A stretch of 64,000 nucleotides of DNA from an uncultured Thermoplasmata archaeon (lineage in GTDB: Archaea > Thermoplasmatota > Thermoplasmata > UBA10834): positions 1 through 64,000 of the forward strand of contig CAVRDX010000004.1 of NCBI GenBank assembly GCA_963719945.1. Direction: 5' to 3'. Under the pieces are notes generated by a model. The model was not told the origin of the DNA. It searched no databases and saw only the letters and a list, made by a program, of their open reading frames with translations. Positions 1 through 64,000 of this stretch are shown here, one piece after another. A program made the translations under genes and the position numbers. How positions within the stretch are numbered: the stretch's first letter is position 1; each line of letters opens with the position of its first letter.

Positions 1-2
1 AC

Positions 3-488
3 TCCACCAAGGAGGCCATGCTCGCCAAGGAGCATTATGACGACATCGAATCCACGATATTCTACAAGGACATGAGAGCCTGCTCGAAGGGATTCTATGA
101 ATACGTCGAGCGCGCGAAGAGGGACTACAGCGTCAGGTACATCAACTCGGACGCCACGGTCCAGGAGAACTCGGACAACCACAATCCGTTGGTAGTGTAC
201 GATGTCGGAGGCAGGCAGCAGTCCGAGGAGTTCGACCTCGTCGTGCTCGCAACCACACTCGTGCCGAAGAAGGAGACTACCGAACTCGCGAAGACCTTGG
301 GTCTGAAGCAGGACGAGTTCGGGTTCCTGGAATCCTCTGACAGGATCCTCGGACCCGGCAGGACCGTGGTCCCAGGGATATACCTGGCAGGATACTGCGC
401 CGGCCCAGCGGATATACCCGAGTCGGTCGCTCAGGGCTCTAGCGCGGCGGCGAAGGCGATCGAAGCGCTCGTGCAGGCAGGGGGATGA
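3..488 (+). CDS. hdrA: HdrA-like flavoprotein module, 5'-partial (begins before the window)
   Basis: Frame open from the window start (STKEAMLAKEH). Motifs FYKDMRA, DLVVLAT and GIYLAGYCAGPADIPESVAQG align with the N-terminal module of the 1012-aa HdrA. Confidence 0.9.
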   Translation, partial: STKEAMLAKEHYDDIESTIFYKDMRACSKGFYEYVERAKRDYSVRYINSDATVQENSDNHNPLVVYDVGGRQQSEEFDLVVLATTLVPKKETTELAKTLGLKQDEFGFLESSDRILGPGRTVVPGIYLAGYCAGPADIPESVAQGSSAAAKAIEALVQAGG

Positions 489-2365
489 TTCAGATGGCCG
501 AGAACAAGGAATCGATCCAGAATGAGAAGCCGAGGATAGGCGTGTTCGTCTGCCACTGCGGTTCGAACATAGGCGGGTTCGTCGATGTTCCGACTGTCGC
601 GGAGTATGCGAAGACCTTGCCAGACGTTGTCTATTCGACCGACAACCTGTACACCTGTGCCGAGGACGGTCTCAGCAACATAAGGGAGGCCATAAGGAAG
701 CACAACCTGAACAGGGTCATCGTCGCGAGCTGCACGCCGAGGACGCACGCACCGCTGTTCCAGTCGACCTGCGAGTCCGCAGGACTCAACAAGTATCTGT
801 TCACATTCGTGAACATAAGAGAACACTGTTCCTGGGTCCATATGAAGGAGAAGGACAAGGCGACGGTCAAGGCCAAGGACCTCATAAGGATGGGTGTTTC
901 CCGGGCCAGGCTGCTCGTGCCCCAGGAAGAGGTCAAGGTCGATGTCGAGTCTGTCGCCCTGGTGGTGGGTGGTGGAGTCAGCGGGATGACCGCTGCCCTG
1001 TCCCTTGCGAACATGGGATTCCCCGTACACCTCATCGAGAGGGACGGAGAACTCGGAGGGTTCGTCAAGCTCCTGAACAACCTCTATGTCACGGACAAGG
1101 GGGCGGAGGAGACGATAGCCCCATTGATCAAGAAGGTCAACGAACAGAAGAACATCACGGTATACACCAACTCGATGCTGAAGAGCGTCGAAGGATTCAT
1201 CGGAAACTACGAGGCCGTAATAGGCCAGAAAGGGACCGAGGACAAGAAGGTCAAGGTCGGGACGATCGTCGTGGCAACGGGTGCGCTGGAGTACATCCCC
1301 GAAGGGTTGTACGGCTACAACCAGTTCCCGAACGTCGTCACCCTGACAGAGTTCGAGATACTGTGCAAGAAGAAGACCCTTCCGAAGCTGAAGAGCGTCG
1401 CGTTCGTACAATGCGCAGGGTCCAGGGGACAGAAGCTCAGCTACTGCTCCAGGATCTGCTGCAATGTGGCGATCAAGAACGCGATCAATATCGTGGACAA
1501 TTATGAGAACATGCTCGGGCTCGCCGAGAAGCAGGGCACTGTCGTCGACAAGATCCCGGTCGAGAAGAAGGCGACGGACGAGATCCTCGAGCGCAGACGA
1601 AGGAGACGCGGCCGAGGAGCTGAGGGCGAGAGCGATGCCGAAGAGGTGAAGCTTGGCCCGTCCGAGAAGATCGAGGTCACCGTGTTCAACAGGGATGTCA
1701 TGGCATACGGTGTGGAGCATGAGCTCAACTACAACAAGGCCAGGGAGAAGAGGGTCAAGTTCGTGAGATACACGACCGACAACCTTCCCAAGGTGTTCAT
1801 GGAGGACAACCAGCTCAAGGTGACCTATTTCCATGAGACGCTCAAGCTGGAGAGGACCATGCCGGTCGATATGGTCATATTGTCGACCCCGCTCGTCGCT
1901 CAGCCTGATGCGGAAGACCTGTCGAAGCTGCTCAAGGTGCCGCTGGGCCAGGAAGGATTCTTCCTGGAGGCGCATGTCAAGCTCAGGCCGGTGGACTTCG
2001 CGACCGATGGTATCTATGTCTGCGGGACCTGCAAGGGGCCGGCAGATATCTCAGAGTGCGCCATACAGGGTGCCGCTGCGGCATCAAGGGCGGCCATACC
2101 GATGGCGAAGGGATATGTGCAGGCCGAGGCGCTGACATCAGTCGTGGACGAGACCAAGTGCACTGGCTGTGGCACTTGTATCGCAGTCTGCCCGTATGGC
2201 GCGTTGAGAAAGAACGACAAAGGTCTGGCTGAGGCCATAGCCGCGGCGTGCAAGGGTTGCGGCGCCTGTGGTGCCACATGCCCTGAGGGCGCGATAACTA
2301 TGACGAATTACACCGATGCTCAGCTGCTTGCTGAAGCAAGGGCAGCTCTCGATGAGGAGGTGTGA
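485..2365 (+). CDS. hdrA: HdrA-like FAD/Fe-S protein (626 aa) with Arg-rich insertion
   Basis: RIGVFVCHCG, ASCTPRTH, IREHCSWVH, GGGVSG Rossmann motif, QCAGSR...CSRICC, C-terminal 2x[4Fe-4S] ferredoxin. Confidence 0.95.
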   Translation: MIQMAENKESIQNEKPRIGVFVCHCGSNIGGFVDVPTVAEYAKTLPDVVYSTDNLYTCAEDGLSNIREAIRKHNLNRVIVASCTPRTHAPLFQSTCESAGLNKYLFTFVNIREHCSWVHMKEKDKATVKAKDLIRMGVSRARLLVPQEEVKVDVESVALVVGGGVSGMTAALSLANMGFPVHLIERDGELGGFVKLLNNLYVTDKGAEETIAPLIKKVNEQKNITVYTNSMLKSVEGFIGNYEAVIGQKGTEDKKVKVGTIVVATGALEYIPEGLYGYNQFPNVVTLTEFEILCKKKTLPKLKSVAFVQCAGSRGQKLSYCSRICCNVAIKNAINIVDNYENMLGLAEKQGTVVDKIPVEKKATDEILERRRRRRGRGAEGESDAEEVKLGPSEKIEVTVFNRDVMAYGVEHELNYNKAREKRVKFVRYTTDNLPKVFMEDNQLKVTYFHETLKLERTMPVDMVILSTPLVAQPDAEDLSKLLKVPLGQEGFFLEAHVKLRPVDFATDGIYVCGTCKGPADISECAIQGAAAASRAAIPMAKGYVQAEALTSVVDETKCTGCGTCIAVCPYGALRKNDKGLAEAIAAACKGCGACGATCPEGAITMTNYTDAQLLAEARAALDEEV

Positions 2366-2368
2366 GAG

Positions 2369-3202
2369 ATGACAGAAAAACATCACGCCGCCCATCACGA
2401 GACGCACGCACCAGAGAAGAAGCACGATGGCGAATGGGAACCGAAAATCATCGGATTCCTCTGCAACTGGTGCTCCTATGCAGGAGCGGACCTGTGTGGA
2501 GTCAGCAGGTACCAGTATCCGACCAACATACGCCCGGTCAGGGTCATGTGCTCTACGAGGATCAGTCCGCACCTGGTGTTGGACATCTTCAAAGCAGGAG
2601 CCGACGGTGTACTGCTCGGTGGCTGCCACATAGGTGACTGCCATTACATCAGCGGGAACTACTACACGGAGAAGCGCGTGAACCTCATGAAGAAGCTGCT
2701 CAAGGAGTGCGGCATAGCGCCCGAGAGACTCAGGCTCGAATGGGTGTCCGCATCCGAGGGAGAGAAGTTCTCGAAGGTCGTGACGGAGTTCACGGAGACC
2801 GTGAAGGCCATGGGACCGAACAAGGTCAAGAAGGATGACAGGTTGATGTCCAGGGTAGCGGCCGCGGACATGGCGTCCGAGACATTCCGGTTGAAGGCGC
2901 TCGTGGGCAAGGAACTGAACCTTGTCGGCAAGGGTAATGTCTACGACAACAAGCTGGACCCGGCAGAGATAGAGAAGATAATAACAGAGGCGACCTCCGA
3001 TGAGTTCGAGAGGAGCCTCATTCTTGAGTTGTCCAGGACCAAAGCGAGGTCCGTGAAGGAGCTCGGAGAGATAATGGAGGTCCCGACGGACAAGGTGCTC
3101 AGACACATCGTCCTGCTCAGGCAGAACAGTCTGATCGCCATGGAACACCCGGAGGGATTCACCCCCACATACAAGACAATAGAGATCGGAGGTGAGAAGT
3201 GA
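2369..3202 (+). CDS. mvhD: MvhD-type [2Fe-2S] subunit fused to a C-terminal winged-helix-like domain
   Basis: FLCNWCSYAGAD, RVMCS, GCHIGDCHY, WVSASEG, followed by a ~120-aa extension similar to ORF 6686-7075. Confidence 0.92.
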   Translation: MTEKHHAAHHETHAPEKKHDGEWEPKIIGFLCNWCSYAGADLCGVSRYQYPTNIRPVRVMCSTRISPHLVLDIFKAGADGVLLGGCHIGDCHYISGNYYTEKRVNLMKKLLKECGIAPERLRLEWVSASEGEKFSKVVTEFTETVKAMGPNKVKKDDRLMSRVAAADMASETFRLKALVGKELNLVGKGNVYDNKLDPAEIEKIITEATSDEFERSLILELSRTKARSVKELGEIMEVPTDKVLRHIVLLRQNSLIAMEHPEGFTPTYKTIEIGGEK

Positions 3203-6200
3203 TGGCTACTACTGACAAGGTCGGCGCGGTCATGGTTGTAGGCGGAGGCATATCTGGTCTCCAGTCCGCACTGGACCTTGCTGATTCCGGATACAAGGTA
3301 TATCTGGTTGAGAAGAAGGCGAGCATAGGCGGCACGATGGCCCAGCTCGATAAGACCTTCCCGACGAACGACTGCGCCATGTGTATCATGGCACCCAAGC
3401 TGGTCGCCGCTGGCAGGCACCACAACATCCAGCTGATCACGAACGCGGACATCGCCATCGTAGACGGCCAGGCAGGCAACTTCACCGTCACGGTGAGGCA
3501 GAGGGCCTTCAGGGTCGATCCGACGAAGTGCACGGGCTGCGGAAGCTGCGCCCAGAAGTGCCCGATCGAAGCCGTGGACGAGTACAACGAGTCGACGAAG
3601 ATCAGGAAAGCGATCTATGTCGCATATCCACAGGCCGTACCATTGATCTACTCGATAGATCCAGAGAAGTGCATAGGTTGCGGGATATGCGCGGAGGAGT
3701 GCAAGGCCAAGGCGGTCGACTACGATCAGAAGGAGAAGGTCCTCGAGATCAAGGTCGGATCGATCATCGTGTCCCCAGGCTTCGACGAGTTCAACGCGCG
3801 CCTGAAGACCGAATATGGCTATGGCGTGTACCAGAACGTGGTCACCAGCATAGAGTTCGAGAGGATGCTGAGCGCGACCGGACCTTACTTCGGGACAGTG
3901 CTCAGGCCATCGGATGGTGACATACCCGAGAAGATCGCGTTCATACAGTGTGTCGGCTCGAGGGACGAGCATTGCGGCAACGAGTACTGCTCCAGCGTCT
4001 GTTGCATGTACTCGATGAAGGAGGCCATAATAGCCAAGGAGCACGGAGGGAACATCAAGCCCTCGATATTCTTCATGGACATGAGGGCCTTCGGCAAGGA
4101 GTTCGATGAGTATTACAACCGTGCGAAGAACGAGTACGGCATAAACTTCGTCAGGTCGAGGGTCGCGGCGGTCGCCGAGAACCCGAAGACTAAGAACCTG
4201 ATCATCAAGTACGTTCAGAACGGCGAGCCGAAGGAAGAGGAGTTCGGTCTGGTCGTGTTGGCCGTCGGTCTGACACCGCCTGCGGACGCGGAGAATCTGA
4301 GCCGAGTCATGAAGTTCAGGCTGAACGACGACGGTTTCTGCCAGACAGGCGTGTTCTCGCCAGTCGAGACATCCAGACCCGGCATATTCGTCAGCGGCGC
4401 GTTCTCGTCACCGAAGGACATCCCTATGACCGTCGCAGAGGCGAGCGGTGCCGCTGCCAAGGCAGGCACCGAGATAGCAGCCTCCAGGAACACATTGGTC
4501 ACCAAGAAGGAGTACCCGAAGGAGATCGATGTGGCCGGCAAGGAGCCCAGGGTAGGCGTGTTCATCTGCCACTGCGGTATCAACATCGGCGGAGTCGTCA
4601 ATGTTCCGGAAGTCATGGAATACGCGAAGACACTGCCAAATGTGGTGTATGCCGAGCAGAACCTGTACACTTGTTCCGCAGATGCTCAGGAGAAGATCAA
4701 GGAGAAGGTCAAGGAGCACGACCTGAACAGGGTGGTCGTCGCCAGCTGCACGCCGAGGACGCACGAACCACTGTTCCAGAACACCATCAGGGAGGCTGGC
4801 CTCAACGCATATCTGTTCGAGATGGCGAACATCAGAGACCAGTGCTCATGGATACACATGCACGAGCCCAAGGCCGCCACGAAGAAGGCCAAGGACCTTG
4901 TGCGGATGGCTCTTGCGAAGTCGAGGTTGCTGGAACCGCTCGAGAACCTCACGATAAGCGTGAACCAGGACGCCCTCGTCATAGGCGGTGGAGTGAGTGG
5001 CATGGTATCTGCTCTCGAGTTGGCCAAGCAGGGCATCAAGGTGCATCTGGTTGAGAAGGAGAAGGAACTCGGAGGAAACCTGAGGAAGCTTCACTATCTC
5101 CCATCCGGGGACGACCCCGACGAGTATCTCAAGAGGATGGATCAGGAGATCCGAGCGAACAAGAACATCACGCTGCACCTCGGAACGAACGTCAAGAGCA
5201 TCGATGGATATGTGGGCAACTTCAAGACACAGCTCACAGACGGCTCCGAGATGGAGCATGGTGTCGTCGTTGTCGCCGTCGGCGGACGGGAGTACAAGCC
5301 CGAGGGAGAGTACCTGTACGGCAAGAACGCCAATGTGATGACGCTCCTCGAGTTCAAGGAAAAGATGAAGAAGGGAGAGGTCAAGGGCGACTCCTATGTG
5401 TTCGTCCAGTGCGTCGGGTCCAGAGAGGATAAGTTCCCGAACTGTTCCCGCGTATGTTGCACGGGCACGATGACCGCGGCCAACAAGATCAAGGACAAGG
5501 ACCCGAACGCGAAGGTGTACGTCCTCTACAGGGACATCAGGACCTATGGCTTCAGAGAGAAGTATTACAAGGAGGCCGCACAGAAGGGCGTGACCTTCAT
5601 ACGGTTCGACGATGAGAAGAAACCCGTCGTGGATGAAAAGGGCGGCAAGATCGAGGTGAAGGTGTTGGACGAGGACACTGGCAAGGAGGTCGTTCTGAGG
5701 CCAGACTGCCTTGTTCTCGCATCCGGAACCAGACCCCAGGAAGACGCCGAGCTGCTCGCGCCCATGCTGAAGGTCCCGATGACCAAGGAAGGGTTCTTCC
5801 TGGAAGCGCATATGAAGCTGAGGCCGATCGACTTCGCCACCGAAGGTGTCTATCTCGCTGGTGTGGCCCATTCACCGAAATTCGTGGATGAGAGCATCGC
5901 GCAGGCGCTAGGAGCGGTCGCCAGGGCCATGACTGTCCTGTCCAAGACCACGCTGGAGGCCGAGGGGATAGTCGCGAGCGTCAACCAGGAATATTGTGAC
6001 GGTTGCGGTATCTGCGTGCCGACCTGCGAATACAAGGCGCTCGAGATCATCAACAACAAGGACATCAAGGACAAGAAGATCGTCGATATCAATGTCGGTC
6101 TGTGCAAGGGCTGCGGCGCCTGTGTGGGAGCTTGCCCCGCTGGCGCACTGACCCAGAAGGGATTCAGGGACGAACAGATCCTCGCGATGATCGATGCTGC

Positions 6201-6237
6201 GCTTGAGGGACCGAAGAAGCAGGAGGTGAAGCAATGA
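3199..6237 (+). CDS. hdrA: Large tandem HdrA-like protein with two FAD modules (1012 aa)
   Basis: GGGISG...LDKTFPTNDCAMC, inserted ferredoxin, second module VGVFICHCG/GGGVSG, C-terminal ferredoxin. Confidence 0.95.
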   Translation: MMATTDKVGAVMVVGGGISGLQSALDLADSGYKVYLVEKKASIGGTMAQLDKTFPTNDCAMCIMAPKLVAAGRHHNIQLITNADIAIVDGQAGNFTVTVRQRAFRVDPTKCTGCGSCAQKCPIEAVDEYNESTKIRKAIYVAYPQAVPLIYSIDPEKCIGCGICAEECKAKAVDYDQKEKVLEIKVGSIIVSPGFDEFNARLKTEYGYGVYQNVVTSIEFERMLSATGPYFGTVLRPSDGDIPEKIAFIQCVGSRDEHCGNEYCSSVCCMYSMKEAIIAKEHGGNIKPSIFFMDMRAFGKEFDEYYNRAKNEYGINFVRSRVAAVAENPKTKNLIIKYVQNGEPKEEEFGLVVLAVGLTPPADAENLSRVMKFRLNDDGFCQTGVFSPVETSRPGIFVSGAFSSPKDIPMTVAEASGAAAKAGTEIAASRNTLVTKKEYPKEIDVAGKEPRVGVFICHCGINIGGVVNVPEVMEYAKTLPNVVYAEQNLYTCSADAQEKIKEKVKEHDLNRVVVASCTPRTHEPLFQNTIREAGLNAYLFEMANIRDQCSWIHMHEPKAATKKAKDLVRMALAKSRLLEPLENLTISVNQDALVIGGGVSGMVSALELAKQGIKVHLVEKEKELGGNLRKLHYLPSGDDPDEYLKRMDQEIRANKNITLHLGTNVKSIDGYVGNFKTQLTDGSEMEHGVVVVAVGGREYKPEGEYLYGKNANVMTLLEFKEKMKKGEVKGDSYVFVQCVGSREDKFPNCSRVCCTGTMTAANKIKDKDPNAKVYVLYRDIRTYGFREKYYKEAAQKGVTFIRFDDEKKPVVDEKGGKIEVKVLDEDTGKEVVLRPDCLVLASGTRPQEDAELLAPMLKVPMTKEGFFLEAHMKLRPIDFATEGVYLAGVAHSPKFVDESIAQALGAVARAMTVLSKTTLEAEGIVASVNQEYCDGCGICVPTCEYKALEIINNKDIKDKKIVDINVGLCKGCGACVGACPAGALTQKGFRDEQILAMIDAALEGPKKQEVKQ

Positions 6238-6689
6238 GTTCAGATGCTCACAGCCATCATAAAGGCGGTGCGGACCACGGATTCGAGCCGAAGATCATAG
6301 TGTTCTGCTGCAACTGGTGCTCGTACGCGGGAGCGGACCTGGCAGGAGTCAGCAGGCTCCAGATGCCACCCCATTTCAGGGTAATCAGGGTCATGTGCTC
6401 CGCGAGGGTCGACCCCGAGTTCGTCCTCAGGGCGTTCGAGAGGGGTGCGGACGGCATCCTGGTCGCGGGCTGCCACCCAGCGGACTGCCACTACATAGGT
6501 GGAAACTACAGGACCCGCAGGAGGATAGCTTTGCTGAAGATGCTCATACAGCAGTTCGGTTATGACACGGACAGACTGCAGCTGGAATGGATCTCGGCCG
6601 GCGAGGGCGAGAAGTTCCAGAAGACAATGACCGAATTCACGAACACGATAAACGAGCTTGGACCATCTCCGATTAGAGGTGGTGAATGA
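6234..6689 (+). CDS. mvhD: MvhD [2Fe-2S] hydrogenase delta subunit
   Basis: CCNWCSYAGADLAG, RVMCS, GCHPADCHY, WISAGEG; GGAGGTGA RBS. Confidence 0.95.
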   Translation: MSSDAHSHHKGGADHGFEPKIIVFCCNWCSYAGADLAGVSRLQMPPHFRVIRVMCSARVDPEFVLRAFERGADGILVAGCHPADCHYIGGNYRTRRRIALLKMLIQQFGYDTDRLQLEWISAGEGEKFQKTMTEFTNTINELGPSPIRGGE

Positions 6690-7075
6690 GGATGACTGGG
6701 AGAAGGGCCAGGATCGAGGCGGCTAGAAGGACCGTCGAGGGCGAGCGCATAAGATGGCTCCTCGGAAAGAAGGGGCAGCTCACGACGGAAGGTAATGTGT
6801 TCGGCGAGAAGATCACGGAAGCGAGGTACAGCTTCATCGTGCAGAAGGCTGCGGCGGTGGAACTGGAGAGGAACCTGCTCCTGTCACAGATGGAGAAGGG
6901 ACCAAGGACCGTGCACGAGATGCACGATTCCACTGGCATCGCGAAGCCGGAGATCGTCAGGCACATAATCGCCCTGAAGAAGTGGAGGCTGGTCGAACAG
7001 ACCGGCATGAAAGGGCAGTCGCCTCAGTACTCGGCAGTTCCCGGTAAGCAATCGGACATAGGAGAGGTGAGCTGA
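6686..7075 (+). CDS. Winged-helix-like protein, homologous to the C-terminal extension of the first MvhD
   Basis: RIRWLLGKKGQLTTEGNVFG...ELERNLLL...TVHEM...EIVRHIIALK versus RLKALVGKELNLVGKGNVYD...EFERSLIL...SVKEL...KVLRHIVLLR. Confidence 0.8.
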   Translation: MRMTGRRARIEAARRTVEGERIRWLLGKKGQLTTEGNVFGEKITEARYSFIVQKAAAVELERNLLLSQMEKGPRTVHEMHDSTGIAKPEIVRHIIALKKWRLVEQTGMKGQSPQYSAVPGKQSDIGEVS

Positions 7076-7076
7076 A

Positions 7077-8090
7077 ATGGCTGAGAAGATCAAGATCGCG
7101 CAGTACTGGGGAGCAGGCTGCGGCGGATGTGACGTAGCACTCCTGGACATAGACGCGAAGATTCTGGACATACATGCGATTGCAGAGGTCGTGTTCTGGC
7201 CCATCGGCTTCGATGGCAAGCTGGAAGACATCGAGAAGATGCCCGACAAGTCGATCACGGTATCGTTCTACAACGGAGCCATAAGGAACTCCGAGAACGA
7301 GCACGTGGCCAAGCTGCTCAGAGCGAAATCGGTGATAGTGATAGGCTTCGGGTCCTGCGCCTGCTTCGGTGGGACGCCCGGCCTGGGCAATGTGACAAAC
7401 AGGGAAGAGGTATTCGAGACAGTCTACAAGAAGACGCAGTCCACAGATAACCCCAAGGGGATCTACCCACAGGAACTAACCAAGGTCCCCGAAGGCGAGC
7501 TGGAGCTGCCGAAGTTCTACAACGATGTCAAAACGCTCGACGAAGTGATAGATGTCGACTACTTCATGCCCGGCTGTCCGCCGACGGTCAACCTGATCGC
7601 ACTGGCAGTCGATGCCGTCGTCCAGCATGTGACGAAGGGCGCGCCGTTGCCGCCGAAGGGCACTGTGATCGCCAGCGACAAGACCCTGTGTGACGAGTGT
7701 AAGAAGGAGAGGGTCGAGAAGAACAGGAGGATAGAGAAGATCTATCAGGCTTACGAGATCAAGCCCGACCCCAAGAAGTGCCTGCTGGACCAGGGAATCA
7801 TCTGTATAGGACCAGCGACCAGGGCGGGCTGTGGCGCGATGTGCCCCAACGCGAACATGCCCTGCAGAGGGTGCATGGGCCCGACCAAGGCAGTCATCGA
7901 CCAGGGCGCGAGCATGTTGAGTGCCGTGTCTTCTCTGCTTAACATCACAGATTCGGAGTCAAAGTTAAGTGAGGAGCAGATAATGGAAATGATGATGCAG
8001 GTCAAGGACCCGCTCGGCACGTTCTACGCGTTCACGCTGCCGAAGTCCCCGCTTAGAAGGATTGTCAAAGAGCGCAAGAGGAAGGGGTGA
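7077..8090 (+). CDS. mvhG: [NiFe]-hydrogenase small subunit MvhG
   Basis: GCGGCD, GSCACFGG, PGCPP, LCDEC, CLLDQGIICIGPATRAGC, PCRGC. Confidence 0.95.
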   Translation: MAEKIKIAQYWGAGCGGCDVALLDIDAKILDIHAIAEVVFWPIGFDGKLEDIEKMPDKSITVSFYNGAIRNSENEHVAKLLRAKSVIVIGFGSCACFGGTPGLGNVTNREEVFETVYKKTQSTDNPKGIYPQELTKVPEGELELPKFYNDVKTLDEVIDVDYFMPGCPPTVNLIALAVDAVVQHVTKGAPLPPKGTVIASDKTLCDECKKERVEKNRRIEKIYQAYEIKPDPKKCLLDQGIICIGPATRAGCGAMCPNANMPCRGCMGPTKAVIDQGASMLSAVSSLLNITDSESKLSEEQIMEMMMQVKDPLGTFYAFTLPKSPLRRIVKERKRKG

Positions 8091-8095
8091 TTGCA

Positions 8096-9610
8096 ATGGC
8101 AGGACCTATCATCAACGATACAACGGTGAAGACGAAGGAGAAGAAGATCACTATAGACCCGATCACGAGACTGGAGGGGCATGGCAAGATCGAGATATTC
8201 CTGGACGATGCTGGGAACGTCGCGAACGCATACCTCCAGGTCCCGGAACTCAGAGGATTCGAGAGGTTCTGTATCGGCCGTCACGTGCAGGAGCTGCCCG
8301 TGCTGACGAACAGGCTCTGCGGTGTATGTCCAGCTGCGCACCACATAGCGTCGACGAAGGCTTTGGACGCCGTGTTCAACGCCGAGCCGACTGCGACCGC
8401 CAAGAAGCTCAGGGAGCTGTTCTACATGGGACAGTACACCCACAGCCACATAGCGCACTTCTACGCCCTCGCGGCGCCTGACTTCGTCCTCGGACCATCG
8501 GCCCCGGCCAGCAAGAGGAACGTGCTGGGGGTCGTGGACGCAGTAGGTGTCCCGATCGGTGCCGAAGTGATAAAGCACAGGTCTTACGGTCAGAAGGTCC
8601 AGGAGATAATCGGTGGAAGGGCGACGCACCCGGTGTTCGGCCTCCCCGGCGGAGTCTCCAAGCAGATAAGCGAGGAGGAGCGCCTGCAGATGGTGGAGAT
8701 GGCAAAGTCGTGTGTCGAGTTCGGCAAGTTCACGATAAAGCTGTTCCACGATGTCGTGCTCGCCAACAAAGACTACCTCGGACTCATCCTGAACCAGGAC
8801 GCATACTACCTAGAGACCTACTACATGGGTATGGTCGACAAGAACAACAAGAGCAACTTCTACGATGGTGACATCCGCGTAGTCGACCAGACCGGCAAGC
8901 AGGTCGTGAAGTTCAAGCCCAGCGAGTACCTGGACATAATCGCCGAGCATGTCGAGCCATGGACCTACATGAAGATGCCCTACCTGAAGAGCGTCGGATG
9001 GAAGGGCTTCGAAGTCGGTCCATCGAGCGGCATCTACCGTGTCGGTCCTCTGGGCAGGATAAACGTGTGCGAAGGATACACCACACCTCTGGCTCAGGCC
9101 GAGTACGAAGCGCTCGCGAAGACCATGAAGGACCTTGGAGTCAAAGGTCCCGTGCACCACACGCTCGCGTATCACTGGGCAAGGGTGATCGAGCTGCAGT
9201 ACGCCGACGAGAGGATGCTCGAGCTCGCAAACGACAAGAGCATCACAAGCGATGACATCAGAGGAGCGTTCAACCCGCCGACCGAAGGGGTAGGCATCTG
9301 CGAGGCCCCGAGAGGCACGCTCATACATCACTATGCCTCGGACAAGGACGGCATCTGCACGAAGATCAACATGGTGGTCGCGACGACCAACAACTACGCT
9401 GCGATCAACACGAGCGTGAAGCAGGCGGCGAAGGCGTTGATCAAGAACGGCGAGGTCTCGCCAGGTCTGCTGAACAAGGTCGAGATGGCTTTCAGATGCT
9501 ACGACCCCTGCAACTCGTGCGGGACACACGCCCTGAACGGCGGCCCTGCGCTCGCAGTGAACATCCACAGAAAGGACGGCACTGTCGTCGAGACGCTCAA
9601 AAACTTCTGA
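8096..9610 (+). CDS. mvhA: [NiFe]-hydrogenase large subunit MvhA (group 3c-like)
   Basis: TRLEGHG, L1 RLCGVC, EAPRGTL, L2 YDPCNSCGTH plus a cleavable C-terminal tail; Cys rather than Sec. Confidence 0.95.
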   Translation: MAGPIINDTTVKTKEKKITIDPITRLEGHGKIEIFLDDAGNVANAYLQVPELRGFERFCIGRHVQELPVLTNRLCGVCPAAHHIASTKALDAVFNAEPTATAKKLRELFYMGQYTHSHIAHFYALAAPDFVLGPSAPASKRNVLGVVDAVGVPIGAEVIKHRSYGQKVQEIIGGRATHPVFGLPGGVSKQISEEERLQMVEMAKSCVEFGKFTIKLFHDVVLANKDYLGLILNQDAYYLETYYMGMVDKNNKSNFYDGDIRVVDQTGKQVVKFKPSEYLDIIAEHVEPWTYMKMPYLKSVGWKGFEVGPSSGIYRVGPLGRINVCEGYTTPLAQAEYEALAKTMKDLGVKGPVHHTLAYHWARVIELQYADERMLELANDKSITSDDIRGAFNPPTEGVGICEAPRGTLIHHYASDKDGICTKINMVVATTNNYAAINTSVKQAAKALIKNGEVSPGLLNKVEMAFRCYDPCNSCGTHALNGGPALAVNIHRKDGTVVETLKNF

Positions 9611-9618
9611 GAAACTCT

Positions 9619-9650
9619 GGAGGGGAAACCCTCCGAATTACGATTTTTCA
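9619..9650 (+). terminator. Stem-loop GGAGGG-GAAA-CCCTCC plus T tract after mvhA
   Basis: 6-bp stem with GNRA loop, followed by ATTTTTC. Confidence 0.45.
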
Positions 9651-9682
9651 TTGATCCAAGCAACAGTGCGGACAGGATAAAT

Positions 9683-10186
9683 ATGGCAGAAACCGTTGAG
9701 GATGGCATGAGGACCTTGGTCATAGGTCTGGGCAACCCTATATTGTCGGATGACGGCGTGGGAATACATGTCGCCAGGAAGTTGAGGGAGATGTCCATAC
9801 CATCCATAGATGTAGAGGAGCTCGCTGCGAGTGGACTGGAACTCCTCGACATGATCGTAGGCTATGACCAGGTGATAGTCGTGGATGCGATCAAGACTGA
9901 GAACGGTCGCCCGGGAGAATTCTACGCGCTCCGTGAAGAGAACTTCGAGAATACTGTCCACGGGGCTTCCCCGCACGGGATAAATGTCGCCACTGCATTC
10001 GCGCTGGGAAGGAAGATAGTGCCCGATAAGATGCCGAAGGAGGTTGTCTTCATCGCCATCGAAGCGGACGACCTCATAAATGTGAGCGAGGAGCTGACAG
10101 ACACCGTCTCCAAGGCGCTACCCGGAATCATCGAATTCGTAGTCGAGACCGCGAAGGGACTCACGACCAAATCGACTGAAGCGTGA
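9683..10186 (+). CDS. Hydrogenase maturation protease
   Basis: VIGLGNPILSDDGVG, VVDAI, SPHG (HycI/HyaD family). Confidence 0.93.
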   Translation: MAETVEDGMRTLVIGLGNPILSDDGVGIHVARKLREMSIPSIDVEELAASGLELLDMIVGYDQVIVVDAIKTENGRPGEFYALREENFENTVHGASPHGINVATAFALGRKIVPDKMPKEVVFIAIEADDLINVSEELTDTVSKALPGIIEFVVETAKGLTTKSTEA

Positions 10187-10190
10187 CGGA

Positions 10191-11237
10191 TCAGCATATC
10201 CGAGGTACAGGGTCCCCGACGGGAGGTTCTATGACCCGTTTGCCACCGGTGTGAGTCGCCATCATCACGCCCGAGAATTCGCTTGAGGCCACTCCGATTA
10301 TGGCAGCGTTTCTTCCCTCGGGCCTGGAGCGTATGGCGGAGAGGACTTCATCAGCCATTGATGGCACGACCGCGATCAGCACCTTGCCCTCGTTCCCTAT
10401 CTCAAGTGGATCGATCCCCAACATCTCGCATGCAGCCAGGACCTCGTTATCGATTGGAAGATCCTCTTCAGAAATCCTGATTCCGACCCTGGACTTCCCG
10501 GCCCACTCGTTCAGTAGGTTCGCAACACCACCTCGTGTAGGATCTTTCATCGCTGTGATGCCGCCGACCTTGAGTGCCTCTTCTATCAGGGAATTCAATG
10601 GTTTCGCGTCACTGTGCACTACCGTATCGAAACCGTATCCTTCTCGGAAGGAGAGCAGCGCGACCCCATGGTTCCCAATCGATCCTGACGCGATGATGAT
10701 ATCACCTGAACCCACTGATGAATCGTTCGGCCAATTATGTTTGAATTCTCTCGATTGACGGACCTTCTGGATATTATGATCGAGATGATCCGACCGTCTG
10801 CCGATGCCGCTGGTATTGATGAATAATCCATCCGCTGCGCCCTTCTCGACCACTTTCGTGTCACCCGTGACGATCCTGACCCCGGCAGACTTTGCCGTGA
10901 GGCTGATGCTCCTGACGATCCTCTGAAGGTCCTCTTCTGAGAAACCCTCCTCGATGATCATAGCGCATGATAGAGCGATTGGCTTGGCGCCCATGACACT
11001 GATATCGTTCACGGTACCTGCAACAGAGAGAACACCGATATCTCCGCCTGGAAAGAAGAGCGGTTTGACCGTATAGGAATCCGTCGTGAATGCGATTCCG
11101 TCCACAATGGCTGCGTCATCCAAAGCAGACAGAGGTATCTCGCCAAAGTCGTGGTCCAACTCCTCAATGACGAATTTGCGGATGAATTCCTGCATCCGCT
11201 CCCCTCCGGCTCCATGTGCCATCGTGATCTTGACCAT
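10191..11237 (-). CDS. hypE: Hydrogenase maturation carbamoyl dehydratase HypE
   Basis: MAHGAGG, TTDSYTVKPLFFPGGDIG, GDTKVV, DPTRGG, C-terminal PRIC; start moved to MVKIT. Confidence 0.96.
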   Translation of the reverse strand: MVKITMAHGAGGERMQEFIRKFVIEELDHDFGEIPLSALDDAAIVDGIAFTTDSYTVKPLFFPGGDIGVLSVAGTVNDISVMGAKPIALSCAMIIEEGFSEEDLQRIVRSISLTAKSAGVRIVTGDTKVVEKGAADGLFINTSGIGRRSDHLDHNIQKVRQSREFKHNWPNDSSVGSGDIIIASGSIGNHGVALLSFREGYGFDTVVHSDAKPLNSLIEEALKVGGITAMKDPTRGGVANLLNEWAGKSRVGIRISEEDLPIDNEVLAACEMLGIDPLEIGNEGKVLIAVVPSMADEVLSAIRSRPEGRNAAIIGVASSEFSGVMMATHTGGKRVIEPPVGDPVPRIC

Positions 11238-11353
11238 ACAATACTCACAATGATTGTTCGAAGAGACATCCAAGTAATAATGCTTTCGGCATACTGGCAT
11301 AGGCGCAATTGCAGGAATAGATTGATAACGCGCGTGTGGGTTCTGATATTCGG

Positions 11354-11998
11354 ATGTTGACAGGGATACTTCTCACTGGAGGTCACAGTACTAGGATGGG
11401 CAGAGACAAAGGGCTCCTAAAGCTCGGACAGATGCCAATGGTGCTCCATGCCCTAGAAGAAATGTCTGGGACCATGGATGAGATAATCGTCTCGGTCGGC
11501 GTGGGCAGAAGAAGTGATTACGAACCGATCTTTGCCGGAAGAGCGCGCATAACAGAGGATTCGAGAGATGATCTTGGCCCGCTAGAAGGAATCAGAGCGG
11601 CGGTGTCCTCATCCAATAGCGATCTTGTCGCAGTCTGTCCTTGTGATACCCCTTTCGTGCGCGCTGAGATATACAAACTCCTCCTAGAGGAATCGAGGGA
11701 CTCAGAGGGCGCGGTTCCCATCATAAGGGGTTTCCCGGAACCGCTCCACGCGATCTATAGCAGGGACGCAATTGAGAGAGCGTGCACGGAGGTCGTCGAA
11801 CGAGGAGGATTCAGAGTGTCGGAGATGTTCCAATATATGGACCTCAGATTCATTCAAGAGACACGCATACGCGAGGTCGATCGTGAATTGTCCAGCTTCT
11901 GGAATCTCAACTCCCCAGAAGATTTCCGGAGGGCTGAGATGATATTGACAGAGAGGGACCGCGAAAAGTCGTTATTCTCTCGAGCGCACACTATCTAG
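11354..11998 (+). CDS. mobA: Molybdenum cofactor guanylyltransferase
   Basis: LLTGGHSTRMGRDK, GPLEGI, PCDTP, EPLHAIY, NLNSPED. Confidence 0.88.
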   Translation: MLTGILLTGGHSTRMGRDKGLLKLGQMPMVLHALEEMSGTMDEIIVSVGVGRRSDYEPIFAGRARITEDSRDDLGPLEGIRAAVSSSNSDLVAVCPCDTPFVRAEIYKLLLEESRDSEGAVPIIRGFPEPLHAIYSRDAIERACTEVVERGGFRVSEMFQYMDLRFIQETRIREVDRELSSFWNLNSPEDFRRAEMILTERDREKSLFSRAHTI

Positions 11999-12631
11999 AA
12001 TCTCATCGACCCTCTCCTTGGCCTGACCAATCTGCATGGCATCGACAAAATGCTCTTTGCCCGTATACGTCAAGTAATAGGCGCCGACGATTGCGACTAT
12101 CAGCCCAGCTAATGCATCGAAGAAGAGATCCATCATAGTATCCGTAAGTGAGTATTGGAGGTGACTCCCCGACAGCTGATCATTTGCATATTCCATCAGT
12201 TCCCATACGACACCAATCGCCATGGTGAACATCGAGATGAACATGGCCAGGAATGGTCTGGGCAAGAAGATATTGTCACTGTATTTGTCCATCGCGACGA
12301 CCACCACGAAAGCCAATGCAGCTATCAGGGAAGCGGACATAGCATGAGTCAGATGATCCCAGCCAGGGATGGAATCGTAGAAGCCTGAGAATCCTCCGGC
12401 AACGTGCAGGAACAGAGCTATTACTATCCAGAAGTTCAGCTCGACGGGTAGGACTAGCCGCAAATCCTTCCGCAAGATTGAGGGGATTGTGCTGATCGCG
12501 AGGGAGATGAGTGCTGCAGGAACCCAGGTATAGTTGGCAGTCACAATGCCCACCAAGGTAATGGCAACCATGCCCGCCTGCATGGTTCTGGATAAGAATT
12601 TCAATCTTTCCTCCAGAGCCTCACCTCCCAC
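11972..12631 (-). CDS. DUF2238-like polytopic membrane protein
   Basis: About 7 TM segments; LHVAG, WDHLTH, WELMEY, DTMMD. The true start may be CTG at 12616. Confidence 0.75.
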   Translation of the reverse strand: MGGEALEERLKFLSRTMQAGMVAITLVGIVTANYTWVPAALISLAISTIPSILRKDLRLVLPVELNFWIVIALFLHVAGGFSGFYDSIPGWDHLTHAMSASLIAALAFVVVVAMDKYSDNIFLPRPFLAMFISMFTMAIGVVWELMEYANDQLSGSHLQYSLTDTMMDLFFDALAGLIVAIVGAYYLTYTGKEHFVDAMQIGQAKERVDEILDSVRSRE

Positions 12632-13278
12632 AGATGGATCAGACCAAGAGCTTGGCGCCTCTCCTTCGACATCGTTTTCGTGTAAGCGCCATAGACGATA
12701 CCCATCAGAACACCGCCAATCATCGTCCAGAGCAGCCCATTCATGACAGCACCATTGGTGGTCAGGTTGTCTGTCTCGAATAACGAATCGCCGATGAATT
12801 CCCCCAGATACCAGAAGCCAGATATGGCTAGAGTGAACATGAAGACGAAGAATATCGATAACGGTCTGTTCATCCTGACCGCGGTGAACATTTCCAATTC
12901 TATTGTCAACAGGAAGCCGAGCGTGGAAAGTGAGAACGCCATGGCGAGTGAGGTCATATCATCCCACCATGCGATATTTGCGCTGAAGACCTCAGAACCC
13001 TCTGATATGTGTAACAGCATCGGTATGGAAAGAAGCAGAGCCATCTCCCACGGGACTGCCCTGAAAGGGTCCCTCGTCATGATTATCGGGAGTATGTACA
13101 ATGAAAGAGCGAATATCCCGAATGTTGCCCAGATGAGATCCAGCTTTATTATGGAATAGACGGTCGCGAAGAACAATATCAGACTCGATATCCAAGAGAT
13201 CTCGGCCTCTATGATCCGCCTTGAATTCTCCAGGAGTGTCTTAGCTCCATCATTCTGTCCATCATCGTTCACGGCCAT
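12601..13278 (-). CDS. Membrane protein, divergent paralog of the downstream DUF2238-like gene
   Basis: Same TM layout; WWDDMTS and FWYLGEF at the equivalent positions. Confidence 0.7.
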   Translation of the reverse strand: MAVNDDGQNDGAKTLLENSRRIIEAEISWISSLILFFATVYSIIKLDLIWATFGIFALSLYILPIIMTRDPFRAVPWEMALLLSIPMLLHISEGSEVFSANIAWWDDMTSLAMAFSLSTLGFLLTIELEMFTAVRMNRPLSIFFVFMFTLAISGFWYLGEFIGDSLFETDNLTTNGAVMNGLLWTMIGGVLMGIVYGAYTKTMSKERRQALGLIHLWEVRLWRKD

Positions 13279-13324
13279 CTACACTCTGCATGGTGTGCCA
13301 ACGAGCGAGCTGCTACGCATGGCA

Positions 13325-16300
13325 TCAATGAGCCTCACTGGTCTCGAACCTATATGCACCCTTGGGCACACGGATCTCGAATTTCACACCCTCACCGTGC
13401 TTTCCGACCTCATCTATCTTGATTCCAGTGATGCTCAGGACCTCACGAGTCATGTAGAGACCGAGTCCGGTATGTTTTCCGAAACCGCGCTGGAACAACT
13501 TCTCCCTATCGACATCAGATATCCCGATTCCATTGTCCTCATAAGTTACGACCAACCCATCATTAGTCTCCCTCTGATGAATCCTTATCTTCGTCACCCT
13601 CTCGCCATGACGGAGTGAGTTCTCGACAAGGTTGTGGAACACCCTCTCGACCATCTGATCTACATATAATGAGACACCCTTCAATTCTATCTCGATCTCC
13701 ACACCCTGCCGCTCCAATCCGGAGATGCCGTCCTCAATAGAATCATTTGCATCCACCCACATTGGAGCCTTCACACCTAATTCTTGATAGTCTGCTGTGA
13801 ATTCGAGCTGGCGTCTAATCAGATGAGCAGCTTTGTTGATTGACTCCAGATGCTTGATCAGATTCTTTTCGTTGGGGGATTCCAGAAGCATATCGGACCA
13901 ACCGAGGACTATCGAGAGCTGGTTCATTATATCGTGGCGAGTAATGCTACTTAGCAGACTCAGCTTCGTGTTCGCCTGTTCGATAGCCTGTTGATAACGT
14001 CTGAGCTCCGAGATATCTAAACGCACTCCTCCGATCACGAAACCGTCGCCCGATGGGTCGGATATCGGAAACTTGTATGCGAGCCATTCATGGGGGCCAT
14101 CCGCTCCGGGGATGATCTCTATGTTCTCCTGAGTTTCCATTGTGTCCAGAACCCTGTCATCGATTTCTTTTAGCACTTTGGCGGTTTCTTCGGAATACAA
14201 TTCTGCATCGGTTTTTCCGACCAATTCTGAACCACTGGCCCCGACTGTGTTCTCCATTGCCCTATTGACATAGAGGTATTTCCCAGATGTGTCCTTCATG
14301 AACGCAACGGCTGGAGAATTGTCCATGAATGTCTTGAATCTGGCTTCGGTCAATGCCAACAATTCCTCGATTCTCTTCCTATCAGTCACGTCCACTACAA
14401 TTCCTTGAAGATGGGTTACGGTTCCGGAGTTGTCTCTTCTGACTAGCGTTCTATCATCGACCCAATAAAGGTCGCCTGTAGGAGACACGATTCGGTATAG
14501 TTGAGTGAAGTAGTCAATGTCCTCTGAGAGATATTCTTTCACTTCCGATGCAACTCTCTGGACATCATCTGGGTGAATAATATCCGCAAAAGTGACCTCT
14601 CCTTTCATCAGTTCTGAAGAGGTGTAACCGAATTGATGGACATTCTCTGAGACGAATTCCACCGGCCATCCACTGGAATTCAGCCAGAGAAAAACAACTG
14701 CAGGGCTCTTGTTTATGATAGCCTCCAATTCGCGTCTCTCCGCCAACGCCCTCTTGAGCGCCTTCTCATACAATATCCTCTCAGTCATATCCCGAAGGAC
14801 ACCGATAAGATAGACTGAATTTCCGAGCGGGTCCTTGACGAGGCGTGCTGATAATTCACCCTCGAGTGTTCCACCACTTGGAATTTGGAGCGTGAACGGC
14901 ATCTCGCTGATCTCGCCATGTTCCCGAATTTGCTTAGCGACAGCGATGGCGTTATCACGATCGCTTACCTCCGAGAAGCGCAAAAGCGTTCTGACCGATG
15001 ACTTCGTCCCTGGACTTATAAGAAAACATCTTCATAACCGCATGATTCACATCGAGGATGAGACCTTCCACATTCGCTATCACAATACAGTCTGGAGAGG
15101 ATTCAAGGACACTTCTTAGAATGTCGCGTTCACGCTTCAATTCGATTGGATCGGAAGCTTCGTCGGTTATATCCAGGCCAGCAATCATTATACATTTCTC
15201 CCCGGCGAGTTCAATAGGTTCTATCAACATCTTTGCCAACCTCATCTTGCCGGCTTTCGTCTTGAATTTGATCTCAAGATTGACTGCAGATCCTATCGAG
15301 GACAATATCTCTTCAGCTCTATGGCAAAAATCCTTTTCGAATGCGCCGACGTCTGAGAGCGTTCGACCTAGCAACTCGCTTCTCGTATAGCCAGTTGCAT
15401 TCAAATATCTCTCATTGACCTCGACCACGTGCTTGTCACTCTGACGACAGATCAACATCATGTATGGGCTCGCACGGAACATGGTGGAAAACTTGTTCTC
15501 GGATTTCAAGAGCGATTCCATCATCTTTTTGGTTTCAGTCAACTCAGAAGCGACAATCAATGAGCCGAGATATGCTTGTCCCCGGAATCAAAGATTGAGG
15601 ATGCACCCAAGAGAACCTGCAGCCGTGAGCCATCTGATCTCAGGAACTCGGATTCCTGCTGTTCTCGGGAAGGATCGGTGCTTTTGAAGATCGACTCTGA
15701 TTCATCTCAGACCAGGGTGAATCCAGGAAGGAATACAATGACAGACCATCGAGTTTCTCTCCTGGACGCCCCAGCATGTGAGCGATTCGCGGGTTCGCGA
15801 AGGTGATCTCGCCGTCTCCATCAACCATCATGATGCCAATATTCGCGAGTTCGACCAACTGACGGTACCTCTCTTCGCTCTCCAGCAGTGCCATGCGCGC
15901 GCGCTCGTTATCGCTGATGTCTCTCACATACTCGATAACACTTTCGATCTCACCTGTACTCCCTATGGCTCATGGGGAAGCTGTAGAGTTCGAACCATCC
16001 CACTATTGCTCCGGCTTTGTCGATCTTTGGCACGACTTCCCTGTGGGCGATCTCCATGCATCAGTGTATGATAGTTGGGCAAATCTCACAAGGGATGGAT
16101 CGTCCGTGATACGCTTCGTAGCATTTCTTGCCAGCCAAAGGCAGACGAGTGAGGATACCATCGTTCCATGGCCCCGTTCACCCGAAGTGATGTTGTAGTT
16201 GGCATCGAGCACACTTATTCCATCTTGAATGCTGTCGAATATGTTCGATAGGAATCTCTCGCTCTCGGATACTTCGAGCTCGGCACGCTTCTGGTTGATG

Positions 16301-16662
16301 CTCTTGGTCAGCATATTCACTAACTCGGGATATTGTGTCTTTGGGTCGCCGCCTTTAGGAATGTAGAAATCAGCTCCACTGTTCAACGCATGAATCGCGA
16401 CGTCTTCCCGGCCACGGCCCGTCAACATGATGAAAGGGATCATGATCCCCTGCGCCCGGAGTATTTTGAGGAACTCGAGGCCATCGATATCAGGCATCAT
16501 GAAATCGGATACGACCGCTTCGTGTCCTACTCTCTTTGCCAGGACATCAAGAGCTTCCCTCGCGGAAGTTACCGCATCTGTCACGAAAACTCCGTCTCGT
16601 TCAAGGAAGAACTTCAAGACTTCAAGATAAGCTGGGTCGTCGTCGACGAGTAGGATCTTCAT
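13325..16662 (-). pseudogene. REC-multiPAS hybrid histidine kinase with multiple frameshifts (pseudogene or local assembly error)
   Basis: REC (ILLVDDD, VSDFMMP) at 16662. PAS pieces switch frames at about 16186, 16146, 15960, 15700, 15572 and 14983, with a TGA at 16061-16063. The 13325-14983 part is intact (RHDIMNQL, NSLRHG, DNGIG, GLGLY). Confidence 0.85.
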
Positions 16663-16808
16663 CTGCAAGGTACCACCCACCTCGAGATTGCGAAACTGTC
16701 GCGAACTCACCTATGGTCCATGTGCGTATTTATTATCTGCCATTCTGCCGGCGTTGTACATGCCAATGATGCCTAGAGAGATGAAAAAGAAGAGCGAAGG
16801 GATATGAG

Positions 16809-16914
16809 CGCTGAGGGGGAGATTTGAACTCCCGAGGCGCGAACGCCACGAGCTAACCGGCCGCTTATAGCGGAGTTTCCAGACTCGCGCCTTACCGGGC
16901 TGGGCCACCTCAGC
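16809..16914 (-). tRNA. tRNA-Ser(GGA) with 22-nt intron at 37/38 (16855-16876)
   Basis: GCTGAGG/CCTCAGC acceptor stem, long variable arm, TTCAAAT T-loop, anticodon at 16878-16880, BHB-like splice motif; CCA not encoded. Confidence 0.92.
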
Positions 16915-17013
16915 TTTCTAACCACCAAAAAGGTTGCCATATTTAAGAATATGCGCAACCAACGGGATGCAGCCATAAGAGACCGCCGCACGTCGGACAG
17001 GTAGGAACCCGAT

Positions 17014-17856
17014 TCACTCCTTCGTGTTTCCCCGGAGTATCGCCCCAATGCGATCGAATAGTTCTGGCCGACTGTCCCTGAGAAGCGGTCTGAACCTACG
17101 GGCAGCATCCAGATCCTCGAAATCGATCTCGTGCGTGACGATATCCTCCTCGAGTTCCTTGGCCTTGATCATCTCGTCCCCTCGAGGACCATAAAGTACA
17201 CTCCCACCACCGAACACAAGGGAACCATGTACTCCAACGAGGTTCGTATATGCCAGGAACACGCTATTCTCAGAAGCTCGTGCGGGCATGACCTTCTCGA
17301 AACTCGGCCTTGAGGTCGTCGGGGCGGCGGATATGTTTATGAGCAGCTGGGCGCCCATGAGCGATTCGAGTTTGGCGAGTTCTGGGAAGAACATGTCATA
17401 GCATACCATCAGTCCGATCTTGGCGTGCATGCCCTGTGCCACAACCGCATCATTTCCAGGAGTGAAGAATACTCGCTCTTCGAATGGACCGAAAGTCGGG
17501 AGGTACATCTTGTCGTATCTGAATAGCTTGCCATGGCCAGTCGCGAGGATGCTTGAATTGTAGATTAATCCACGTATTCTCTCGTCTCTTATGGGTGCCC
17601 CAAATACGATGTCTTTCTTGGTCTCCTTTGCGAGAGAAGCCATCGCCATGATACTAGGGCCGTCCATTGGCTCAGCTTGCTTGAAGAGATCATCCCTCGG
17701 AAGATAGCCAGTCAGAGAAGTCTCAGGGAAGATCACTATTCGCCCTTTCGTTCTCCGAACTATGGAGCTCATACGCTTGAGATTCGCCGATTTGTCGTGC
17801 AGTTGGCATGTGATTTGAGCGAGAGTCACGGTTGTGCGAGTCATTCTATTCGGCAT
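17014..17856 (-). CDS. Carbon-nitrogen hydrolase (nitrilase family), resembles the NadE glutaminase domain
   Basis: Glu-Lys-Cys triad: FPETSLTGY, YDKMYLPTFGPFEE, VCYDMFFPE. Confidence 0.9.
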   Translation of the reverse strand: MPNRMTRTTVTLAQITCQLHDKSANLKRMSSIVRRTKGRIVIFPETSLTGYLPRDDLFKQAEPMDGPSIMAMASLAKETKKDIVFGAPIRDERIRGLIYNSSILATGHGKLFRYDKMYLPTFGPFEERVFFTPGNDAVVAQGMHAKIGLMVCYDMFFPELAKLESLMGAQLLINISAAPTTSRPSFEKVMPARASENSVFLAYTNLVGVHGSLVFGGGSVLYGPRGDEMIKAKELEEDIVTHEIDFEDLDAARRFRPLLRDSRPELFDRIGAILRGNTKE

Positions 17857-17944
17857 CGAGATACAGATAGATTAGATTTTACGGCTGACAACTATCATTT
17901 CCGAACCATAACGGCTATATCCGAACCATGCCATCAGAGCTGTG

Positions 17945-18760
17945 ATGAAGACCCCGCAGCTCAAGGAAGGAACTGAGAGGATCATCGAGCGGTTCCTGGC
18001 GGAGAAGCTGAGGAAGATCGGAGCCAAAGGCTTCGTAGTAGGAGTCAGTGGAGGAATTGATTCTGCAGTCGTCCTCAAACTCGCAGTGAGGGCCGTCGGA
18101 AAAGAGAAGATTCTCGGGATCCTGATGCCTGAGCGAGATTCTCCTAAGGATGACGTCGTAGATGCCGAGGATTTGTGCAAAGCCGAGGGTGTGAAGCACA
18201 TGACCATCGACATAACGAAGATCGTCGATGAATACGCATCCGTGCTCGAAAAGGCGGATAAGAAGGCCCTTGCCAATGTCAAGGCGAGGTGCAGGATGAC
18301 CATCCTATACCATTATGCGGGAGCGGAATCAAGGCTGGTCCTGGGGACCAGCAACAAAAGCGAGTTGCTCGTAGGATACTTCACCAAGTTCGGGGACGGA
18401 GGGGCGGACCTCGAACCCATCGGAGACCTGTACAAGACAGAGGTGCGTCAGCTCGCGGATATATTGGGCGTGCCAGAGGGGATTAGAAAGAAGGCGCCCT
18501 CTGCGGGGCTATGGAAAGGACAGACCGATGAGAAAGAGATGGGGATCACCTATGAACGACTTGACTCGATACTCCACGGAATCGAATTAGGGCAGAGTGA
18601 TAGAACCATCGCCGAGAACGCCGAGACCACTGTGAAAGAGGTGCTCCGCATAGAGAGAACGGTCAGACTCTCATCCCATAAACGGAAGTTCCCACCCGTT
18701 GTGAAGGTGGGAATGAGGACACCAGGCCTTGACTGGCGAGAGGGCGATGAGGATATCTGA
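17945..18760 (+). CDS. nadE: NAD+ synthetase (single domain, NH3 type)
   Basis: GVSGGIDSA, NVKARCRM, GTSNKSE, GYFTKFGDG, PSAGLW. Confidence 0.96.
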   Translation: MKTPQLKEGTERIIERFLAEKLRKIGAKGFVVGVSGGIDSAVVLKLAVRAVGKEKILGILMPERDSPKDDVVDAEDLCKAEGVKHMTIDITKIVDEYASVLEKADKKALANVKARCRMTILYHYAGAESRLVLGTSNKSELLVGYFTKFGDGGADLEPIGDLYKTEVRQLADILGVPEGIRKKAPSAGLWKGQTDEKEMGITYERLDSILHGIELGQSDRTIAENAETTVKEVLRIERTVRLSSHKRKFPPVVKVGMRTPGLDWREGDEDI

Positions 18761-18784
18761 CCTCACGGCACTGTTTCTGAAGAA

Positions 18785-19660
18785 TCAGAGATACCGCTTT
18801 GGAATAGCCATCTTTGCTGCGACCAATGGGTCGACGACCTGGGAAATCCCAAGATTCGCTGCCGCACTGGCAATCATATAAGCGTCCTCGAAATTCATCC
18901 CCTTCGAATTCATGATGAATCTGACCATGTCCTCAGTGGCGATCTTCGAGGCCTTATCCAGAGTCTCGGCCGCCGCGTAGGTAATCCAATGTGTGGGCGT
19001 CTCGATCATGGGTCGCGATAGTTGAAGCCATTCGCATCTCGAAAGACGGATGGTCAATTCAGCCGATACCTCCACACCGCAGCCGCATACCTCCCCATCA
19101 CCCATGGCAGCGTGGACGTCACCCAGCGCCACCATGCCCCCATCCACGAATGTCGGGAGATAGACTTTGGCCCCTGAACCCAGCTCACGCGTATCGAGGT
19201 TTCCACCGAAATCACCCGGAAAATAGGTCGGGTATTCTCCCGTCGCGGGTGAAACCCCCACCACGCCCACGTGAGGGTTGGCATCTATCCATAGATCACC
19301 ATCGATGCGAATCTTCTTCCCCTTGACCTCGACAATCCTAACCTTCGTTCGTCTGACCATGTCGCTCAGATTGCCCAGATCAGGCGAGACCACAATCACA
19401 CCTTTGGAACCACAGACTATCCTTTCGATTGATACGCAGATGACATCGCCAGCATGCAACCCATCGACCATTATTGGACCAGTTGCGGGATTCACGGTAT
19501 CCAGCTCGATATCCTCGAAAACGCTCTTATCACTCTTGAGCTTGGATCCAAATGCATCTTTTGTCTGCACAAGGACCCGTTCGCCGTTCTTCACCACATA
19601 AGCAGGAGGGTTCTTGGCAGAGAATTGGTAGATGACCTTCCTAGAGCTCAGCTTCTTCAT
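18785..19660 (-). CDS. Acetamidase/formamidase family protein
   Basis: NPATGPI, GGNLD, GDVHAAMGDGEV. Confidence 0.9.
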   Translation of the reverse strand: MKKLSSRKVIYQFSAKNPPAYVVKNGERVLVQTKDAFGSKLKSDKSVFEDIELDTVNPATGPIMVDGLHAGDVICVSIERIVCGSKGVIVVSPDLGNLSDMVRRTKVRIVEVKGKKIRIDGDLWIDANPHVGVVGVSPATGEYPTYFPGDFGGNLDTRELGSGAKVYLPTFVDGGMVALGDVHAAMGDGEVCGCGVEVSAELTIRLSRCEWLQLSRPMIETPTHWITYAAAETLDKASKIATEDMVRFIMNSKGMNFEDAYMIASAAANLGISQVVDPLVAAKMAIPKRYL

Positions 19661-19768
19661 AGCCTCACCATCTGGACGTTAGGGCCAACTTCTGGAAATA
19701 CCTTCCCATAGTGGCAAAACGGACCCCAAACGTTTATGTAAGACATTAGGTTTGCTTGGAACTACCGA

Positions 19769-19871
19769 GCTCCTGTAGTGTAGTGGCCAATCATTCGAGC
19801 CTCTCGTGGTCATCCGCAAGGATGGCCGGCGATAGCTCGATACCCGGGTTCAAATCCCGGCGGGAGCACCA
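19769..19871 (+). tRNA. tRNA-Glu(CTC) with 27-nt intron at 37/38 (19807-19833)
   Basis: GCTCCTG/CGGGAGC acceptor, CGAGC/GCTCG anticodon stem, anticodon at 19803-19805, GGTTCAAATCC, encoded CCA. Confidence 0.93.
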
Positions 19872-19948
19872 TTTTTCGTTTCGTTAAAGTCATGTATTGC
19901 AGAAGAATCTTCACCGACACGAATATTGGTGTTGATGAAGATGTTCCC

Positions 19949-20464
19949 ATGAAAGATACATTGACCGTGAAGGCGATTCTATTCGACTGGGGAGACACCA
20001 TCATGAAGGTCTTCCCAGAGTACCCGGGTCCGATGGCTCACTGGCCAAGTGTCGCGATGGTTGAAGGGGCGGACGACCTACTTCGAAAGCTCAGAGATAA
20101 TTATCTCTTGGCGCTGCTGACGAATGCGGGTGACTCGGGCTCTGGGTTGGTGGTAGATGCCCTCACGAGGGTGGATCTCCAAGTCGCGTTTGACTATGTA
20201 TTCACTGCAAAGGATCTTGGCTCGAAGAAACCTGAGGCGGCCTTCTTTCAAGCAGCTCTCGGAAGAATGGGCGTAGAGCCTGATGAAGCGGTGATGGTAG
20301 GTGACGATTTCGATAAGGACATCGTAGGTGCAAGAAAGGCGGGGCTAAGAGCGGTATGGTTCAACCCGGAGGGCAAGGAAGCGCCTCGAAGTCATGATCG
20401 AGCAGCGGATGCTGTGATAGGTCGATTGGGTGAGCTAGAGGATGCGCTTAAATCCATGCGATAG
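19949..20464 (+). CDS. HAD-superfamily hydrolase
   Basis: FDWGDT, LTN, KP, VGDDFDKDI. Confidence 0.88.
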   Translation: MKDTLTVKAILFDWGDTIMKVFPEYPGPMAHWPSVAMVEGADDLLRKLRDNYLLALLTNAGDSGSGLVVDALTRVDLQVAFDYVFTAKDLGSKKPEAAFFQAALGRMGVEPDEAVMVGDDFDKDIVGARKAGLRAVWFNPEGKEAPRSHDRAADAVIGRLGELEDALKSMR

Positions 20465-20519
20465 CTGGCATCATATGATGAAAAGGAAAAGGAAATGGTT
20501 TAGTAGTTTCTCCGAAGAC

Positions 20520-22679
20520 TCAAATGACATCCATGAGCTCTTCTATCTGACCATTGGCGTCATCCAACGCGATCCACATCAACTCGAAGGAATTCTCGAG
20601 CTGCACCAATGAGATGGCCCCCAGCTTCTCAGCCAATGAATCTATCGCCCACATAGCATCGGCCAGTGTGACAGTCTTGTCTTGTTTTACCTGCTTCAGA
20701 GCGTCGTATTCCCACCATATATCTACAGCGAGCTGAAGATGAGTCTGAAGACCCCAAGATGCGACCCGGTCACCCGTGAGCCTGTCCCTCTGGTCGAGGT
20801 AGTTTCCATAGGACATATAGTCATAGTACCATGTCATCCCGACCCAATTGAGAGTCCCAAGTCCAAGGTCACTCTCGTCGTCGGAACATGTCCAGAGCTT
20901 CTGAAGGCTCCACCAGAGATGATAGACATCATTGAGAGGCTGCTGGTAAGGATACCAATCCTGCTCCCACACACCGATTGCGACGAGGTTTCTATCCAGG
21001 GTTCCCGTGATCGACATCAACTTCTTGTTGATGTAGGAGGCCATCGACGAATCCGCTGCAGATATATCCGCCTTGAGTAGCTCGACGTTATTCGCGAATC
21101 TCGCGGCCTCGACTACCAGCTGGTCCCTGTTCCAAGTGCTCATTCCGTAATAGTCGTAAATCTCATCCAGAGCCGATACGCCCCATAGATTCTCGCCCAA
21201 TATGTGGCTGTTCAGATCCGTCGCGAGAGTGTTGAAGTTGTACGGTATGATCTCGTACGAAGCCAGCCTCACGGTCATATCGGATATCACCGCAAACAGC
21301 TGCTGAAGATATCCATAATCGATGATGTCTGGTGCATCACACTGGGTGTGGTAGTAATAAGTCTCCCAATCCTCGGATGTGGTCTCGAACTCGATTCCGG
21401 GGACCCCGGCTGCCGAGAATGTCCAATGGTCTGCCCATGTATGAGCATTGTTCACTGCGGATGCGCCGTAGGGAAGGTTCTCCTGGTTTGCGGCTAGAAC
21501 CTGCCGCACGAAGCTGTAAACCTCGGGTACGCAGTTTACATAGACCGGTTCACCGGCCATCCCCATCAGCTCCATACACAGATACGCAACGCTCTTTCCG
21601 ACCCACTCAGGATGCTCCACATTTATCTGGTAATACGCCCCCCAGCACCAGTCGAAATAGGTGTCGTCGATACCATATTCCTCTGCAGTATGAGATGTGA
21701 ATATGATCGTCCTCTCGAGCTCGACCTGGCTGTGTTTCACCACATCGGCCATGGCTTTCGCAATCACGAGCATCGCGGCAATGCCGGATGTATCGTCCAT
21801 TGCGCCCTGGAACCACGCATCATGGTGTGGGCCGAAGATGACATACTCATCATCTGGCTGACCATAGTTCTTGCCGGGGAGGAAACCCACGACGTTGTAA
21901 CCGTAGCCACCCAATTCCATCGGGATCTTGACGATGTCGCTATACATCGTCACGGTGATGCTCTCTCCTGATTCCAAACGCTCCACGATGGCGGTCGCAT
22001 TCTCCTTTGATATCGATATCAGCGGAGGCCATCCAGGAACATATAGACCATCATGACACGAAAGGGCAAAGTCGTTCTGGCCGACATTGCAGTCGATCGT
22101 TGTCACGACTATCCCTGCTGCGTCGTGCTCCCACGCAGCATATGCGATCGAATCTACCCAGAAGTCATATCCGATCCAATTGACAAGCACGATCTTGCCT
22201 TCGACGTCCTTGCCGATGTAATCGCTATCATACCCATTCCCGACCCAGACGATCTCCGAGGTTATGGATTCGTGTATCTTCTCGGTACTCTGATTGTCTG
22301 TCCCAGGGAACCCTCCAAATGAAGCAGCGGCCACCTCACCGAGATCAGGAACGTTCAGATACGCTGACCGGAACTGCCACGAATCCAACGGCACCTCTTC
22401 CTTGGCTATGTCGGAGAGGCCGATCTTGCGCATCTCCTTCGCCACGTATTCGGCCACTTCAAGGTCCGCAGGCCCACCTGCACCTCTGAAACCGAGTGGG
22501 CTGTCGCCCATGGCACATACCTTCGTGATTATGTCCTGTGCATACTTCATATCGAGGTTCGCAACAACATCTGTATTCCAATCGACCTCCTTCGGATCTG
22601 ATGCCAGCGTAGACATCGGCAACGCCAGGACCAACGCGAAGAATGTCGATACAAGCACTCTGCTGAATCTGCTCTCCAT
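20520..22679 (-). CDS. Secreted M28 metallopeptidase with PA domain
   Basis: Signal peptide; GPHHDAW, GAMDDTSG, AEEYG, ADH, YHTQCD. Confidence 0.88.
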   Translation of the reverse strand: MESRFSRVLVSTFFALVLALPMSTLASDPKEVDWNTDVVANLDMKYAQDIITKVCAMGDSPLGFRGAGGPADLEVAEYVAKEMRKIGLSDIAKEEVPLDSWQFRSAYLNVPDLGEVAAASFGGFPGTDNQSTEKIHESITSEIVWVGNGYDSDYIGKDVEGKIVLVNWIGYDFWVDSIAYAAWEHDAAGIVVTTIDCNVGQNDFALSCHDGLYVPGWPPLISISKENATAIVERLESGESITVTMYSDIVKIPMELGGYGYNVVGFLPGKNYGQPDDEYVIFGPHHDAWFQGAMDDTSGIAAMLVIAKAMADVVKHSQVELERTIIFTSHTAEEYGIDDTYFDWCWGAYYQINVEHPEWVGKSVAYLCMELMGMAGEPVYVNCVPEVYSFVRQVLAANQENLPYGASAVNNAHTWADHWTFSAAGVPGIEFETTSEDWETYYYHTQCDAPDIIDYGYLQQLFAVISDMTVRLASYEIIPYNFNTLATDLNSHILGENLWGVSALDEIYDYYGMSTWNRDQLVVEAARFANNVELLKADISAADSSMASYINKKLMSITGTLDRNLVAIGVWEQDWYPYQQPLNDVYHLWWSLQKLWTCSDDESDLGLGTLNWVGMTWYYDYMSYGNYLDQRDRLTGDRVASWGLQTHLQLAVDIWWEYDALKQVKQDKTVTLADAMWAIDSLAEKLGAISLVQLENSFELMWIALDDANGQIEELMDVI

Positions 22680-22947
22680 CTGATTATCCCCCCAAACTCC
22701 CCTCGCATATAGCAGCGGAATCTTATCCGTATAGCACTGTTGACTAAAAATCCATTCTGGGACAATAATGAATCAAATCATGAAATGCAGATTTCAACAG
22801 TCAATGTACATTATTGATGCGGAAAAGCAATATTATTCTAGATAAAGTTAGCGAAATAGCATTTTAATAAGCGCGAAGTCATACACCTGATCGGTGGGGA
22901 CTCGGTTATGCAGTGGGAGATTGAGTTCTCACGAGGGGGAACATATC

Positions 22948-24111
22948 TTGAACAAGAGGAATATCAGACTAGCTACCGCAGTGTTCCTCGCGGCCATCAT
23001 GCTGGCGCCAGGGATTATCCTGGCCAAGCAGGTCCGAGGAGAGGAAACGACATCTTGGACATATGCCCTTTTCGTGAACGGGGACAACGACCTTGAGAAG
23101 TACTGGGATGATTACAGCTTGCCCGCGCTGTTGAACATCCCTGCGAACCCGAATGTCAAGATCGTGGCGTACTTGGACAGGATGAGCACAGTAGGCACAG
23201 AAGTCATCGAGATCTCGGGTGGGACATGGAATGTCGTCGCGACATATCCTGAGATGAACTATGGTGATGGGGCAACATTCTCCTGGTTCCTATCGGATGT
23301 CAACGCGATGTATCCCTCTGACAAACTCGCGGTCAACGGTTGGGACCATGGATACGCATGGAGGTACTTCAGCAACGACCAGACATCCGTCGATAGGATA
23401 ACCATGCCGGAGATGCAGGCAGCCATAGAGAACGCCGGTGTCTACATAGACATTCTCGCGTTCGATTGCTGCAACATGGCAAGCGTGGAGGTCGTCTATC
23501 AGGCATCGCTGACCAACCTGGTCGGGATACTCGTCGGATCCGAGGAAACGATCCCAATGAACGGATTCCCATACGACCTCATGCTGACACCGCTCGCACT
23601 AGATGAATCAAGGACGCCACAGCAAGTCGCAGTGGACATGGTCGAAGGATGGGCAGCGTATTATGATCCACTCAGTTGGGCAACGACAGTGAATCTCGCT
23701 GCGATAGATGTGGCGACGATCGGTGCGGGAGCGGCGACGCTCCAGACATGGTCCAGCCTGATGCACCAGGATCTCGCGCTCTACATGAAGAACTACAAGA
23801 ACGATGTGAAGGACTCATACATCGCATGGGCGACATTGTATCACGTCGATCTTGCAGACCTTGCAGAGACCCTGATAGCCGATTCCGGCATCAAGGATGC
23901 CGCTCTGAAGACCGCTTCGGCAAACGTGGCCGCTCTGATAGACAGTGCGGTCCTCGATGTCCAGAGTGGACAGGGAGCCGAAGCTTCCAGAGGTCTGACG
24001 CTATGGTGGGGTGTAAGAAGCGATTGGACCATGTACTCGACTGCATACACAGATGTCGCGTATGCGATCGACATGGGCTGGTGGGCGTTCCTGTCCGACT
24101 ACAACACCTGA
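22948..24111 (+). CDS. Secreted clostripain-like cysteine peptidase (C11)
   Basis: Signal peptide; GDNDLE, EMNYGD, WDHG, FDCCNM, GSEE; TTG start behind GAGGGG. Confidence 0.87.
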   Translation: MNKRNIRLATAVFLAAIMLAPGIILAKQVRGEETTSWTYALFVNGDNDLEKYWDDYSLPALLNIPANPNVKIVAYLDRMSTVGTEVIEISGGTWNVVATYPEMNYGDGATFSWFLSDVNAMYPSDKLAVNGWDHGYAWRYFSNDQTSVDRITMPEMQAAIENAGVYIDILAFDCCNMASVEVVYQASLTNLVGILVGSEETIPMNGFPYDLMLTPLALDESRTPQQVAVDMVEGWAAYYDPLSWATTVNLAAIDVATIGAGAATLQTWSSLMHQDLALYMKNYKNDVKDSYIAWATLYHVDLADLAETLIADSGIKDAALKTASANVAALIDSAVLDVQSGQGAEASRGLTLWWGVRSDWTMYSTAYTDVAYAIDMGWWAFLSDYNT

Positions 24112-24131
24112 TCGGCGAGCGAGTACAAACC

Positions 24132-24164
24132 GGGGGATCAATCCCCCATTTCTTCTTTTCTTCC
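24132..24164 (+). terminator. Hairpin GGGGGA-TCAA-TCCCCC plus pyrimidine tract
   Basis: Perfect stem about 20 nt after the stop codon, followed by TTTCTTCTTTTCTT. Confidence 0.65.
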
Positions 24165-24297
24165 AAAATCAGCACGACTCCTCATTTCACCAGACGAATG
24201 GTGCACGCGCCATATTCCAGGAAGCTATTTTGTAGTGCTATCCACATTCCAGACTGAAGCCGACTAGGGGGATTTGGAGGCTTCGAGGGGGAAAATA

Positions 24298-25503
24298 ATG
24301 AGAGTACGTAGTTTTAGTCTTCTGATTAGCATTGTGCTTGCAGGGGTTTTGCTGGTGCCAGGAATCACCGTGGCGAACCAGCAGGGCAAACCAGTGGTCC
24401 CCGAAGAAACATGGACCCTTGCTCTTTACGTTGATGCGGATAACAACCTCGAGTTGTATTGGGACAATCCCAGCCTTGAGTATCTGCTCCAAATTCCAGC
24501 GAGTGATGGGCTGAAGATAGTCGCGATAGTCGATAGATTGAGCACCATTGGAACTGAGAGAATCGATATATCTGGTGATTCGTGGCAAATTGTCGAAACC
24601 TACCCAGAGATGAATTTCGGTGATGGCGAGACCTTCGGCTGGTTCCTGACCGAGGTCGATGAACACTATCAATCTGACCATCTTGTTGTGATACCGTGGG
24701 ATCATGGTAGCGCATGGAAAGGATTCTGCACCGATCAGTCATCGGGTGGAGACAGGATATCACTTGAAGAGATGGAGAACGCAATCGTTGAAGCGGGTGT
24801 ATACATCGACATCCTTGCCTTCGACGCCTGTGCTTGTTCCAGCATTGAGCTGGCATATCAGGCAGCGAGAACTGACCTAGTGGAACTCTTGGTCGCATCC
24901 GAAGAGTTGGTCGCTGGAGACGGCTTCCCATACGATCTAATGTTCACACCTGTCGCTTTGGATTCCAGCAGGACGCCGCAGCAGGTAGCGGCAGATATGT
25001 TGGCAGGCTGGAAGGAATCGTACGAGCCGATCAGCTGGGCATGGTACTGCACACTCAGCATCGTGGACTTGAAGGTCGTATCACAATCAATCACTGCAAT
25101 GTCTGCATGGGCAAACGCGATGACCGAGGGTTTGGCAGATTACGCGAGCAATTACAGAGTCGCTGTCAGAGATAGCTACTATGTGTCGTGTGGATCGCAT
25201 TATCAGGTTGATCTGATCGATCTCGGAAGACACCTGATGGCAGATCCAGTAATATCTGCAGACGCAGACATGATGGCTGCCGTGGAAGCGATGGTGGACG
25301 CGATGGAACTCGCGGTCATGGATGTCTATAATCCAGATCGGACCGCAGCGGCTGGCGGAATATCCGTCTGGTGGGGTTCGCACAATGCCGTATGGAGAAC
25401 TGATTACGGACTCTACAACACGCTCGCATTCGCACAGGACAGTGGTTGGGGAGATTTCCTCATCCTATACAATGAGATGACCTGCGGCTGGGTGGCGGCC
25501 TAG
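24298..25503 (+). CDS. Second secreted clostripain-like peptidase (C11), tandem paralog
   Basis: DADNNLE, EMNFGD, WDHG, FDACAC, ASEE; shares GVYIDILAFD and GFPYDLM with the first copy. Confidence 0.87.
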   Translation: MRVRSFSLLISIVLAGVLLVPGITVANQQGKPVVPEETWTLALYVDADNNLELYWDNPSLEYLLQIPASDGLKIVAIVDRLSTIGTERIDISGDSWQIVETYPEMNFGDGETFGWFLTEVDEHYQSDHLVVIPWDHGSAWKGFCTDQSSGGDRISLEEMENAIVEAGVYIDILAFDACACSSIELAYQAARTDLVELLVASEELVAGDGFPYDLMFTPVALDSSRTPQQVAADMLAGWKESYEPISWAWYCTLSIVDLKVVSQSITAMSAWANAMTEGLADYASNYRVAVRDSYYVSCGSHYQVDLIDLGRHLMADPVISADADMMAAVEAMVDAMELAVMDVYNPDRTAAAGGISVWWGSHNAVWRTDYGLYNTLAFAQDSGWGDFLILYNEMTCGWVAA

Positions 25504-25582
25504 GGCAATATAGAAGGGCATGCAAGGCGGACATGTTGCGCAGCGCTAGCGTGAGCAGGGTTCGTCTATGAGACCAGCATCA

Positions 25583-25978
25583 TCATTCGGTCCCACTCGA
25601 TGTCGATATGAAACGTATCGATCGAACGCCTTTGATACTACGGATCCTACGAAGGATCTCCCTCAGGACCGCATTCTGTCCGCGAGCGATGAAGACCTCC
25701 ATGCATTGACCCTTCTCGAGATGCAAGTGAAGCATCATCTGTATCTCTTCGAACCTATGTTGGAGAACTGAGAGCTCGCCTCTAGGCCCCATCTCATCAT
25801 AGACGAGGGTGATAACAATCTGGTTCTCCCCCGTCTGATTGTCCCATTCTGCTTCATCTACGAACGAACGCATCGCCTCTCGCATGGCGTCTGAACGAGA
25901 TCTGAACCCTTTGACTCCAGATATCTGGTCGAATTTCTCAATGAGGCCATCATCAACGGACATGCTGATAATTGTCAT
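25583..25978 (-). CDS. nikR: NikR-like ribbon-helix-helix regulator
   Basis: IISMSVD...SRSDAMR RHH domain; QH...HLHL...CMEV metal-site pattern. Confidence 0.8.
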   Translation of the reverse strand: MTIISMSVDDGLIEKFDQISGVKGFRSRSDAMREAMRSFVDEAEWDNQTGENQIVITLVYDEMGPRGELSVLQHRFEEIQMMLHLHLEKGQCMEVFIARGQNAVLREILRRIRSIKGVRSIRFISTSSGTE

Positions 25979-26061
25979 GCGACTACCGATACTGGATCGC
26001 CGACTGCCTATATGGGCTTTATTAAGAACCACCCCTCAAATTAATACGACCTGAGTGATGA

Positions 26062-26730
26062 TCAAAACCTACTCAATTTGCGTAGCAGGTCCTCAGGGTT
26101 GGTAACGAGGGCGCGTGTCACCTCATCTGACCTCAATCCTGCCCCAAGCGCAACCTTCGTGGCGAATTCCATCGAGCTAAGATCACTTGGAGAGTGAGTA
26201 TCGGTATTGACCAAGAGCTTGGCTTTGGTCGTCCTCGCCGAAGCGACCACATGCCCGTTTGTGAGAGAGTGTCCCCGCCTGCATGTCACTTCGATGAATA
26301 TGCCGTTCTTGGCAGCCAGCTCCATATCGTCAAGGGAGATCATCCCAGGATGGGCGAGAATGTCCACCTCGGGGTTGAGTACGGCCACATGGTTCGTCCC
26401 AGGTTCAACTGGTTCGACAGGCGTCTCCCCGTGAACGACGATTATTTCCGCGCCTGCCTTGCGCGAACGACGGATGGCATCGTCGAGGTATCTAACGGGC
26501 ACATGAGTCAGTTCGACCCCAGGTATGGCTTGAATGCCCCAGGCATCTGCCTTTTCGCAATCCCTTGCAACGCTCTCGATCGTAGCCTCGATATTTGAGA
26601 AGGATGCGTGATCAGTCAACGCGATGGCTCGGTGTTCCGCGGCAGCGGCTCGGCGTATCAATTCCATCGGAAGTAGTTCGCCGTCACTCAATATCGTGTG
26701 CGTGTGAAAATCACAGCGTTTTTCATTCAT
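26062..26730 (-). CDS. PHP-domain hydrolase, putative histidinol-phosphate phosphatase
   Basis: HTHT, TDH, GVELTH, HPG, TDTH; 4-bp overlap with hisIE. Confidence 0.8.
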
Positions 26731-27320
26731 TTTCTCCTCTCCCCGAGCTCCTTCTTGATATCGTCCAGAGTGATACCTTCGTCATAGAGCAGAACCATCA
26801 GATGATAGATGAGATCAGCGGCCTCGTACACGACTTCACCTTTCTGCTTGTCCTTGGCTGCGATGATGACCTCCGAACTCTCCTCCCCGATCTTCTTCAG
26901 CAGCAGATTCCTGTTCTTCAGCAGTTTGCAGGTGTATGATGACTCACAGCCGATCGTCTTTCGCTCCTCGAACACCTGCCATAGTTGGGAGAAGATATCG
27001 TTCTGCGACAACGGTTCCTTGCTGAAGCATGAATATGTCCCTGTGTGACATGCGACTCCAGTCTGCTCCACCCGGGCGAGCATGGCGTCGTTGTCGCAAT
27101 CCATCAGCAGCTCGATTACCTTCTGGACGTTGCCGGAGGTCTCTCCCTTCTTCCAGATCGCGTTCCTGGATCTGCTCCAGTAATGCATGAATCCAGTTTT
27201 TCGGGTAAGCTCCATGGCCTCGTCGTTCATGTATGCCAACATCAAGACATTGTTATTGCGTATATCCTGAACCACGACCGGAATCAGGTCACCTTTCTTA
27301 TCCTCGCTCAAGAGCCCCAC
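26727..27320 (-). CDS. hisIE: Bifunctional PRA-CH/PRA-PH
   Basis: WSRSR...[18 protein letters not shown]...[16 protein letters not shown]. Confidence 0.96.
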
Positions 27321-28066
27321 CTCACTGGGACGCCTTCAGACTCCAAGGCGCGTTTGACCTCTGCGACAGTGTGTTGACCGAAGTGGAAGATGGATGCCGC
27401 CAGGGCCGCATCTGCTTCTCCTGCAGTCAGTACCTCGACTATGTGCTCTATCGTGCCACAACCACCGGATGCGATGACGGGCACATTAACCGCCCTCACA
27501 ACCGCTTTGGTGAGCTCGATATCATAACCTTTCTTTGTGCCATCAGAATCCATACTTGTCAGCAATATCTCGCCGGCACCGCGCTCGCAAGCTTCCTTCG
27601 CCCATTCGATAGCGTCCAGGCCAGTGGCCATTGTTCCTGAGTGCGTGTAAACCTCCCAAGAGTCGCTCACCCTCTTGGCATCCAATGCCAGCACAATGCA
27701 TTGGCTTCCGAATGACGCGGCGCACTTGTTGATGAGAGAAGGATCGATGACCGCCGCTGAATTGATCGATGTCTTGTCGGCGCCTACTTCAAGAGTCTTC
27801 CTGACATCGCCGAACGACCGTATCCCGCCCCCAACGGTCAGAGGGACGAACAGTTGCTCCGCAGTCTTTCTCACGGCATCATGAAGTGTCTTCGTACCAG
27901 ACACCGAGGCGTTGACATCCAGGAATACGATCTCGTCGGCCCCCTGAAGTTGATATTCAACTGCGAGTGTGGGAGGGTCGCCGACCTCCTTGAGGTTCTT
28001 GAAACATACACCCTTGACAACAGCTCCGTTCCGGACATCCAGACAGGGGATTATCCTCTTGGTCAA
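27308..28066 (-). CDS. hisF: Imidazole glycerol phosphate synthase cyclase subunit
   Basis: [30 protein letters not shown]. Confidence 0.97.
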
Positions 28067-28075
28067 CGTCGTGCC

Positions 28076-28639
28076 TCATTCCTCCCAAACGACGGATGAC
28101 TTGGTTGACTGGATAGACGATACGGGGATCATCGCGGCTCTCATCGCAATTCCCAAAGCCTTGAAGGTCGCCTCGATTATGTGATGATCATCCTTTCCTC
28201 TGATGACGACAGAATGAATCGTCGCCCGGAGTTCCATCGCGAAAGAGCGGATGAAGTGTTCGTACATGATATCGGGCATCTCCAAGTGCACGTATGGTCT
28301 ATCGATCAGATCGACCGAGACCTGAACCAGCGCCTCATCCATCGGAACCGTTGAGCTGGCTATGCGCTTCACCGCCCCTTCGCCAAGGGCCTTCCGATAT
28401 GATTTCCCGAGAGTGATGGCCACATCCTCCACAAGGTGGTGCTCCATATCACCCTCAGCGGTCAAGTCCAGGTCGACGCCTGAATACTTGGACAAGGTCT
28501 CCACCATGTGTCGCAAGAATTCATCAGGAATTACGCATTTGCAGTCTCCTGAACCATCTATGTTGAGCTTTACGAGGATCGTGGTCTCCCTTGTCTTTCG
28601 GGATAGCTCCGCAGTCCTCGGCGTCTCCTCCTTCGTCAC
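28076..28639 (-). CDS. hisB: Imidazoleglycerol-phosphate dehydratase
   Basis: RKTRET, HHLVED, PMDEAL, DHHIIEA; GTG start overlapping the hisA stop. Confidence 0.95.
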   Translation of the reverse strand: MTKEETPRTAELSRKTRETTILVKLNIDGSGDCKCVIPDEFLRHMVETLSKYSGVDLDLTAEGDMEHHLVEDVAITLGKSYRKALGEGAVKRIASSTVPMDEALVQVSVDLIDRPYVHLEMPDIMYEHFIRSFAMELRATIHSVVIRGKDDHHIIEATFKALGIAMRAAMIPVSSIQSTKSSVVWEE

Positions 28640-29346
28640 CTGAACTCCCTCACAACTTTCTTGAAATCGATAGTGCCGGTGTATATGGACATACCCAGGA
28701 CCACGGAGTCGACGCCCATGTTCCGGAGGGTGTCCAGATCGTTCCTGGTCGTGATGCCACCCGACACGATGACATGTTTCTTCGTCGCTTCTATCAGGCT
28801 CTTGATTGGGAGCGGGTCTATGCCCTGGAGCTTCCCCTCTACATCCACATTGGTATAGAGGAATCCCCAGAATGGCAAATCCTCGAGGTCCTTCGCAACA
28901 TCGTGCATGACCTTTCCGGAACCCTCCTGCCAACCCCTGACAAGAATCTCTTTAGATGAGGAATCCAACGCTACCACGATTCCATCAGTGTATTTGTTAG
29001 CCAGGCGTTCCACGAACTGCCGGTCTTCGACCGCCCTTGTCCCGACGATCACGCGCTCGCACCCGATCTCGAAAAGCCGGTGCACCTTGTCCTCGGTCCT
29101 TATGCCTCCACCGACTTGGACAGGGATTGCGAGGTCCGCGATTATCATCTCGATCAGGCTCTCGTTGTTGCCAGTCCCAAGTGCAGAATCCAGGTCGATC
29201 ACATGGAGCATCTCGGCACCCTGTTCCTGCCACTTCCTCGCGACGCCGACGACGTCATCGATGGTCACCCTCTCGGTACCTGGCTTTCCACCTACCAGCT
29301 GCACGCATTTGCCACCCTTGATGTCCACCGCAGGCACTATTATCAT
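28636..29346 (-). CDS. hisA: ProFAR isomerase
   Basis: PAVDIKGGKCVQL, HVIDLD, QVGGGIR, SGG. Confidence 0.96.
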   Translation of the reverse strand: MIIVPAVDIKGGKCVQLVGGKPGTERVTIDDVVGVARKWQEQGAEMLHVIDLDSALGTGNNESLIEMIIADLAIPVQVGGGIRTEDKVHRLFEIGCERVIVGTRAVEDRQFVERLANKYTDGIVVALDSSSKEILVRGWQEGSGKVMHDVAKDLEDLPFWGFLYTNVDVEGKLQGIDPLPIKSLIEATKKHVIVSGGITTRNDLDTLRNMGVDSVVLGMSIYTGTIDFKKVVREFR

Positions 29347-29942
29347 ACTGATTCCTCCGCAATCCTGACGAAATTAGAGAGCAATTTCAGACCTATCGAT
29401 CCGCTCTTCTCAGGATGGAACTGCACTCCATATACCGTCCCCTGCCTGACCGCGGATACGAATGTCTCACCGTAGTGCGTCTCTGATATTCCGATTTTTT
29501 CCATCGGATGACAGACAAAGGAGTTCGCATAGTAAAATTTACTTCCCTGAGGAACGCCATCGAAGAGGGGGTCATCCGAGTGCAGAACATCGTTCCAGCC
29601 CATGTGAGGTATTCTCCCACTCTTCAATCTCCTAACATCTCCCTTGAGGATGGAGAGACCTGAACCAGCGGACTCGTCGCTACTATCGAACAGGATCTGC
29701 ATCCCGAGACACACACCCAGTGCAGGGGTTCCTGACAATATGGCACCTCTCAACTCGTCGCTAACTGAACGGAGTTGCTCCATTGCGGCACCGAACGCGC
29801 CGACTCCCGGGAACACTATGCATTCCGCTTCAGCAAGTTTGGAGAATTCGCGAACCACTTCTACTCTCGCGCCACTCCTCTCAATCCCTTTGGAGATGCT
29901 GTGAAGGTTACCCACGCCATAATCCACTACACTGACCCTCAT
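29343..29942 (-). CDS. hisH: IGP synthase glutaminase subunit
   Basis: DYGVGN, PGVGAF, GVCLGMQ, PHMGWN, QFHPEKS. Confidence 0.97.
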   Translation of the reverse strand: MRVSVVDYGVGNLHSISKGIERSGARVEVVREFSKLAEAECIVFPGVGAFGAAMEQLRSVSDELRGAILSGTPALGVCLGMQILFDSSDESAGSGLSILKGDVRRLKSGRIPHMGWNDVLHSDDPLFDGVPQGSKFYYANSFVCHPMEKIGISETHYGETFVSAVRQGTVYGVQFHPEKSGSIGLKLLSNFVRIAEESV

Positions 29943-31003
29943 TTGGCACTCACCGTAACCAGCTGATTAAGCACTTCAAGGAATCTGTCCAGAAGGTCCC
30001 TGGGCCCTACGGTCACCCTGATGTGGTCCTTCATCATTGGGAACGAGCTGCAGTCCCTGATCGCTATCCCTCGATCCCTCAAGGCCGAGACTAAAAGAGT
30101 GCTCTCGATCGGGCATTTTGCTATGACGAAATTGCACACGGAAGGATATGTCTCAAACCCCATCGCTCTAAGCTTACGGTCAAGATAGGTCCTCTGAGAC
30201 TTCATCTCCACAACCATCGCCTTCACCCAATCGCCATTGTCCATGGCCTTGATTGCGACGGCCTCGGTGAATGAATTGAGGCCGAAAGGTGTCCTGACCC
30301 GTCTCAACTCGTTGATTGTCTCCTCACGTGCGAGCGCGAACCCTGCTCTCAATCCGGCGAGGCCATATGCCTTCGAGAATGTGCGGATGTCGAGCGCGGA
30401 CGAACTCGTCATGACATCTTCGATCATACGGGTCCCGCTGAAATCGCTGTACGCCTCGTCCACCATGACCACGCCTTCGGATTCGGTCAATATCGTCCTG
30501 ATAGCATCCATTCCGAAGAGGTTTGCGGTGGGATTGTTTGGCTGGCATATCGCCGTCAGTTTCGCCTTCTGAGCGAGGATCTGGTCGACGTCCATCGAGA
30601 AATCTGGTCGGAGGAGCACCTCGCATATTGTCGCAAGGTTGACCCGTGCATAGAACCTGTACATCCCGAAGGTCGGGGATGGCGAGCAAAATCTGTCCCC
30701 AGGGTTGATGAAAGTCTTTGAGACTATGTCCAGCAATTCATCGGACCCGTTGCCGACTATCACTTCCGTTGGAGATAGACCGTATTCGGATGCGATACGA
30801 TCCCGAAGGGAATCCGAGTTCTCGCTAGGGTATGCCCACAGCCTAGAAAAGTCGAATTCTTCCGCCGCGTCCATCACCGCAGGGTTCACGCCGAACAGGT
30901 TGGCGTTGTCGTTCAGAAGGACCATGTCCTTCTTGGCAATCGAATAGGAGGGTCTGGAGAGTGTCTCCAGGGTCCTCCGTCTTAGCTCTCCGATCGATGT
31001 CAT
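29939..31003 (-). CDS. hisC: Histidinol-phosphate aminotransferase
   Basis: GNGSDE, PNNPT, DEAY, RTFSKAYGLAGLR. Confidence 0.95.
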   Translation of the reverse strand: MTSIGELRRRTLETLSRPSYSIAKKDMVLLNDNANLFGVNPAVMDAAEEFDFSRLWAYPSENSDSLRDRIASEYGLSPTEVIVGNGSDELLDIVSKTFINPGDRFCSPSPTFGMYRFYARVNLATICEVLLRPDFSMDVDQILAQKAKLTAICQPNNPTANLFGMDAIRTILTESEGVVMVDEAYSDFSGTRMIEDVMTSSSALDIRTFSKAYGLAGLRAGFALAREETINELRRVRTPFGLNSFTEAVAIKAMDNGDWVKAMVVEMKSQRTYLDRKLRAMGFETYPSVCNFVIAKCPIESTLLVSALRDRGIAIRDCSSFPMMKDHIRVTVGPRDLLDRFLEVLNQLVTVSAK

Positions 31004-32286
31004 CTCCTCACCTTCCTCGCGCGTGCGCACGCAGCGTCAGCATGTGCAGGAAGCCCCTCAGATAGTGCCATCAGCCGAGCTGTCTCAGATAGCTTAGACG
31101 CTCCCTTCCGGGTCAACATCTGGTATGGGACTATCTTGACGAAATCATAGGTCGACAGGGAGGATTTCATCGCTGCGACGCCTTTCGTTGGCAATATGTG
31201 ATTCGTTCCTGCACAGTAATCACCGAATGCGACCGATGAATAGCGGCCAAGGAACACTGACCCTGCATTATCTATCGACTTCAGGACCCCTTTAGGATTT
31301 CGGACATCTATTACCAAGTGTTCGGGAGCGTAACTGTTGGAGAATTCAACTGCAGAATTCATATCCTTAGCCTTGATGAATATGGCTCCACGTAACGATG
31401 ACCGATCAACGATCTCTTTCCGAACAGCAGATGATATCAGGTCGCCAAGGATCCTCGATGAGGACTCGATCATCCTTTTCGAGTCGGTCACCAGCACCGC
31501 CCTTGCCAGAGGATCGTGCTCCAGCTGCGCCAGCATCTCACCCGCGATGAATTCTGGGTCAGCATGATCGTCTGCGATTACCAGCACCTCAGATGGCCCT
31601 GCAAGGAAATCTATCTCGCAATCATTTCTCACGAGCAACTTCGCCGCGGTGACGAATGCCCCACCCGGTCCGACAATCTTCTGCACTCGTCGTATCGTTT
31701 CAGTACCGTAGGCCATGGCAGCCACCGCTTGTGCCCCACCGACAGAATATACTTCGGTTACGCCACACATCCTGGCAGCTGCCAGGATAGGATCGGCCAC
31801 CTTCCCGGCTCTCCCAGGAGTGCACATTGCTATCTCCTTGACACCGGAGAGCTTCGCGGGAATACACGCCATAAGAACGGAGGAGGAATAGTTCGCGGTT
31901 CCGCCTGGCACATAGATACCGACCCTCTCGAGAGGCACCACGCGCTGTCCCATGACGCCGCAATCATCTTCGTATTCGAACGGCTGAATTGTCTGCTTGG
32001 AATGGAACTTCTCGATCCTGGCTTTTGACCTCTTCATAGCCTGAAGAAGGGGCTTAGAGAGTCTCCTCTGAGCTGCAGCCAGCTCCGATTCCGGAACCCG
32101 GATCGCATTGCCTCGGAACCCTTCGAACTGTTCTGAGAACCTCAGGAGCGACTCGTCTCCATTCGCACGGACTTGATCTATTATGTCCATGGCGGATGAA
32201 AGGGCTGGCGTGAGGTCCACATCCTCTCTCTCAAGGACCGATCGCAACTCCTTGGAGGTCATCTTAGATAACGTGTATTTCAACAT
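31000..32286 (-). CDS. hisD: Histidinol dehydrogenase
   Basis: YVPGG, GGAQA, AGPSE, QLEHD, APEHL, GTNHILPT. Confidence 0.97.
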   Translation of the reverse strand: MLKYTLSKMTSKELRSVLEREDVDLTPALSSAMDIIDQVRANGDESLLRFSEQFEGFRGNAIRVPESELAAAQRRLSKPLLQAMKRSKARIEKFHSKQTIQPFEYEDDCGVMGQRVVPLERVGIYVPGGTANYSSSVLMACIPAKLSGVKEIAMCTPGRAGKVADPILAAARMCGVTEVYSVGGAQAVAAMAYGTETIRRVQKIVGPGGAFVTAAKLLVRNDCEIDFLAGPSEVLVIADDHADPEFIAGEMLAQLEHDPLARAVLVTDSKRMIESSSRILGDLISSAVRKEIVDRSSLRGAIFIKAKDMNSAVEFSNSYAPEHLVIDVRNPKGVLKSIDNAGSVFLGRYSSVAFGDYCAGTNHILPTKGVAAMKSSLSTYDFVKIVPYQMLTRKGASKLSETARLMALSEGLPAHADAACARARKVRR

Positions 32287-32287
32287 G

Positions 32288-33154
32288 TCACAGTACCATC
32301 CTGTCTATCGGCATCACAAGGATCCCCGTCGCTCCTATGCCCTTCAGCATCGCGATGACCCCATTGACCTCGTCCTCGTTCGCAACTGCGTGTATCGCCA
32401 CGACATCGTCCCGACCTATGATGTTCATCACCGTCGGTCCGGAGACACCTGGCAGAAGCGTGTCGAGGCTGGCCAGCTTGTCCTTTGGGACATTGGCCAT
32501 CAGGTATCGCTTCCTCGAAGCATTCATGACACTCTCTAGAGCGCTTGTGATCTCATCCATCCGGATCTTCTTCTCTTCTATGGATTTCGGGTTCGCAATG
32601 AGGACGGCGACAGAGTCCAATACGACGCCTATCTCCTTCAGGTGATTCAACTTCAAGGTCGACCCTGTCTCGGTAAGATCCGTAATTATCTCCGCAAGGC
32701 CTATCCTGGGTGCGACTTCCGTTGCCCCCGAGACCTCAGCGGTCTCGACCTTCTTCCCGATCCCTTGGAAGAATTCCTTGGTCAGGTTTGGGAAGGATGT
32801 CGCCACCATGGACCCATCCTTGACATCTGACACTTTCTGGATGGATGATTCTTCAGGAACCGCAACCACCAATCGGCATTTCCCGAAATCGAGATCCATC
32901 ATTCGTTCCACATTTCTCTTCGTCTCGAGAAGGATATCGAGTCCTGTGATACCGAGGTCTGCGGCCCCCATCTCGACGAATTCGGGAATATCCTGGGCAC
33001 GTGCCATAAGAACCTGATACCTACCCTTGCTGAACTCCGCCAGCAGTGTTCTGCTGCTCGAGTCTGGGACCGAGAAACCGATCCTGTTCATCAATCTGAC
33101 TGCGCTGCTGTTCAATCTCCCCTTGTTCGGGAGGGCAATCCTGAGTGCACTCAT
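32288..33154 (-). CDS. hisG: ATP phosphoribosyltransferase (long form)
   Basis: IALPNKGRL, DLGITGLD, GATE, TETGSTL, C-terminal regulatory domain. Confidence 0.97.
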   Translation of the reverse strand: MSALRIALPNKGRLNSSAVRLMNRIGFSVPDSSSRTLLAEFSKGRYQVLMARAQDIPEFVEMGAADLGITGLDILLETKRNVERMMDLDFGKCRLVVAVPEESSIQKVSDVKDGSMVATSFPNLTKEFFQGIGKKVETAEVSGATEVAPRIGLAEIITDLTETGSTLKLNHLKEIGVVLDSVAVLIANPKSIEEKKIRMDEITSALESVMNASRKRYLMANVPKDKLASLDTLLPGVSGPTVMNIIGRDDVVAIHAVANEDEVNGVIAMLKGIGATGILVMPIDRMVL

Positions 33155-33468
33155 GCCAAATCCACCTCGGGTCCATGATTTTGTCGAGCGGAAAGATAGC
33201 TCAAGCTGGGCCTCATATTCATGTAAAAACCATTTCTTGAGCTCTGGCTGGGGCGTGTGTCATCACGCGTGAAGACTACCATACACGACTCTTGATGTGG
33301 CCATGTCCTTTCGCCTCTAGCAGATTCTCGAAGACTGCAACGATATTTATGTGTTCCGTCGAGAATTAGACTCTGGCTGCACATGAATGTACATAGAGAA
33401 TGGGGCAATCCATTGGTCTGGCGTCGGCTACCCTCAATATAGAGAGTATTCTAGATCAACACGGAAAA

Positions 33469-33636
33469 TCATGTCGGATAGAGCGCCCCGAACACCAAGA
33501 CTATAGCAGATACCGCTATACAGAGAGCTATCACGAGCCAAGGATGCACCTTGAGCGCCTTGTCATCCTCTGAATCGAAATACCTGATAAGACCGGCCGC
33601 GGAGTGAAATCCCTCGCCTTTCTTGTTCTTCGCCAT
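33469..33636 (-). CDS. secG: Preprotein translocase subunit Sec61beta (55 aa, absent from the ORF track)
   Basis: Manual translation MAKNKKGEGFHSAAGLIRYFDSEDDKALKVHPWLVIALCIAVSAIVLVFGALYPT: SAAGLIRYF motif plus one C-terminal TM. Confidence 0.92.
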   Translation of the reverse strand: MAKNKKGEGFHSAAGLIRYFDSEDDKALKVHPWLVIALCIAVSAIVLVFGALYPT

Positions 33637-33859
33637 AGGCCTCGTCAAGGCCTATTGAAGGGTTCACTATATAAGGGTTTACCGGCATTGGATGATGCAA
33701 TTCGAATGACTTTCGATGATTCTCGCCATAACGAAAAGCATTATATAACGTGCAAGATAATTGACACAGCCCCATCTGGCTTGATACTGTTCGGACCTGA
33801 TGATAGGGCGAGTGCGCATCTAGAAGTGCGATTGATGCCACGGGATCGGAGGTTGTAAT

Positions 33860-34228
33860 ATAGCTACCGTATTCCTCGTCGATGATGAGAAGTTCATCGT
33901 CGACCTGTACCGAGACATCCTTGAAGCGAACGGACACTCCGTCGTAGCCGTCGCTTCGGACGGCGAGGAGGCCGTCAGGAAATACAAGGAGATGGCGGAG
34001 AAACCTGTGGTCATAATCATGGATCAGAGGATGCCCATAAAAGATGGGGTCAGTGCGACGCAGGAGATTTTGAAGATGGACCCCGGTGCGACAATATTCT
34101 TCGGGAGCGCGGACCTTCATATAGAGAAGGAAGCTCTCGCAGCAGGGGCCAAAGGTTTCCTTCTCAAGCCTTTCAGGATAGAGGAGCTTCTGGAAGCAAT
34201 CGCAGAGGCGGAAAAAGGGAAGAAGTAG
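33860..34228 (+). CDS. Stand-alone CheY-like response regulator, apparent ATA start
   Basis: In-frame extension IATVFLVDDEKFIVDLY; MDQRMP phospho-site; FLLKPF. Confidence 0.88.
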   Translation: MATVFLVDDEKFIVDLYRDILEANGHSVVAVASDGEEAVRKYKEMAEKPVVIIMDQRMPIKDGVSATQEILKMDPGATIFFGSADLHIEKEALAAGAKGFLLKPFRIEELLEAIAEAEKGKK

Positions 34229-34383
34229 TAGCGGAGCTTGCTTTATTTATTGCAGGCTTCGACCGAGGTGAATTGCATGAGAGCGAGTGAGAACGAGAGC
34301 GGGAGAATGGCCCTGACTGGGGGTCGCTTACTTTTAAGTACGACCTTCGGCTATGAGAACGCAACCTTGGAGAGGGATGCCTG

Positions 34384-35868
34384 ATGGCGGAACAGGAGAG
34401 CGATTTGAAGGCTCAGATGAGGAGCAAGCTCGAAGTCCTGAAGAGTAAGGGGCTGGACCCGTATCAGAAATACAGGTTCATTCGCACCCATGACAGCGAG
34501 AGTGTGAAGCGAGAGTTCAAGGATATTGGCGCGGAGAAGAGCCCTGCGGAGGTATCGACTGCAGGCAGGGTCATGGCAGTCCGCATCCATGGAAAGGCGG
34601 GCTTTGCTGACCTCGTAGACAGAGAAGGCAAGGTACAGCTCTATTTCAAACTGAATGACATAGGCCAAGACATCTGGGACCTGTTCACATCACTCGATCG
34701 CGGCGATATAGTCGGAGTCAAAGGTAATGTCTTCAGGACAAAGATGGGAGAGGTGACCGTTGCGGTCAGCACCCTTGAAGTCTTATCGAAGGCGCTGATA
34801 CCATTCCCGGAGAAATTCCACGGGCTACAGGATGTTCAGACAAGGTACAGGCAGAGGTACCTCGACCTCGCAATCAACGATGATGTAAGAAAGAGATTCA
34901 TAAACAGGAGCAAGCTGGTCGCCTACTTCAGGGAGTGGTTGAACAAGAGGGGGTTCCTCGAAGTCGAGACGCCGATACTGCAGCCCTTGTACGGAGGTGC
35001 TCTGGCGAGGCCTTTTGTGACACACCACAACTACCTGGACATGGACCTATACCTCAGGATTGCCCCTGAGCTCTATCACAAGAGATGCATAGTCGGCAAC
35101 CTGGAGAAGGTCTACGAGATCGGCAAGAACTTCAGGAACGAGGACATAGATGCTCAGCATTATCCGGAATACACTTCGATGGAGCTCTATCAGGCATATG
35201 CGGACTATGAGGATATAATGGACCTGACAGAGTCGCTCATCTGCGATACCGCGATGCACATAACTGGAAAGGACCAGATCCCATACGGAGACAAAGTGCT
35301 GGATTTCTCGAAACCGTGGCTTAGAATAACGATGCACGATGCAGTCAAGAAGCACACAGGAATCGACATATCATCATTCGGATCGGTCGAAGAGGCTCGA
35401 GAGGCTGCTGTGAAGATCGGCGTAAGGGATATAGCAGATTGTCAGGACATGGGCAAGATCGTCGCCGAGATATTCGACCAGAAGGCGCAGCCCCATCTGA
35501 TCAACCCGACCTTCGTGATAGATCATCCGGTGGAAGTATCCCCATTGGCAAAACGGAAGCGCGGGAACCCTGACCTCGTCGAGAGGTTCGAACTGTTCAT
35601 AAACGGATGGGAATTCGCCAACGCATTCTCAGAACTCAACGATCCTGAAGAGCAGGAACAGAGATTCAGGGAACAGGATAGGCTTCGCAAGGAAGGAGAC
35701 GAGGAGGCACATCCGATCGACCTCGATTACATCCGGGCTTTAGAATACGGCCTACCGCCGACAGGTGGACTTGGCATAGGCGTCGATCGACTCGCCATGA
35801 TATTGACGGATGCCCCCTCGATAAAGGAAGTCATACTGTTCCCGCACATGAAACCAGAGACCATGTAG
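34384..35868 (+). CDS. lysS: Lysyl-tRNA synthetase, class II
   Basis: OB anticodon domain, RYRQRYLDL, YLRIAPEL, FRNE, GLPPTGGLGIGVDRL. Confidence 0.97.
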   Translation: MAEQESDLKAQMRSKLEVLKSKGLDPYQKYRFIRTHDSESVKREFKDIGAEKSPAEVSTAGRVMAVRIHGKAGFADLVDREGKVQLYFKLNDIGQDIWDLFTSLDRGDIVGVKGNVFRTKMGEVTVAVSTLEVLSKALIPFPEKFHGLQDVQTRYRQRYLDLAINDDVRKRFINRSKLVAYFREWLNKRGFLEVETPILQPLYGGALARPFVTHHNYLDMDLYLRIAPELYHKRCIVGNLEKVYEIGKNFRNEDIDAQHYPEYTSMELYQAYADYEDIMDLTESLICDTAMHITGKDQIPYGDKVLDFSKPWLRITMHDAVKKHTGIDISSFGSVEEAREAAVKIGVRDIADCQDMGKIVAEIFDQKAQPHLINPTFVIDHPVEVSPLAKRKRGNPDLVERFELFINGWEFANAFSELNDPEEQEQRFREQDRLRKEGDEEAHPIDLDYIRALEYGLPPTGGLGIGVDRLAMILTDAPSIKEVILFPHMKPETM

Positions 35869-35870
35869 AA

Positions 35871-36722
35871 GTGACGCGAATGGCTTTGCAGGGCACATTG
35901 ATAAGGCACATGGACAGGACAGAGCTGGACGAGCTGATCGACGCGCAGAACGAGATATTCGCAGACTACATCGTTCCCATGAAGTCGAGCAGGGAGTTCT
36001 GGATGGACTTCCTCAGGTCCGTCGGAGGAGACTCCGCGAATGTATTGGTCGCTGTCGACAAGGGCAGGATAATCGGATATGTCAACCCTGTGATCGACGG
36101 AGAGGAAGCTTGGGTCGGCGGAGTTGGAGTCGTTCCCGAGTTCAGGCGCAGAGGTCTTGGTCGAAAACTGATGATTGAAGCAGAGGTATTCTCCCGCAAG
36201 ATGGGAGCCAAGGAGATCAGCCTGGAAGTGATTCAGGGGAATGGAAAGGCGGAGGACCTCTACAAGTCGATGGAGTACCATGAAAGCAATGTCTTCGTAT
36301 GTGCTGACGGCAAACCCCAGCAGTCCTCTGGTTTTGGGATAGCACCCGAGAAGGCAACCCTTCAGGACATCGTGAGCATCCACGAGAAATCATATAGGAA
36401 TAGTTGCTGGCAGAGGCGCAAGATCCATGGCCTCATGATGATCGCCAGGAATTCTGAGTGCTACAAGGTCAAAGGTGGATTCGTGATGGTCCGAAGAGTA
36501 GAGAACAACGGATTCATACCTTACCTAGGCGTCGTCCCAGATAAGCGCGGCCAGGGGATAGGCACCGCACTCATGAGGTTCGCGCTCAACAGGCTCTTCG
36601 AGAGGGGCGTGTTCAAGACTGGGCTATACAACATCAATGACGAGCTGCCAGTGCAGCGATTGCTGGACAAGTTCGATTTCCATGTGACCCTGAAACAGAC
36701 AGAGATGCGCAAGCGCCTTTGA
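35871..36722 (+). CDS. Tandem-GNAT acetyltransferase
   Basis: Two acetyl-CoA motifs: VVPEFRRRGLG and VVPDKRGQGIG. Confidence 0.88.
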   Translation: MTRMALQGTLIRHMDRTELDELIDAQNEIFADYIVPMKSSREFWMDFLRSVGGDSANVLVAVDKGRIIGYVNPVIDGEEAWVGGVGVVPEFRRRGLGRKLMIEAEVFSRKMGAKEISLEVIQGNGKAEDLYKSMEYHESNVFVCADGKPQQSSGFGIAPEKATLQDIVSIHEKSYRNSCWQRRKIHGLMMIARNSECYKVKGGFVMVRRVENNGFIPYLGVVPDKRGQGIGTALMRFALNRLFERGVFKTGLYNINDELPVQRLLDKFDFHVTLKQTEMRKRL

Positions 36723-36810
36723 AGGATCACCCTGCTCGATCAGGGTCGGAAAAACGAAACACAAAAGGGTTTTGATAAAAACGAAGGGATGGTGAGGATG
36801 CTCGAGATCC

Positions 36811-37704
36811 TCACTGTTTGCACTGGGCGTACTTCTCGTCGGCCGCCCACTTCTTATTGACCCAGTCCTGAATCTTCTTGATGTCGTCCTCGGTCAAGTG
36901 TCTGAACCGTCCCTGTGGTTTCAGGTATTCGGTCACCGGAGTCATCTTCGGCTTCCTGTTTATGGTTACCTTGCCGTTCTCCGACTCGTAGAGCGTCCAC
37001 ATGCCCGTATCGACCGCGAGCTTGCACATCTCGATCGTCTTTGCCGTGTCGTGCCTCCATCCTGTGGGGCACGGGGTAAAGACCTGGATGTATCTGAATC
37101 CCTTGATCTTCTTGGCCTTCTCGAACTTGTTGATGAAGTCCTGGATATGACCTATCGATGCAGTCGCGACATAAGGCACATTGTGTGCCATCATTATCTG
37201 TGGCATGTCCTTCTTGAAGTTCTCCTTCCCGGACTTCACAGACCCGACAGGTGTCGTCGTCGTCCATGCTCCATAGGGTGTCGAACCGGACCTCTGGATA
37301 CCAGTGTTCATGTACGCTTCGTTATCGTACATCACATAGAGTATGTCCTCGTTCCTCTCGGCCGCACCGGACAACGCCTGCATTCCGATATCCGCAGTTC
37401 CGCCGTCACCGGCGATACCCATCACGAGGGTGTCGTCCATTCCGCGCGCTTTCAAGGCACGCTTTATGCCTGTAGCGCATGCCGCAGTGTTCTCGAATGC
37501 GACATGGTGGAACGGGACCTTCCATGCGATGTTCGGGTATGTGGCTCCGAATATGAGCAGGCAGCATGCGGGGTTGACCACTACGGTGTTCTTCCCGAGT
37601 ATCTTCATCAGATTCCTGACAGCCACTGCCCCTCCGCAACCGGCGCATGCGGTATGTCCCCGGGTGAACAGTTCTTCATCTGGAAGTTCCTTGAGTTTCA
37701 TCAC
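36811..37704 (-). CDS. porB: 2-oxoacid:ferredoxin oxidoreductase beta subunit
   Basis: ACAGCG, GDGGTADIG, DNEAYMNTGIQRS, PCPTGW. Confidence 0.93.
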   Translation of the reverse strand: MMKLKELPDEELFTRGHTACAGCGGAVAVRNLMKILGKNTVVVNPACCLLIFGATYPNIAWKVPFHHVAFENTAACATGIKRALKARGMDDTLVMGIAGDGGTADIGMQALSGAAERNEDILYVMYDNEAYMNTGIQRSGSTPYGAWTTTTPVGSVKSGKENFKKDMPQIMMAHNVPYVATASIGHIQDFINKFEKAKKIKGFRYIQVFTPCPTGWRHDTAKTIEMCKLAVDTGMWTLYESENGKVTINRKPKMTPVTEYLKPQGRFRHLTEDDIKKIQDWVNKKWAADEKYAQCKQ

Positions 37705-38879
37705 TCCACCCCCCTTGTGTTGAGCCAGACGATCTCCTTCTTGACCACACCAGTCTTTGCGATCTCCAGCAGTTTATCGAATATCGAACGGATATCGGCC
37801 AGCGAGACATCGTTGCCCCCGAGGCCGCCTATGACGTTCATCGTGGGCACATCGAGACCATATGCAGCGTTTCTGAACTCTATGAAAGACGGCCCAGCGA
37901 CTCCGTACGAAACCGCACGGTCGAAGACCCCGACAGCTTTCACCTTCTCTGCGATCTTTCGCAACTGTGCCGCAGGGTATGGCCTCCAGAACCTGAGCTT
38001 GACCATGCCCACTTTCTTGCCTTCCGCCCTCATCGTATCCACGACCTCATGAGTCGTAGACCCAACAGTGCCCAGAGTGATCAGGACCACATCGGCGTCA
38101 TCACACATGTACGGGTCTATCATCCCGCCGTAATCCCTGCCGAACTCCTTGGCGAACGCCTTGTTGACCTCTTCGATCACCTTTGGCGCCTGGCGCATCG
38201 CATTGTCCATCTGCCACCGGCATTCCATCATATATTCCGGTGGAACGAATACTCCGACGGCTGTGGGATCATTTGGATCGAGTATCGGGCTTGGCGGAGT
38301 GTATTTCGGGAGGAACCTATCGGCATCCTCCTGGCACATAAGATCGACTGGCTCGACCGTATGCGATAGGATGAATGCATCCAGACAGACGGCCATCGGT
38401 AGCGCGACGCGCTTATCCTCGGCGATCCTGAATGCTTGCAGGATCATGTCCTGGACTTCCTGGTTGTGGTCGCAGAAGACCTGCAGCCAGCCAGAATCTC
38501 GCTCGGGCATGATATCGTTGTGCTCCACCCAGATGTTTATCGGGGCAGCGATCGCACGGTTGACGACTGACATCACGATAGGCAGTCTCAGTCCGCTTGC
38601 GATTGGCAGGATCTCGTGCATCAACGCCAATCCCTGGGAAGATGTCGCAGTGAATGTGCGCACACCAGTCGCGCTCGCAGAGACGCATGCACTCATGGCC
38701 GAATGTTCGCTCTCCACTTCGATGTATTCTGAGTCCAACTCACCGTTGTTGATGAACTCGGACAAGTGCTCGACTATGAACGTTTGAGGCGTGATCGGAT
38801 ATGCCGCCACCGTTCTGACTCTGCTCCTCATCGCACCGTATGCAGCTGCATAGTTACCAGTGACAATCTTGTGAACCAT
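37701..38879 (-). CDS. porA: 2-oxoacid:ferredoxin oxidoreductase alpha subunit
   Basis: AYPITPQT, ESEHSA, ATSSQGL, LSHT. Confidence 0.93.
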   Translation of the reverse strand: MVHKIVTGNYAAAYGAMRSRVRTVAAYPITPQTFIVEHLSEFINNGELDSEYIEVESEHSAMSACVSASATGVRTFTATSSQGLALMHEILPIASGLRLPIVMSVVNRAIAAPINIWVEHNDIMPERDSGWLQVFCDHNQEVQDMILQAFRIAEDKRVALPMAVCLDAFILSHTVEPVDLMCQEDADRFLPKYTPPSPILDPNDPTAVGVFVPPEYMMECRWQMDNAMRQAPKVIEEVNKAFAKEFGRDYGGMIDPYMCDDADVVLITLGTVGSTTHEVVDTMRAEGKKVGMVKLRFWRPYPAAQLRKIAEKVKAVGVFDRAVSYGVAGPSFIEFRNAAYGLDVPTMNVIGGLGGNDVSLADIRSIFDKLLEIAKTGVVKKEIVWLNTRGVE

Positions 38880-38885
38880 GCCTCT

Positions 38886-39770
38886 TCACCTCACCATCTT
38901 TATGGCTTCAACGGGGCACTCGTTAGCACATATCCCGCAGCCCTTGCAGTAATCCATGTCGAATTCCATCTTCTCACCCTTCCGGTATATGCACCCTTCA
39001 GGGCAGTAGAACCAGCAGAAGTTGCACATCGTGCACTTTTCAACATCATACTCTGGTCTGAAAACCTTCCAGCTTCCAGTCTTGTTCTCAGTGAACGAAC
39101 CTGGACCTACCATGCCAGCGTCGGTCTTCTTGATGATGCCGGCAGCGCCCAGAGGCAGTTCATTTACATCTGGGAGCCACTTCTTGGCGGCCTTCAGAGG
39201 TCTATGACCATGCGACTCGCCAACGACCGTGCGCTCATAGGCGACCCTGGCCGCCTTCGCGTTCTTCTCACCGATCTTCGGACCTAGCCTGTCACCGAAC
39301 ACCTGCATGATTCCCTTCTCGATGGATTCGATAGTGACAAGGCCTGTCGCTTTCGCCAAAGCACCCAGGATCGATGAGTTCGTTGCGGGCTGTTTCAAGA
39401 CTTCCAGCGCAACGGAGGTAGCATCGACAGTGGCCAGCTTTACATCGATTCCCACATCGACCTCTTCGGGTTTTCTGGCAGTGTTCACGATCACTATGCC
39501 GCCCTTCTTCAGACCGTCGACCACGTTGACCGAATCAATCAGAGATTCGTCCAACACGACGACGAAGTCAGGTTCGTGCACCTGTGTCTTCCTGTAGATC
39601 CGCGTTTTATCAATTCTCGTAAACGCGAGCACCGGGGCACCCCTTCTTTCAGCCCCGAAAAATGGGAAGGCGGTTGCATATCCGCTTTCCTGGTGAGCGG
39701 CGCTCGCGAGTGCTTGCGCAGCCATGACAGCGCCCTGTCCGCCACGGCCATGGAATCGTACCTCGTACAT
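38886..39770 (-). CDS. porC: Fused gamma-delta subunit of 2-oxoacid:ferredoxin oxidoreductase
   Basis: HGRGGQG and FGAERRGAP (gamma), then [19 protein letters not shown] and [12 protein letters not shown] (delta). Confidence 0.92.
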
Positions 39771-40003
39771 CCTTGAGCCTCGCACCTGTTTGAATGATTG
39801 GACCTATTTTAAGGCTTTCTGAGCAACCCCTAATGGTTCCGAAAAGCGTCCCTGAACGGTGATCCATGGACAAAACACAGATGTCAGAGAATGCCATCGC
39901 TGAAACGTCGAAAATCGAGTTTATCGAGAAGCGCACCGGCGAAAACTGAATAAGTCGTTTGGAGCCCAAACCTTTTTTGAGCTAGGAGGGGATTTGCCCG
40001 CAG

Positions 40004-42226
40004 ATGGTGAAGAAGCAAGCGGATGGGATCACCCTTCGGGTCGCGAGAGCACACCACCAATCCGAAGTGGGCCTCGGAAGAGCTCGAATAGACACCTTGA
40101 CAAGGAAGGACCTCTCAGTCGATGTTGGAGAGATCATCGAGATCGTCGGCAAGAAGAGGACGGCGGCGAAGGTGTTCAGGGCAGCTCATGAAGACGAGGG
40201 CAAAGGGATCATCAGAATCGATGGCATGATACGCGGGAACGCAGCGGTATCCATAGGCGAGAACGTCGTCGTGCAGAAAGCCGATGCTCAGCCGGCCCAG
40301 AAGATAGTGGTCGCTCCCAAAATACCTCATGGAAAGCGCGTCAGATTCGGCCAAGGTGTCGAAGGATTGTTCAAGAAGGGGCTGCTCAACCGGGCCGTAA
40401 TCAAGGGTGACGAGATCATCATCCCCAATATCGCTCTGATGGGAGGTTTTCTCCCCTTCATGGTCGCATCGACGGCACCCAATGGGATAGTCCAAGTGAC
40501 TGAGCAGACGGAACTGTCTGTGAAGACCGAGCCGATTGAGATCACCGACCTCGCCCGCCCCTCTGTCACCTATGAGGACATAGGAGGGCTGGAGGGGGAA
40601 TTGGAGAGAATCCGGGAGATGATCGAGCTCCCGCTGAAACATCCAGAGGTATTCACAAGGCTTGGCATCGACCCGCCTAAAGGAGTTCTCCTCTATGGAC
40701 CGCCAGGCACTGGCAAGACATTGATTGCAAGAGCTGTGGCGAATGAGGCAGGGGCCAATTTCTTCTCGATACAGGGACCGGAGATAATGTCCAAATTCTA
40801 TGGTCAGAGCGAAGAGAAACTCAGAGAGATATTCGCTGAGGCGGAGAAGAACGCTCCATCCGTGATCTTCATCGATGAGCTGGATTCGATCGCCCCTAGG
40901 AGGGACGAAGTCCAAGGAGAGGTCGAGAGGAGAGTCGTCGCTCAGCTCCTGACCTTGATGGACGGGCTCACGAGCAGAGGTAATGTCATAGTGATTGCAG
41001 CAACAAACAGGGAGGATGCAATCGATCCTGCCCTGAGAAGACCTGGAAGATTCGATAGAGAGATCGAGATCGGAGTACCTTCCACGGCTGGACGTCAGGA
41101 GATAATGCAGATCCATACGAGGGGAATGCCCATCGATGAGACTGTCAATCTGGACCACATCGGAGAGATGACCCATGGCTTCGCAGGCGCGGATCTGGCC
41201 GCACTTGCTCGTGAAGCTGCCATGCGATGTCTGCGGAGATACCTGCCCGATATCGATCTTGGAAAGCCTATTCCCGCAGAGATACTCGAGAAGATGAAGG
41301 TGACGGGACAGGATTTCGCGGATGCCAAACGAGACATAGAGCCAAGCGCCATGCGCGAAGTGTTGATCGAGATACCGAACGTCACATGGGAGGATGTCGG
41401 AGGACTCGATGATGTGAAGAAGGAGCTGCACGAGGCCATCGAGCTGCCCATCGAAGATCCAGAGTCGTTCAAGAGACTGGGTATCAGACCGCCTAAAGGG
41501 GTGCTTCTGTTCGGCGCTCCAGGAACTGGAAAAACCCTGATTGCACGTGCGATCGCGAACATGTCCAACACGAATTTCATATCCATAAAAGGCCCAGAGG
41601 TCATGTCCAAATGGGTCGGTGAGAGCGAAAAGGCCGTTAGGATGATATTCAAGAAGGCGAAGCAGGTCTCACCGAGCATCGTCTTCTTCGACGAGATCGA
41701 TGCGATCGCTCCGAGGAGAGGAAGCCACAACGATTCGGGAGCCACGGAGAGAATCGTGAACCAACTGCTCACATCCATGGATGGGCTGGAGGATATGGAG
41801 AACGTCTTCGTCATAGGAGCGACCAACCGGCCAGACATGATCGACCCCGCACTCCTGAGGCCAGGCAGGTTCGACAAACTGCTCCTGATCCCGATACCGG
41901 ATGAGAAGGCTCGGAGAAAGATACTCGAGGTCCATACGAAGAACATGCCTCTCGAGGGCGTCGACCTGGCCCCAGTCGCGAAGCGGTTGGAGGGGTTCGT
42001 AGGCGCGGACATCGAGAATCTCTGCAGGGAGGCGGCACTCGTTGCGCTCCGGGAGGACAAGAAAGCGGACAAAGTCCGCTTAGAACACTTCGAGAAGGCG
42101 TTGACCACTGTCAGGGCGTCGACCAGCCCAGAGACGGTCAAGTTCTACGAGTCGCAGGCCCAGGAGATAAAGACCGCAATGTCTAAGAAGAGAAAAGATG
42201 ATAATGGGCTTGGCTACTACAGATAG
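40004..42226 (+). CDS. cdc48: Cdc48/VAT AAA+ ATPase
   Basis: N domain, two AAA modules ([16 protein letters not shown]), RPGRFD, C-terminal YYR. Confidence 0.97.
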
Positions 42227-42237
42227 CCGGAGATGGG

Positions 42238-42483
42238 ATGTCGATGCGCAAATTCATAACCGAGCTCAAGGGCAAAACGGTAATGACAAACGATGGCCAG
42301 ATACTCGGCATGATTGAGAACTTCATGATAGACACGAAGACTGGTGAGCTTCAGAATGTTCTCGTGATCCCTGCGGAAGAGATCGAACCGAGATTGTTCA
42401 AGACCGATGCCCAGGGAAGACTCGTGCTTCCGTTCAGCGAGATGAAAGCTGTCCGCGATGTCGTCGTGATGAACATCGCGTAA
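42238..42483 (+). CDS. PRC-barrel protein (CdpB-like)
   Basis: LKGKTVMTNDGQILG...IDTKTG...KAVRDVVV. Confidence 0.82.
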   Translation: MSMRKFITELKGKTVMTNDGQILGMIENFMIDTKTGELQNVLVIPAEEIEPRLFKTDAQGRLVLPFSEMKAVRDVVVMNIA

Positions 42484-42544
42484 GCAATTTCTGACCGAAA
42501 GGGTTGGCTGAGGGAATCTTGAAGGTTCAGCGAGAGCGCTGAGA

Positions 42545-45130
42545 TCACTTCTTCAGAGCCTGCCTCTTCGCGCGCATGATACGTGATATAAGTTCGGATT
42601 TGGTTCCCCTGGAACTTATCCCGAACGCATCGCATATGGCCTCCAACTCGGTCTTCCGCTTCTTTCGGAGGTTCTTCTGTGTCAGCTCGGCCATGTCGAG
42701 AGAGGATACATCGATACCTCCGACGATTTCCAGCTGCGGAGGATGGACGGGATCCTCGGTCGCGACCGATCCGCTGACCGGCCTGGAGGGTGCCGACTCC
42801 GCTCTCTTAAGGTTCGAGGATGCGTCCCCGAACTTCGGAGCCAATCTCAGCGCTTCCTTCAGGGAGACCTGGGCTGCATCCATCTTGGACATGCGCATGA
42901 GCACGATGCCTTTGTTGTTGTATCCCTCAGGTGTCTCGGCCAATCTGATGGATTGCTCGAATGAGCTGAGCGCTTCCGAAAGCATGTCCAATGTCAACTG
43001 AGCGAAACCTTTGTTCGTCATCGCGACAGTGGATGGGGCTATGAGCAAGGATTCGTCGAAGCATGCGACAGCCTCCCTCATCCTGTCCCTCTTGTAGAGT
43101 ATGCAACCCCTGTTGTTCCAAGCAGCTGGATTGCTCTTCCTGTGCTTGATGGCCCGGTCGACCTCAAGGCTCGCCTTCTCGAACTCGCCTTTCTTCAATA
43201 TGACGACACCCAGATTGTTGCGAGCCTCCGATCTATCCAAAGGCAAAGCAGCGGCGCGTTCGAACGCCTCAGCAGCACCATCTAGATCGTCACATTCGAG
43301 TTTGGTAAGGCCGCGATAATTGAGCAGCATTGCGAGGTTCTCAGCTGCAAGGGCGTCATCTATTTCCTCTATCGCCTTTGCAGGGTCGCCACTGTGACGG
43401 GCTTCGATGGCAGCCAATGCGTAGCCTTGCCATCCCGTGGAAGAGCCCCGGAGCGCCTCGCTAAGCTTGTGGACCTTCTCCCATTCGCCCACCTCCATGA
43501 GCGCATTGTGCAAATTCATCAATGCAGGGACGTATGACCCGTCGACCGATACAGCGTGTTCGTACGATCTTATTGCGGCCTCGATCTTCCCCTGTCGGAA
43601 GAGGACGTTTCCAGCGGCGGTAAGCAGGCTTGGGTCCTCGCCCTCCAACCGGAGGGATTTACCCAGGAATTCGAACGCTTCCTCATACCTGCCGAGGAGC
43701 AGGAGGAGCTGGGCACGGTCGCCGTAGAGTTCCTCCGCAAGCTGCTCAACCTTGGGTTCCTGGACACGAACGACCACATCCTCGGCCATAACTGGTGTAG
43801 GTGTCTCCGGCACGACTTTGACAGGAATCTCTGAAGCTGTCGAGAAGATATCTTCAACGATCCTGGGCACTTCAACGAATTGCTCGGCAATCTTCTGCTT
43901 CACTTCCCCAAGTGCCTTCCTGGCATCGATATAGTCCGGGTCGAGCTGAAGGGACTGCTCGAATGCTGAATTGGCCTGTGTGACTTTGCCGAGCTTCTTG
44001 GAGACCATTCCCCGGAGATACCAACCCTTGGGGTACTCCGGCCTGAATCTCGTGACTTGCGTGAATGATTCGAGGGCTTCCTCGTATCGTCCTATCGTAT
44101 ACAGCAGGTTGCCTTTGTTGATCCACGCCTCGACATAATCATGTTTGAGCTCGAGCGCACGGTCGTATGATTCAAGAGCTTCGGTCTGCCTGTTGAGCGC
44201 GTGAAGGGTGGCTCCCTTATTGTTATGGACCTTCTCCAGGCGATAGTTGATCTTGAGCACCTTGTCGTATGTGACCAGTGCCTCCTGGTATCGTCCCAGT
44301 CTGTGCAGGGTGGATCCTTTGTTGATCAAGGCCTTCTGCATCATAGGGTTGTAGAACAGGGCCTTGTCGTAGCACATTATCTCTTCGGTGTATCTGGAAA
44401 GCGCGAAGAAACAGTTGCCGAGGGCGAACCAGGTCTCATCGCTCTCTGGCAGGAGTTCCAAAGCGTGCTTGTAACACTCGAGCGCCTGCTCGTGGTATCC
44501 CATCTCATCCAGAGTAACTCCCTTGAGTCGCCAGGGCACATCGTAGTTCTCATCAACCAGTATGGCGAGGTCGAACGCCTCAAGAGCGCGCATGAAATCC
44601 TTGCCCGCAAGTGCGTCGTATCCCGCCTTCATCGCATCCTCGAGCCTTTCTCCGGAGATGGCCGGGCGTTCGACCACGACCTCCTCGGGTATCGAGGATG
44701 TGATTTGCAGGACCTCCTTGTCCAGGTCGAATCTGCGGAGTATGGCAATGAGTTTCGTTCCGTCTGCGAAGCCGATGGAATGCTCACCCATGAGCTCGAC
44801 AGCCTCGCCAAGAATGGAAGCCGTCGTAAACACCAGGGCGGATGATGCCCCCGTCTTCTCCATGTAGGAAATCAAACTCTCAATATCGCCTCTTCCCAAC
44901 GGCTGCTCCCGTCTTGAGAAAAGGACAGCGTACCTGGTATCGTCGGATCGGTGGATGCAATCCGCGATCACGAAAGTCTCCCTGAGTCGGCTCCTGGACA
45001 TCTTTAGCTCCAGATATCCGAGGACCTTCTCCACCAAGTTGCTGAACTCCGGGTCAGGGAGGTTGAGGACCGCGCTGATGATCCTGTCATCTGAGCGTTC
45101 GTCAAGAATCTTATCCAGTTCGACCATCAC
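42545..45130 (-). CDS. TPR protein with N-terminal degenerate Mrr-like domain and C-terminal SAP-like motif
   Basis: Many 34-aa TPRs (W.NKG..L..LGRY.EAL..YD.AL); N-terminal Mrr-like pattern; C-terminal KTELEAICDAFGISSRGTKSELISRI. Confidence 0.8.
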   Translation of the reverse strand: MMVELDKILDERSDDRIISAVLNLPDPEFSNLVEKVLGYLELKMSRSRLRETFVIADCIHRSDDTRYAVLFSRREQPLGRGDIESLISYMEKTGASSALVFTTASILGEAVELMGEHSIGFADGTKLIAILRRFDLDKEVLQITSSIPEEVVVERPAISGERLEDAMKAGYDALAGKDFMRALEAFDLAILVDENYDVPWRLKGVTLDEMGYHEQALECYKHALELLPESDETWFALGNCFFALSRYTEEIMCYDKALFYNPMMQKALINKGSTLHRLGRYQEALVTYDKVLKINYRLEKVHNNKGATLHALNRQTEALESYDRALELKHDYVEAWINKGNLLYTIGRYEEALESFTQVTRFRPEYPKGWYLRGMVSKKLGKVTQANSAFEQSLQLDPDYIDARKALGEVKQKIAEQFVEVPRIVEDIFSTASEIPVKVVPETPTPVMAEDVVVRVQEPKVEQLAEELYGDRAQLLLLLGRYEEAFEFLGKSLRLEGEDPSLLTAAGNVLFRQGKIEAAIRSYEHAVSVDGSYVPALMNLHNALMEVGEWEKVHKLSEALRGSSTGWQGYALAAIEARHSGDPAKAIEEIDDALAAENLAMLLNYRGLTKLECDDLDGAAEAFERAAALPLDRSEARNNLGVVILKKGEFEKASLEVDRAIKHRKSNPAAWNNRGCILYKRDRMREAVACFDESLLIAPSTVAMTNKGFAQLTLDMLSEALSSFEQSIRLAETPEGYNNKGIVLMRMSKMDAAQVSLKEALRLAPKFGDASSNLKRAESAPSRPVSGSVATEDPVHPPQLEIVGGIDVSSLDMAELTQKNLRKKRKTELEAICDAFGISSRGTKSELISRIMRAKRQALKK

Positions 45131-47004
45131 TCATCCCCTCCGCCGAGAGTTTTCAGCCACTTCGCAGCTTCCCTGTTGGTCGAATCCAGCCTTACGGCCT
45201 CCTCGAGACACTTGCGTGCTTCATCCTGCATTCCGATGGCATTCAGTGCGATGCCCTTTCTGCCGAGAGCGTATGAGTCGTCTTGGTCAAGTTCCAGGAA
45301 CCTGTCGTATGCCTCCACCGACCTGCGATGCTTCTCCTTCTCGAACAGGATGTCTGCCTTCAACAGCCATGAATCCTTATCGCGCGGCTCCAGCATGTTA
45401 TACTTGTCCAGGCATTGTATCGCAGCGCCCCAACGACCCATCTCGCGCATCGCTTTAGCCTTTCCTAACCATGCACGTGGATAGTTGCCATTGATCTGCA
45501 AGGCTCTTGAATAGCTCTCATCGGCACCGCTGACCTTGTTGTTCTTGAGCAGCGCGTCGCCCATCAACACCCATGCATCGATCTGCCTTGGATCGAGTGA
45601 TACGGACTTGCTGAAGTACTGAACAGCTGCCCCCCATTTGCCTTCCTTCTCAGCCAGGACGCCTCGCCAATACCACGCGCGGGGATCGTTTCTGTTGTTT
45701 TCGTAGAAAGCGTGTGCGACATGGTCTGCTCGGGCCAGGTCGTTTGTCTTTACAAGGGATTCGATCAGTGTCAATTGTGCATCCACGGAGCCGGGTTCTT
45801 CCTGAAGAATGTGCTCCGCCATCTGTATCGCCGAATCGTAGTTCCCCGATCTGAGCGCTTCCCGAGCAAGTTCGGCAGGATAGGATTCGACTTGGATCCT
45901 CTCTCCTTTCGGTTCCTCAGCGATGTGTATGAAATGCCTCGGAGGCGCTCCAACCGATGTCTCGGCGGATGCCTTCTTCAATTCGTTGATCAGGTCTGTC
46001 ACTTTCTGGTCCAGGTCAGGCGTTCTCGCCATCACCCTCTGACGCTCGGCCACTGAGGCATCCTCAGTCCTGCCCAGCTCGTGCAGAACAACAATGATGT
46101 GATCGTAAGCTTCTATGAATTTTGAGTCCAGAGAAAGCGACCTGTTGAAGCAATCGAGCGCCTCCTGGAGCTTGTTCATGTCCCTGAGAACCCTGCCTTT
46201 GAGGACCCACAATCTCGGTGTCTCCTCAAGCGCCAGGGCGTCATCTATCCGTGCCATGGCATCCATAGGGTTCCCGAGTTCGAGATGAGACTTGGCCAAG
46301 GATTCGACAATCTTCCTGTCGTTGGGGAAATGCTTGAGGGCGTTGGATAGATGCATCTCCGCGTCTGCCCAATCGCCAGCATCGACCGCGAGCATGCCCA
46401 TGTTATAGATCGCTATTGAGCTGAGGTCGTCGGTCTGGGTGACCCGAGCCATGTAATCCCTTGCTCTCGACCTGAGCAGCTTCTTCTTCGAGTCGGCCCA
46501 TTCTTTGGATGCCGTCCTCATCAATATTCCGTGAAATGCGTACCAGTAGACGAGACCCATGCGCAAGTACAAGTCGCTCATGCCCTCGTTGGGATAGAGT
46601 TGCTCCGCCTGCTCCACCTTCCGAATTATAGTAGCGATCGTCTGCGCAGCATCTTCTGTGATCAATATGAAAGGGTGGTCGAACTTGAGAGGGACGCCGA
46701 GGTGCGCCAGTATCGTATTGCATTGTTCGTAGAACCCTTTGAGCTCCTCCCGAGTCATGCCTTCGACACCGGTCTCAGAGACCATCTTCTGCAAATCGAT
46801 TGACGGGATGCATATCGCGTCTGAACAAGAGGTAGGGCCGAGAAGCATCGTGGCGGACCCTTCCGAGCGCATCCTCTGAAAAACGCTCCGGCCAATTAAT
46901 GACGGGTTCAGAAAGAACCGAGGGTCTTCGAAAGAAGCGTCGGCGCATGCATCACAGAGGAGCGGCCCCTCCTCGCACATGCAACCACATCTGAGACAAG
47001 CCAC
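45127..47004 (-). CDS. TPR protein with N-terminal CxxC...CxxC Zn ribbon
   Basis: CLRC-x-LCDAC; TPR arrays; 4-bp overlap with the downstream TPR gene. Confidence 0.8.
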   Translation of the reverse strand: MACLRCGCMCEEGPLLCDACADASFEDPRFFLNPSLIGRSVFQRMRSEGSATMLLGPTSCSDAICIPSIDLQKMVSETGVEGMTREELKGFYEQCNTILAHLGVPLKFDHPFILITEDAAQTIATIIRKVEQAEQLYPNEGMSDLYLRMGLVYWYAFHGILMRTASKEWADSKKKLLRSRARDYMARVTQTDDLSSIAIYNMGMLAVDAGDWADAEMHLSNALKHFPNDRKIVESLAKSHLELGNPMDAMARIDDALALEETPRLWVLKGRVLRDMNKLQEALDCFNRSLSLDSKFIEAYDHIIVVLHELGRTEDASVAERQRVMARTPDLDQKVTDLINELKKASAETSVGAPPRHFIHIAEEPKGERIQVESYPAELAREALRSGNYDSAIQMAEHILQEEPGSVDAQLTLIESLVKTNDLARADHVAHAFYENNRNDPRAWYWRGVLAEKEGKWGAAVQYFSKSVSLDPRQIDAWVLMGDALLKNNKVSGADESYSRALQINGNYPRAWLGKAKAMREMGRWGAAIQCLDKYNMLEPRDKDSWLLKADILFEKEKHRRSVEAYDRFLELDQDDSYALGRKGIALNAIGMQDEARKCLEEAVRLDSTNREAAKWLKTLGGGDE

Positions 47005-47072
47005 GCATTACCTCCTCATTATGCGATATGGGTCTAGTAATATAATCATAACGTTCTCGCTTTCATCTGCGT

Positions 47073-48638
47073 TCAGCACAATGGCCTAGACATATAATGC
47101 CCTTTCCTGTCGTATCCGAGCCCTCTATAATATCCTCTGGCACCGACTCCGCTCGTCACGAGCAGCTCGTCGTACCCACTTCCGGATGCAATTGTCTCGC
47201 ATTCTCGAAGTAGGCTCTCACCCAACCCTCTGTGCTGCCATCGATCTCCCGACTCCATACCGATGGGAACCATTTGACCATAGACATGGAGTTCTCTTAC
47301 TAGGGCGTGGTTACTATATCCGTCGGATGGAAATCTCAACCGGGCATAGCCGACCAGAGCGTCTATTGATGGCAGCTCGTACGAAATGAAGAATTCCCTA
47401 CCGCGTGACGCGGAATATTCGATCTTTTTGAGTACTGGGACTTCATCGCTGGTCGCCTGGCCTCTCATGTTCACGTGGCCAATCTCTCGACATCTGATAC
47501 ACCGACATCGCGAATCTTCTGAGGAGAGCCTCTCATGAACAAGTTCCCTGAGATGGCTCTTCTTTATCCCGGCCTCTATCAGCTGGACCGGTATGTCCCG
47601 TTGAATCCTCAGGATCCTCACCCATGGAGGGATTTGCCTCTTCACCTCGGAGAGCATCCTTGTGCCATCCTCAATCGAAAACGGTGAATATTCGCCCGAG
47701 GTCCAGAGATCATACAGGTCTGTCCCCTTGACGACAAGAGTCGGGTATATCTTCAGCATATCTGGCCTGAACCTATCATCCTCGAATAAACGCTTGAATG
47801 ATTCGATGTCCTTTTCGAAATTGCTCCCTGGAAGGCCAGGCATCATGTGATAGCATATCTTGAGACCAGCATCCCTAGCCCTCTCCGTGGCATCGACGAC
47901 CTCACGAACGCCATGCCCTCTTTTGACCCCGATCAACACATCATCATCGAGGATCTGTACTCCGAACTCGACCTTGGTCGCACCGAGACGCATGGACCTG
48001 TCCAACTGTTCCTTGTTGAACCAATCTGGTCGGGTCTCGACGGTGAGACCCACACATCTCGATTCGGCGGTCTCGTTCAACTCATGAGATGCCAGGATAT
48101 CGTCGGAATCACGGCCGTTCATGGCATCGAAACACCTTTTGACGAACCATTCCTGATACTCGGATGGTCGCGATGTGAAGGTGCCGCCCATGATTATGAG
48201 ATCGACTTTGTCCGTCCGGTGACCGATCGCCCTGAACTGCTTCAATCTGGCCTCGGTCTGTCTGAAAGGATCGAACTCGTTCATCGTTGCCCTGAGTGCA
48301 GCCGGCTCCCTGCCAGTGTAGGACTGAGGGCTGTTGTTTGAGACCCCGCCAGGACAGTACGAGCATCGTCCGTGCGGACAGTCGAAAGGACTGGTCATGA
48401 CAGCAACAGGGGCGACGCCGCTAAGCGTTCTGACGGGTTTATTTTTGAGAAGTGGCTCGACGAGGTCCCTCAACTCGTCAGGAACATGCTCCAGAATCTC
48501 GTGATTTGTTGGAACCCTCGAGAGGCCGTGAAGCTTGCAGAGCTCGGTCTTCAGCTTCATTATGCCCTTGCGGTCGCTGACCGCCCCTGATATTATCGCC
48601 TCGATGAACTCCTCGTAATAGTCCACGTCAAGCTTCAC
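47073..48638 (-). CDS. elp3: Elp3 radical SAM / acetyltransferase tRNA U34 modification enzyme
   Basis: RTLSGVAPVAVM, CPHGRCSYCPGG, ETRPD, LKIYPT, RELHVYG, QHRGLG. Confidence 0.96.
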   Translation of the reverse strand: MKLDVDYYEEFIEAIISGAVSDRKGIMKLKTELCKLHGLSRVPTNHEILEHVPDELRDLVEPLLKNKPVRTLSGVAPVAVMTSPFDCPHGRCSYCPGGVSNNSPQSYTGREPAALRATMNEFDPFRQTEARLKQFRAIGHRTDKVDLIIMGGTFTSRPSEYQEWFVKRCFDAMNGRDSDDILASHELNETAESRCVGLTVETRPDWFNKEQLDRSMRLGATKVEFGVQILDDDVLIGVKRGHGVREVVDATERARDAGLKICYHMMPGLPGSNFEKDIESFKRLFEDDRFRPDMLKIYPTLVVKGTDLYDLWTSGEYSPFSIEDGTRMLSEVKRQIPPWVRILRIQRDIPVQLIEAGIKKSHLRELVHERLSSEDSRCRCIRCREIGHVNMRGQATSDEVPVLKKIEYSASRGREFFISYELPSIDALVGYARLRFPSDGYSNHALVRELHVYGQMVPIGMESGDRWQHRGLGESLLRECETIASGSGYDELLVTSGVGARGYYRGLGYDRKGHYMSRPLC

Positions 48639-48684
48639 AACGGAGTCATCATATCTATTTATCGGACGATGAGTCGAATCGCCA

Positions 48685-48984
48685 TCAAAGGAACATCATA
48701 TCTTCATGGATGTCAGAGGGGTCGTCTCCGGTCTTGGGTCTCTTCCCCTTGGGAGCTATCTGCACATCCGACATCAGAAGCCTGATGTATGTCTTATCAG
48801 GAAGATGATCCAGTGATATGACGCCTTTGAGAACCAGAGACTTGAGATTGCGGTCCAGCGTGTCCGGACGCATGCGAAGCTCGTCTCGGACCTCCTCTAC
48901 GGTGACGGGATACCAATCCTGCAGTATCTTGACTATCTTCGTCTCGAACTGGTTCAATTTGACTATCATGAACTTCAGAGTCAC
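48685..48984 (-). CDS. Small winged-helix protein
   Basis: PVTVEEVRDEL...LDRNLKSLVLKG...YIRL. Confidence 0.72.
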   Translation of the reverse strand: MTLKFMIVKLNQFETKIVKILQDWYPVTVEEVRDELRMRPDTLDRNLKSLVLKGVISLDHLPDKTYIRLLMSDVQIAPKGKRPKTGDDPSDIHEDMMFL

Positions 48985-49268
48985 CCGAAGTAGACCGCGT
49001 TGCTGTCCTTATCCTTGACTTCCTCTTCCTTCTCGGCTTTGAGGACGTCTATGGATATGATCATGTGAGAGGGAATCAGTCTCATGAACTTCTCCTTGCT
49101 CTCACCAGAGGTCTTCTCCACCTCCATCACCAAAGCTGTATCGTGCGCGAGGGCGGCGTATCCCTTGAACACACCGGTAGTCTCCATCGGCTTCTCCCTG
49201 GATTCCAGACTCTTTATCCTGTACAATGATCCCTGAGTCAACACGATCGTTTCATCTTTTTTTGCCAT
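48981..49268 (-). CDS. Small beta-rich hypothetical protein (possible Sm/SH3-like barrel)
   Basis: Overlaps both neighbours; TGVFKGY...LVME...RLIP..MIISIDV. Confidence 0.7.
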   Translation of the reverse strand: MAKKDETIVLTQGSLYRIKSLESREKPMETTGVFKGYAALAHDTALVMEVEKTSGESKEKFMRLIPSHMIISIDVLKAEKEEEVKDKDSNAVYFG

Positions 49269-49731
49269 GCTTGTCACCCTTCTTGGTCTGGAGCTCCTGT
49301 AGATGGTCTATCGTCTTGCGATAGTTCTCCATCGCGACCTGAACATGGGCTTCCGTGAAATTCCAAGCCTTGCTCAAGTTGCCATATCTTATGCGGTAGC
49401 CCTTCTTCTTCGATCCATCCAGCTGATCGACGTTAATCTCCTCTAGGAGGTCGAACCCTTTCAACTTGTTTATGTGACGGTATACCGTCGCCTTGGTCGT
49501 CCCCAACGCGACCGCCAAGTCCTCGACGACCCACGCTTTGTCCATACGACCGAGGAAGAACTCCATTATCAGACGATATGGGACACTATCCCTGATGTCC
49601 GTGACATCAGTCTTAGGGTCGTAGCCCTTCGGAAAATATCCTATCTGGTTCAGGAATAAGATGGCGACCTCGTCAATGTCGCTCAGCGGGGTCAGTGGGG
49701 TGTTGCTGACGACATTTAGCTCGAAGCTCAT
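49252..49731 (-). CDS. Winged-helix (ArsR-like) protein
   Basis: WVVEDLAVALGTTKATVYRHINKL HTH. Confidence 0.8.
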   Translation of the reverse strand: MSFELNVVSNTPLTPLSDIDEVAILFLNQIGYFPKGYDPKTDVTDIRDSVPYRLIMEFFLGRMDKAWVVEDLAVALGTTKATVYRHINKLKGFDLLEEINVDQLDGSKKKGYRIRYGNLSKAWNFTEAHVQVAMENYRKTIDHLQELQTKKGDKHGKKR

Positions 49732-49788
49732 GTCAGTATGAATCGCATGGATAATACTTAATCCATGTGCTATACCGATTAGTATCTC

Positions 49789-50853
49789 TCAGTGACCGCT
49801 ATCCTCTAATCTACCCCAAGTCAGCAAGCGCTCTGAAAGATTGGCAGGAGCTGAGCGATGATGTATGCTGGCTGGCCAAATCATGGATGATGTCACGACG
49901 ATTGCTCCAATCAACCCCAGGATAGATCCAGGGCCGATATTTGCGTGGCAGATCAGATATCCGACCCAGTGGAAATCTGCTAACAGCAGGCTGTCATCTA
50001 CTACCACTCGGTCCCCAGATATTCCATTAAGAATCCAAAGATATGCAGATGCCCCCATCAGTTGGAGGAGACCACCTATCGGCGATATTGCGGATACCAT
50101 GACGCCGGCAAGGAAGAGCAACATGCAAGCCGCAATTATCGCGTAACTGACACCTGAGAGATTTGTGATAGAGTATGCGTCTTGATCTGGCGAGCCGGTA
50201 AGATAATGCGAAGGGTAATCGAGGAAGATGGTCGTCGGCGAGATGGGATGGTCAACAACGACACTGCCCCAGGGAAGCATCAGTGACAAGAGAGAAATCA
50301 TCAGTCCGATTGTGCACAATAGATTTATCTTGGACCGCCAAAAATCCCGCGGACGGATAGTGAGTAGTCGGGCGGAGATATCAGAACGATGAACCTTGGA
50401 TGAGTAGCCAAGTGGTAGAAGCAATCCGATAATCGTGATAACTGCAGCCGAGAATGCCATCCATAGACCAGGCCCCGGCATCATTGTAGGCCATGTCAGT
50501 TCTGCAATGTCACGTCCTGGACCCGTTCTGGGAAAAAGAGATGTGTATTCGTATTCTGAAATGTGGATGAGAGCAATTGATGCCCCCATCAACAGAATGG
50601 GACCTGCCAAGGGTGTAATAAATGCCATTAAGACCGCGATTAAGAAGATCAGCATCGGCGCATCGACTGATATGGTTTTGTAATGATTGAATCCAAGAAA
50701 CGCATCCAGAGGAGTTTCTGTAGGCACCAATAGCTCGCCGAAGTCCGTAGATGTCGGGGCGTGCCAAGGGAGAAATAAAGCAATTATGCCAAGAATCAGC
50801 CCCACTAGACAGATGATGTTGGCATCCCATTTCCTCAATCTATCGAACACCAA
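49789..50853 (-). CDS. Membrane protein with internal two-fold repeat
   Basis: NIICLVGLILGIIALFLPW versus NLLCTIGLMISLLSLMLPW; ISARLLT versus LSERLLT. Confidence 0.72.
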   Translation of the reverse strand: MVFDRLRKWDANIICLVGLILGIIALFLPWHAPTSTDFGELLVPTETPLDAFLGFNHYKTISVDAPMLIFLIAVLMAFITPLAGPILLMGASIALIHISEYEYTSLFPRTGPGRDIAELTWPTMMPGPGLWMAFSAAVITIIGLLLPLGYSSKVHRSDISARLLTIRPRDFWRSKINLLCTIGLMISLLSLMLPWGSVVVDHPISPTTIFLDYPSHYLTGSPDQDAYSITNLSGVSYAIIAACMLLFLAGVMVSAISPIGGLLQLMGASAYLWILNGISGDRVVVDDSLLLADFHWVGYLICHANIGPGSILGLIGAIVVTSSMIWPASIHHRSAPANLSERLLTWGRLEDSGH

Positions 50854-50884
50854 ACGCGATGAGCGAGAGAACGCTATAAAAATC

Positions 50885-51679
50885 CTATTCGGATGACAAT
50901 TCCTTAATCCGAGCCTTCTCGAACTCCGTCTCGAGTTCCGCTAGGACCTTCCCCCGTATCTCGATGAATTCGGAATCGGTGCGGTCCCTCGGACGAGGGA
51001 TGGTTATGGGAATGATCTTCTTCACGGTTCCAGGCCTTGCGGTCATGACCACGATCTTATCTGCGAGGAAGACTGCTTCGTCAACGGAGTGGGTCACGAA
51101 TAGCACCGTCTTCTTTTCAGCGAGCCATATTCTGAGCAGTTCCTTCTGCATCAGGTTCCTGGTCTGGGCGTCGAGCGAGCCGAATGGCTCGTCCATCAGA
51201 AGCACATCAGGATCGTTGGCCAGTGCGCGGGCTATCGCAACTCGTTGTTTCATGCCACCGGACAACTGCTTGGGGTGAGCGTCTTCGAAACCATTCAGAC
51301 CGACGAGCGCCAGAAGACGCGTGGATATCTCCTTCCTCTTCTCTTCCGGAACGCCCTTCACTTCCAGCCCGAACTCGATGTTCTTCCTGGCGCTCCTCCA
51401 GGGGAACAGAGCGAACTCCTGGAACACCATGCCGCGATTTGGCCCGGCGTTCCTGACTTCCTTGTTGTTTATCCGGACATTTCCTGAAGTCTTTGACTCG
51501 AGACCCGCCACGATCCTGAGGACGGTTGTCTTTCCACAACCTGATGGGCCCAGCAGGCACACGAACTCCCCTTCATCCACTTCGAGATTGAAATGGGAGA
51601 CCGCGATTACCCGGCTCTTGTCCTTTGTGAATTCCTTGGAGAGGTCCAATAGCGAGATGTTCACTTCATGCCCATCCAT
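50885..51679 (-). CDS. NitT/TauT-family ABC ATPase
   Basis: GPSGCGKT, FQEFALFPW, LSGGMKQR, MDEPFG, VTHS. Confidence 0.95.
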   Translation of the reverse strand: MDGHEVNISLLDLSKEFTKDKSRVIAVSHFNLEVDEGEFVCLLGPSGCGKTTVLRIVAGLESKTSGNVRINNKEVRNAGPNRGMVFQEFALFPWRSARKNIEFGLEVKGVPEEKRKEISTRLLALVGLNGFEDAHPKQLSGGMKQRVAIARALANDPDVLLMDEPFGSLDAQTRNLMQKELLRIWLAEKKTVLFVTHSVDEAVFLADKIVVMTARPGTVKKIIPITIPRPRDRTDSEFIEIRGKVLAELETEFEKARIKELSSE

Positions 51680-52485
51680 CTGTAAACCCTCCCTTCGATC
51701 TGTCCAGCGATGCCGGTCGTCAGAACGCTGAGTAAGCCTATGACCGCCATCCCGGCATACATGTATTCATATCTGCCAACGTTTGATGATGCATATATGT
51801 AATAGCCGACGCCCCCACCGACTGCACCCAGCATCTCAGCAGCAACGATACACATCCATCCGATACCAAGGCCGACCTTGATGCCCGTCATGAGATAGGG
51901 CAATGCGAATGGAAGGATGACCTTGGAGAATATGTCTATCCTTCTGGCTCCGAGTGTCTTCGCAGCATCGATCAGAACTGTATCTACACTCCTCACACCG
52001 AACACGACGTTGAGCAGAATCGGGAAGAATATGCCGAGGAAGACGATCCAAATCGGCCCCCATATTATCCCGAATACGAGCATGAACAATGGGATCCAGG
52101 CAAGCGGAGGAATGGGTCTGAATATCTCCACTATCGGCTTGCCGATGGCTTCGGCACCCTTCATCGCGCCCATCAGCAGACCTGCTGGAAGTGCAATCGC
52201 CAGGGCGAGCCCGAATCCAAGAACGATCCGTTTGAGACTGGAAATGATGTGGTCGTGCATGTAAAGATTAGTCGCAGGGTCCCGGGTCACGAAGGAATCG
52301 ATGAACGCTTCCGCGACCTCAGCAGGATAAGGTATGAATCCTGCATAGTGAGATCCCGTGTCATCGAGATACCATGCACAAGCATGCCAGACTAGGACAA
52401 ATACGCAGATTGACAGGAGCCCTAGGGCTATTGTCTTCCCGTTATCACGGAGTAGCTTCGCCATCTGCGACAGGATATTCTCCAT
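51661..52485 (-). CDS. NitT/TauT-family ABC permease
   Basis: RPIPPLAWIP, DAAKTLGA, IVAAEM. Confidence 0.94.
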   Translation of the reverse strand: MENILSQMAKLLRDNGKTIALGLLSICVFVLVWHACAWYLDDTGSHYAGFIPYPAEVAEAFIDSFVTRDPATNLYMHDHIISSLKRIVLGFGLALAIALPAGLLMGAMKGAEAIGKPIVEIFRPIPPLAWIPLFMLVFGIIWGPIWIVFLGIFFPILLNVVFGVRSVDTVLIDAAKTLGARRIDIFSKVILPFALPYLMTGIKVGLGIGWMCIVAAEMLGAVGGGVGYYIYASSNVGRYEYMYAGMAVIGLLSVLTTGIAGQIEGRVYRWMGMK

Positions 52486-52536
52486 ATGGCCCCCAGTTCT
52501 AGCGTGATGCAATGCACGGAGATAGAGATTTGGGGA

Positions 52537-53646
52537 TCAGGTCCTGATCTCCAGATCCAAACCCTCCTTCTGCAAAGTGATCTTCAGGAGCAGGAACTGT
52601 ATTGAAGATTCGCCGGGAGTGGCGACGGTCTTGTTGACCAGATCGGCGACGCTTGTTATCCCTGAACCTGTCCTGACCACCAGTCCGCTTCCCTCGCTGT
52701 TCGCCTGAGAGATTATTGTGACATCGACTCCAGCATTAAGGTGCTGAAGTAGTGCAGGTGGAGCACCGAGATAGCCAATATCTACATTGCCTGCTGCGAA
52801 TTGAGTCATTACCGCGCCACCGTTGGCAAATGGTGCACCAGTCGCGTTGACCACATCAACGCCATACTTCTCGAACATCGTCTGGTCACCCAATACGCGG
52901 GTATCCTGAGCAACGAATTGTGCGAGCTGATGCAGGTCCCCATTAAGGAATCCGAGTCTGATCGGCGAGTCTGGATTCAGTATGGTCGAACTTGGCTCGA
53001 TGTCGACCGCGCCTTCGAGCAAAGATTGGTCGACATATTCATTCACGAAGTCGTTCACGGACGAGTACCCCTGGTTCTCAAGAGCGGCATCAGTCGTCAT
53101 GTTGGTGTCTATGTACATCTGAGTGAACTCTTCGAGGGCTGATGTGAAAGTCGCCCCCATCGCGTAACCATATATCATATGATCCAACGCGGCTTTTACG
53201 ACCGATTCGTTCCTCAACGTGAAATCCATCGCAAGTGTGACTAGCAGAGTGTAATTCTCTCCCTCCGGATCCTGCAAGGCATCGACCATCCAGTCTGTCG
53301 CATCCATATGGGCTTTCAGGAACCGCTCTGACAGCTCAGTACCATCTGTCGATCCGAGGAAATCATTCGACACCGCAACGATACAACATGGATGATTGGG
53401 CATCATGTCTTCAGACAGGAGCAGTATCTCGCCCGCACCACCGACGACCGAATCGGAAACATATGGTTCCCAGGCGATGTATGCGTCGATCTGTCCAGAT
53501 ACCAATGCAGCATTCATATTGCTTGGAGCCAGGGTGATGTAGTAGACCGATCCTGATGCATTCTTGCTGAGGAGCAGCGTTGCTCCGATTATTCCGACCA
53601 CCACTATCGCCGCGACTGCTATGGCGATTATGATTTTCCTGTCCAT
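52537..53646 (-). CDS. NitT/TauT (SsuA/NMT1-like) substrate-binding protein, circularly permuted
   Basis: N-terminal TM anchor; GQIDAYIAWEP and HPCC come before IRLGFL...GNVDIGYLGAPP...KTVATPG. Confidence 0.88.
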   Translation of the reverse strand: MDRKIIIAIAVAAIVVVGIIGATLLLSKNASGSVYYITLAPSNMNAALVSGQIDAYIAWEPYVSDSVVGGAGEILLLSEDMMPNHPCCIVAVSNDFLGSTDGTELSERFLKAHMDATDWMVDALQDPEGENYTLLVTLAMDFTLRNESVVKAALDHMIYGYAMGATFTSALEEFTQMYIDTNMTTDAALENQGYSSVNDFVNEYVDQSLLEGAVDIEPSSTILNPDSPIRLGFLNGDLHQLAQFVAQDTRVLGDQTMFEKYGVDVVNATGAPFANGGAVMTQFAAGNVDIGYLGAPPALLQHLNAGVDVTIISQANSEGSGLVVRTGSGITSVADLVNKTVATPGESSIQFLLLKITLQKEGLDLEIRT

Positions 53647-53694
53647 GGTATCGTCCTTATGATGGGATTGATGGCGAGATATTAAGCATTTCCC

Positions 53695-53726
53695 ACAATT
53701 GTACCATTATGATGATACAATTGTAT
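53695..53726. promoter_or_regulatory. Tandem ACAATTGT palindromes in a divergent promoter (putative operator)
   Basis: ACAATTGT at 53695-53702 and ATACAATTGTAT at 53715-53726. Confidence 0.7.
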
Positions 53727-53763
53727 AAATATTGACTCTGATATTATACAAATAGGACAACTC

Positions 53764-54285
53764 ATGGACAATTATAGGAGATTGCTGTCCTCATCCATGC
53801 AGTCGGACGAGGCGCTGAGGAAAGAATTGGCCGAGGTGCTGGAGTCCATCGGCCTGACCGTGCAGGAATTCTCAAGGAGAGCGGGAGTGTCGCCGAGCAC
53901 GATATACAAGATCATAAACGAGGATCGCGCACCAAGCCTGGATGTTCTCAGACGGATTTTGACCACTGTCAGGGAAGTCGAGGGTAGAAAGGCTGGTAAA
54001 TTCATCGCAGTCATAGCTGCGAGGCACGTCCTGGAAGAGGTCGTTGAACGGTCGGTCCAAATAGGCAGTGGGAGCGTGAGGGTGAGAGAATATCCCGCAT
54101 CGACTGTAGAAGATGCGATCGTCGCAGCCATAAGAGCGGAGAGAGATGGCGCGATAGCCGTCGTCTGTGCACCGATCGTAAGCTATACGATAGAGAAGGT
54201 CGTGGATATTCCGATAGCGACCATCATGCCGAGGGACAGCGTCACAGAGGCCATACGGCTTGCAGCGCGGAAGTCGAAGAACTAG
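53764..54285 (+). CDS. XRE-type HTH regulator with C-terminal domain (COG2522-like)
   Basis: TVQEFSRRAGVSPSTIYKI; IAVIAAR...VCAPIVS. Confidence 0.85.
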   Translation: MDNYRRLLSSSMQSDEALRKELAEVLESIGLTVQEFSRRAGVSPSTIYKIINEDRAPSLDVLRRILTTVREVEGRKAGKFIAVIAARHVLEEVVERSVQIGSGSVRVREYPASTVEDAIVAAIRAERDGAIAVVCAPIVSYTIEKVVDIPIATIMPRDSVTEAIRLAARKSKN

Positions 54286-55019
54286 AGGTGAATTATCTCC
54301 ACGTTCAGATCGAGATCCACCGTGACCAATTCACCGTTTCTGACCTCGTCGATCCGACCAGCATATCCCAGGTGCGTCTGCTGATAGAGTATCACTTTGT
54401 CAGAGCATCTTGAGACATTCATCGTGTAGTACCAGGAATCCTTCTCCCGCGAGTACCCCCTGTAGCCATATAGTCTCTTCCCGTCCGATACCAACAGCAT
54501 CAACCCGGTGAATTCATGACCTCTGATATCCTCTTTGACCAGGGTTTCGATAGCGGACCTCATGGATTTCTTCTCATCCAGGCGGTCGAGGAGAGTCATG
54601 AATACCCGCTCACTGTCCGTCTGGCCCAACGGATTCCTCGAAGTGTTCGGATGGAATTTCCTGACGGTGCCGTTATGGGCGAACACGATACCATCGGATA
54701 TGAACGGATGAGTGTTTGACAGAGATCGACTGCCTTCGGACCCCCTACGAGCATGAGCGATCAGAATGTTCGGGCCCTCCAGCCTCGCGACATCTTCGAG
54801 AGCTGCATCGAATGATGGGTCCAGATGCATAGGCCGCTCGCTCTTGCCCAATAGCCTCGAAGATCCGGTTGAGAATGTGGCAATCCCCCAGCCATCCCTA
54901 TGGCCGAGTTCTTCTTCCCCCCTATCGGGCACTTCTCCCAGCTCAGATACATGTTGAAGATCTTTCAGAGCTCCTATCGGGAACTTGTCTCTGAACACAC
55001 CACCAACCATTCTACACAT
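54282..55019 (-). CDS. Class II glutamine amidotransferase (YafJ/EgtC-like)
   Basis: MCR N-terminus, HRDGWG, AHAR, NTHPF, AHNG, TDSE. Confidence 0.9.
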   Translation of the reverse strand: MCRMVGGVFRDKFPIGALKDLQHVSELGEVPDRGEEELGHRDGWGIATFSTGSSRLLGKSERPMHLDPSFDAALEDVARLEGPNILIAHARRGSEGSRSLSNTHPFISDGIVFAHNGTVRKFHPNTSRNPLGQTDSERVFMTLLDRLDEKKSMRSAIETLVKEDIRGHEFTGLMLLVSDGKRLYGYRGYSREKDSWYYTMNVSRCSDKVILYQQTHLGYAGRIDEVRNGELVTVDLDLNVEIIHL

Positions 55020-55041
55020 TGAACCTACCTCGATAGATGAT

Positions 55042-55578
55042 TCAAACCACGCGGTGTTCGATTATCACTTCGCAGGACATTGAATTGGTCACGAGACATT
55101 TTCGCTTGGTCATCTCCAGAGCTTTCTCCAGGTTCGCCATCTTTGAACCCTCTTCGAAGGATATCTCTGGATACATCGTGATCCTGACAAACCTTTTGGA
55201 GCCTTCAACGGTCTGCAGATCGCCGACGGCCCTGCACTTGTAATCAAGCACCTTCAAGCCCAAACCTGCTGCAATAGATCTAAAGACTATCTGAAAGCAC
55301 ATGTTGGCTGCACCTATGAAGGCGTCCTCCGGCGTCATAGGGCCCTTCATCCCATTCAGCTCAATTGGAGGTGAGTACTCGACACTCATTCCGTTCTGAC
55401 AATGCATCGTTCCTGGAAAATCGCCTGTGAATTCCACAGTGGTCTCGAAATCCATCATTATCGGGTTCACTAGAGGATATTCTGGATTTATAATATCCCA
55501 TTGGAGCTTCCGCTCTTTCAGAGAAAAATAAAAAGAATGGGGGGAAGTTGGATTATCCTGAGTTTGATCAACCCTCAT
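55042..55578 (-). CDS. OsmC-family protein
   Basis: TPEDAFIGAANMCF and KCLVTNS Cys pair. Confidence 0.85.
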   Translation of the reverse strand: MRVDQTQDNPTSPHSFYFSLKERKLQWDIINPEYPLVNPIMMDFETTVEFTGDFPGTMHCQNGMSVEYSPPIELNGMKGPMTPEDAFIGAANMCFQIVFRSIAAGLGLKVLDYKCRAVGDLQTVEGSKRFVRITMYPEISFEEGSKMANLEKALEMTKRKCLVTNSMSCEVIIEHRVV

Positions 55579-55988
55579 GCCAAGTGTTTCTTCAGCTGAG
55601 ACTCGAGCATCGGTCTTGGAAGAGCACCAACGGTCTTGTCGACCAGGACGCCGTTCTTGAAATAGAGCAAGGTGGGGATGCTCATTATCCTGAATTTGCT
55701 CGCCACATTGATGTTCTCATCAGTGTTCAGCTTCGTGAAGACCACTTTGCCCTTGTAGTCCCTCGCCATTGCATCGATCGTCGGGGAGAGAGATCTGCAC
55801 GGGCCGCACCATGGAGCCCAGCAATCAACGACGACATTCGGATACTTCTTTATCGTATCTTCGAAGTCCTCGTCCGTCACCACGACCGGTGCGCTAGGAA
55901 AGCCATTTCCACCGGATTGCGTGGAGCCAACTGCCTTAGTCAATTCTTCCATCTTCCTCTGTCGTATCTCTTCGAGTTCGGATGACAT
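55575..55988 (-). CDS. trxA: Thioredoxin
   Basis: WCGPC, SIPT. Confidence 0.95.
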   Translation of the reverse strand: MSSELEEIRQRKMEELTKAVGSTQSGGNGFPSAPVVVTDEDFEDTIKKYPNVVVDCWAPWCGPCRSLSPTIDAMARDYKGKVVFTKLNTDENINVASKFRIMSIPTLLYFKNGVLVDKTVGALPRPMLESQLKKHLA

Positions 55989-56169
55989 GTATTTCACCGC
56001 ATTTGCACGCTTGTGCCATTTATCTACATTACCGATTGTGAATTGATTACTTAACCATTGCGACGTAGAAGCGTGTTTTATTGCTCAAGACGAAGTCTTG
56101 AGAGGAGAATACTGGACCAAGAGAAACTATTTAACCAGAATAGCACGATACGGTCGATAGGGATGCAGG

Positions 56170-56448
56170 ATGCTTTCAGAAGCTTCTGAGCTTATCGGAT
56201 TGCAGGTCTATACAAATCAGGGTATCTATCTAGGGAACATCTCGAACCTCGTAGTTGAGGTCGACGAAAACAAGGTTCAAGGGCTGTTCATTAGCAGCAC
56301 TAACCCGCTGTTGGTCGAGGGGTCCAAATCGGTGAATGTTCCGTTTAGATGGATCAATTCAGTCGGTGACATAGTCATTCTGAAGTACTTCCCAAAGAGG
56401 GTGGCACTGAAGAGAGGCTCCAAGAAGACTGAGAAGTCCAACAAGTAA
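56170..56448 (+). CDS. PRC-barrel protein (CdpB-like)
   Basis: LIGLQVYTNQGIYLG...VPFRWINSVGDIVIL. Confidence 0.85.
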   Translation: MLSEASELIGLQVYTNQGIYLGNISNLVVEVDENKVQGLFISSTNPLLVEGSKSVNVPFRWINSVGDIVILKYFPKRVALKRGSKKTEKSNK

Positions 56449-56497
56449 ATCGTTGTTTTCGCAAGGCATTTATCCTCTGCGAGCCCTCAACTCGTTT

Positions 56498-57007
56498 GTG
56501 TCAGAACCACGAGTAGACCCTACTTGCTACGTCGCGCCAGAATCGGTCATAATCGGTGACGTCGTCATAGAAAGAGGTTGCAGCATCTGGCCCTACGCTG
56601 TCATCCGAGCGGATCTATCCGAGGTCAGGATAGGGGAAGGGTCGAGTGTTCAAGAGCATTGTCAGATCCATGGTAATCCCGGCAAGCCGACCATCATTGG
56701 AAAGAATGTCTCGATCGGCCATGGAGCGATCGTACATGCAGCGAAGATAGGGGATTATGTGATCATCGGAATGAATTCATCCGTGCTCGACGGTGCTGAT
56801 GTCGGCAGCGGCTCGATAATAGGGGCCAATGCACTCGTAAAGGCAGGCATGAAAGTGCCTTCAGGCAGTCTGGTCGTAGGGGTTCCTGCCAAGATAGTCA
56901 AGGAAGGTGACGCCACGCTCATTGAAGCAGCCAAGAGAAACGCCGAGGAGTATCACAAGTTGAGGGACGCTCACAAACGCGGCGAGTTCGCCAGATACAA
57001 GCATTGA
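56498..57007 (+). CDS. Gamma carbonic anhydrase family protein
   Basis: Hexapeptide repeats, IRAD, Q...H, IGHGAIVH. Confidence 0.9.
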   Translation: MSEPRVDPTCYVAPESVIIGDVVIERGCSIWPYAVIRADLSEVRIGEGSSVQEHCQIHGNPGKPTIIGKNVSIGHGAIVHAAKIGDYVIIGMNSSVLDGADVGSGSIIGANALVKAGMKVPSGSLVVGVPAKIVKEGDATLIEAAKRNAEEYHKLRDAHKRGEFARYKH

Positions 57008-57061
57008 GTTTTGAACACGAGCGGCGCATCTTTGATGATACCTGACGGCGATGATCGAGTC

Positions 57062-57610
57062 ATGGAGATGCGAACCTTGACCGTTTGGGATGCGATAACC
57101 ACCCGTAAAAGTATCAGGACTTTTGATGGCGCCGCGATAGAGAAAGATAAACTGGAGCGATGCCTGGAAGCTGCTAGACTGGCGCCATCGTGGGCTAACA
57201 AACAATGCTGGCAGTTCGTGCTGGTGACAGGCAAGGATGAAATCGCAAGCCTGGGCATAGTTCCCGCCCCCATCAAGAACACCCCCGCGCTCCTCATAGC
57301 CTGCGGCGACCCTGCAAAGAGCGGGGAACGCGAAGGGAAGCAATACTATCTGGTGGATGTGGCCATTGCGACCGAGCATTTCGTTCTGGAAGCGTGGGAG
57401 CAGGGGCTCGGCACATGTTGGGTAGGCGCATTCAAGGAAGACAAGGTCAGGAACGCCCTTGGCATACCGGAAGGCATCCGAATAGTGGCACTTGTGCCTG
57501 TAGGGTACCCGGCCGAAAAGGACAGTCTTATGGCCCGTGTGGCGAAGATAGTCATCGGAAGCTCCAATCGGAAAGAGCTGTCGGAGATGGTCCACTACCA
57601 GAAATGGTGA
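57062..57610 (+). CDS. Nitroreductase family protein
   Basis: RKSIR, APSWANKQ, GLGTCWV, GYP. Confidence 0.92.
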   Translation: MEMRTLTVWDAITTRKSIRTFDGAAIEKDKLERCLEAARLAPSWANKQCWQFVLVTGKDEIASLGIVPAPIKNTPALLIACGDPAKSGEREGKQYYLVDVAIATEHFVLEAWEQGLGTCWVGAFKEDKVRNALGIPEGIRIVALVPVGYPAEKDSLMARVAKIVIGSSNRKELSEMVHYQKW

Positions 57611-57611
57611 G

Positions 57612-58157
57612 TCAGCCGATGCTATCGATATCAACGCCACAGCACTCAGACAGTTCCTTGTGGAGCGCTAGAATGCGAGACGCCTGATCATGCAGATTCT
57701 TGCGCACCATCGAAGCGACCGATTCCTTGACAGTTATCCTCTTGGTCCCGTCTATGAGATTGTCGGCATGTGCCACAATCATCTCTTCGAGTGTCTTCGG
57801 GGAGTAATCCTTCTGGGGCAACCCCAATCGTCTAGCCTCGGCCCTGTCGATACCTGCCCCGACATGTCTTTCAATAATATGGATGAGCGGTGTAGGTAGC
57901 TTCAGCTTTCTACCAAGCTTCGCACCCTCGACCCCGTGGCCGATAGCGTGCGTGCGACATCTCCCGATGTCGTGAAGCATGCCTCCAGATTCGACCAGAC
58001 ATTCATCAGCATCGCACCTCCGCGCAATCTTGACTGCCAGGTTGGATACCGCGATGCAGTGCTCTACTACATCCTCGCTGCAACCGTTACCCCGAAGGAG
58101 GGAGATGCATTCATCCCTGCTTGGGAGGATTACGGGCCTTGACCTCTCTGCTGTCAA
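57612..58157 (-). CDS. HDIG/HD-domain phosphohydrolase
   Basis: EHC, LHDIGR, HGVEG, ERHVGAG, HADN. Confidence 0.88.
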   Translation of the reverse strand: MTAERSRPVILPSRDECISLLRGNGCSEDVVEHCIAVSNLAVKIARRCDADECLVESGGMLHDIGRCRTHAIGHGVEGAKLGRKLKLPTPLIHIIERHVGAGIDRAEARRLGLPQKDYSPKTLEEMIVAHADNLIDGTKRITVKESVASMVRKNLHDQASRILALHKELSECCGVDIDSIG

Positions 58158-58650
58158 TTACAGTCTTCCCCCTTGGATTGGGAACGATCTTCATCGGTCC
58201 ACCGAAGTCCTCGTTCAGGGCTTTGCCACCTGAGTGTCGATCAAGCAGGATTGCGAGTGCGGCGATCTCTGAGTGTGGCTGACTGCCCACAGATATGTTC
58301 CTGTGGGCAAGATCATAGACCTCTCGAGGAACCTTCTCCGCACCCACCACGATCAAGAGATCCTGGTCCTTGAGCGTGGGCAGGGCATCAGATAACCGCT
58401 CCCCATACATGGTCAGGTGGACTACGGTACCTTTCCATGACCTTATCGCCTTTCTCCAGTCCACACCGGTATTTATCGAGAAATCACCGCCGAACCTGCT
58501 CACCACGCTGCGCACGGACTTCTCCAGGTCATGATCCTCGGTAGAGACCCATATCTCGTCTGCGCCCAGGGCTCTCGCTGTAAGTGCAACATGCGTAGTC
58601 ACCCTCTGATCACGCTCGGGGCGATGGCCTAGCCTCAGGACGACAATCAT
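58111..58650 (-). CDS. trm56: tRNA (cytidine56-2'-O)-methyltransferase
   Basis: RLGHRPERDQRVTTHVAL, HLTMYG, GAEKVP, QPHSE. Confidence 0.96.
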   Translation of the reverse strand: MIVVLRLGHRPERDQRVTTHVALTARALGADEIWVSTEDHDLEKSVRSVVSRFGGDFSINTGVDWRKAIRSWKGTVVHLTMYGERLSDALPTLKDQDLLIVVGAEKVPREVYDLAHRNISVGSQPHSEIAALAILLDRHSGGKALNEDFGGPMKIVPNPRGKTVIDSREVKARNPPKQG

Positions 58651-58682
58651 CCTGCCACCTCAACCTCAGATACAAATGGGAA

Positions 58683-59180
58683 TCATTCTTTCACGCGCTC
58701 AATCCTGTGACCGCGGTAGTCGAGCCTGGTGCTGCGTTTCACGAGACTCTTGAGCATCGTGAATGTCACACCTAAGATTTCGGCCACGTCCCCGGCGAAC
58801 TTGCCCTGGGGGCCCACGAGGTCGACGATCTGTTTCTCGATCTTCGCAAACTCTTTCTCTTCCATAACCGCGGCTGCCAAGACATCGCTTATCTCATACA
58901 CTGGCCAGGATGCGTTAATGTGAAAAGATGTATAGTAAGTGTGGTAGGCCTTCTCCGGCTGTTGGCTCTCGGAGGTCTGCCATCTCGTCTCAACGAGCTT
59001 CATCTTCTCAAAGAACTGCAAGGCGTCTTTTCCTGCAGGACCAAATTGTTTCTCGATATCTCGGATAGTATGCCATTCGAGGGTGACTAGTTTTAAGACC
59101 TCCCTCTTCACTTTTGTGTCTACCGCCCGGAACATCGGTACTAGTTCTGCCGGTTCGGTTATGACCTTAATCCTAGTCAT
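58683..59180 (-). CDS. Conserved archaeal winged-helix (ArsR-like) protein
   Basis: KLVETRW...PEKAYHTYY pattern; first gene of a run with trm56. Confidence 0.7.
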   Translation of the reverse strand: MTRIKVITEPAELVPMFRAVDTKVKREVLKLVTLEWHTIRDIEKQFGPAGKDALQFFEKMKLVETRWQTSESQQPEKAYHTYYTSFHINASWPVYEISDVLAAAVMEEKEFAKIEKQIVDLVGPQGKFAGDVAEILGVTFTMLKSLVKRSTRLDYRGHRIERVKE

Positions 59181-59368
59181 GGACGGCCCCTATCTGAGTG
59201 CAAGAATATAAGGCTAATTGGAGTCGAAACAGAGGTTGGGAGGTATAGCTGGCTCGACCCTAAAACGCCGGCAAGGCACAGATGTGTAGCGTAAATCGGC
59301 TGCTTTCGAGAATTGGAGTGAGGTTTAAGTATGGGGAGCAACTTCGCATCGATGAGAGGCGTGCTTCA

Positions 59369-59662
59369 ATGATGGCAAAAGACCTCAAAGATAAGGCGAA
59401 AGTCGACGAATTGACAGTCACCGTCGTCGAAAAGAGTGAGCCAAGAGAGTGGAAGTCGAACTGGAGTGGGACCGGAGGTAGGGTCTGCGATGCTGTCGGC
59501 CAGGACGAGAGCGGCGAAACGGTCAACCTCACGCTCTGGAATGATGACGTTGACAAGGTCGAGGTCAACTCTCGGATAAAGATCACCAATGGCTGGGCAT
59601 CCGCGTACAAGGACAAGCTGCAAGTGAGCGCTGGCAAGTACGGGAAGCTAGAAGTCCTCTGA
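59369..59662 (+). CDS. ssb: Single OB-fold ssDNA-binding protein
   Basis: DESGETVNLTLW, KITNGW...LQVSAGKYG. Confidence 0.85.
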   Translation: MMAKDLKDKAKVDELTVTVVEKSEPREWKSNWSGTGGRVCDAVGQDESGETVNLTLWNDDVDKVEVNSRIKITNGWASAYKDKLQVSAGKYGKLEVL

Positions 59663-59700
59663 TCGTACGAGACACGCACCCACCGAAGTCATTCTTTTCT

Positions 59701-60276
59701 TCATAAAGTGAGTGCGAGCGCGGTCATCAGTGTGCCGGGTACCACGACCATGAGGAAATCATCGTCGAGGTACTTCGTCTTCCATCGTTCAGACAGGATG
59801 GCTGAGACCGATCCTACGACGCACATGATCAGTATCAACTCCCATGTCCAGGAAGTCATTTTAGCAAGGATCGTCGCGCATATCATGCAGTAGATCGCTA
59901 TTGGCGGAAGTATCGACGCCATGGGTGCCCTGTAGCGCTTCCGGAGCTCGCCAGCGATGGGGTCTGTGACCGCCATGCCGACGATGCAGACAGTCCCCAC
60001 ATCCGATGGCATGAGCCATAGGGCCACCAGTATTCCCACGGACGCCCAGACGAAGGAGGCAACCTGATGGCGCTCATATGGACGCAAACCAGGGAACATC
60101 AGTCCGAAATAAAGGCGCACCGCCTCGATCACGACCACAATGAGCAATCCTACGAAGAGGATGACCCAATGATCGGCTCCAATGACAGGCAGTTCGTCCG
60201 GGAGGGCATAATACAAGGGTGTGAGCCCGATCATCAGATGAATTGCCCGTCTCAGGAGTCCCCAATCCGCCATTTC
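59701..60276 (-). CDS. Dolichol/phytol kinase-like membrane protein
   Basis: RRAIH, LRPYE, DPIAG, DDDFLM. Confidence 0.75.
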   Translation of the reverse strand, partial: EMADWGLLRRAIHLMIGLTPLYYALPDELPVIGADHWVILFVGLLIVVVIEAVRLYFGLMFPGLRPYERHQVASFVWASVGILVALWLMPSDVGTVCIVGMAVTDPIAGELRKRYRAPMASILPPIAIYCMICATILAKMTSWTWELILIMCVVGSVSAILSERWKTKYLDDDFLMVVVPGTLMTALALTL

Positions 60277-60326
60277 ATTGCCCCGCTGCAGAACCGTCAT
60301 CGAATGAGCAGGTCATAACTCTTGCT

Positions 60327-61772
60327 TCATTCACCGAAAGGTGTCCCTGACCATTTCGACTCGATCCCTCTGTAGAGGACCAACGAAGTTATGAACATCG
60401 ATGTCAGCACCAAGGAGAGACCCGCCAAGGCCACTGTCCAATCGTAGGCTATGCTGAATGAGAGTATGGCGAGGCACACGTCCGGCATGAATGACATTAT
60501 GCTGAATCTGGCCAGGATCTTGGTGTCGAAGAGGAATGTGTTCGTCTTGAGTCCTGTGAGGTATGCCAGGACCAGGACCATGTACAAGGATGTCACGAAC
60601 ATGACGATCAGAGCGAGCCAGAGATATCTGGTCTCATGGTTCAATATGGCGATGGCGACAACGAAGAAGGCAGAGATCCCCAATGTAAGGATGAGGAATA
60701 CTGCGACCCGCACGCGGATCAGTTGGGGGACGGTCACAGGGATCAGAGAGTAGTATTCCGCGAGGTCTATGTTGTTGAGCCAGCTATACATCAGCACCCC
60801 GATGAACCCTACCATCGCGGCGTAGAACACCGTGTTGAATCCTACGGGTATGGAAAGACCGTAGTTCACGAACCAGGCTGTGAACGAGAGGAAGAGCAAT
60901 GGAAGGATGAAAGAGAATGTCATTTTGGCGAGAGTCCCGCTCCTGCGGAGGTCCACGAACTCCTTGGCAGCGAGTGTACGAGAAAGCCCCTTGAAGAACG
61001 GAATGCGATTGTGATATCTGGACAGTGCCTCAGGATATGATTGGGATGACGTGGTCATCCTGACCTCGACCAGAGTGTACGATAGCACAGTCATGCCCAC
61101 CGTCGCGAGTATGGATGCTGTCGCGAATATCGCAGCTGAACCGATGTCCGCACCGAACGGCTGAACGTACGTCTGGAAGCCCAGGGAAGGGATCAACACC
61201 TCAAGAGGCAACAGTCTGAAGGCACCGTGAAGTGAGAATAGGAAAACTATCAGACCAGTGAAAGCGACGAACCATCTGATGCTTCTGATGTAGATGACTG
61301 ACGCCAGGAAACTCATCGAAAGGCCGAGCATGAAAGTCATCAAGATAGCCGAGAAGAAGAGGCCTATGCTCACGTACGAATATCCCATCACTGGAGACGC
61401 CATGAGCAGGCCGCATGTCGCAGGGATCAGCAGAAGGACGACATAGAAGAGAGCGTCACGGAGATATATCCCCAGGAAGGTCTTCTTGAAAGAGATGGGG
61501 AGAAGGAACGGCATGGCGATCAGGTAGTTGCTCCGACCATAACGCCTTTCGAGGTACTGACGCCCCATCATGCCGAATGTCCCGACGCTGAGACCATAGA
61601 TGAACGCTGAAAGGTGCGCGAGATCGATCATCTGTCTGAAGGAGACGGTCTCGAGCATCCTATCCAGGGTGAGCGCGACGACTGACGCGAGGAAGAATAC
61701 GAAGATGGGGAAGCTGAGGAACCTGTCCTGACCTGAATAGGACGTATGTGTCCGAAATTCCTCTTTGAGCAT
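60327..61772 (-). CDS. ABC exporter permease-like membrane protein
   Basis: About 12 TM, two KE(E/F) repeats, directly after the ATPase. Confidence 0.75.
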   Translation of the reverse strand: MLKEEFRTHTSYSGQDRFLSFPIFVFFLASVVALTLDRMLETVSFRQMIDLAHLSAFIYGLSVGTFGMMGRQYLERRYGRSNYLIAMPFLLPISFKKTFLGIYLRDALFYVVLLLIPATCGLLMASPVMGYSYVSIGLFFSAILMTFMLGLSMSFLASVIYIRSIRWFVAFTGLIVFLFSLHGAFRLLPLEVLIPSLGFQTYVQPFGADIGSAAIFATASILATVGMTVLSYTLVEVRMTTSSQSYPEALSRYHNRIPFFKGLSRTLAAKEFVDLRRSGTLAKMTFSFILPLLFLSFTAWFVNYGLSIPVGFNTVFYAAMVGFIGVLMYSWLNNIDLAEYYSLIPVTVPQLIRVRVAVFLILTLGISAFFVVAIAILNHETRYLWLALIVMFVTSLYMVLVLAYLTGLKTNTFLFDTKILARFSIMSFMPDVCLAILSFSIAYDWTVALAGLSLVLTSMFITSLVLYRGIESKWSGTPFGE

Positions 61773-61777
61773 CAGTT

Positions 61778-62509
61778 TCAGGAGGGTCTTCGTAGAGTAT
61801 CCCCTCCGATCACACGCAAGAACAGGCGTTCGAGGTCATCATCCTCTTTGACCAGATCATCCTTCCTGCCCTGAACGGCGACCCTTCCGAGATTCACTAT
61901 AGCCAGCTTGTTGCACAATCTCTCGGCTATCTCGAGAATGTGAGAGCAGAGGAACACGGTACCCCCTTTCGACACATATTCTTCGAGATGTTCCCTGAGC
62001 AGCTTCTGATAGATCGGATCGAGGTTTATGAAGGGCTCATCGAGGAGGAGAAGTTCTGGCTCATGCATGAATGCCGATGCGAGCATGAGTTTCTGGCGCA
62101 TGCCCTTCGACATATCCTTGCATATCGTCCCCTTCTTGCTCTCCAGGTCGAAGAAGGAAAGCCATCTGTCGATGCGATCCTCGAGATTGTCGACTTTTCT
62201 GACCTTCCCCACGAAATATAGGTACTCATAGGCAGTCAGATAGGTAGGAGGACTTTCCACCTCAGGCACGATGCCGACCAGCTCCTTGGCTTTGATAGGG
62301 TTCTTGACCACATCCACTCCGAGCACATCGACCACACCAGATGTTGGCTCCAACTGACCAGTCAGTATACGGATCAAGGTGGTCTTGCCCGCGCCATTCG
62401 GTCCGAAGAAGCCGAAGACATCGCCCTTCTCGACAGTAAGCGAGACCTGATTTAGGGCCTTCATTCCGCCAAAATCCATCACCAGGTCTTTTGCTTCTAT
62501 TACAGCCAT
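61778..62509 (-). CDS. ABC-2 type ATP-binding protein
   Basis: GPNGAGKT, MSKGMRQK, LDEP, SH. Confidence 0.93.
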   Translation of the reverse strand: MAVIEAKDLVMDFGGMKALNQVSLTVEKGDVFGFFGPNGAGKTTLIRILTGQLEPTSGVVDVLGVDVVKNPIKAKELVGIVPEVESPPTYLTAYEYLYFVGKVRKVDNLEDRIDRWLSFFDLESKKGTICKDMSKGMRQKLMLASAFMHEPELLLLDEPFINLDPIYQKLLREHLEEYVSKGGTVFLCSHILEIAERLCNKLAIVNLGRVAVQGRKDDLVKEDDDLERLFLRVIGGDTLRRPS

Positions 62510-62653
62510 TGTGGCATGAGTTATCCATTAGAACTTATATCAAGTTTGGTCGAGCCGTTACCAACTCGGTGGTTTCCCCAGACGCTTTAAGGTACTCAAG
62601 TGTTATCATGTAGCACGACAAATCGTGTCTGATTATCGTTGGAAGGAATCCAA

Positions 62654-62971
62654 ATGAAGGGAAAGGCAGGCAAATCTGTTTTGACGAGCAAGATCGAGGC
62701 CGAGATAGATTTGCTCCAGAGGCATGTTGCGATGCTGAAGGCGATCATGGACAACGAGCCTATCGGCATCATACGCCTGGCGGAGATGCTGGAGTATCCG
62801 CAGCACAAGGTCAGGTATTCTCTTAGGATCCTGGAGCAGGAAGGATTGATCGAACCTTCGCCGGACGGAGCGATCACGACCGACAAGATCCAGGACTTCC
62901 TAGACCATCTGAAGGACATCCTGGAGACGATGAGCTCCACTGTCAATGAGCTGCGGGTGTCTATCGAATAG
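62654..62971 (+). CDS. Conserved euryarchaeal winged-helix protein
   Basis: EPIGIIRLA...HKVRYSLRILEQEGLIEPS. Confidence 0.82.
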   Translation: MKGKAGKSVLTSKIEAEIDLLQRHVAMLKAIMDNEPIGIIRLAEMLEYPQHKVRYSLRILEQEGLIEPSPDGAITTDKIQDFLDHLKDILETMSSTVNELRVSIE

Positions 62972-63032
62972 TCGATTTGAGCCCCGCCCCATGGTTCTGA
63001 ATGCGCCCGAGATGGCTCCAGTGGCAAAAGGC

Positions 63033-63040
63033 TTATTAAA
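63033..63040 (+). promoter_or_regulatory. TATA box (with upstream purine-rich BRE) of tRNA-Asn
   Basis: AAAAGGC-TTATTAAA about 35 nt upstream of the mature tRNA. Confidence 0.55.
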
Positions 63041-63074
63041 CTGGTCAGATTAACTGCGCCTGCGAGCCAAGCAT

Positions 63075-63150
63075 GCCGTCGTAGCTCAGTCGGTAGAGCG
63101 TCCGCCTGTTAAGCGGAAGGTCAACGGTTCGAACCCGTTCGACGGCGCCA
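63075..63150 (+). tRNA. tRNA-Asn(GTT), intronless
   Basis: 76-nt cloverleaf, GCCGTCG/CGACGGC acceptor, CT-GTT-AA loop, encoded CCA. Confidence 0.97.
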
Positions 63151-63169
63151 TATGTTTCTCATCGACCTC

Positions 63170-64000
63170 TCAGCAGGGGTTGGCACGTTCGACTACTGGC
63201 CGCGCTTTCTTGATCAACACGACCATGAATATCAGATAGCACGCACCCACGACCGACATGCCGGCCATCCCTTCCACCTCATGGATCGGGGCCAGTACGA
63301 TGAAGAACAGGACGAGCCCAAGCGCGAGGTTCGCCTTGTGCAAGGAATTCTGGCACCTGCCGAGCCTATGTTCGAGCAGCAGCAAAGCTGCAGCGTTCAC
63401 CATCAAAAGGGTCACGATGGTCACGATAGCTGGCAGGGCGGACAGAACCGCAGATGCGATTACGAAGTCCAGGGATATGAGAGTGAATCCAAATGCGATG
63501 AATCTCGACGGTTTCCACGTAGGCAACTCATGCCTGGCGCTCACCAGATCGATCGGCAACTCTCTCGCGATGAGCACGAAGACGATGGTTATGAGAATGG
63601 AGGCGATGTACTGCAGAGGCGGTGGGTAGTAGTCCTGGATAGATACGAACGCGACCGCAGCGAATGCGATATCTATGAGATATATCGCGCCAACCAGCTT
63701 GAATCGCCTCTGGACCAGAATCCTCTCTTGCCTTAGATGAGGATACCAGAGGTTGAAGATCAATATCGGCAGGCAGATGCTGATCATCGAATGAAAGATG
63801 CTCAGCCAGACCGCCCAGATCCAATTCACCTCGGCGAAACGGCCAAATTCGGAAAGCGTTCCAAGATCAGCCCAACCGGGGTCGAAGAAACTCTTGACCG
63901 CGATGCCTTCCTCGACTATGGCATACGCGAAACCGAGCATGATCGTAGTCGCCCAACCCTTCCTCCAGATCACAGTGAGTTCACGGATCAGCAGAACTCC
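63170..64000 (-). CDS. Polytopic membrane protein, 5'-partial
   Basis: Frame open to the window end; YAIVEEG..VKSFFDP, FHSMISI. Confidence 0.75.
   Translation of the reverse strand, partial: GVLLIRELTVIWRKGWATTIMLGFAYAIVEEGIAVKSFFDPGWADLGTLSEFGRFAEVNWIWAVWLSIFHSMISICLPILIFNLWYPHLRQERILVQRRFKLVGAIYLIDIAFAAVAFVSIQDYYPPPLQYIASILITIVFVLIARELPIDLVSARHELPTWKPSRFIAFGFTLISLDFVIASAVLSALPAIVTIVTLLMVNAAALLLLEHRLGRCQNSLHKANLALGLVLFFIVLAPIHEVEGMAGMSVVGACYLIFMVVLIKKARPVVERANPC

Follow-up and report, generated by a model that had tools for sequence, protein, structure and literature searches.

Mrr_cat domains of the PD-(D/E)XK type are found in type IV restriction enzymes such as E. coli Mrr, MspJI, AspBHI and AF1548, where the domain stands behind a DNA-modification reader and the locus is a mobile defence gene. 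A related family, NACHT-associated inactive REase 1 (PF22722), places an inactive Mrr-like head ahead of repeat arrays. Among repeat proteins, the TPR domain of O-GlcNAc transferase (OGT) carries a ladder of asparagines at TPR position 6, which binds the backbones of client peptides. An 'asparagine ladder' in the OGT TPR domain is discussed in PMC11145291 and PMC10618255. Finally, a zinc finger, SAP, TPR and a PD-(D/E)XK fold come together in FAN1, where the last three are used together on flap DNA and both SAP and TPR contact the DNA (PMC4201288).

Here, we describe a gene pair in which the same four kinds of module are divided between two proteins. The pair lies in a window of 64,000 nucleotides from an uncultured Thermoplasmata archaeon, and its features are collected in Table 1. 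A dead restriction fold, a DNA-binding tail and a zinc ribbon, all carried on repeat scaffolds, make it look like an undescribed DNA-tethered scaffold. No description of this module was found in the literature searched, and we regard it as real, uncharacterised and moderately interesting.

Table 1. Features of the gene pair, in window positions
Feature	Position	Strand	Details
Mrr-like/TPR/SAP gene	42545..45130	-	861 aa from GTG; 860 aa from ATG at 45127
Acidic spacer, then basic patch and SAP motif	42548..42790	-	residues 781-815, then 816-861
Linker and TPR block 2	42791..43900	-	residues 411-465 and 466-780; Pfam TPR hits, conservation profile
TPR block 1	43901..44653	-	residues 160-410
Mrr-type PD-(D/E)XK head, nuclease-dead	44681..45130	-	residues 1-150
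TGATG stop/start junction	45125..45129	-	stop of Zn-ribbon/TPR gene shares 1 nt with ATG of larger gene
Zn-ribbon/TPR partner gene	45127..47004	-	625 aa, GTG start; ORF and translation
Two TPR blocks and poorly conserved linker	45130..46389	-	residues 206-325 and 376-625; linker 326-375
GGAGG before junction	45137..45141	-	
Helical head continuous with TPR solenoid	46390..46803	-	residues 68-205; AF2 pLDDT ~80-94
Conserved segment	46804..46929	-	residues 26-67; invariant F30, P34, G38, S40, R46, G56, P57
Zn ribbon	46930..47004	-	residues 1-25; C3-x2-C6-x10-C17-x2-C20
GAGGAGG after TATA-like box	47011..47017	-	
TATA-like box ATGATTATAT	47040..47049	-	~40 nt upstream of Zn-ribbon/TPR start

Gene order, start sites and conservation

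Both open reading frames are present on the minus strand, with the Zn-ribbon/TPR gene overlapping the 861-aa gene. The overlap is 4 bp, as an earlier note on this DNA had it, when counted from the GTG at 45130. However, the ATG at 45127 is likely the true start of the larger gene, since all of its orthologs begin MVE(L/I)DK, and from that codon the overlap shrinks to a single nucleotide. A database entry of 860 aa is 100% identical over the N-terminal 160 residues searched. The TGATG junction is kept in every family-level locus examined, and a GGAGG is conserved as well. Upstream of the partner gene, ATGATTATAT recurs with unchanged spacing in each of the 10 other family-level loci (ACCATTATAT in one), inside a spacer that otherwise varies; in the sister family this position reads TTTTTAAT. 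The TATA-like box probably acts as a promoter for the pair.

The pair is flanked by the genes for Elp3 and Cdc48, with an 81-aa PRC-barrel gene between it and cdc48. Elp3 (TIGR01211, 721 bits) is the next gene upstream, on the same strand and separated by 68 bp, and the TATA-like box falls inside that spacer; Elp3 also adjoins the pair in the family, the sister family and genome G120. The syntenic block comprises Elp3, Cdc48 and pyruvate:ferredoxin oxidoreductase genes, the pair is single copy, and its G+C content resembles that of its flanks. A PADLOC search turned up nothing convincing among defence families: all hits were weak, and the strongest, mREase_IV, scored 17.5 bits. The locus is thus a core, syntenic, single-copy housekeeping unit rather than a defence island, in agreement with the setting first proposed for it.

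Joint conservation of the two genes, which had been put forward as a test of the proposal, extends well beyond the family. The larger gene is present in 24/24 family and 3/3 sister-family genomes, and a partner ortholog occurs in all 24 family genomes, directly upstream wherever the contig allows. The two are adjacent on the same strand in every one of these family and sister-family genomes, and likewise in 14 of the 17 remoter class members having both, where the other neighbours differ. Three genomes of one family (f16; all that have both) carry the two genes on different contigs, a partner head was found in 0/1 sampled genome of family f26, and no partner gene adjoins the larger gene at locus L041. 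The pair evolves more quickly than the genes around it, with sister-family identity of about 32% versus 77% for Cdc48. In a residual rate-covariation test it ranked 19th of 66 gene pairs, with no special signal.

Domains of the two proteins

The head of the larger protein matches Mrr_cat (Pfam PF04471) over residues 26-130 at 27.6-28.2 bits, above the cut-off of 21, which bears out the earlier assignment to the Mrr family; all 18 aligned relatives match as well, and the head is the sole Mrr_cat match in the host genome. Its AF2 model (pLDDT 93.1) has the topology alpha-alpha-beta-beta-beta-alpha-beta, and the best fold matches are type IV restriction enzymes, with VIA Z scores of 12.3 for AspBHI, 10.3 for AF1548 and 10.1 for MspJI. 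The repair nucleases EndoMS/NucS also match (Z 7.9-8.5), and VRR_nuc and ERCC4 are absent from the top matches. Sequence family and fold are therefore shared with the Mrr_cat enzymes, as are the hydrophobic helix Phe, the beta-2 Asp and the C-terminal 'ADG..L' strand-helix. In contrast to those enzymes, the domain here is N-terminal to a TPR array in a core syntenic locus, and FS and LFS stand in place of FE and QxK, the substitutions that had been suspected from the outset. The hhalign alignment sets Q219-A-K221 of E. coli Mrr onto L70-F71-S72, while comparison of the sequences by eye places the FE position at F29-S30 and the Mrr Asp at D57, which is retained. QxK was found in none of the 20 class-wide homologs, nor in any clade member examined, and across the class no register shows conservation of either the helix Glu or the (Q/E)xK pair; the D57 position holds D or E in 15/20 homologs and R73 is kept in 16/20. 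Judged by its sequence, the head has lost the catalytic motif. Six of 18 orthologous heads match PF22722 (best E 5.8e-7), and the window protein itself stays below significance at E 0.01. Like that family, the larger protein has an inactive Mrr-like head ahead of repeat arrays, but neither NACHT nor any other STAND NTPase accompanies it, and its context is housekeeping. The earlier note called the protein a nuclease-dead DNA reader; the loss of the catalytic motif stands, but because the head is acidic (net charge -9) its role as a reader is doubtful, and it may make no contact with DNA.

The greatest constraint in the larger protein falls on the first TPR block and not on the head, with top-residue frequencies of 0.83-0.94 across residues 181-340 (37 orthologs). 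Three consecutive repeats have Asn at TPR position 6 (N270, N304 and N338); N338 is invariant and the others nearly so, the sister family included. As read from the sequence, this arrangement resembles the OGT ladder, although the larger protein is without a catalytic domain and each of its blocks offers just three to four ladder positions. The TPR arrays comprise about 20 canonical repeats.

Behind the second block, a poorly conserved spacer (0.34-0.49) leads to the only basic part of the larger protein, its last 46 residues; the net charge of the tail is +10. The predicted SAP tail was recovered by Pfam at residues 821-853, at 27.8 bits for the tail alone against a cut-off of 23.9 (23.7 for the whole protein and 28.4 in a six-frame search). 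A profile of 18 tails picks up SAP in human DEK (E 9e-8) and Hcc-1 (E 2e-5), and a basic patch precedes SAP as in DEK, Hcc-1/SARNP and Tho1. Unlike in those proteins, SAP here forms the last 35 residues of an archaeal 860-aa TPR protein, and helix-hairpin-helix (HhH) substitutes for it in relatives. SAP is the C-terminal module in the order of the host and HHH_5 in distant families; the HhH tail replaces SAP in most distant class relatives, and a split three-gene form has both. That this position is filled by two unrelated modules, both of a kind that binds DNA non-specifically, supports a DNA tether. Aciduliprofundum sp. MAR08-339, G032 and P0052 have no C-terminal DNA-binding module, and so tethering would not be universal in this family of proteins.

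The partner begins with a zinc ribbon whose spacing is CxxC-x10-CxxC and not the CxxC-x9-CxxC first reported. Across 23-24 aligned orthologs C3 is almost invariant and the other three cysteines (C6, C17, C20) fully so, and distant partners across the class share the CxxC...CxxC start. Within the conserved segment that follows, residues 34-58 and 60-67 have AF2 pLDDT below 50 despite their conservation; the segment is unstructured in the model and is a candidate binding motif. The helical head has no PDB match at E<=0.001 in Foldseek and a best VIA Z of 7.6, to TPR-like repeat proteins, and residues 1-200 match no Pfam family. From about residue 198 on, TPR_2, TPR_19 and TPR_1 match at E 1e-35 to 1e-36, and many partner orthologs have a precomputed TPR-S (PF20308) hit.

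Possible roles of the pair

What might such a pair do? The reading we prefer, though we would put it slightly below an even chance, is a bicistronic housekeeping unit encoding a DNA-tethered TPR scaffold specific to the class Thermoplasmata. The basic SAP motif, hanging on its flexible acidic spacer, would bind duplex DNA without sequence specificity, a job done in most other class lineages by the helix-hairpin-helix pair. The two TPR solenoids, chiefly the conserved first block with its Asn ladder, would hold extended client peptides, and the Mrr-type fold, no longer cutting DNA, would be a binding head whose ligand is as likely to be protein as nucleic acid. The Zn-ribbon/TPR partner would be made in step with the larger protein through the TGATG overlap, and the two would work together, probably as a hetero-oligomer. 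The analysis establishes the domains, the missing catalytic motif, the conserved gene order and the exchange of tail modules, whereas binding to DNA and to clients, the complex and the process served (chromatin, repair or sensing in the earlier note) are inferred.

Other readings begin from the individual modules. ERCC1, an inactive nuclease-like domain with HhH2, recognises structures for XPF, and the dead PD-(D/E)XK fold here, with HhH or SAP and TPRs, might likewise recognise branched or damaged DNA and recruit an active nuclease. The FAN1-like module set, the combination of dead fold and C-terminal HhH pair in most relatives, and the EndoMS/NucS matches all fit such a repair factor. We nevertheless consider it unlikely: the fold is Mrr_cat rather than VRR_nuc or ERCC4, the modules run in the opposite order to those of FAN1 (nuclease fold first, SAP last), the TPR arrays are long and canonical where FAN1 has a compact 7-helix domain, none of the conserved neighbours is a repair gene, and the head is acidic. 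The pair also differs from FAN1 in its inactive nuclease fold and in the splitting of the modules over two proteins, and no homology to FAN1 was found beyond the shared module types. Detection of foreign nucleic acid or protein by the inactive head and sensor TPRs is the function proposed for NACHT-associated inactive REase domains, and the PF22722 matches, the closeness of the fold to modification-dependent type IV enzymes and the TPR-S hits of the partner would suit it; so would the rapid divergence of the pair, which fits a sensor better than a core scaffold. Such a conflict or defence role is nonetheless quite improbable, considering that neither protein nor any conserved neighbour has an NTPase or effector domain, that the window protein itself misses PF22722, that the PADLOC hits are weak, and that the pair keeps its syntenic place in every family genome, as a single copy of flank-like composition. 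An active type IV endonuclease with relocated catalytic residues, as PD-(D/E)XK enzymes can have, would account for the retained D57 and R73 positions. It is extremely improbable, however, given the lack of a class-wide conserved helix Glu or (Q/E)xK pair, the six orthologs that match a family defined as inactive, and the absence of a modification-reading domain.

The remaining alternatives concern the partnership itself. Perhaps the two co-transcribed TPR proteins do not bind each other and are independent adaptors sharing only a promoter, the larger one possibly not on DNA; the unlinked genes in f16, the findings in f26 and at L041 and the unremarkable rate covariation all point this way. 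Order, strand and the one-base overlap are, however, kept over class-level divergence while other neighbours change, which is difficult to account for unless the two have a function in common, and we hold independence to be rather unlikely. A scaffold role accessory to Elp3 is very improbable; in this reading the pair would be the archaeal equivalent of Elongator's scaffold subunits, and the SAP/HhH tail would bind tRNA instead of DNA. The position of Elp3 directly upstream, also in the sister family and G120, would favour this role, but the intervening spacer holds a conserved TATA-like box belonging to the pair, and Elp3 is not beside it in most distant lineages examined.

The combination of Mrr_cat and TPR also occurs in Spirochaetota (ESM Atlas clusters of up to 832 members). 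As in the larger protein, an N-terminal Mrr-like domain precedes the TPRs, and the match to the head model has TM 0.74-0.76 across some 125 residues; these proteins are bacterial and much shorter (360-452 aa).

Arrangement and conservation of the gene pair

The Zn-ribbon/TPR gene (the partner) and the Mrr-like/TPR/SAP gene (encoding the larger protein) follow Elp3 (TIGR01211, 721 bits) on the same strand. Downstream, in convergent orientation, lie a small PRC-barrel gene, Cdc48 (TIGR01243, 1022 bits) and then the subunits of pyruvate:ferredoxin oxidoreductase, which agrees with the earlier note's placing of the pair among housekeeping genes and convergent with cdc48. Coordinates are collected in the table.

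Features of the window and of the loci compared (L numbers, loci compared; C1, C2 and C4, contigs of the window's own genome)
Feature	Position	Strand	Remarks
Zn-ribbon/TPR partner gene	45127..47004	-	ORF, 625 aa
Mrr-like/TPR/SAP gene	42545..45130	-	861-aa ORF, directly after partner gene
ATGATTATAT box	47040-47049	-	About 40 nt before Zn-TPR start, in 68-bp spacer after Elp3
PRC-barrel gene	42238-42483	+	81 aa; PF05239, E 2e-11; 12 bp after cdc48
ORF, possible insertion	49789-50853	-	354 aa, TTG start
Three-gene form of the pair	L048:6614-11477; L049:6138-11109		Zn-TPR; Mrr head + TPR with Cys-rich tail; TPR protein
Divergent tubulin/FtsZ-family gene directly upstream of pair, two families	L033:12361-13353; L039:11378-12313		34-40 bits
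Ras/Roc-family small GTPase genes flanking pair, one genus	L034:4445-5296; L035:13377-15118; L042:11544-12398		
Tubulin/FtsZ-family frames of own genome, examples (L051-L053)	C4:225593-226396; C4:226830-227621; C1:23848-25842		
Other SAP-model match of own genome (L055)	C2:57767-57844		24.0 bits, 88-aa frame
Frameshifted copy of pair (L016)	G016:C21, about 8100-9100		

The DNA at the junction of the two genes reads GAG TGA TGG. The overlap of 4 bp that had been described holds if the larger gene is counted from the GTG at 45130. The true start, however, is most likely the ATG at 45127, because all orthologs begin with MVE(L/I)DK and because a database entry of 860 aa is identical to the larger protein across the N-terminal 160 residues searched. 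This ATG, with GGAGG 9 nt upstream, has a single base in common with the TGA stop of the partner gene, and the resulting TGATG junction is the same in each family-level locus examined.

The partner gene has GAGGAGG just ahead of its start. The spacer that separates it from Elp3 is about 70-80 bp long across the family-level loci and variable around the ATGATTATAT box, while the box itself is strictly kept, at the same place, in all 10 other loci (L013-L021, L028); in the sister family TTTTTAAT occupies its position. A second conserved, 'ATATCG'-like word follows about 12 nt downstream, and the two together resemble a TATA box with an initiator region of archaeal type. Given the conservation of the box within a variable spacer, the pair probably has a promoter of its own; its tie to Elp3 is regarded as weak.

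Of the same GTDB family, 24 of 24 genomes carry both genes, and of the sister family 3 of 3. Wherever the contig does not end first, the two stand side by side in unchanged order, and the block around them, which runs from ABC-transporter genes and Elp3 to the PRC barrel, Cdc48 and oxidoreductase genes, is syntenic as a whole. A search for related loci with a single protein as query returned two near-identical MAGs only. Profiles reached much further: 71 of the 151 genomes sampled within the class have the head of the larger protein (its N-terminal Mrr-type domain, residues 1-150), which opens frames of 750-1270 aa and is spread over at least 18 of 29 families, and 41 of the 151 have the N-terminal region of the partner (the partner head). 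The class-wide spread of the head is visible only by such a profile search; single-sequence phmmer against 1.8 billion representatives gave just 13 clusters. In other classes of the phylum the matches are weak and lie in frames of 290-360 aa. Carriers include a cultured one, Aciduliprofundum sp. MAR08-339 (AGB04399.1, annotated 'PilF', paired with the gene upstream of it), and a Methanomassiliicoccales MAG; databases name members of the pair only "tetratricopeptide repeat protein" or "PilF".

Beyond the two closest families, 17 genomes have both genes, and 14 of these place the Zn gene immediately ahead of the other in the same orientation; the three genomes of the family labelled f16 all have the two on separate contigs. 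The remaining neighbours differ around these distant pairs, and all-against-all clustering of neighbours at 21 distant loci yielded no third gene as a regular companion of the pair; the exceptions, a divergent tubulin/FtsZ gene at two loci and Ras-family GTPases in one genus, are lineage-specific. The two genes are thus conserved together, as had been proposed. Does this reflect a complex? When residues 1-465 of the larger protein were modelled together with residues 1-375 of the partner, from alignments of both, the score was 0.00 ('no answer'), an outcome that leaves binding neither favoured nor disfavoured. A test of residual rate covariation, computed for 12 syntenic genes across 9 genomes, too few related taxa to be informative, placed the pair 19th of 66 gene pairs.

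One genome (G016) appeared to carry an in-frame fusion of the two genes. Its junction retains TGATG, and the 'fusion' arises from a frameshift some 15 codons ahead of the stop; a second frameshift splits the Mrr-TPR gene. The frameshifts are most likely assembly indels, not a Rosetta-stone fusion.

Domains of the two proteins

The earlier note recognized an Mrr-type nuclease fold with replaced catalytic residues at the N-terminus of the larger protein, and both parts of this claim are borne out. Residues 26-130 match Mrr_cat of Pfam with 27.6 bits (cut-off 21), or 28.2 bits in a six-frame search in which this is the sole Mrr_cat match of the whole genome, and all 18 aligned relatives match as well. 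An AF2 model of the head built on 18 relatives (pLDDT 93.1) has an alpha-beta-beta-beta-alpha-beta core (H26-39, E42-50, E53-60, E66-72, H80-93, E97-102). Its top structural matches in VIA are modification-dependent type IV enzymes and their relatives: AspBHI (Z 12.3, rmsd 4.2, 137 aligned), AF1548 (Z 10.3), MspJI (Z 10.1) and EndoMS (Z 8.5). The head profile found nothing significant among PDB sequences.

In an hhalign alignment with E. coli Mrr, the catalytic Q219-A-K221 corresponds to L70-F71-S72. By eye, the helix 'FE' falls on F29-S30, and only the beta-2 Asp (D57) is retained among the catalytic residues. When 20 homologs from throughout the class were aligned with HMM guidance, the helix Phe was present in 19, with a variable residue next to it; the Asp position held D or E in 15, and the QxK positions held hydrophobic or variable residues, followed by a conserved Arg (R73) in 16. 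Because the catalytic motif is unconserved in these homologs, the loss of the active site is judged from the alignment to be old and family-wide. The head belongs to the fold family of Mrr_cat, the closest in both sequence and fold, but lacks the combination of helix Glu, beta-2 Asp and (Q/E)xK on beta-3 that marks an active Mrr nuclease.

Next come two blocks of tandem 34-residue TPRs (residues 160-410 and 466-780; TPR_1 E 1.5e-70, 10 stretches). Block 1 is the best-conserved part of the larger protein among 37 orthologs, above the head, with top-residue frequencies of 0.83-0.94 across residues 181-340. Three successive repeats carry an Asn at TPR position 6; N338 never varies, and N270 and N304 hardly do, also in the sister family (about 30% identity). 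In O-GlcNAc transferase, an asparagine ladder at TPR position 6 holds the backbones of client peptides, and the larger protein, as read from its sequence, has Asn at that position too. PMC11145291 and PMC10618255 discuss the ladder of O-GlcNAc transferase. The partner protein is without such a ladder.

Block 2 is followed by an acidic spacer of low conservation, then by a basic patch and a SAP motif (PF02037), which had been predicted. SAP scored 27.8 bits against 23.9 with the tail alone (residues 816-861), 23.7 bits with the whole protein and 28.4 bits in the six-frame genome search, and a profile of 18 tails compared with all PDB sequences matched the SAP of human DEK (E 9e-8) and Hcc-1 (E 2e-5). 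In most of the distant lineages the protein ends not in SAP but in a helix-hairpin-helix (HhH) pair (HHH_5, 39-45 bits; endings such as '...VKGIG..LAK.IKK'), and in a few the tail module is missing or replaced by a Zn ribbon. Two families have the larger gene split in two, the first part holding head and TPR. The second part has a SAP-like start by eye, with no match to Pfam SAP, and an HhH end in one of the two loci, that of L048, whose third protein ends in HHH_5. Elsewhere in the window's genome, the only other match to the SAP model is barely above cut-off.

The finding of two unrelated, non-specific duplex-binding modules at one position is the best argument here that the tail is a predicted tether of the larger protein to DNA. 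The net charge of +10 on the last 46 residues is in line with such a role. All other segments are acidic, and the head has a net charge of -9, which argues against the proposal of the earlier note that the dead nuclease fold is a DNA reader; the head may equally well bind protein.

The partner begins with C3-x2-C6-x10-C17-x2-C20; the two CxxC pairs are as had been described, but their spacing is x10 and not x9. The next segment, of pLDDT below 50 in AlphaFold, is rich in invariant residues (F30, P34, G38, S40, R46, G56, P57) and is followed by a helical head that leads into two TPR blocks (TPR_2 E 4.5e-36, 7 stretches). No Pfam family covers the partner head. It gave no PDB match by Foldseek at E<=0.001, generic TPR-like repeat proteins VIA-wide (best Z 7.6), and only TPR/zinc-ribbon clusters in the language-model atlas (0.90-0.91), and by Foldseek and VIA it appears to have no distinct solved fold.

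Known systems and possible roles

Zn finger, SAP, TPR and PD-(D/E)XK nuclease occur together in FAN1, which acts on flap DNA and whose single chain carries the VRR_nuc nuclease on the C-terminal side of SAP and TPR (PMC4201288). The pair is built of the same kinds of module, but with a nuclease fold of another family, in reverse order, on two chains, with TPR arrays that are long and canonical and an active site that is dead. No VRR_nuc match was found in the pair, whose nuclease fold is an N-terminal Mrr_cat; the likeness to FAN1 is one of analogy, not membership. Nor is the combination of Mrr and TPR unique to the pair, because a shape search of the ESM Atlas found Mrr-like N-terminal heads with TPRs in Spirochaetota (360-452 aa, TM 0.74-0.76), in large clusters of up to 832 members. 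The literature searched held no paper describing an Mrr/TPR/SAP or HhH protein of Thermoplasmata, or either of the two protein families. The pair combines known modules in a new way, and with its head in 71 of the 151 sampled genomes it belongs to the core genes of an entire archaeal class.

The observation of the earlier note is confirmed, and its interpretation is partly supported. Our own preferred reading, offered tentatively and at somewhat less than even confidence, is that the two coupled genes encode a putative DNA-tethered TPR scaffold. If so, it would be a new kind of nucleoid-associated machinery for archaea, with a restriction-enzyme fold in a non-catalytic housekeeping role and SAP and HhH swapped at one position. 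A more specific proposal, which we consider unlikely, is that the pair is the core of a chromosome-associated scaffold of Thermoplasmata that recruits clients to the nucleoid and serves its organisation, its segregation or its coupling to division. The two proteins would form a TPR-solenoid hetero-oligomer of about 1,500 residues, anchored to DNA via SAP or HhH tails; the groove of the Asn ladder would bring specific client proteins to the nucleoid, and the nuclease-dead Mrr fold and the Zn ribbon would be regulatory or targeting heads. This would amount to a lineage-specific solution with a eukaryote-like SAP module.

Could the pair instead be a defence sensor? We keep this reading, as a very improbable one, because the pair has diverged more quickly than the genes around it (in the sister family, about 32% identity against 77% for Cdc48) and because some heads resemble a NACHT-associated type: 6 of 18 orthologs match PF22722 (NACHT-associated inactive REase 1; best E 5.8e-7), the window's own protein not being among the matches at E 0.01. 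No NACHT or STAND NTPase was found in either protein or in the neighbours, however, and the locus holds no effector. Against PADLOC-DB 2.0 there was no significant match; the best scores, of 13-22 bits, were TPR-driven or came from mREase_IV (17.5 bits, E 4.9e-4), and the partner head matched nothing. The locus is, moreover, single-copy, always in the same place and of flank-like G+C, in accord with the earlier view that it is not an island, and a defence sensor of this kind would be unusually ancient and immobile.

Neighbouring genes

The neighbours of the pair give weak, lineage-specific hints on the process it serves, namely the convergent Cdc48 and PRC barrel and, in some lineages, tubulin/FtsZ-family and Ras-family GTPase genes. 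Within the family the PRC-barrel protein keeps 92-100% identity, and in the sister family 75-82%, which puts it far above its surroundings. Its adjacency to Cdc48 is a known conserved neighbourhood of archaeal PRC-barrel genes, and some PRC-barrel proteins function in archaeal cell division (bioRxiv 10.1101/2023.03.28.534520). The genus with flanking GTPase genes has genomes of 3-5 Mb, and one of its members is named as a Methanomassiliicoccales MAG. With a divergent tubulin/FtsZ as query, the window's own 1.8-Mb genome yielded eight tubulin/FtsZ-family frames, some of them paired and none near the TPR pair.

Elsewhere in the window, the 354-aa ORF has no Pfam or NCBIfam match, and none of the relatives examined has an equivalent of it at the syntenic position. 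L013, the closest of them (about 92% identity), has the flanking genes only about 165 bp apart, compared with 1154 bp here, and the ORF may be a lineage-specific insertion.
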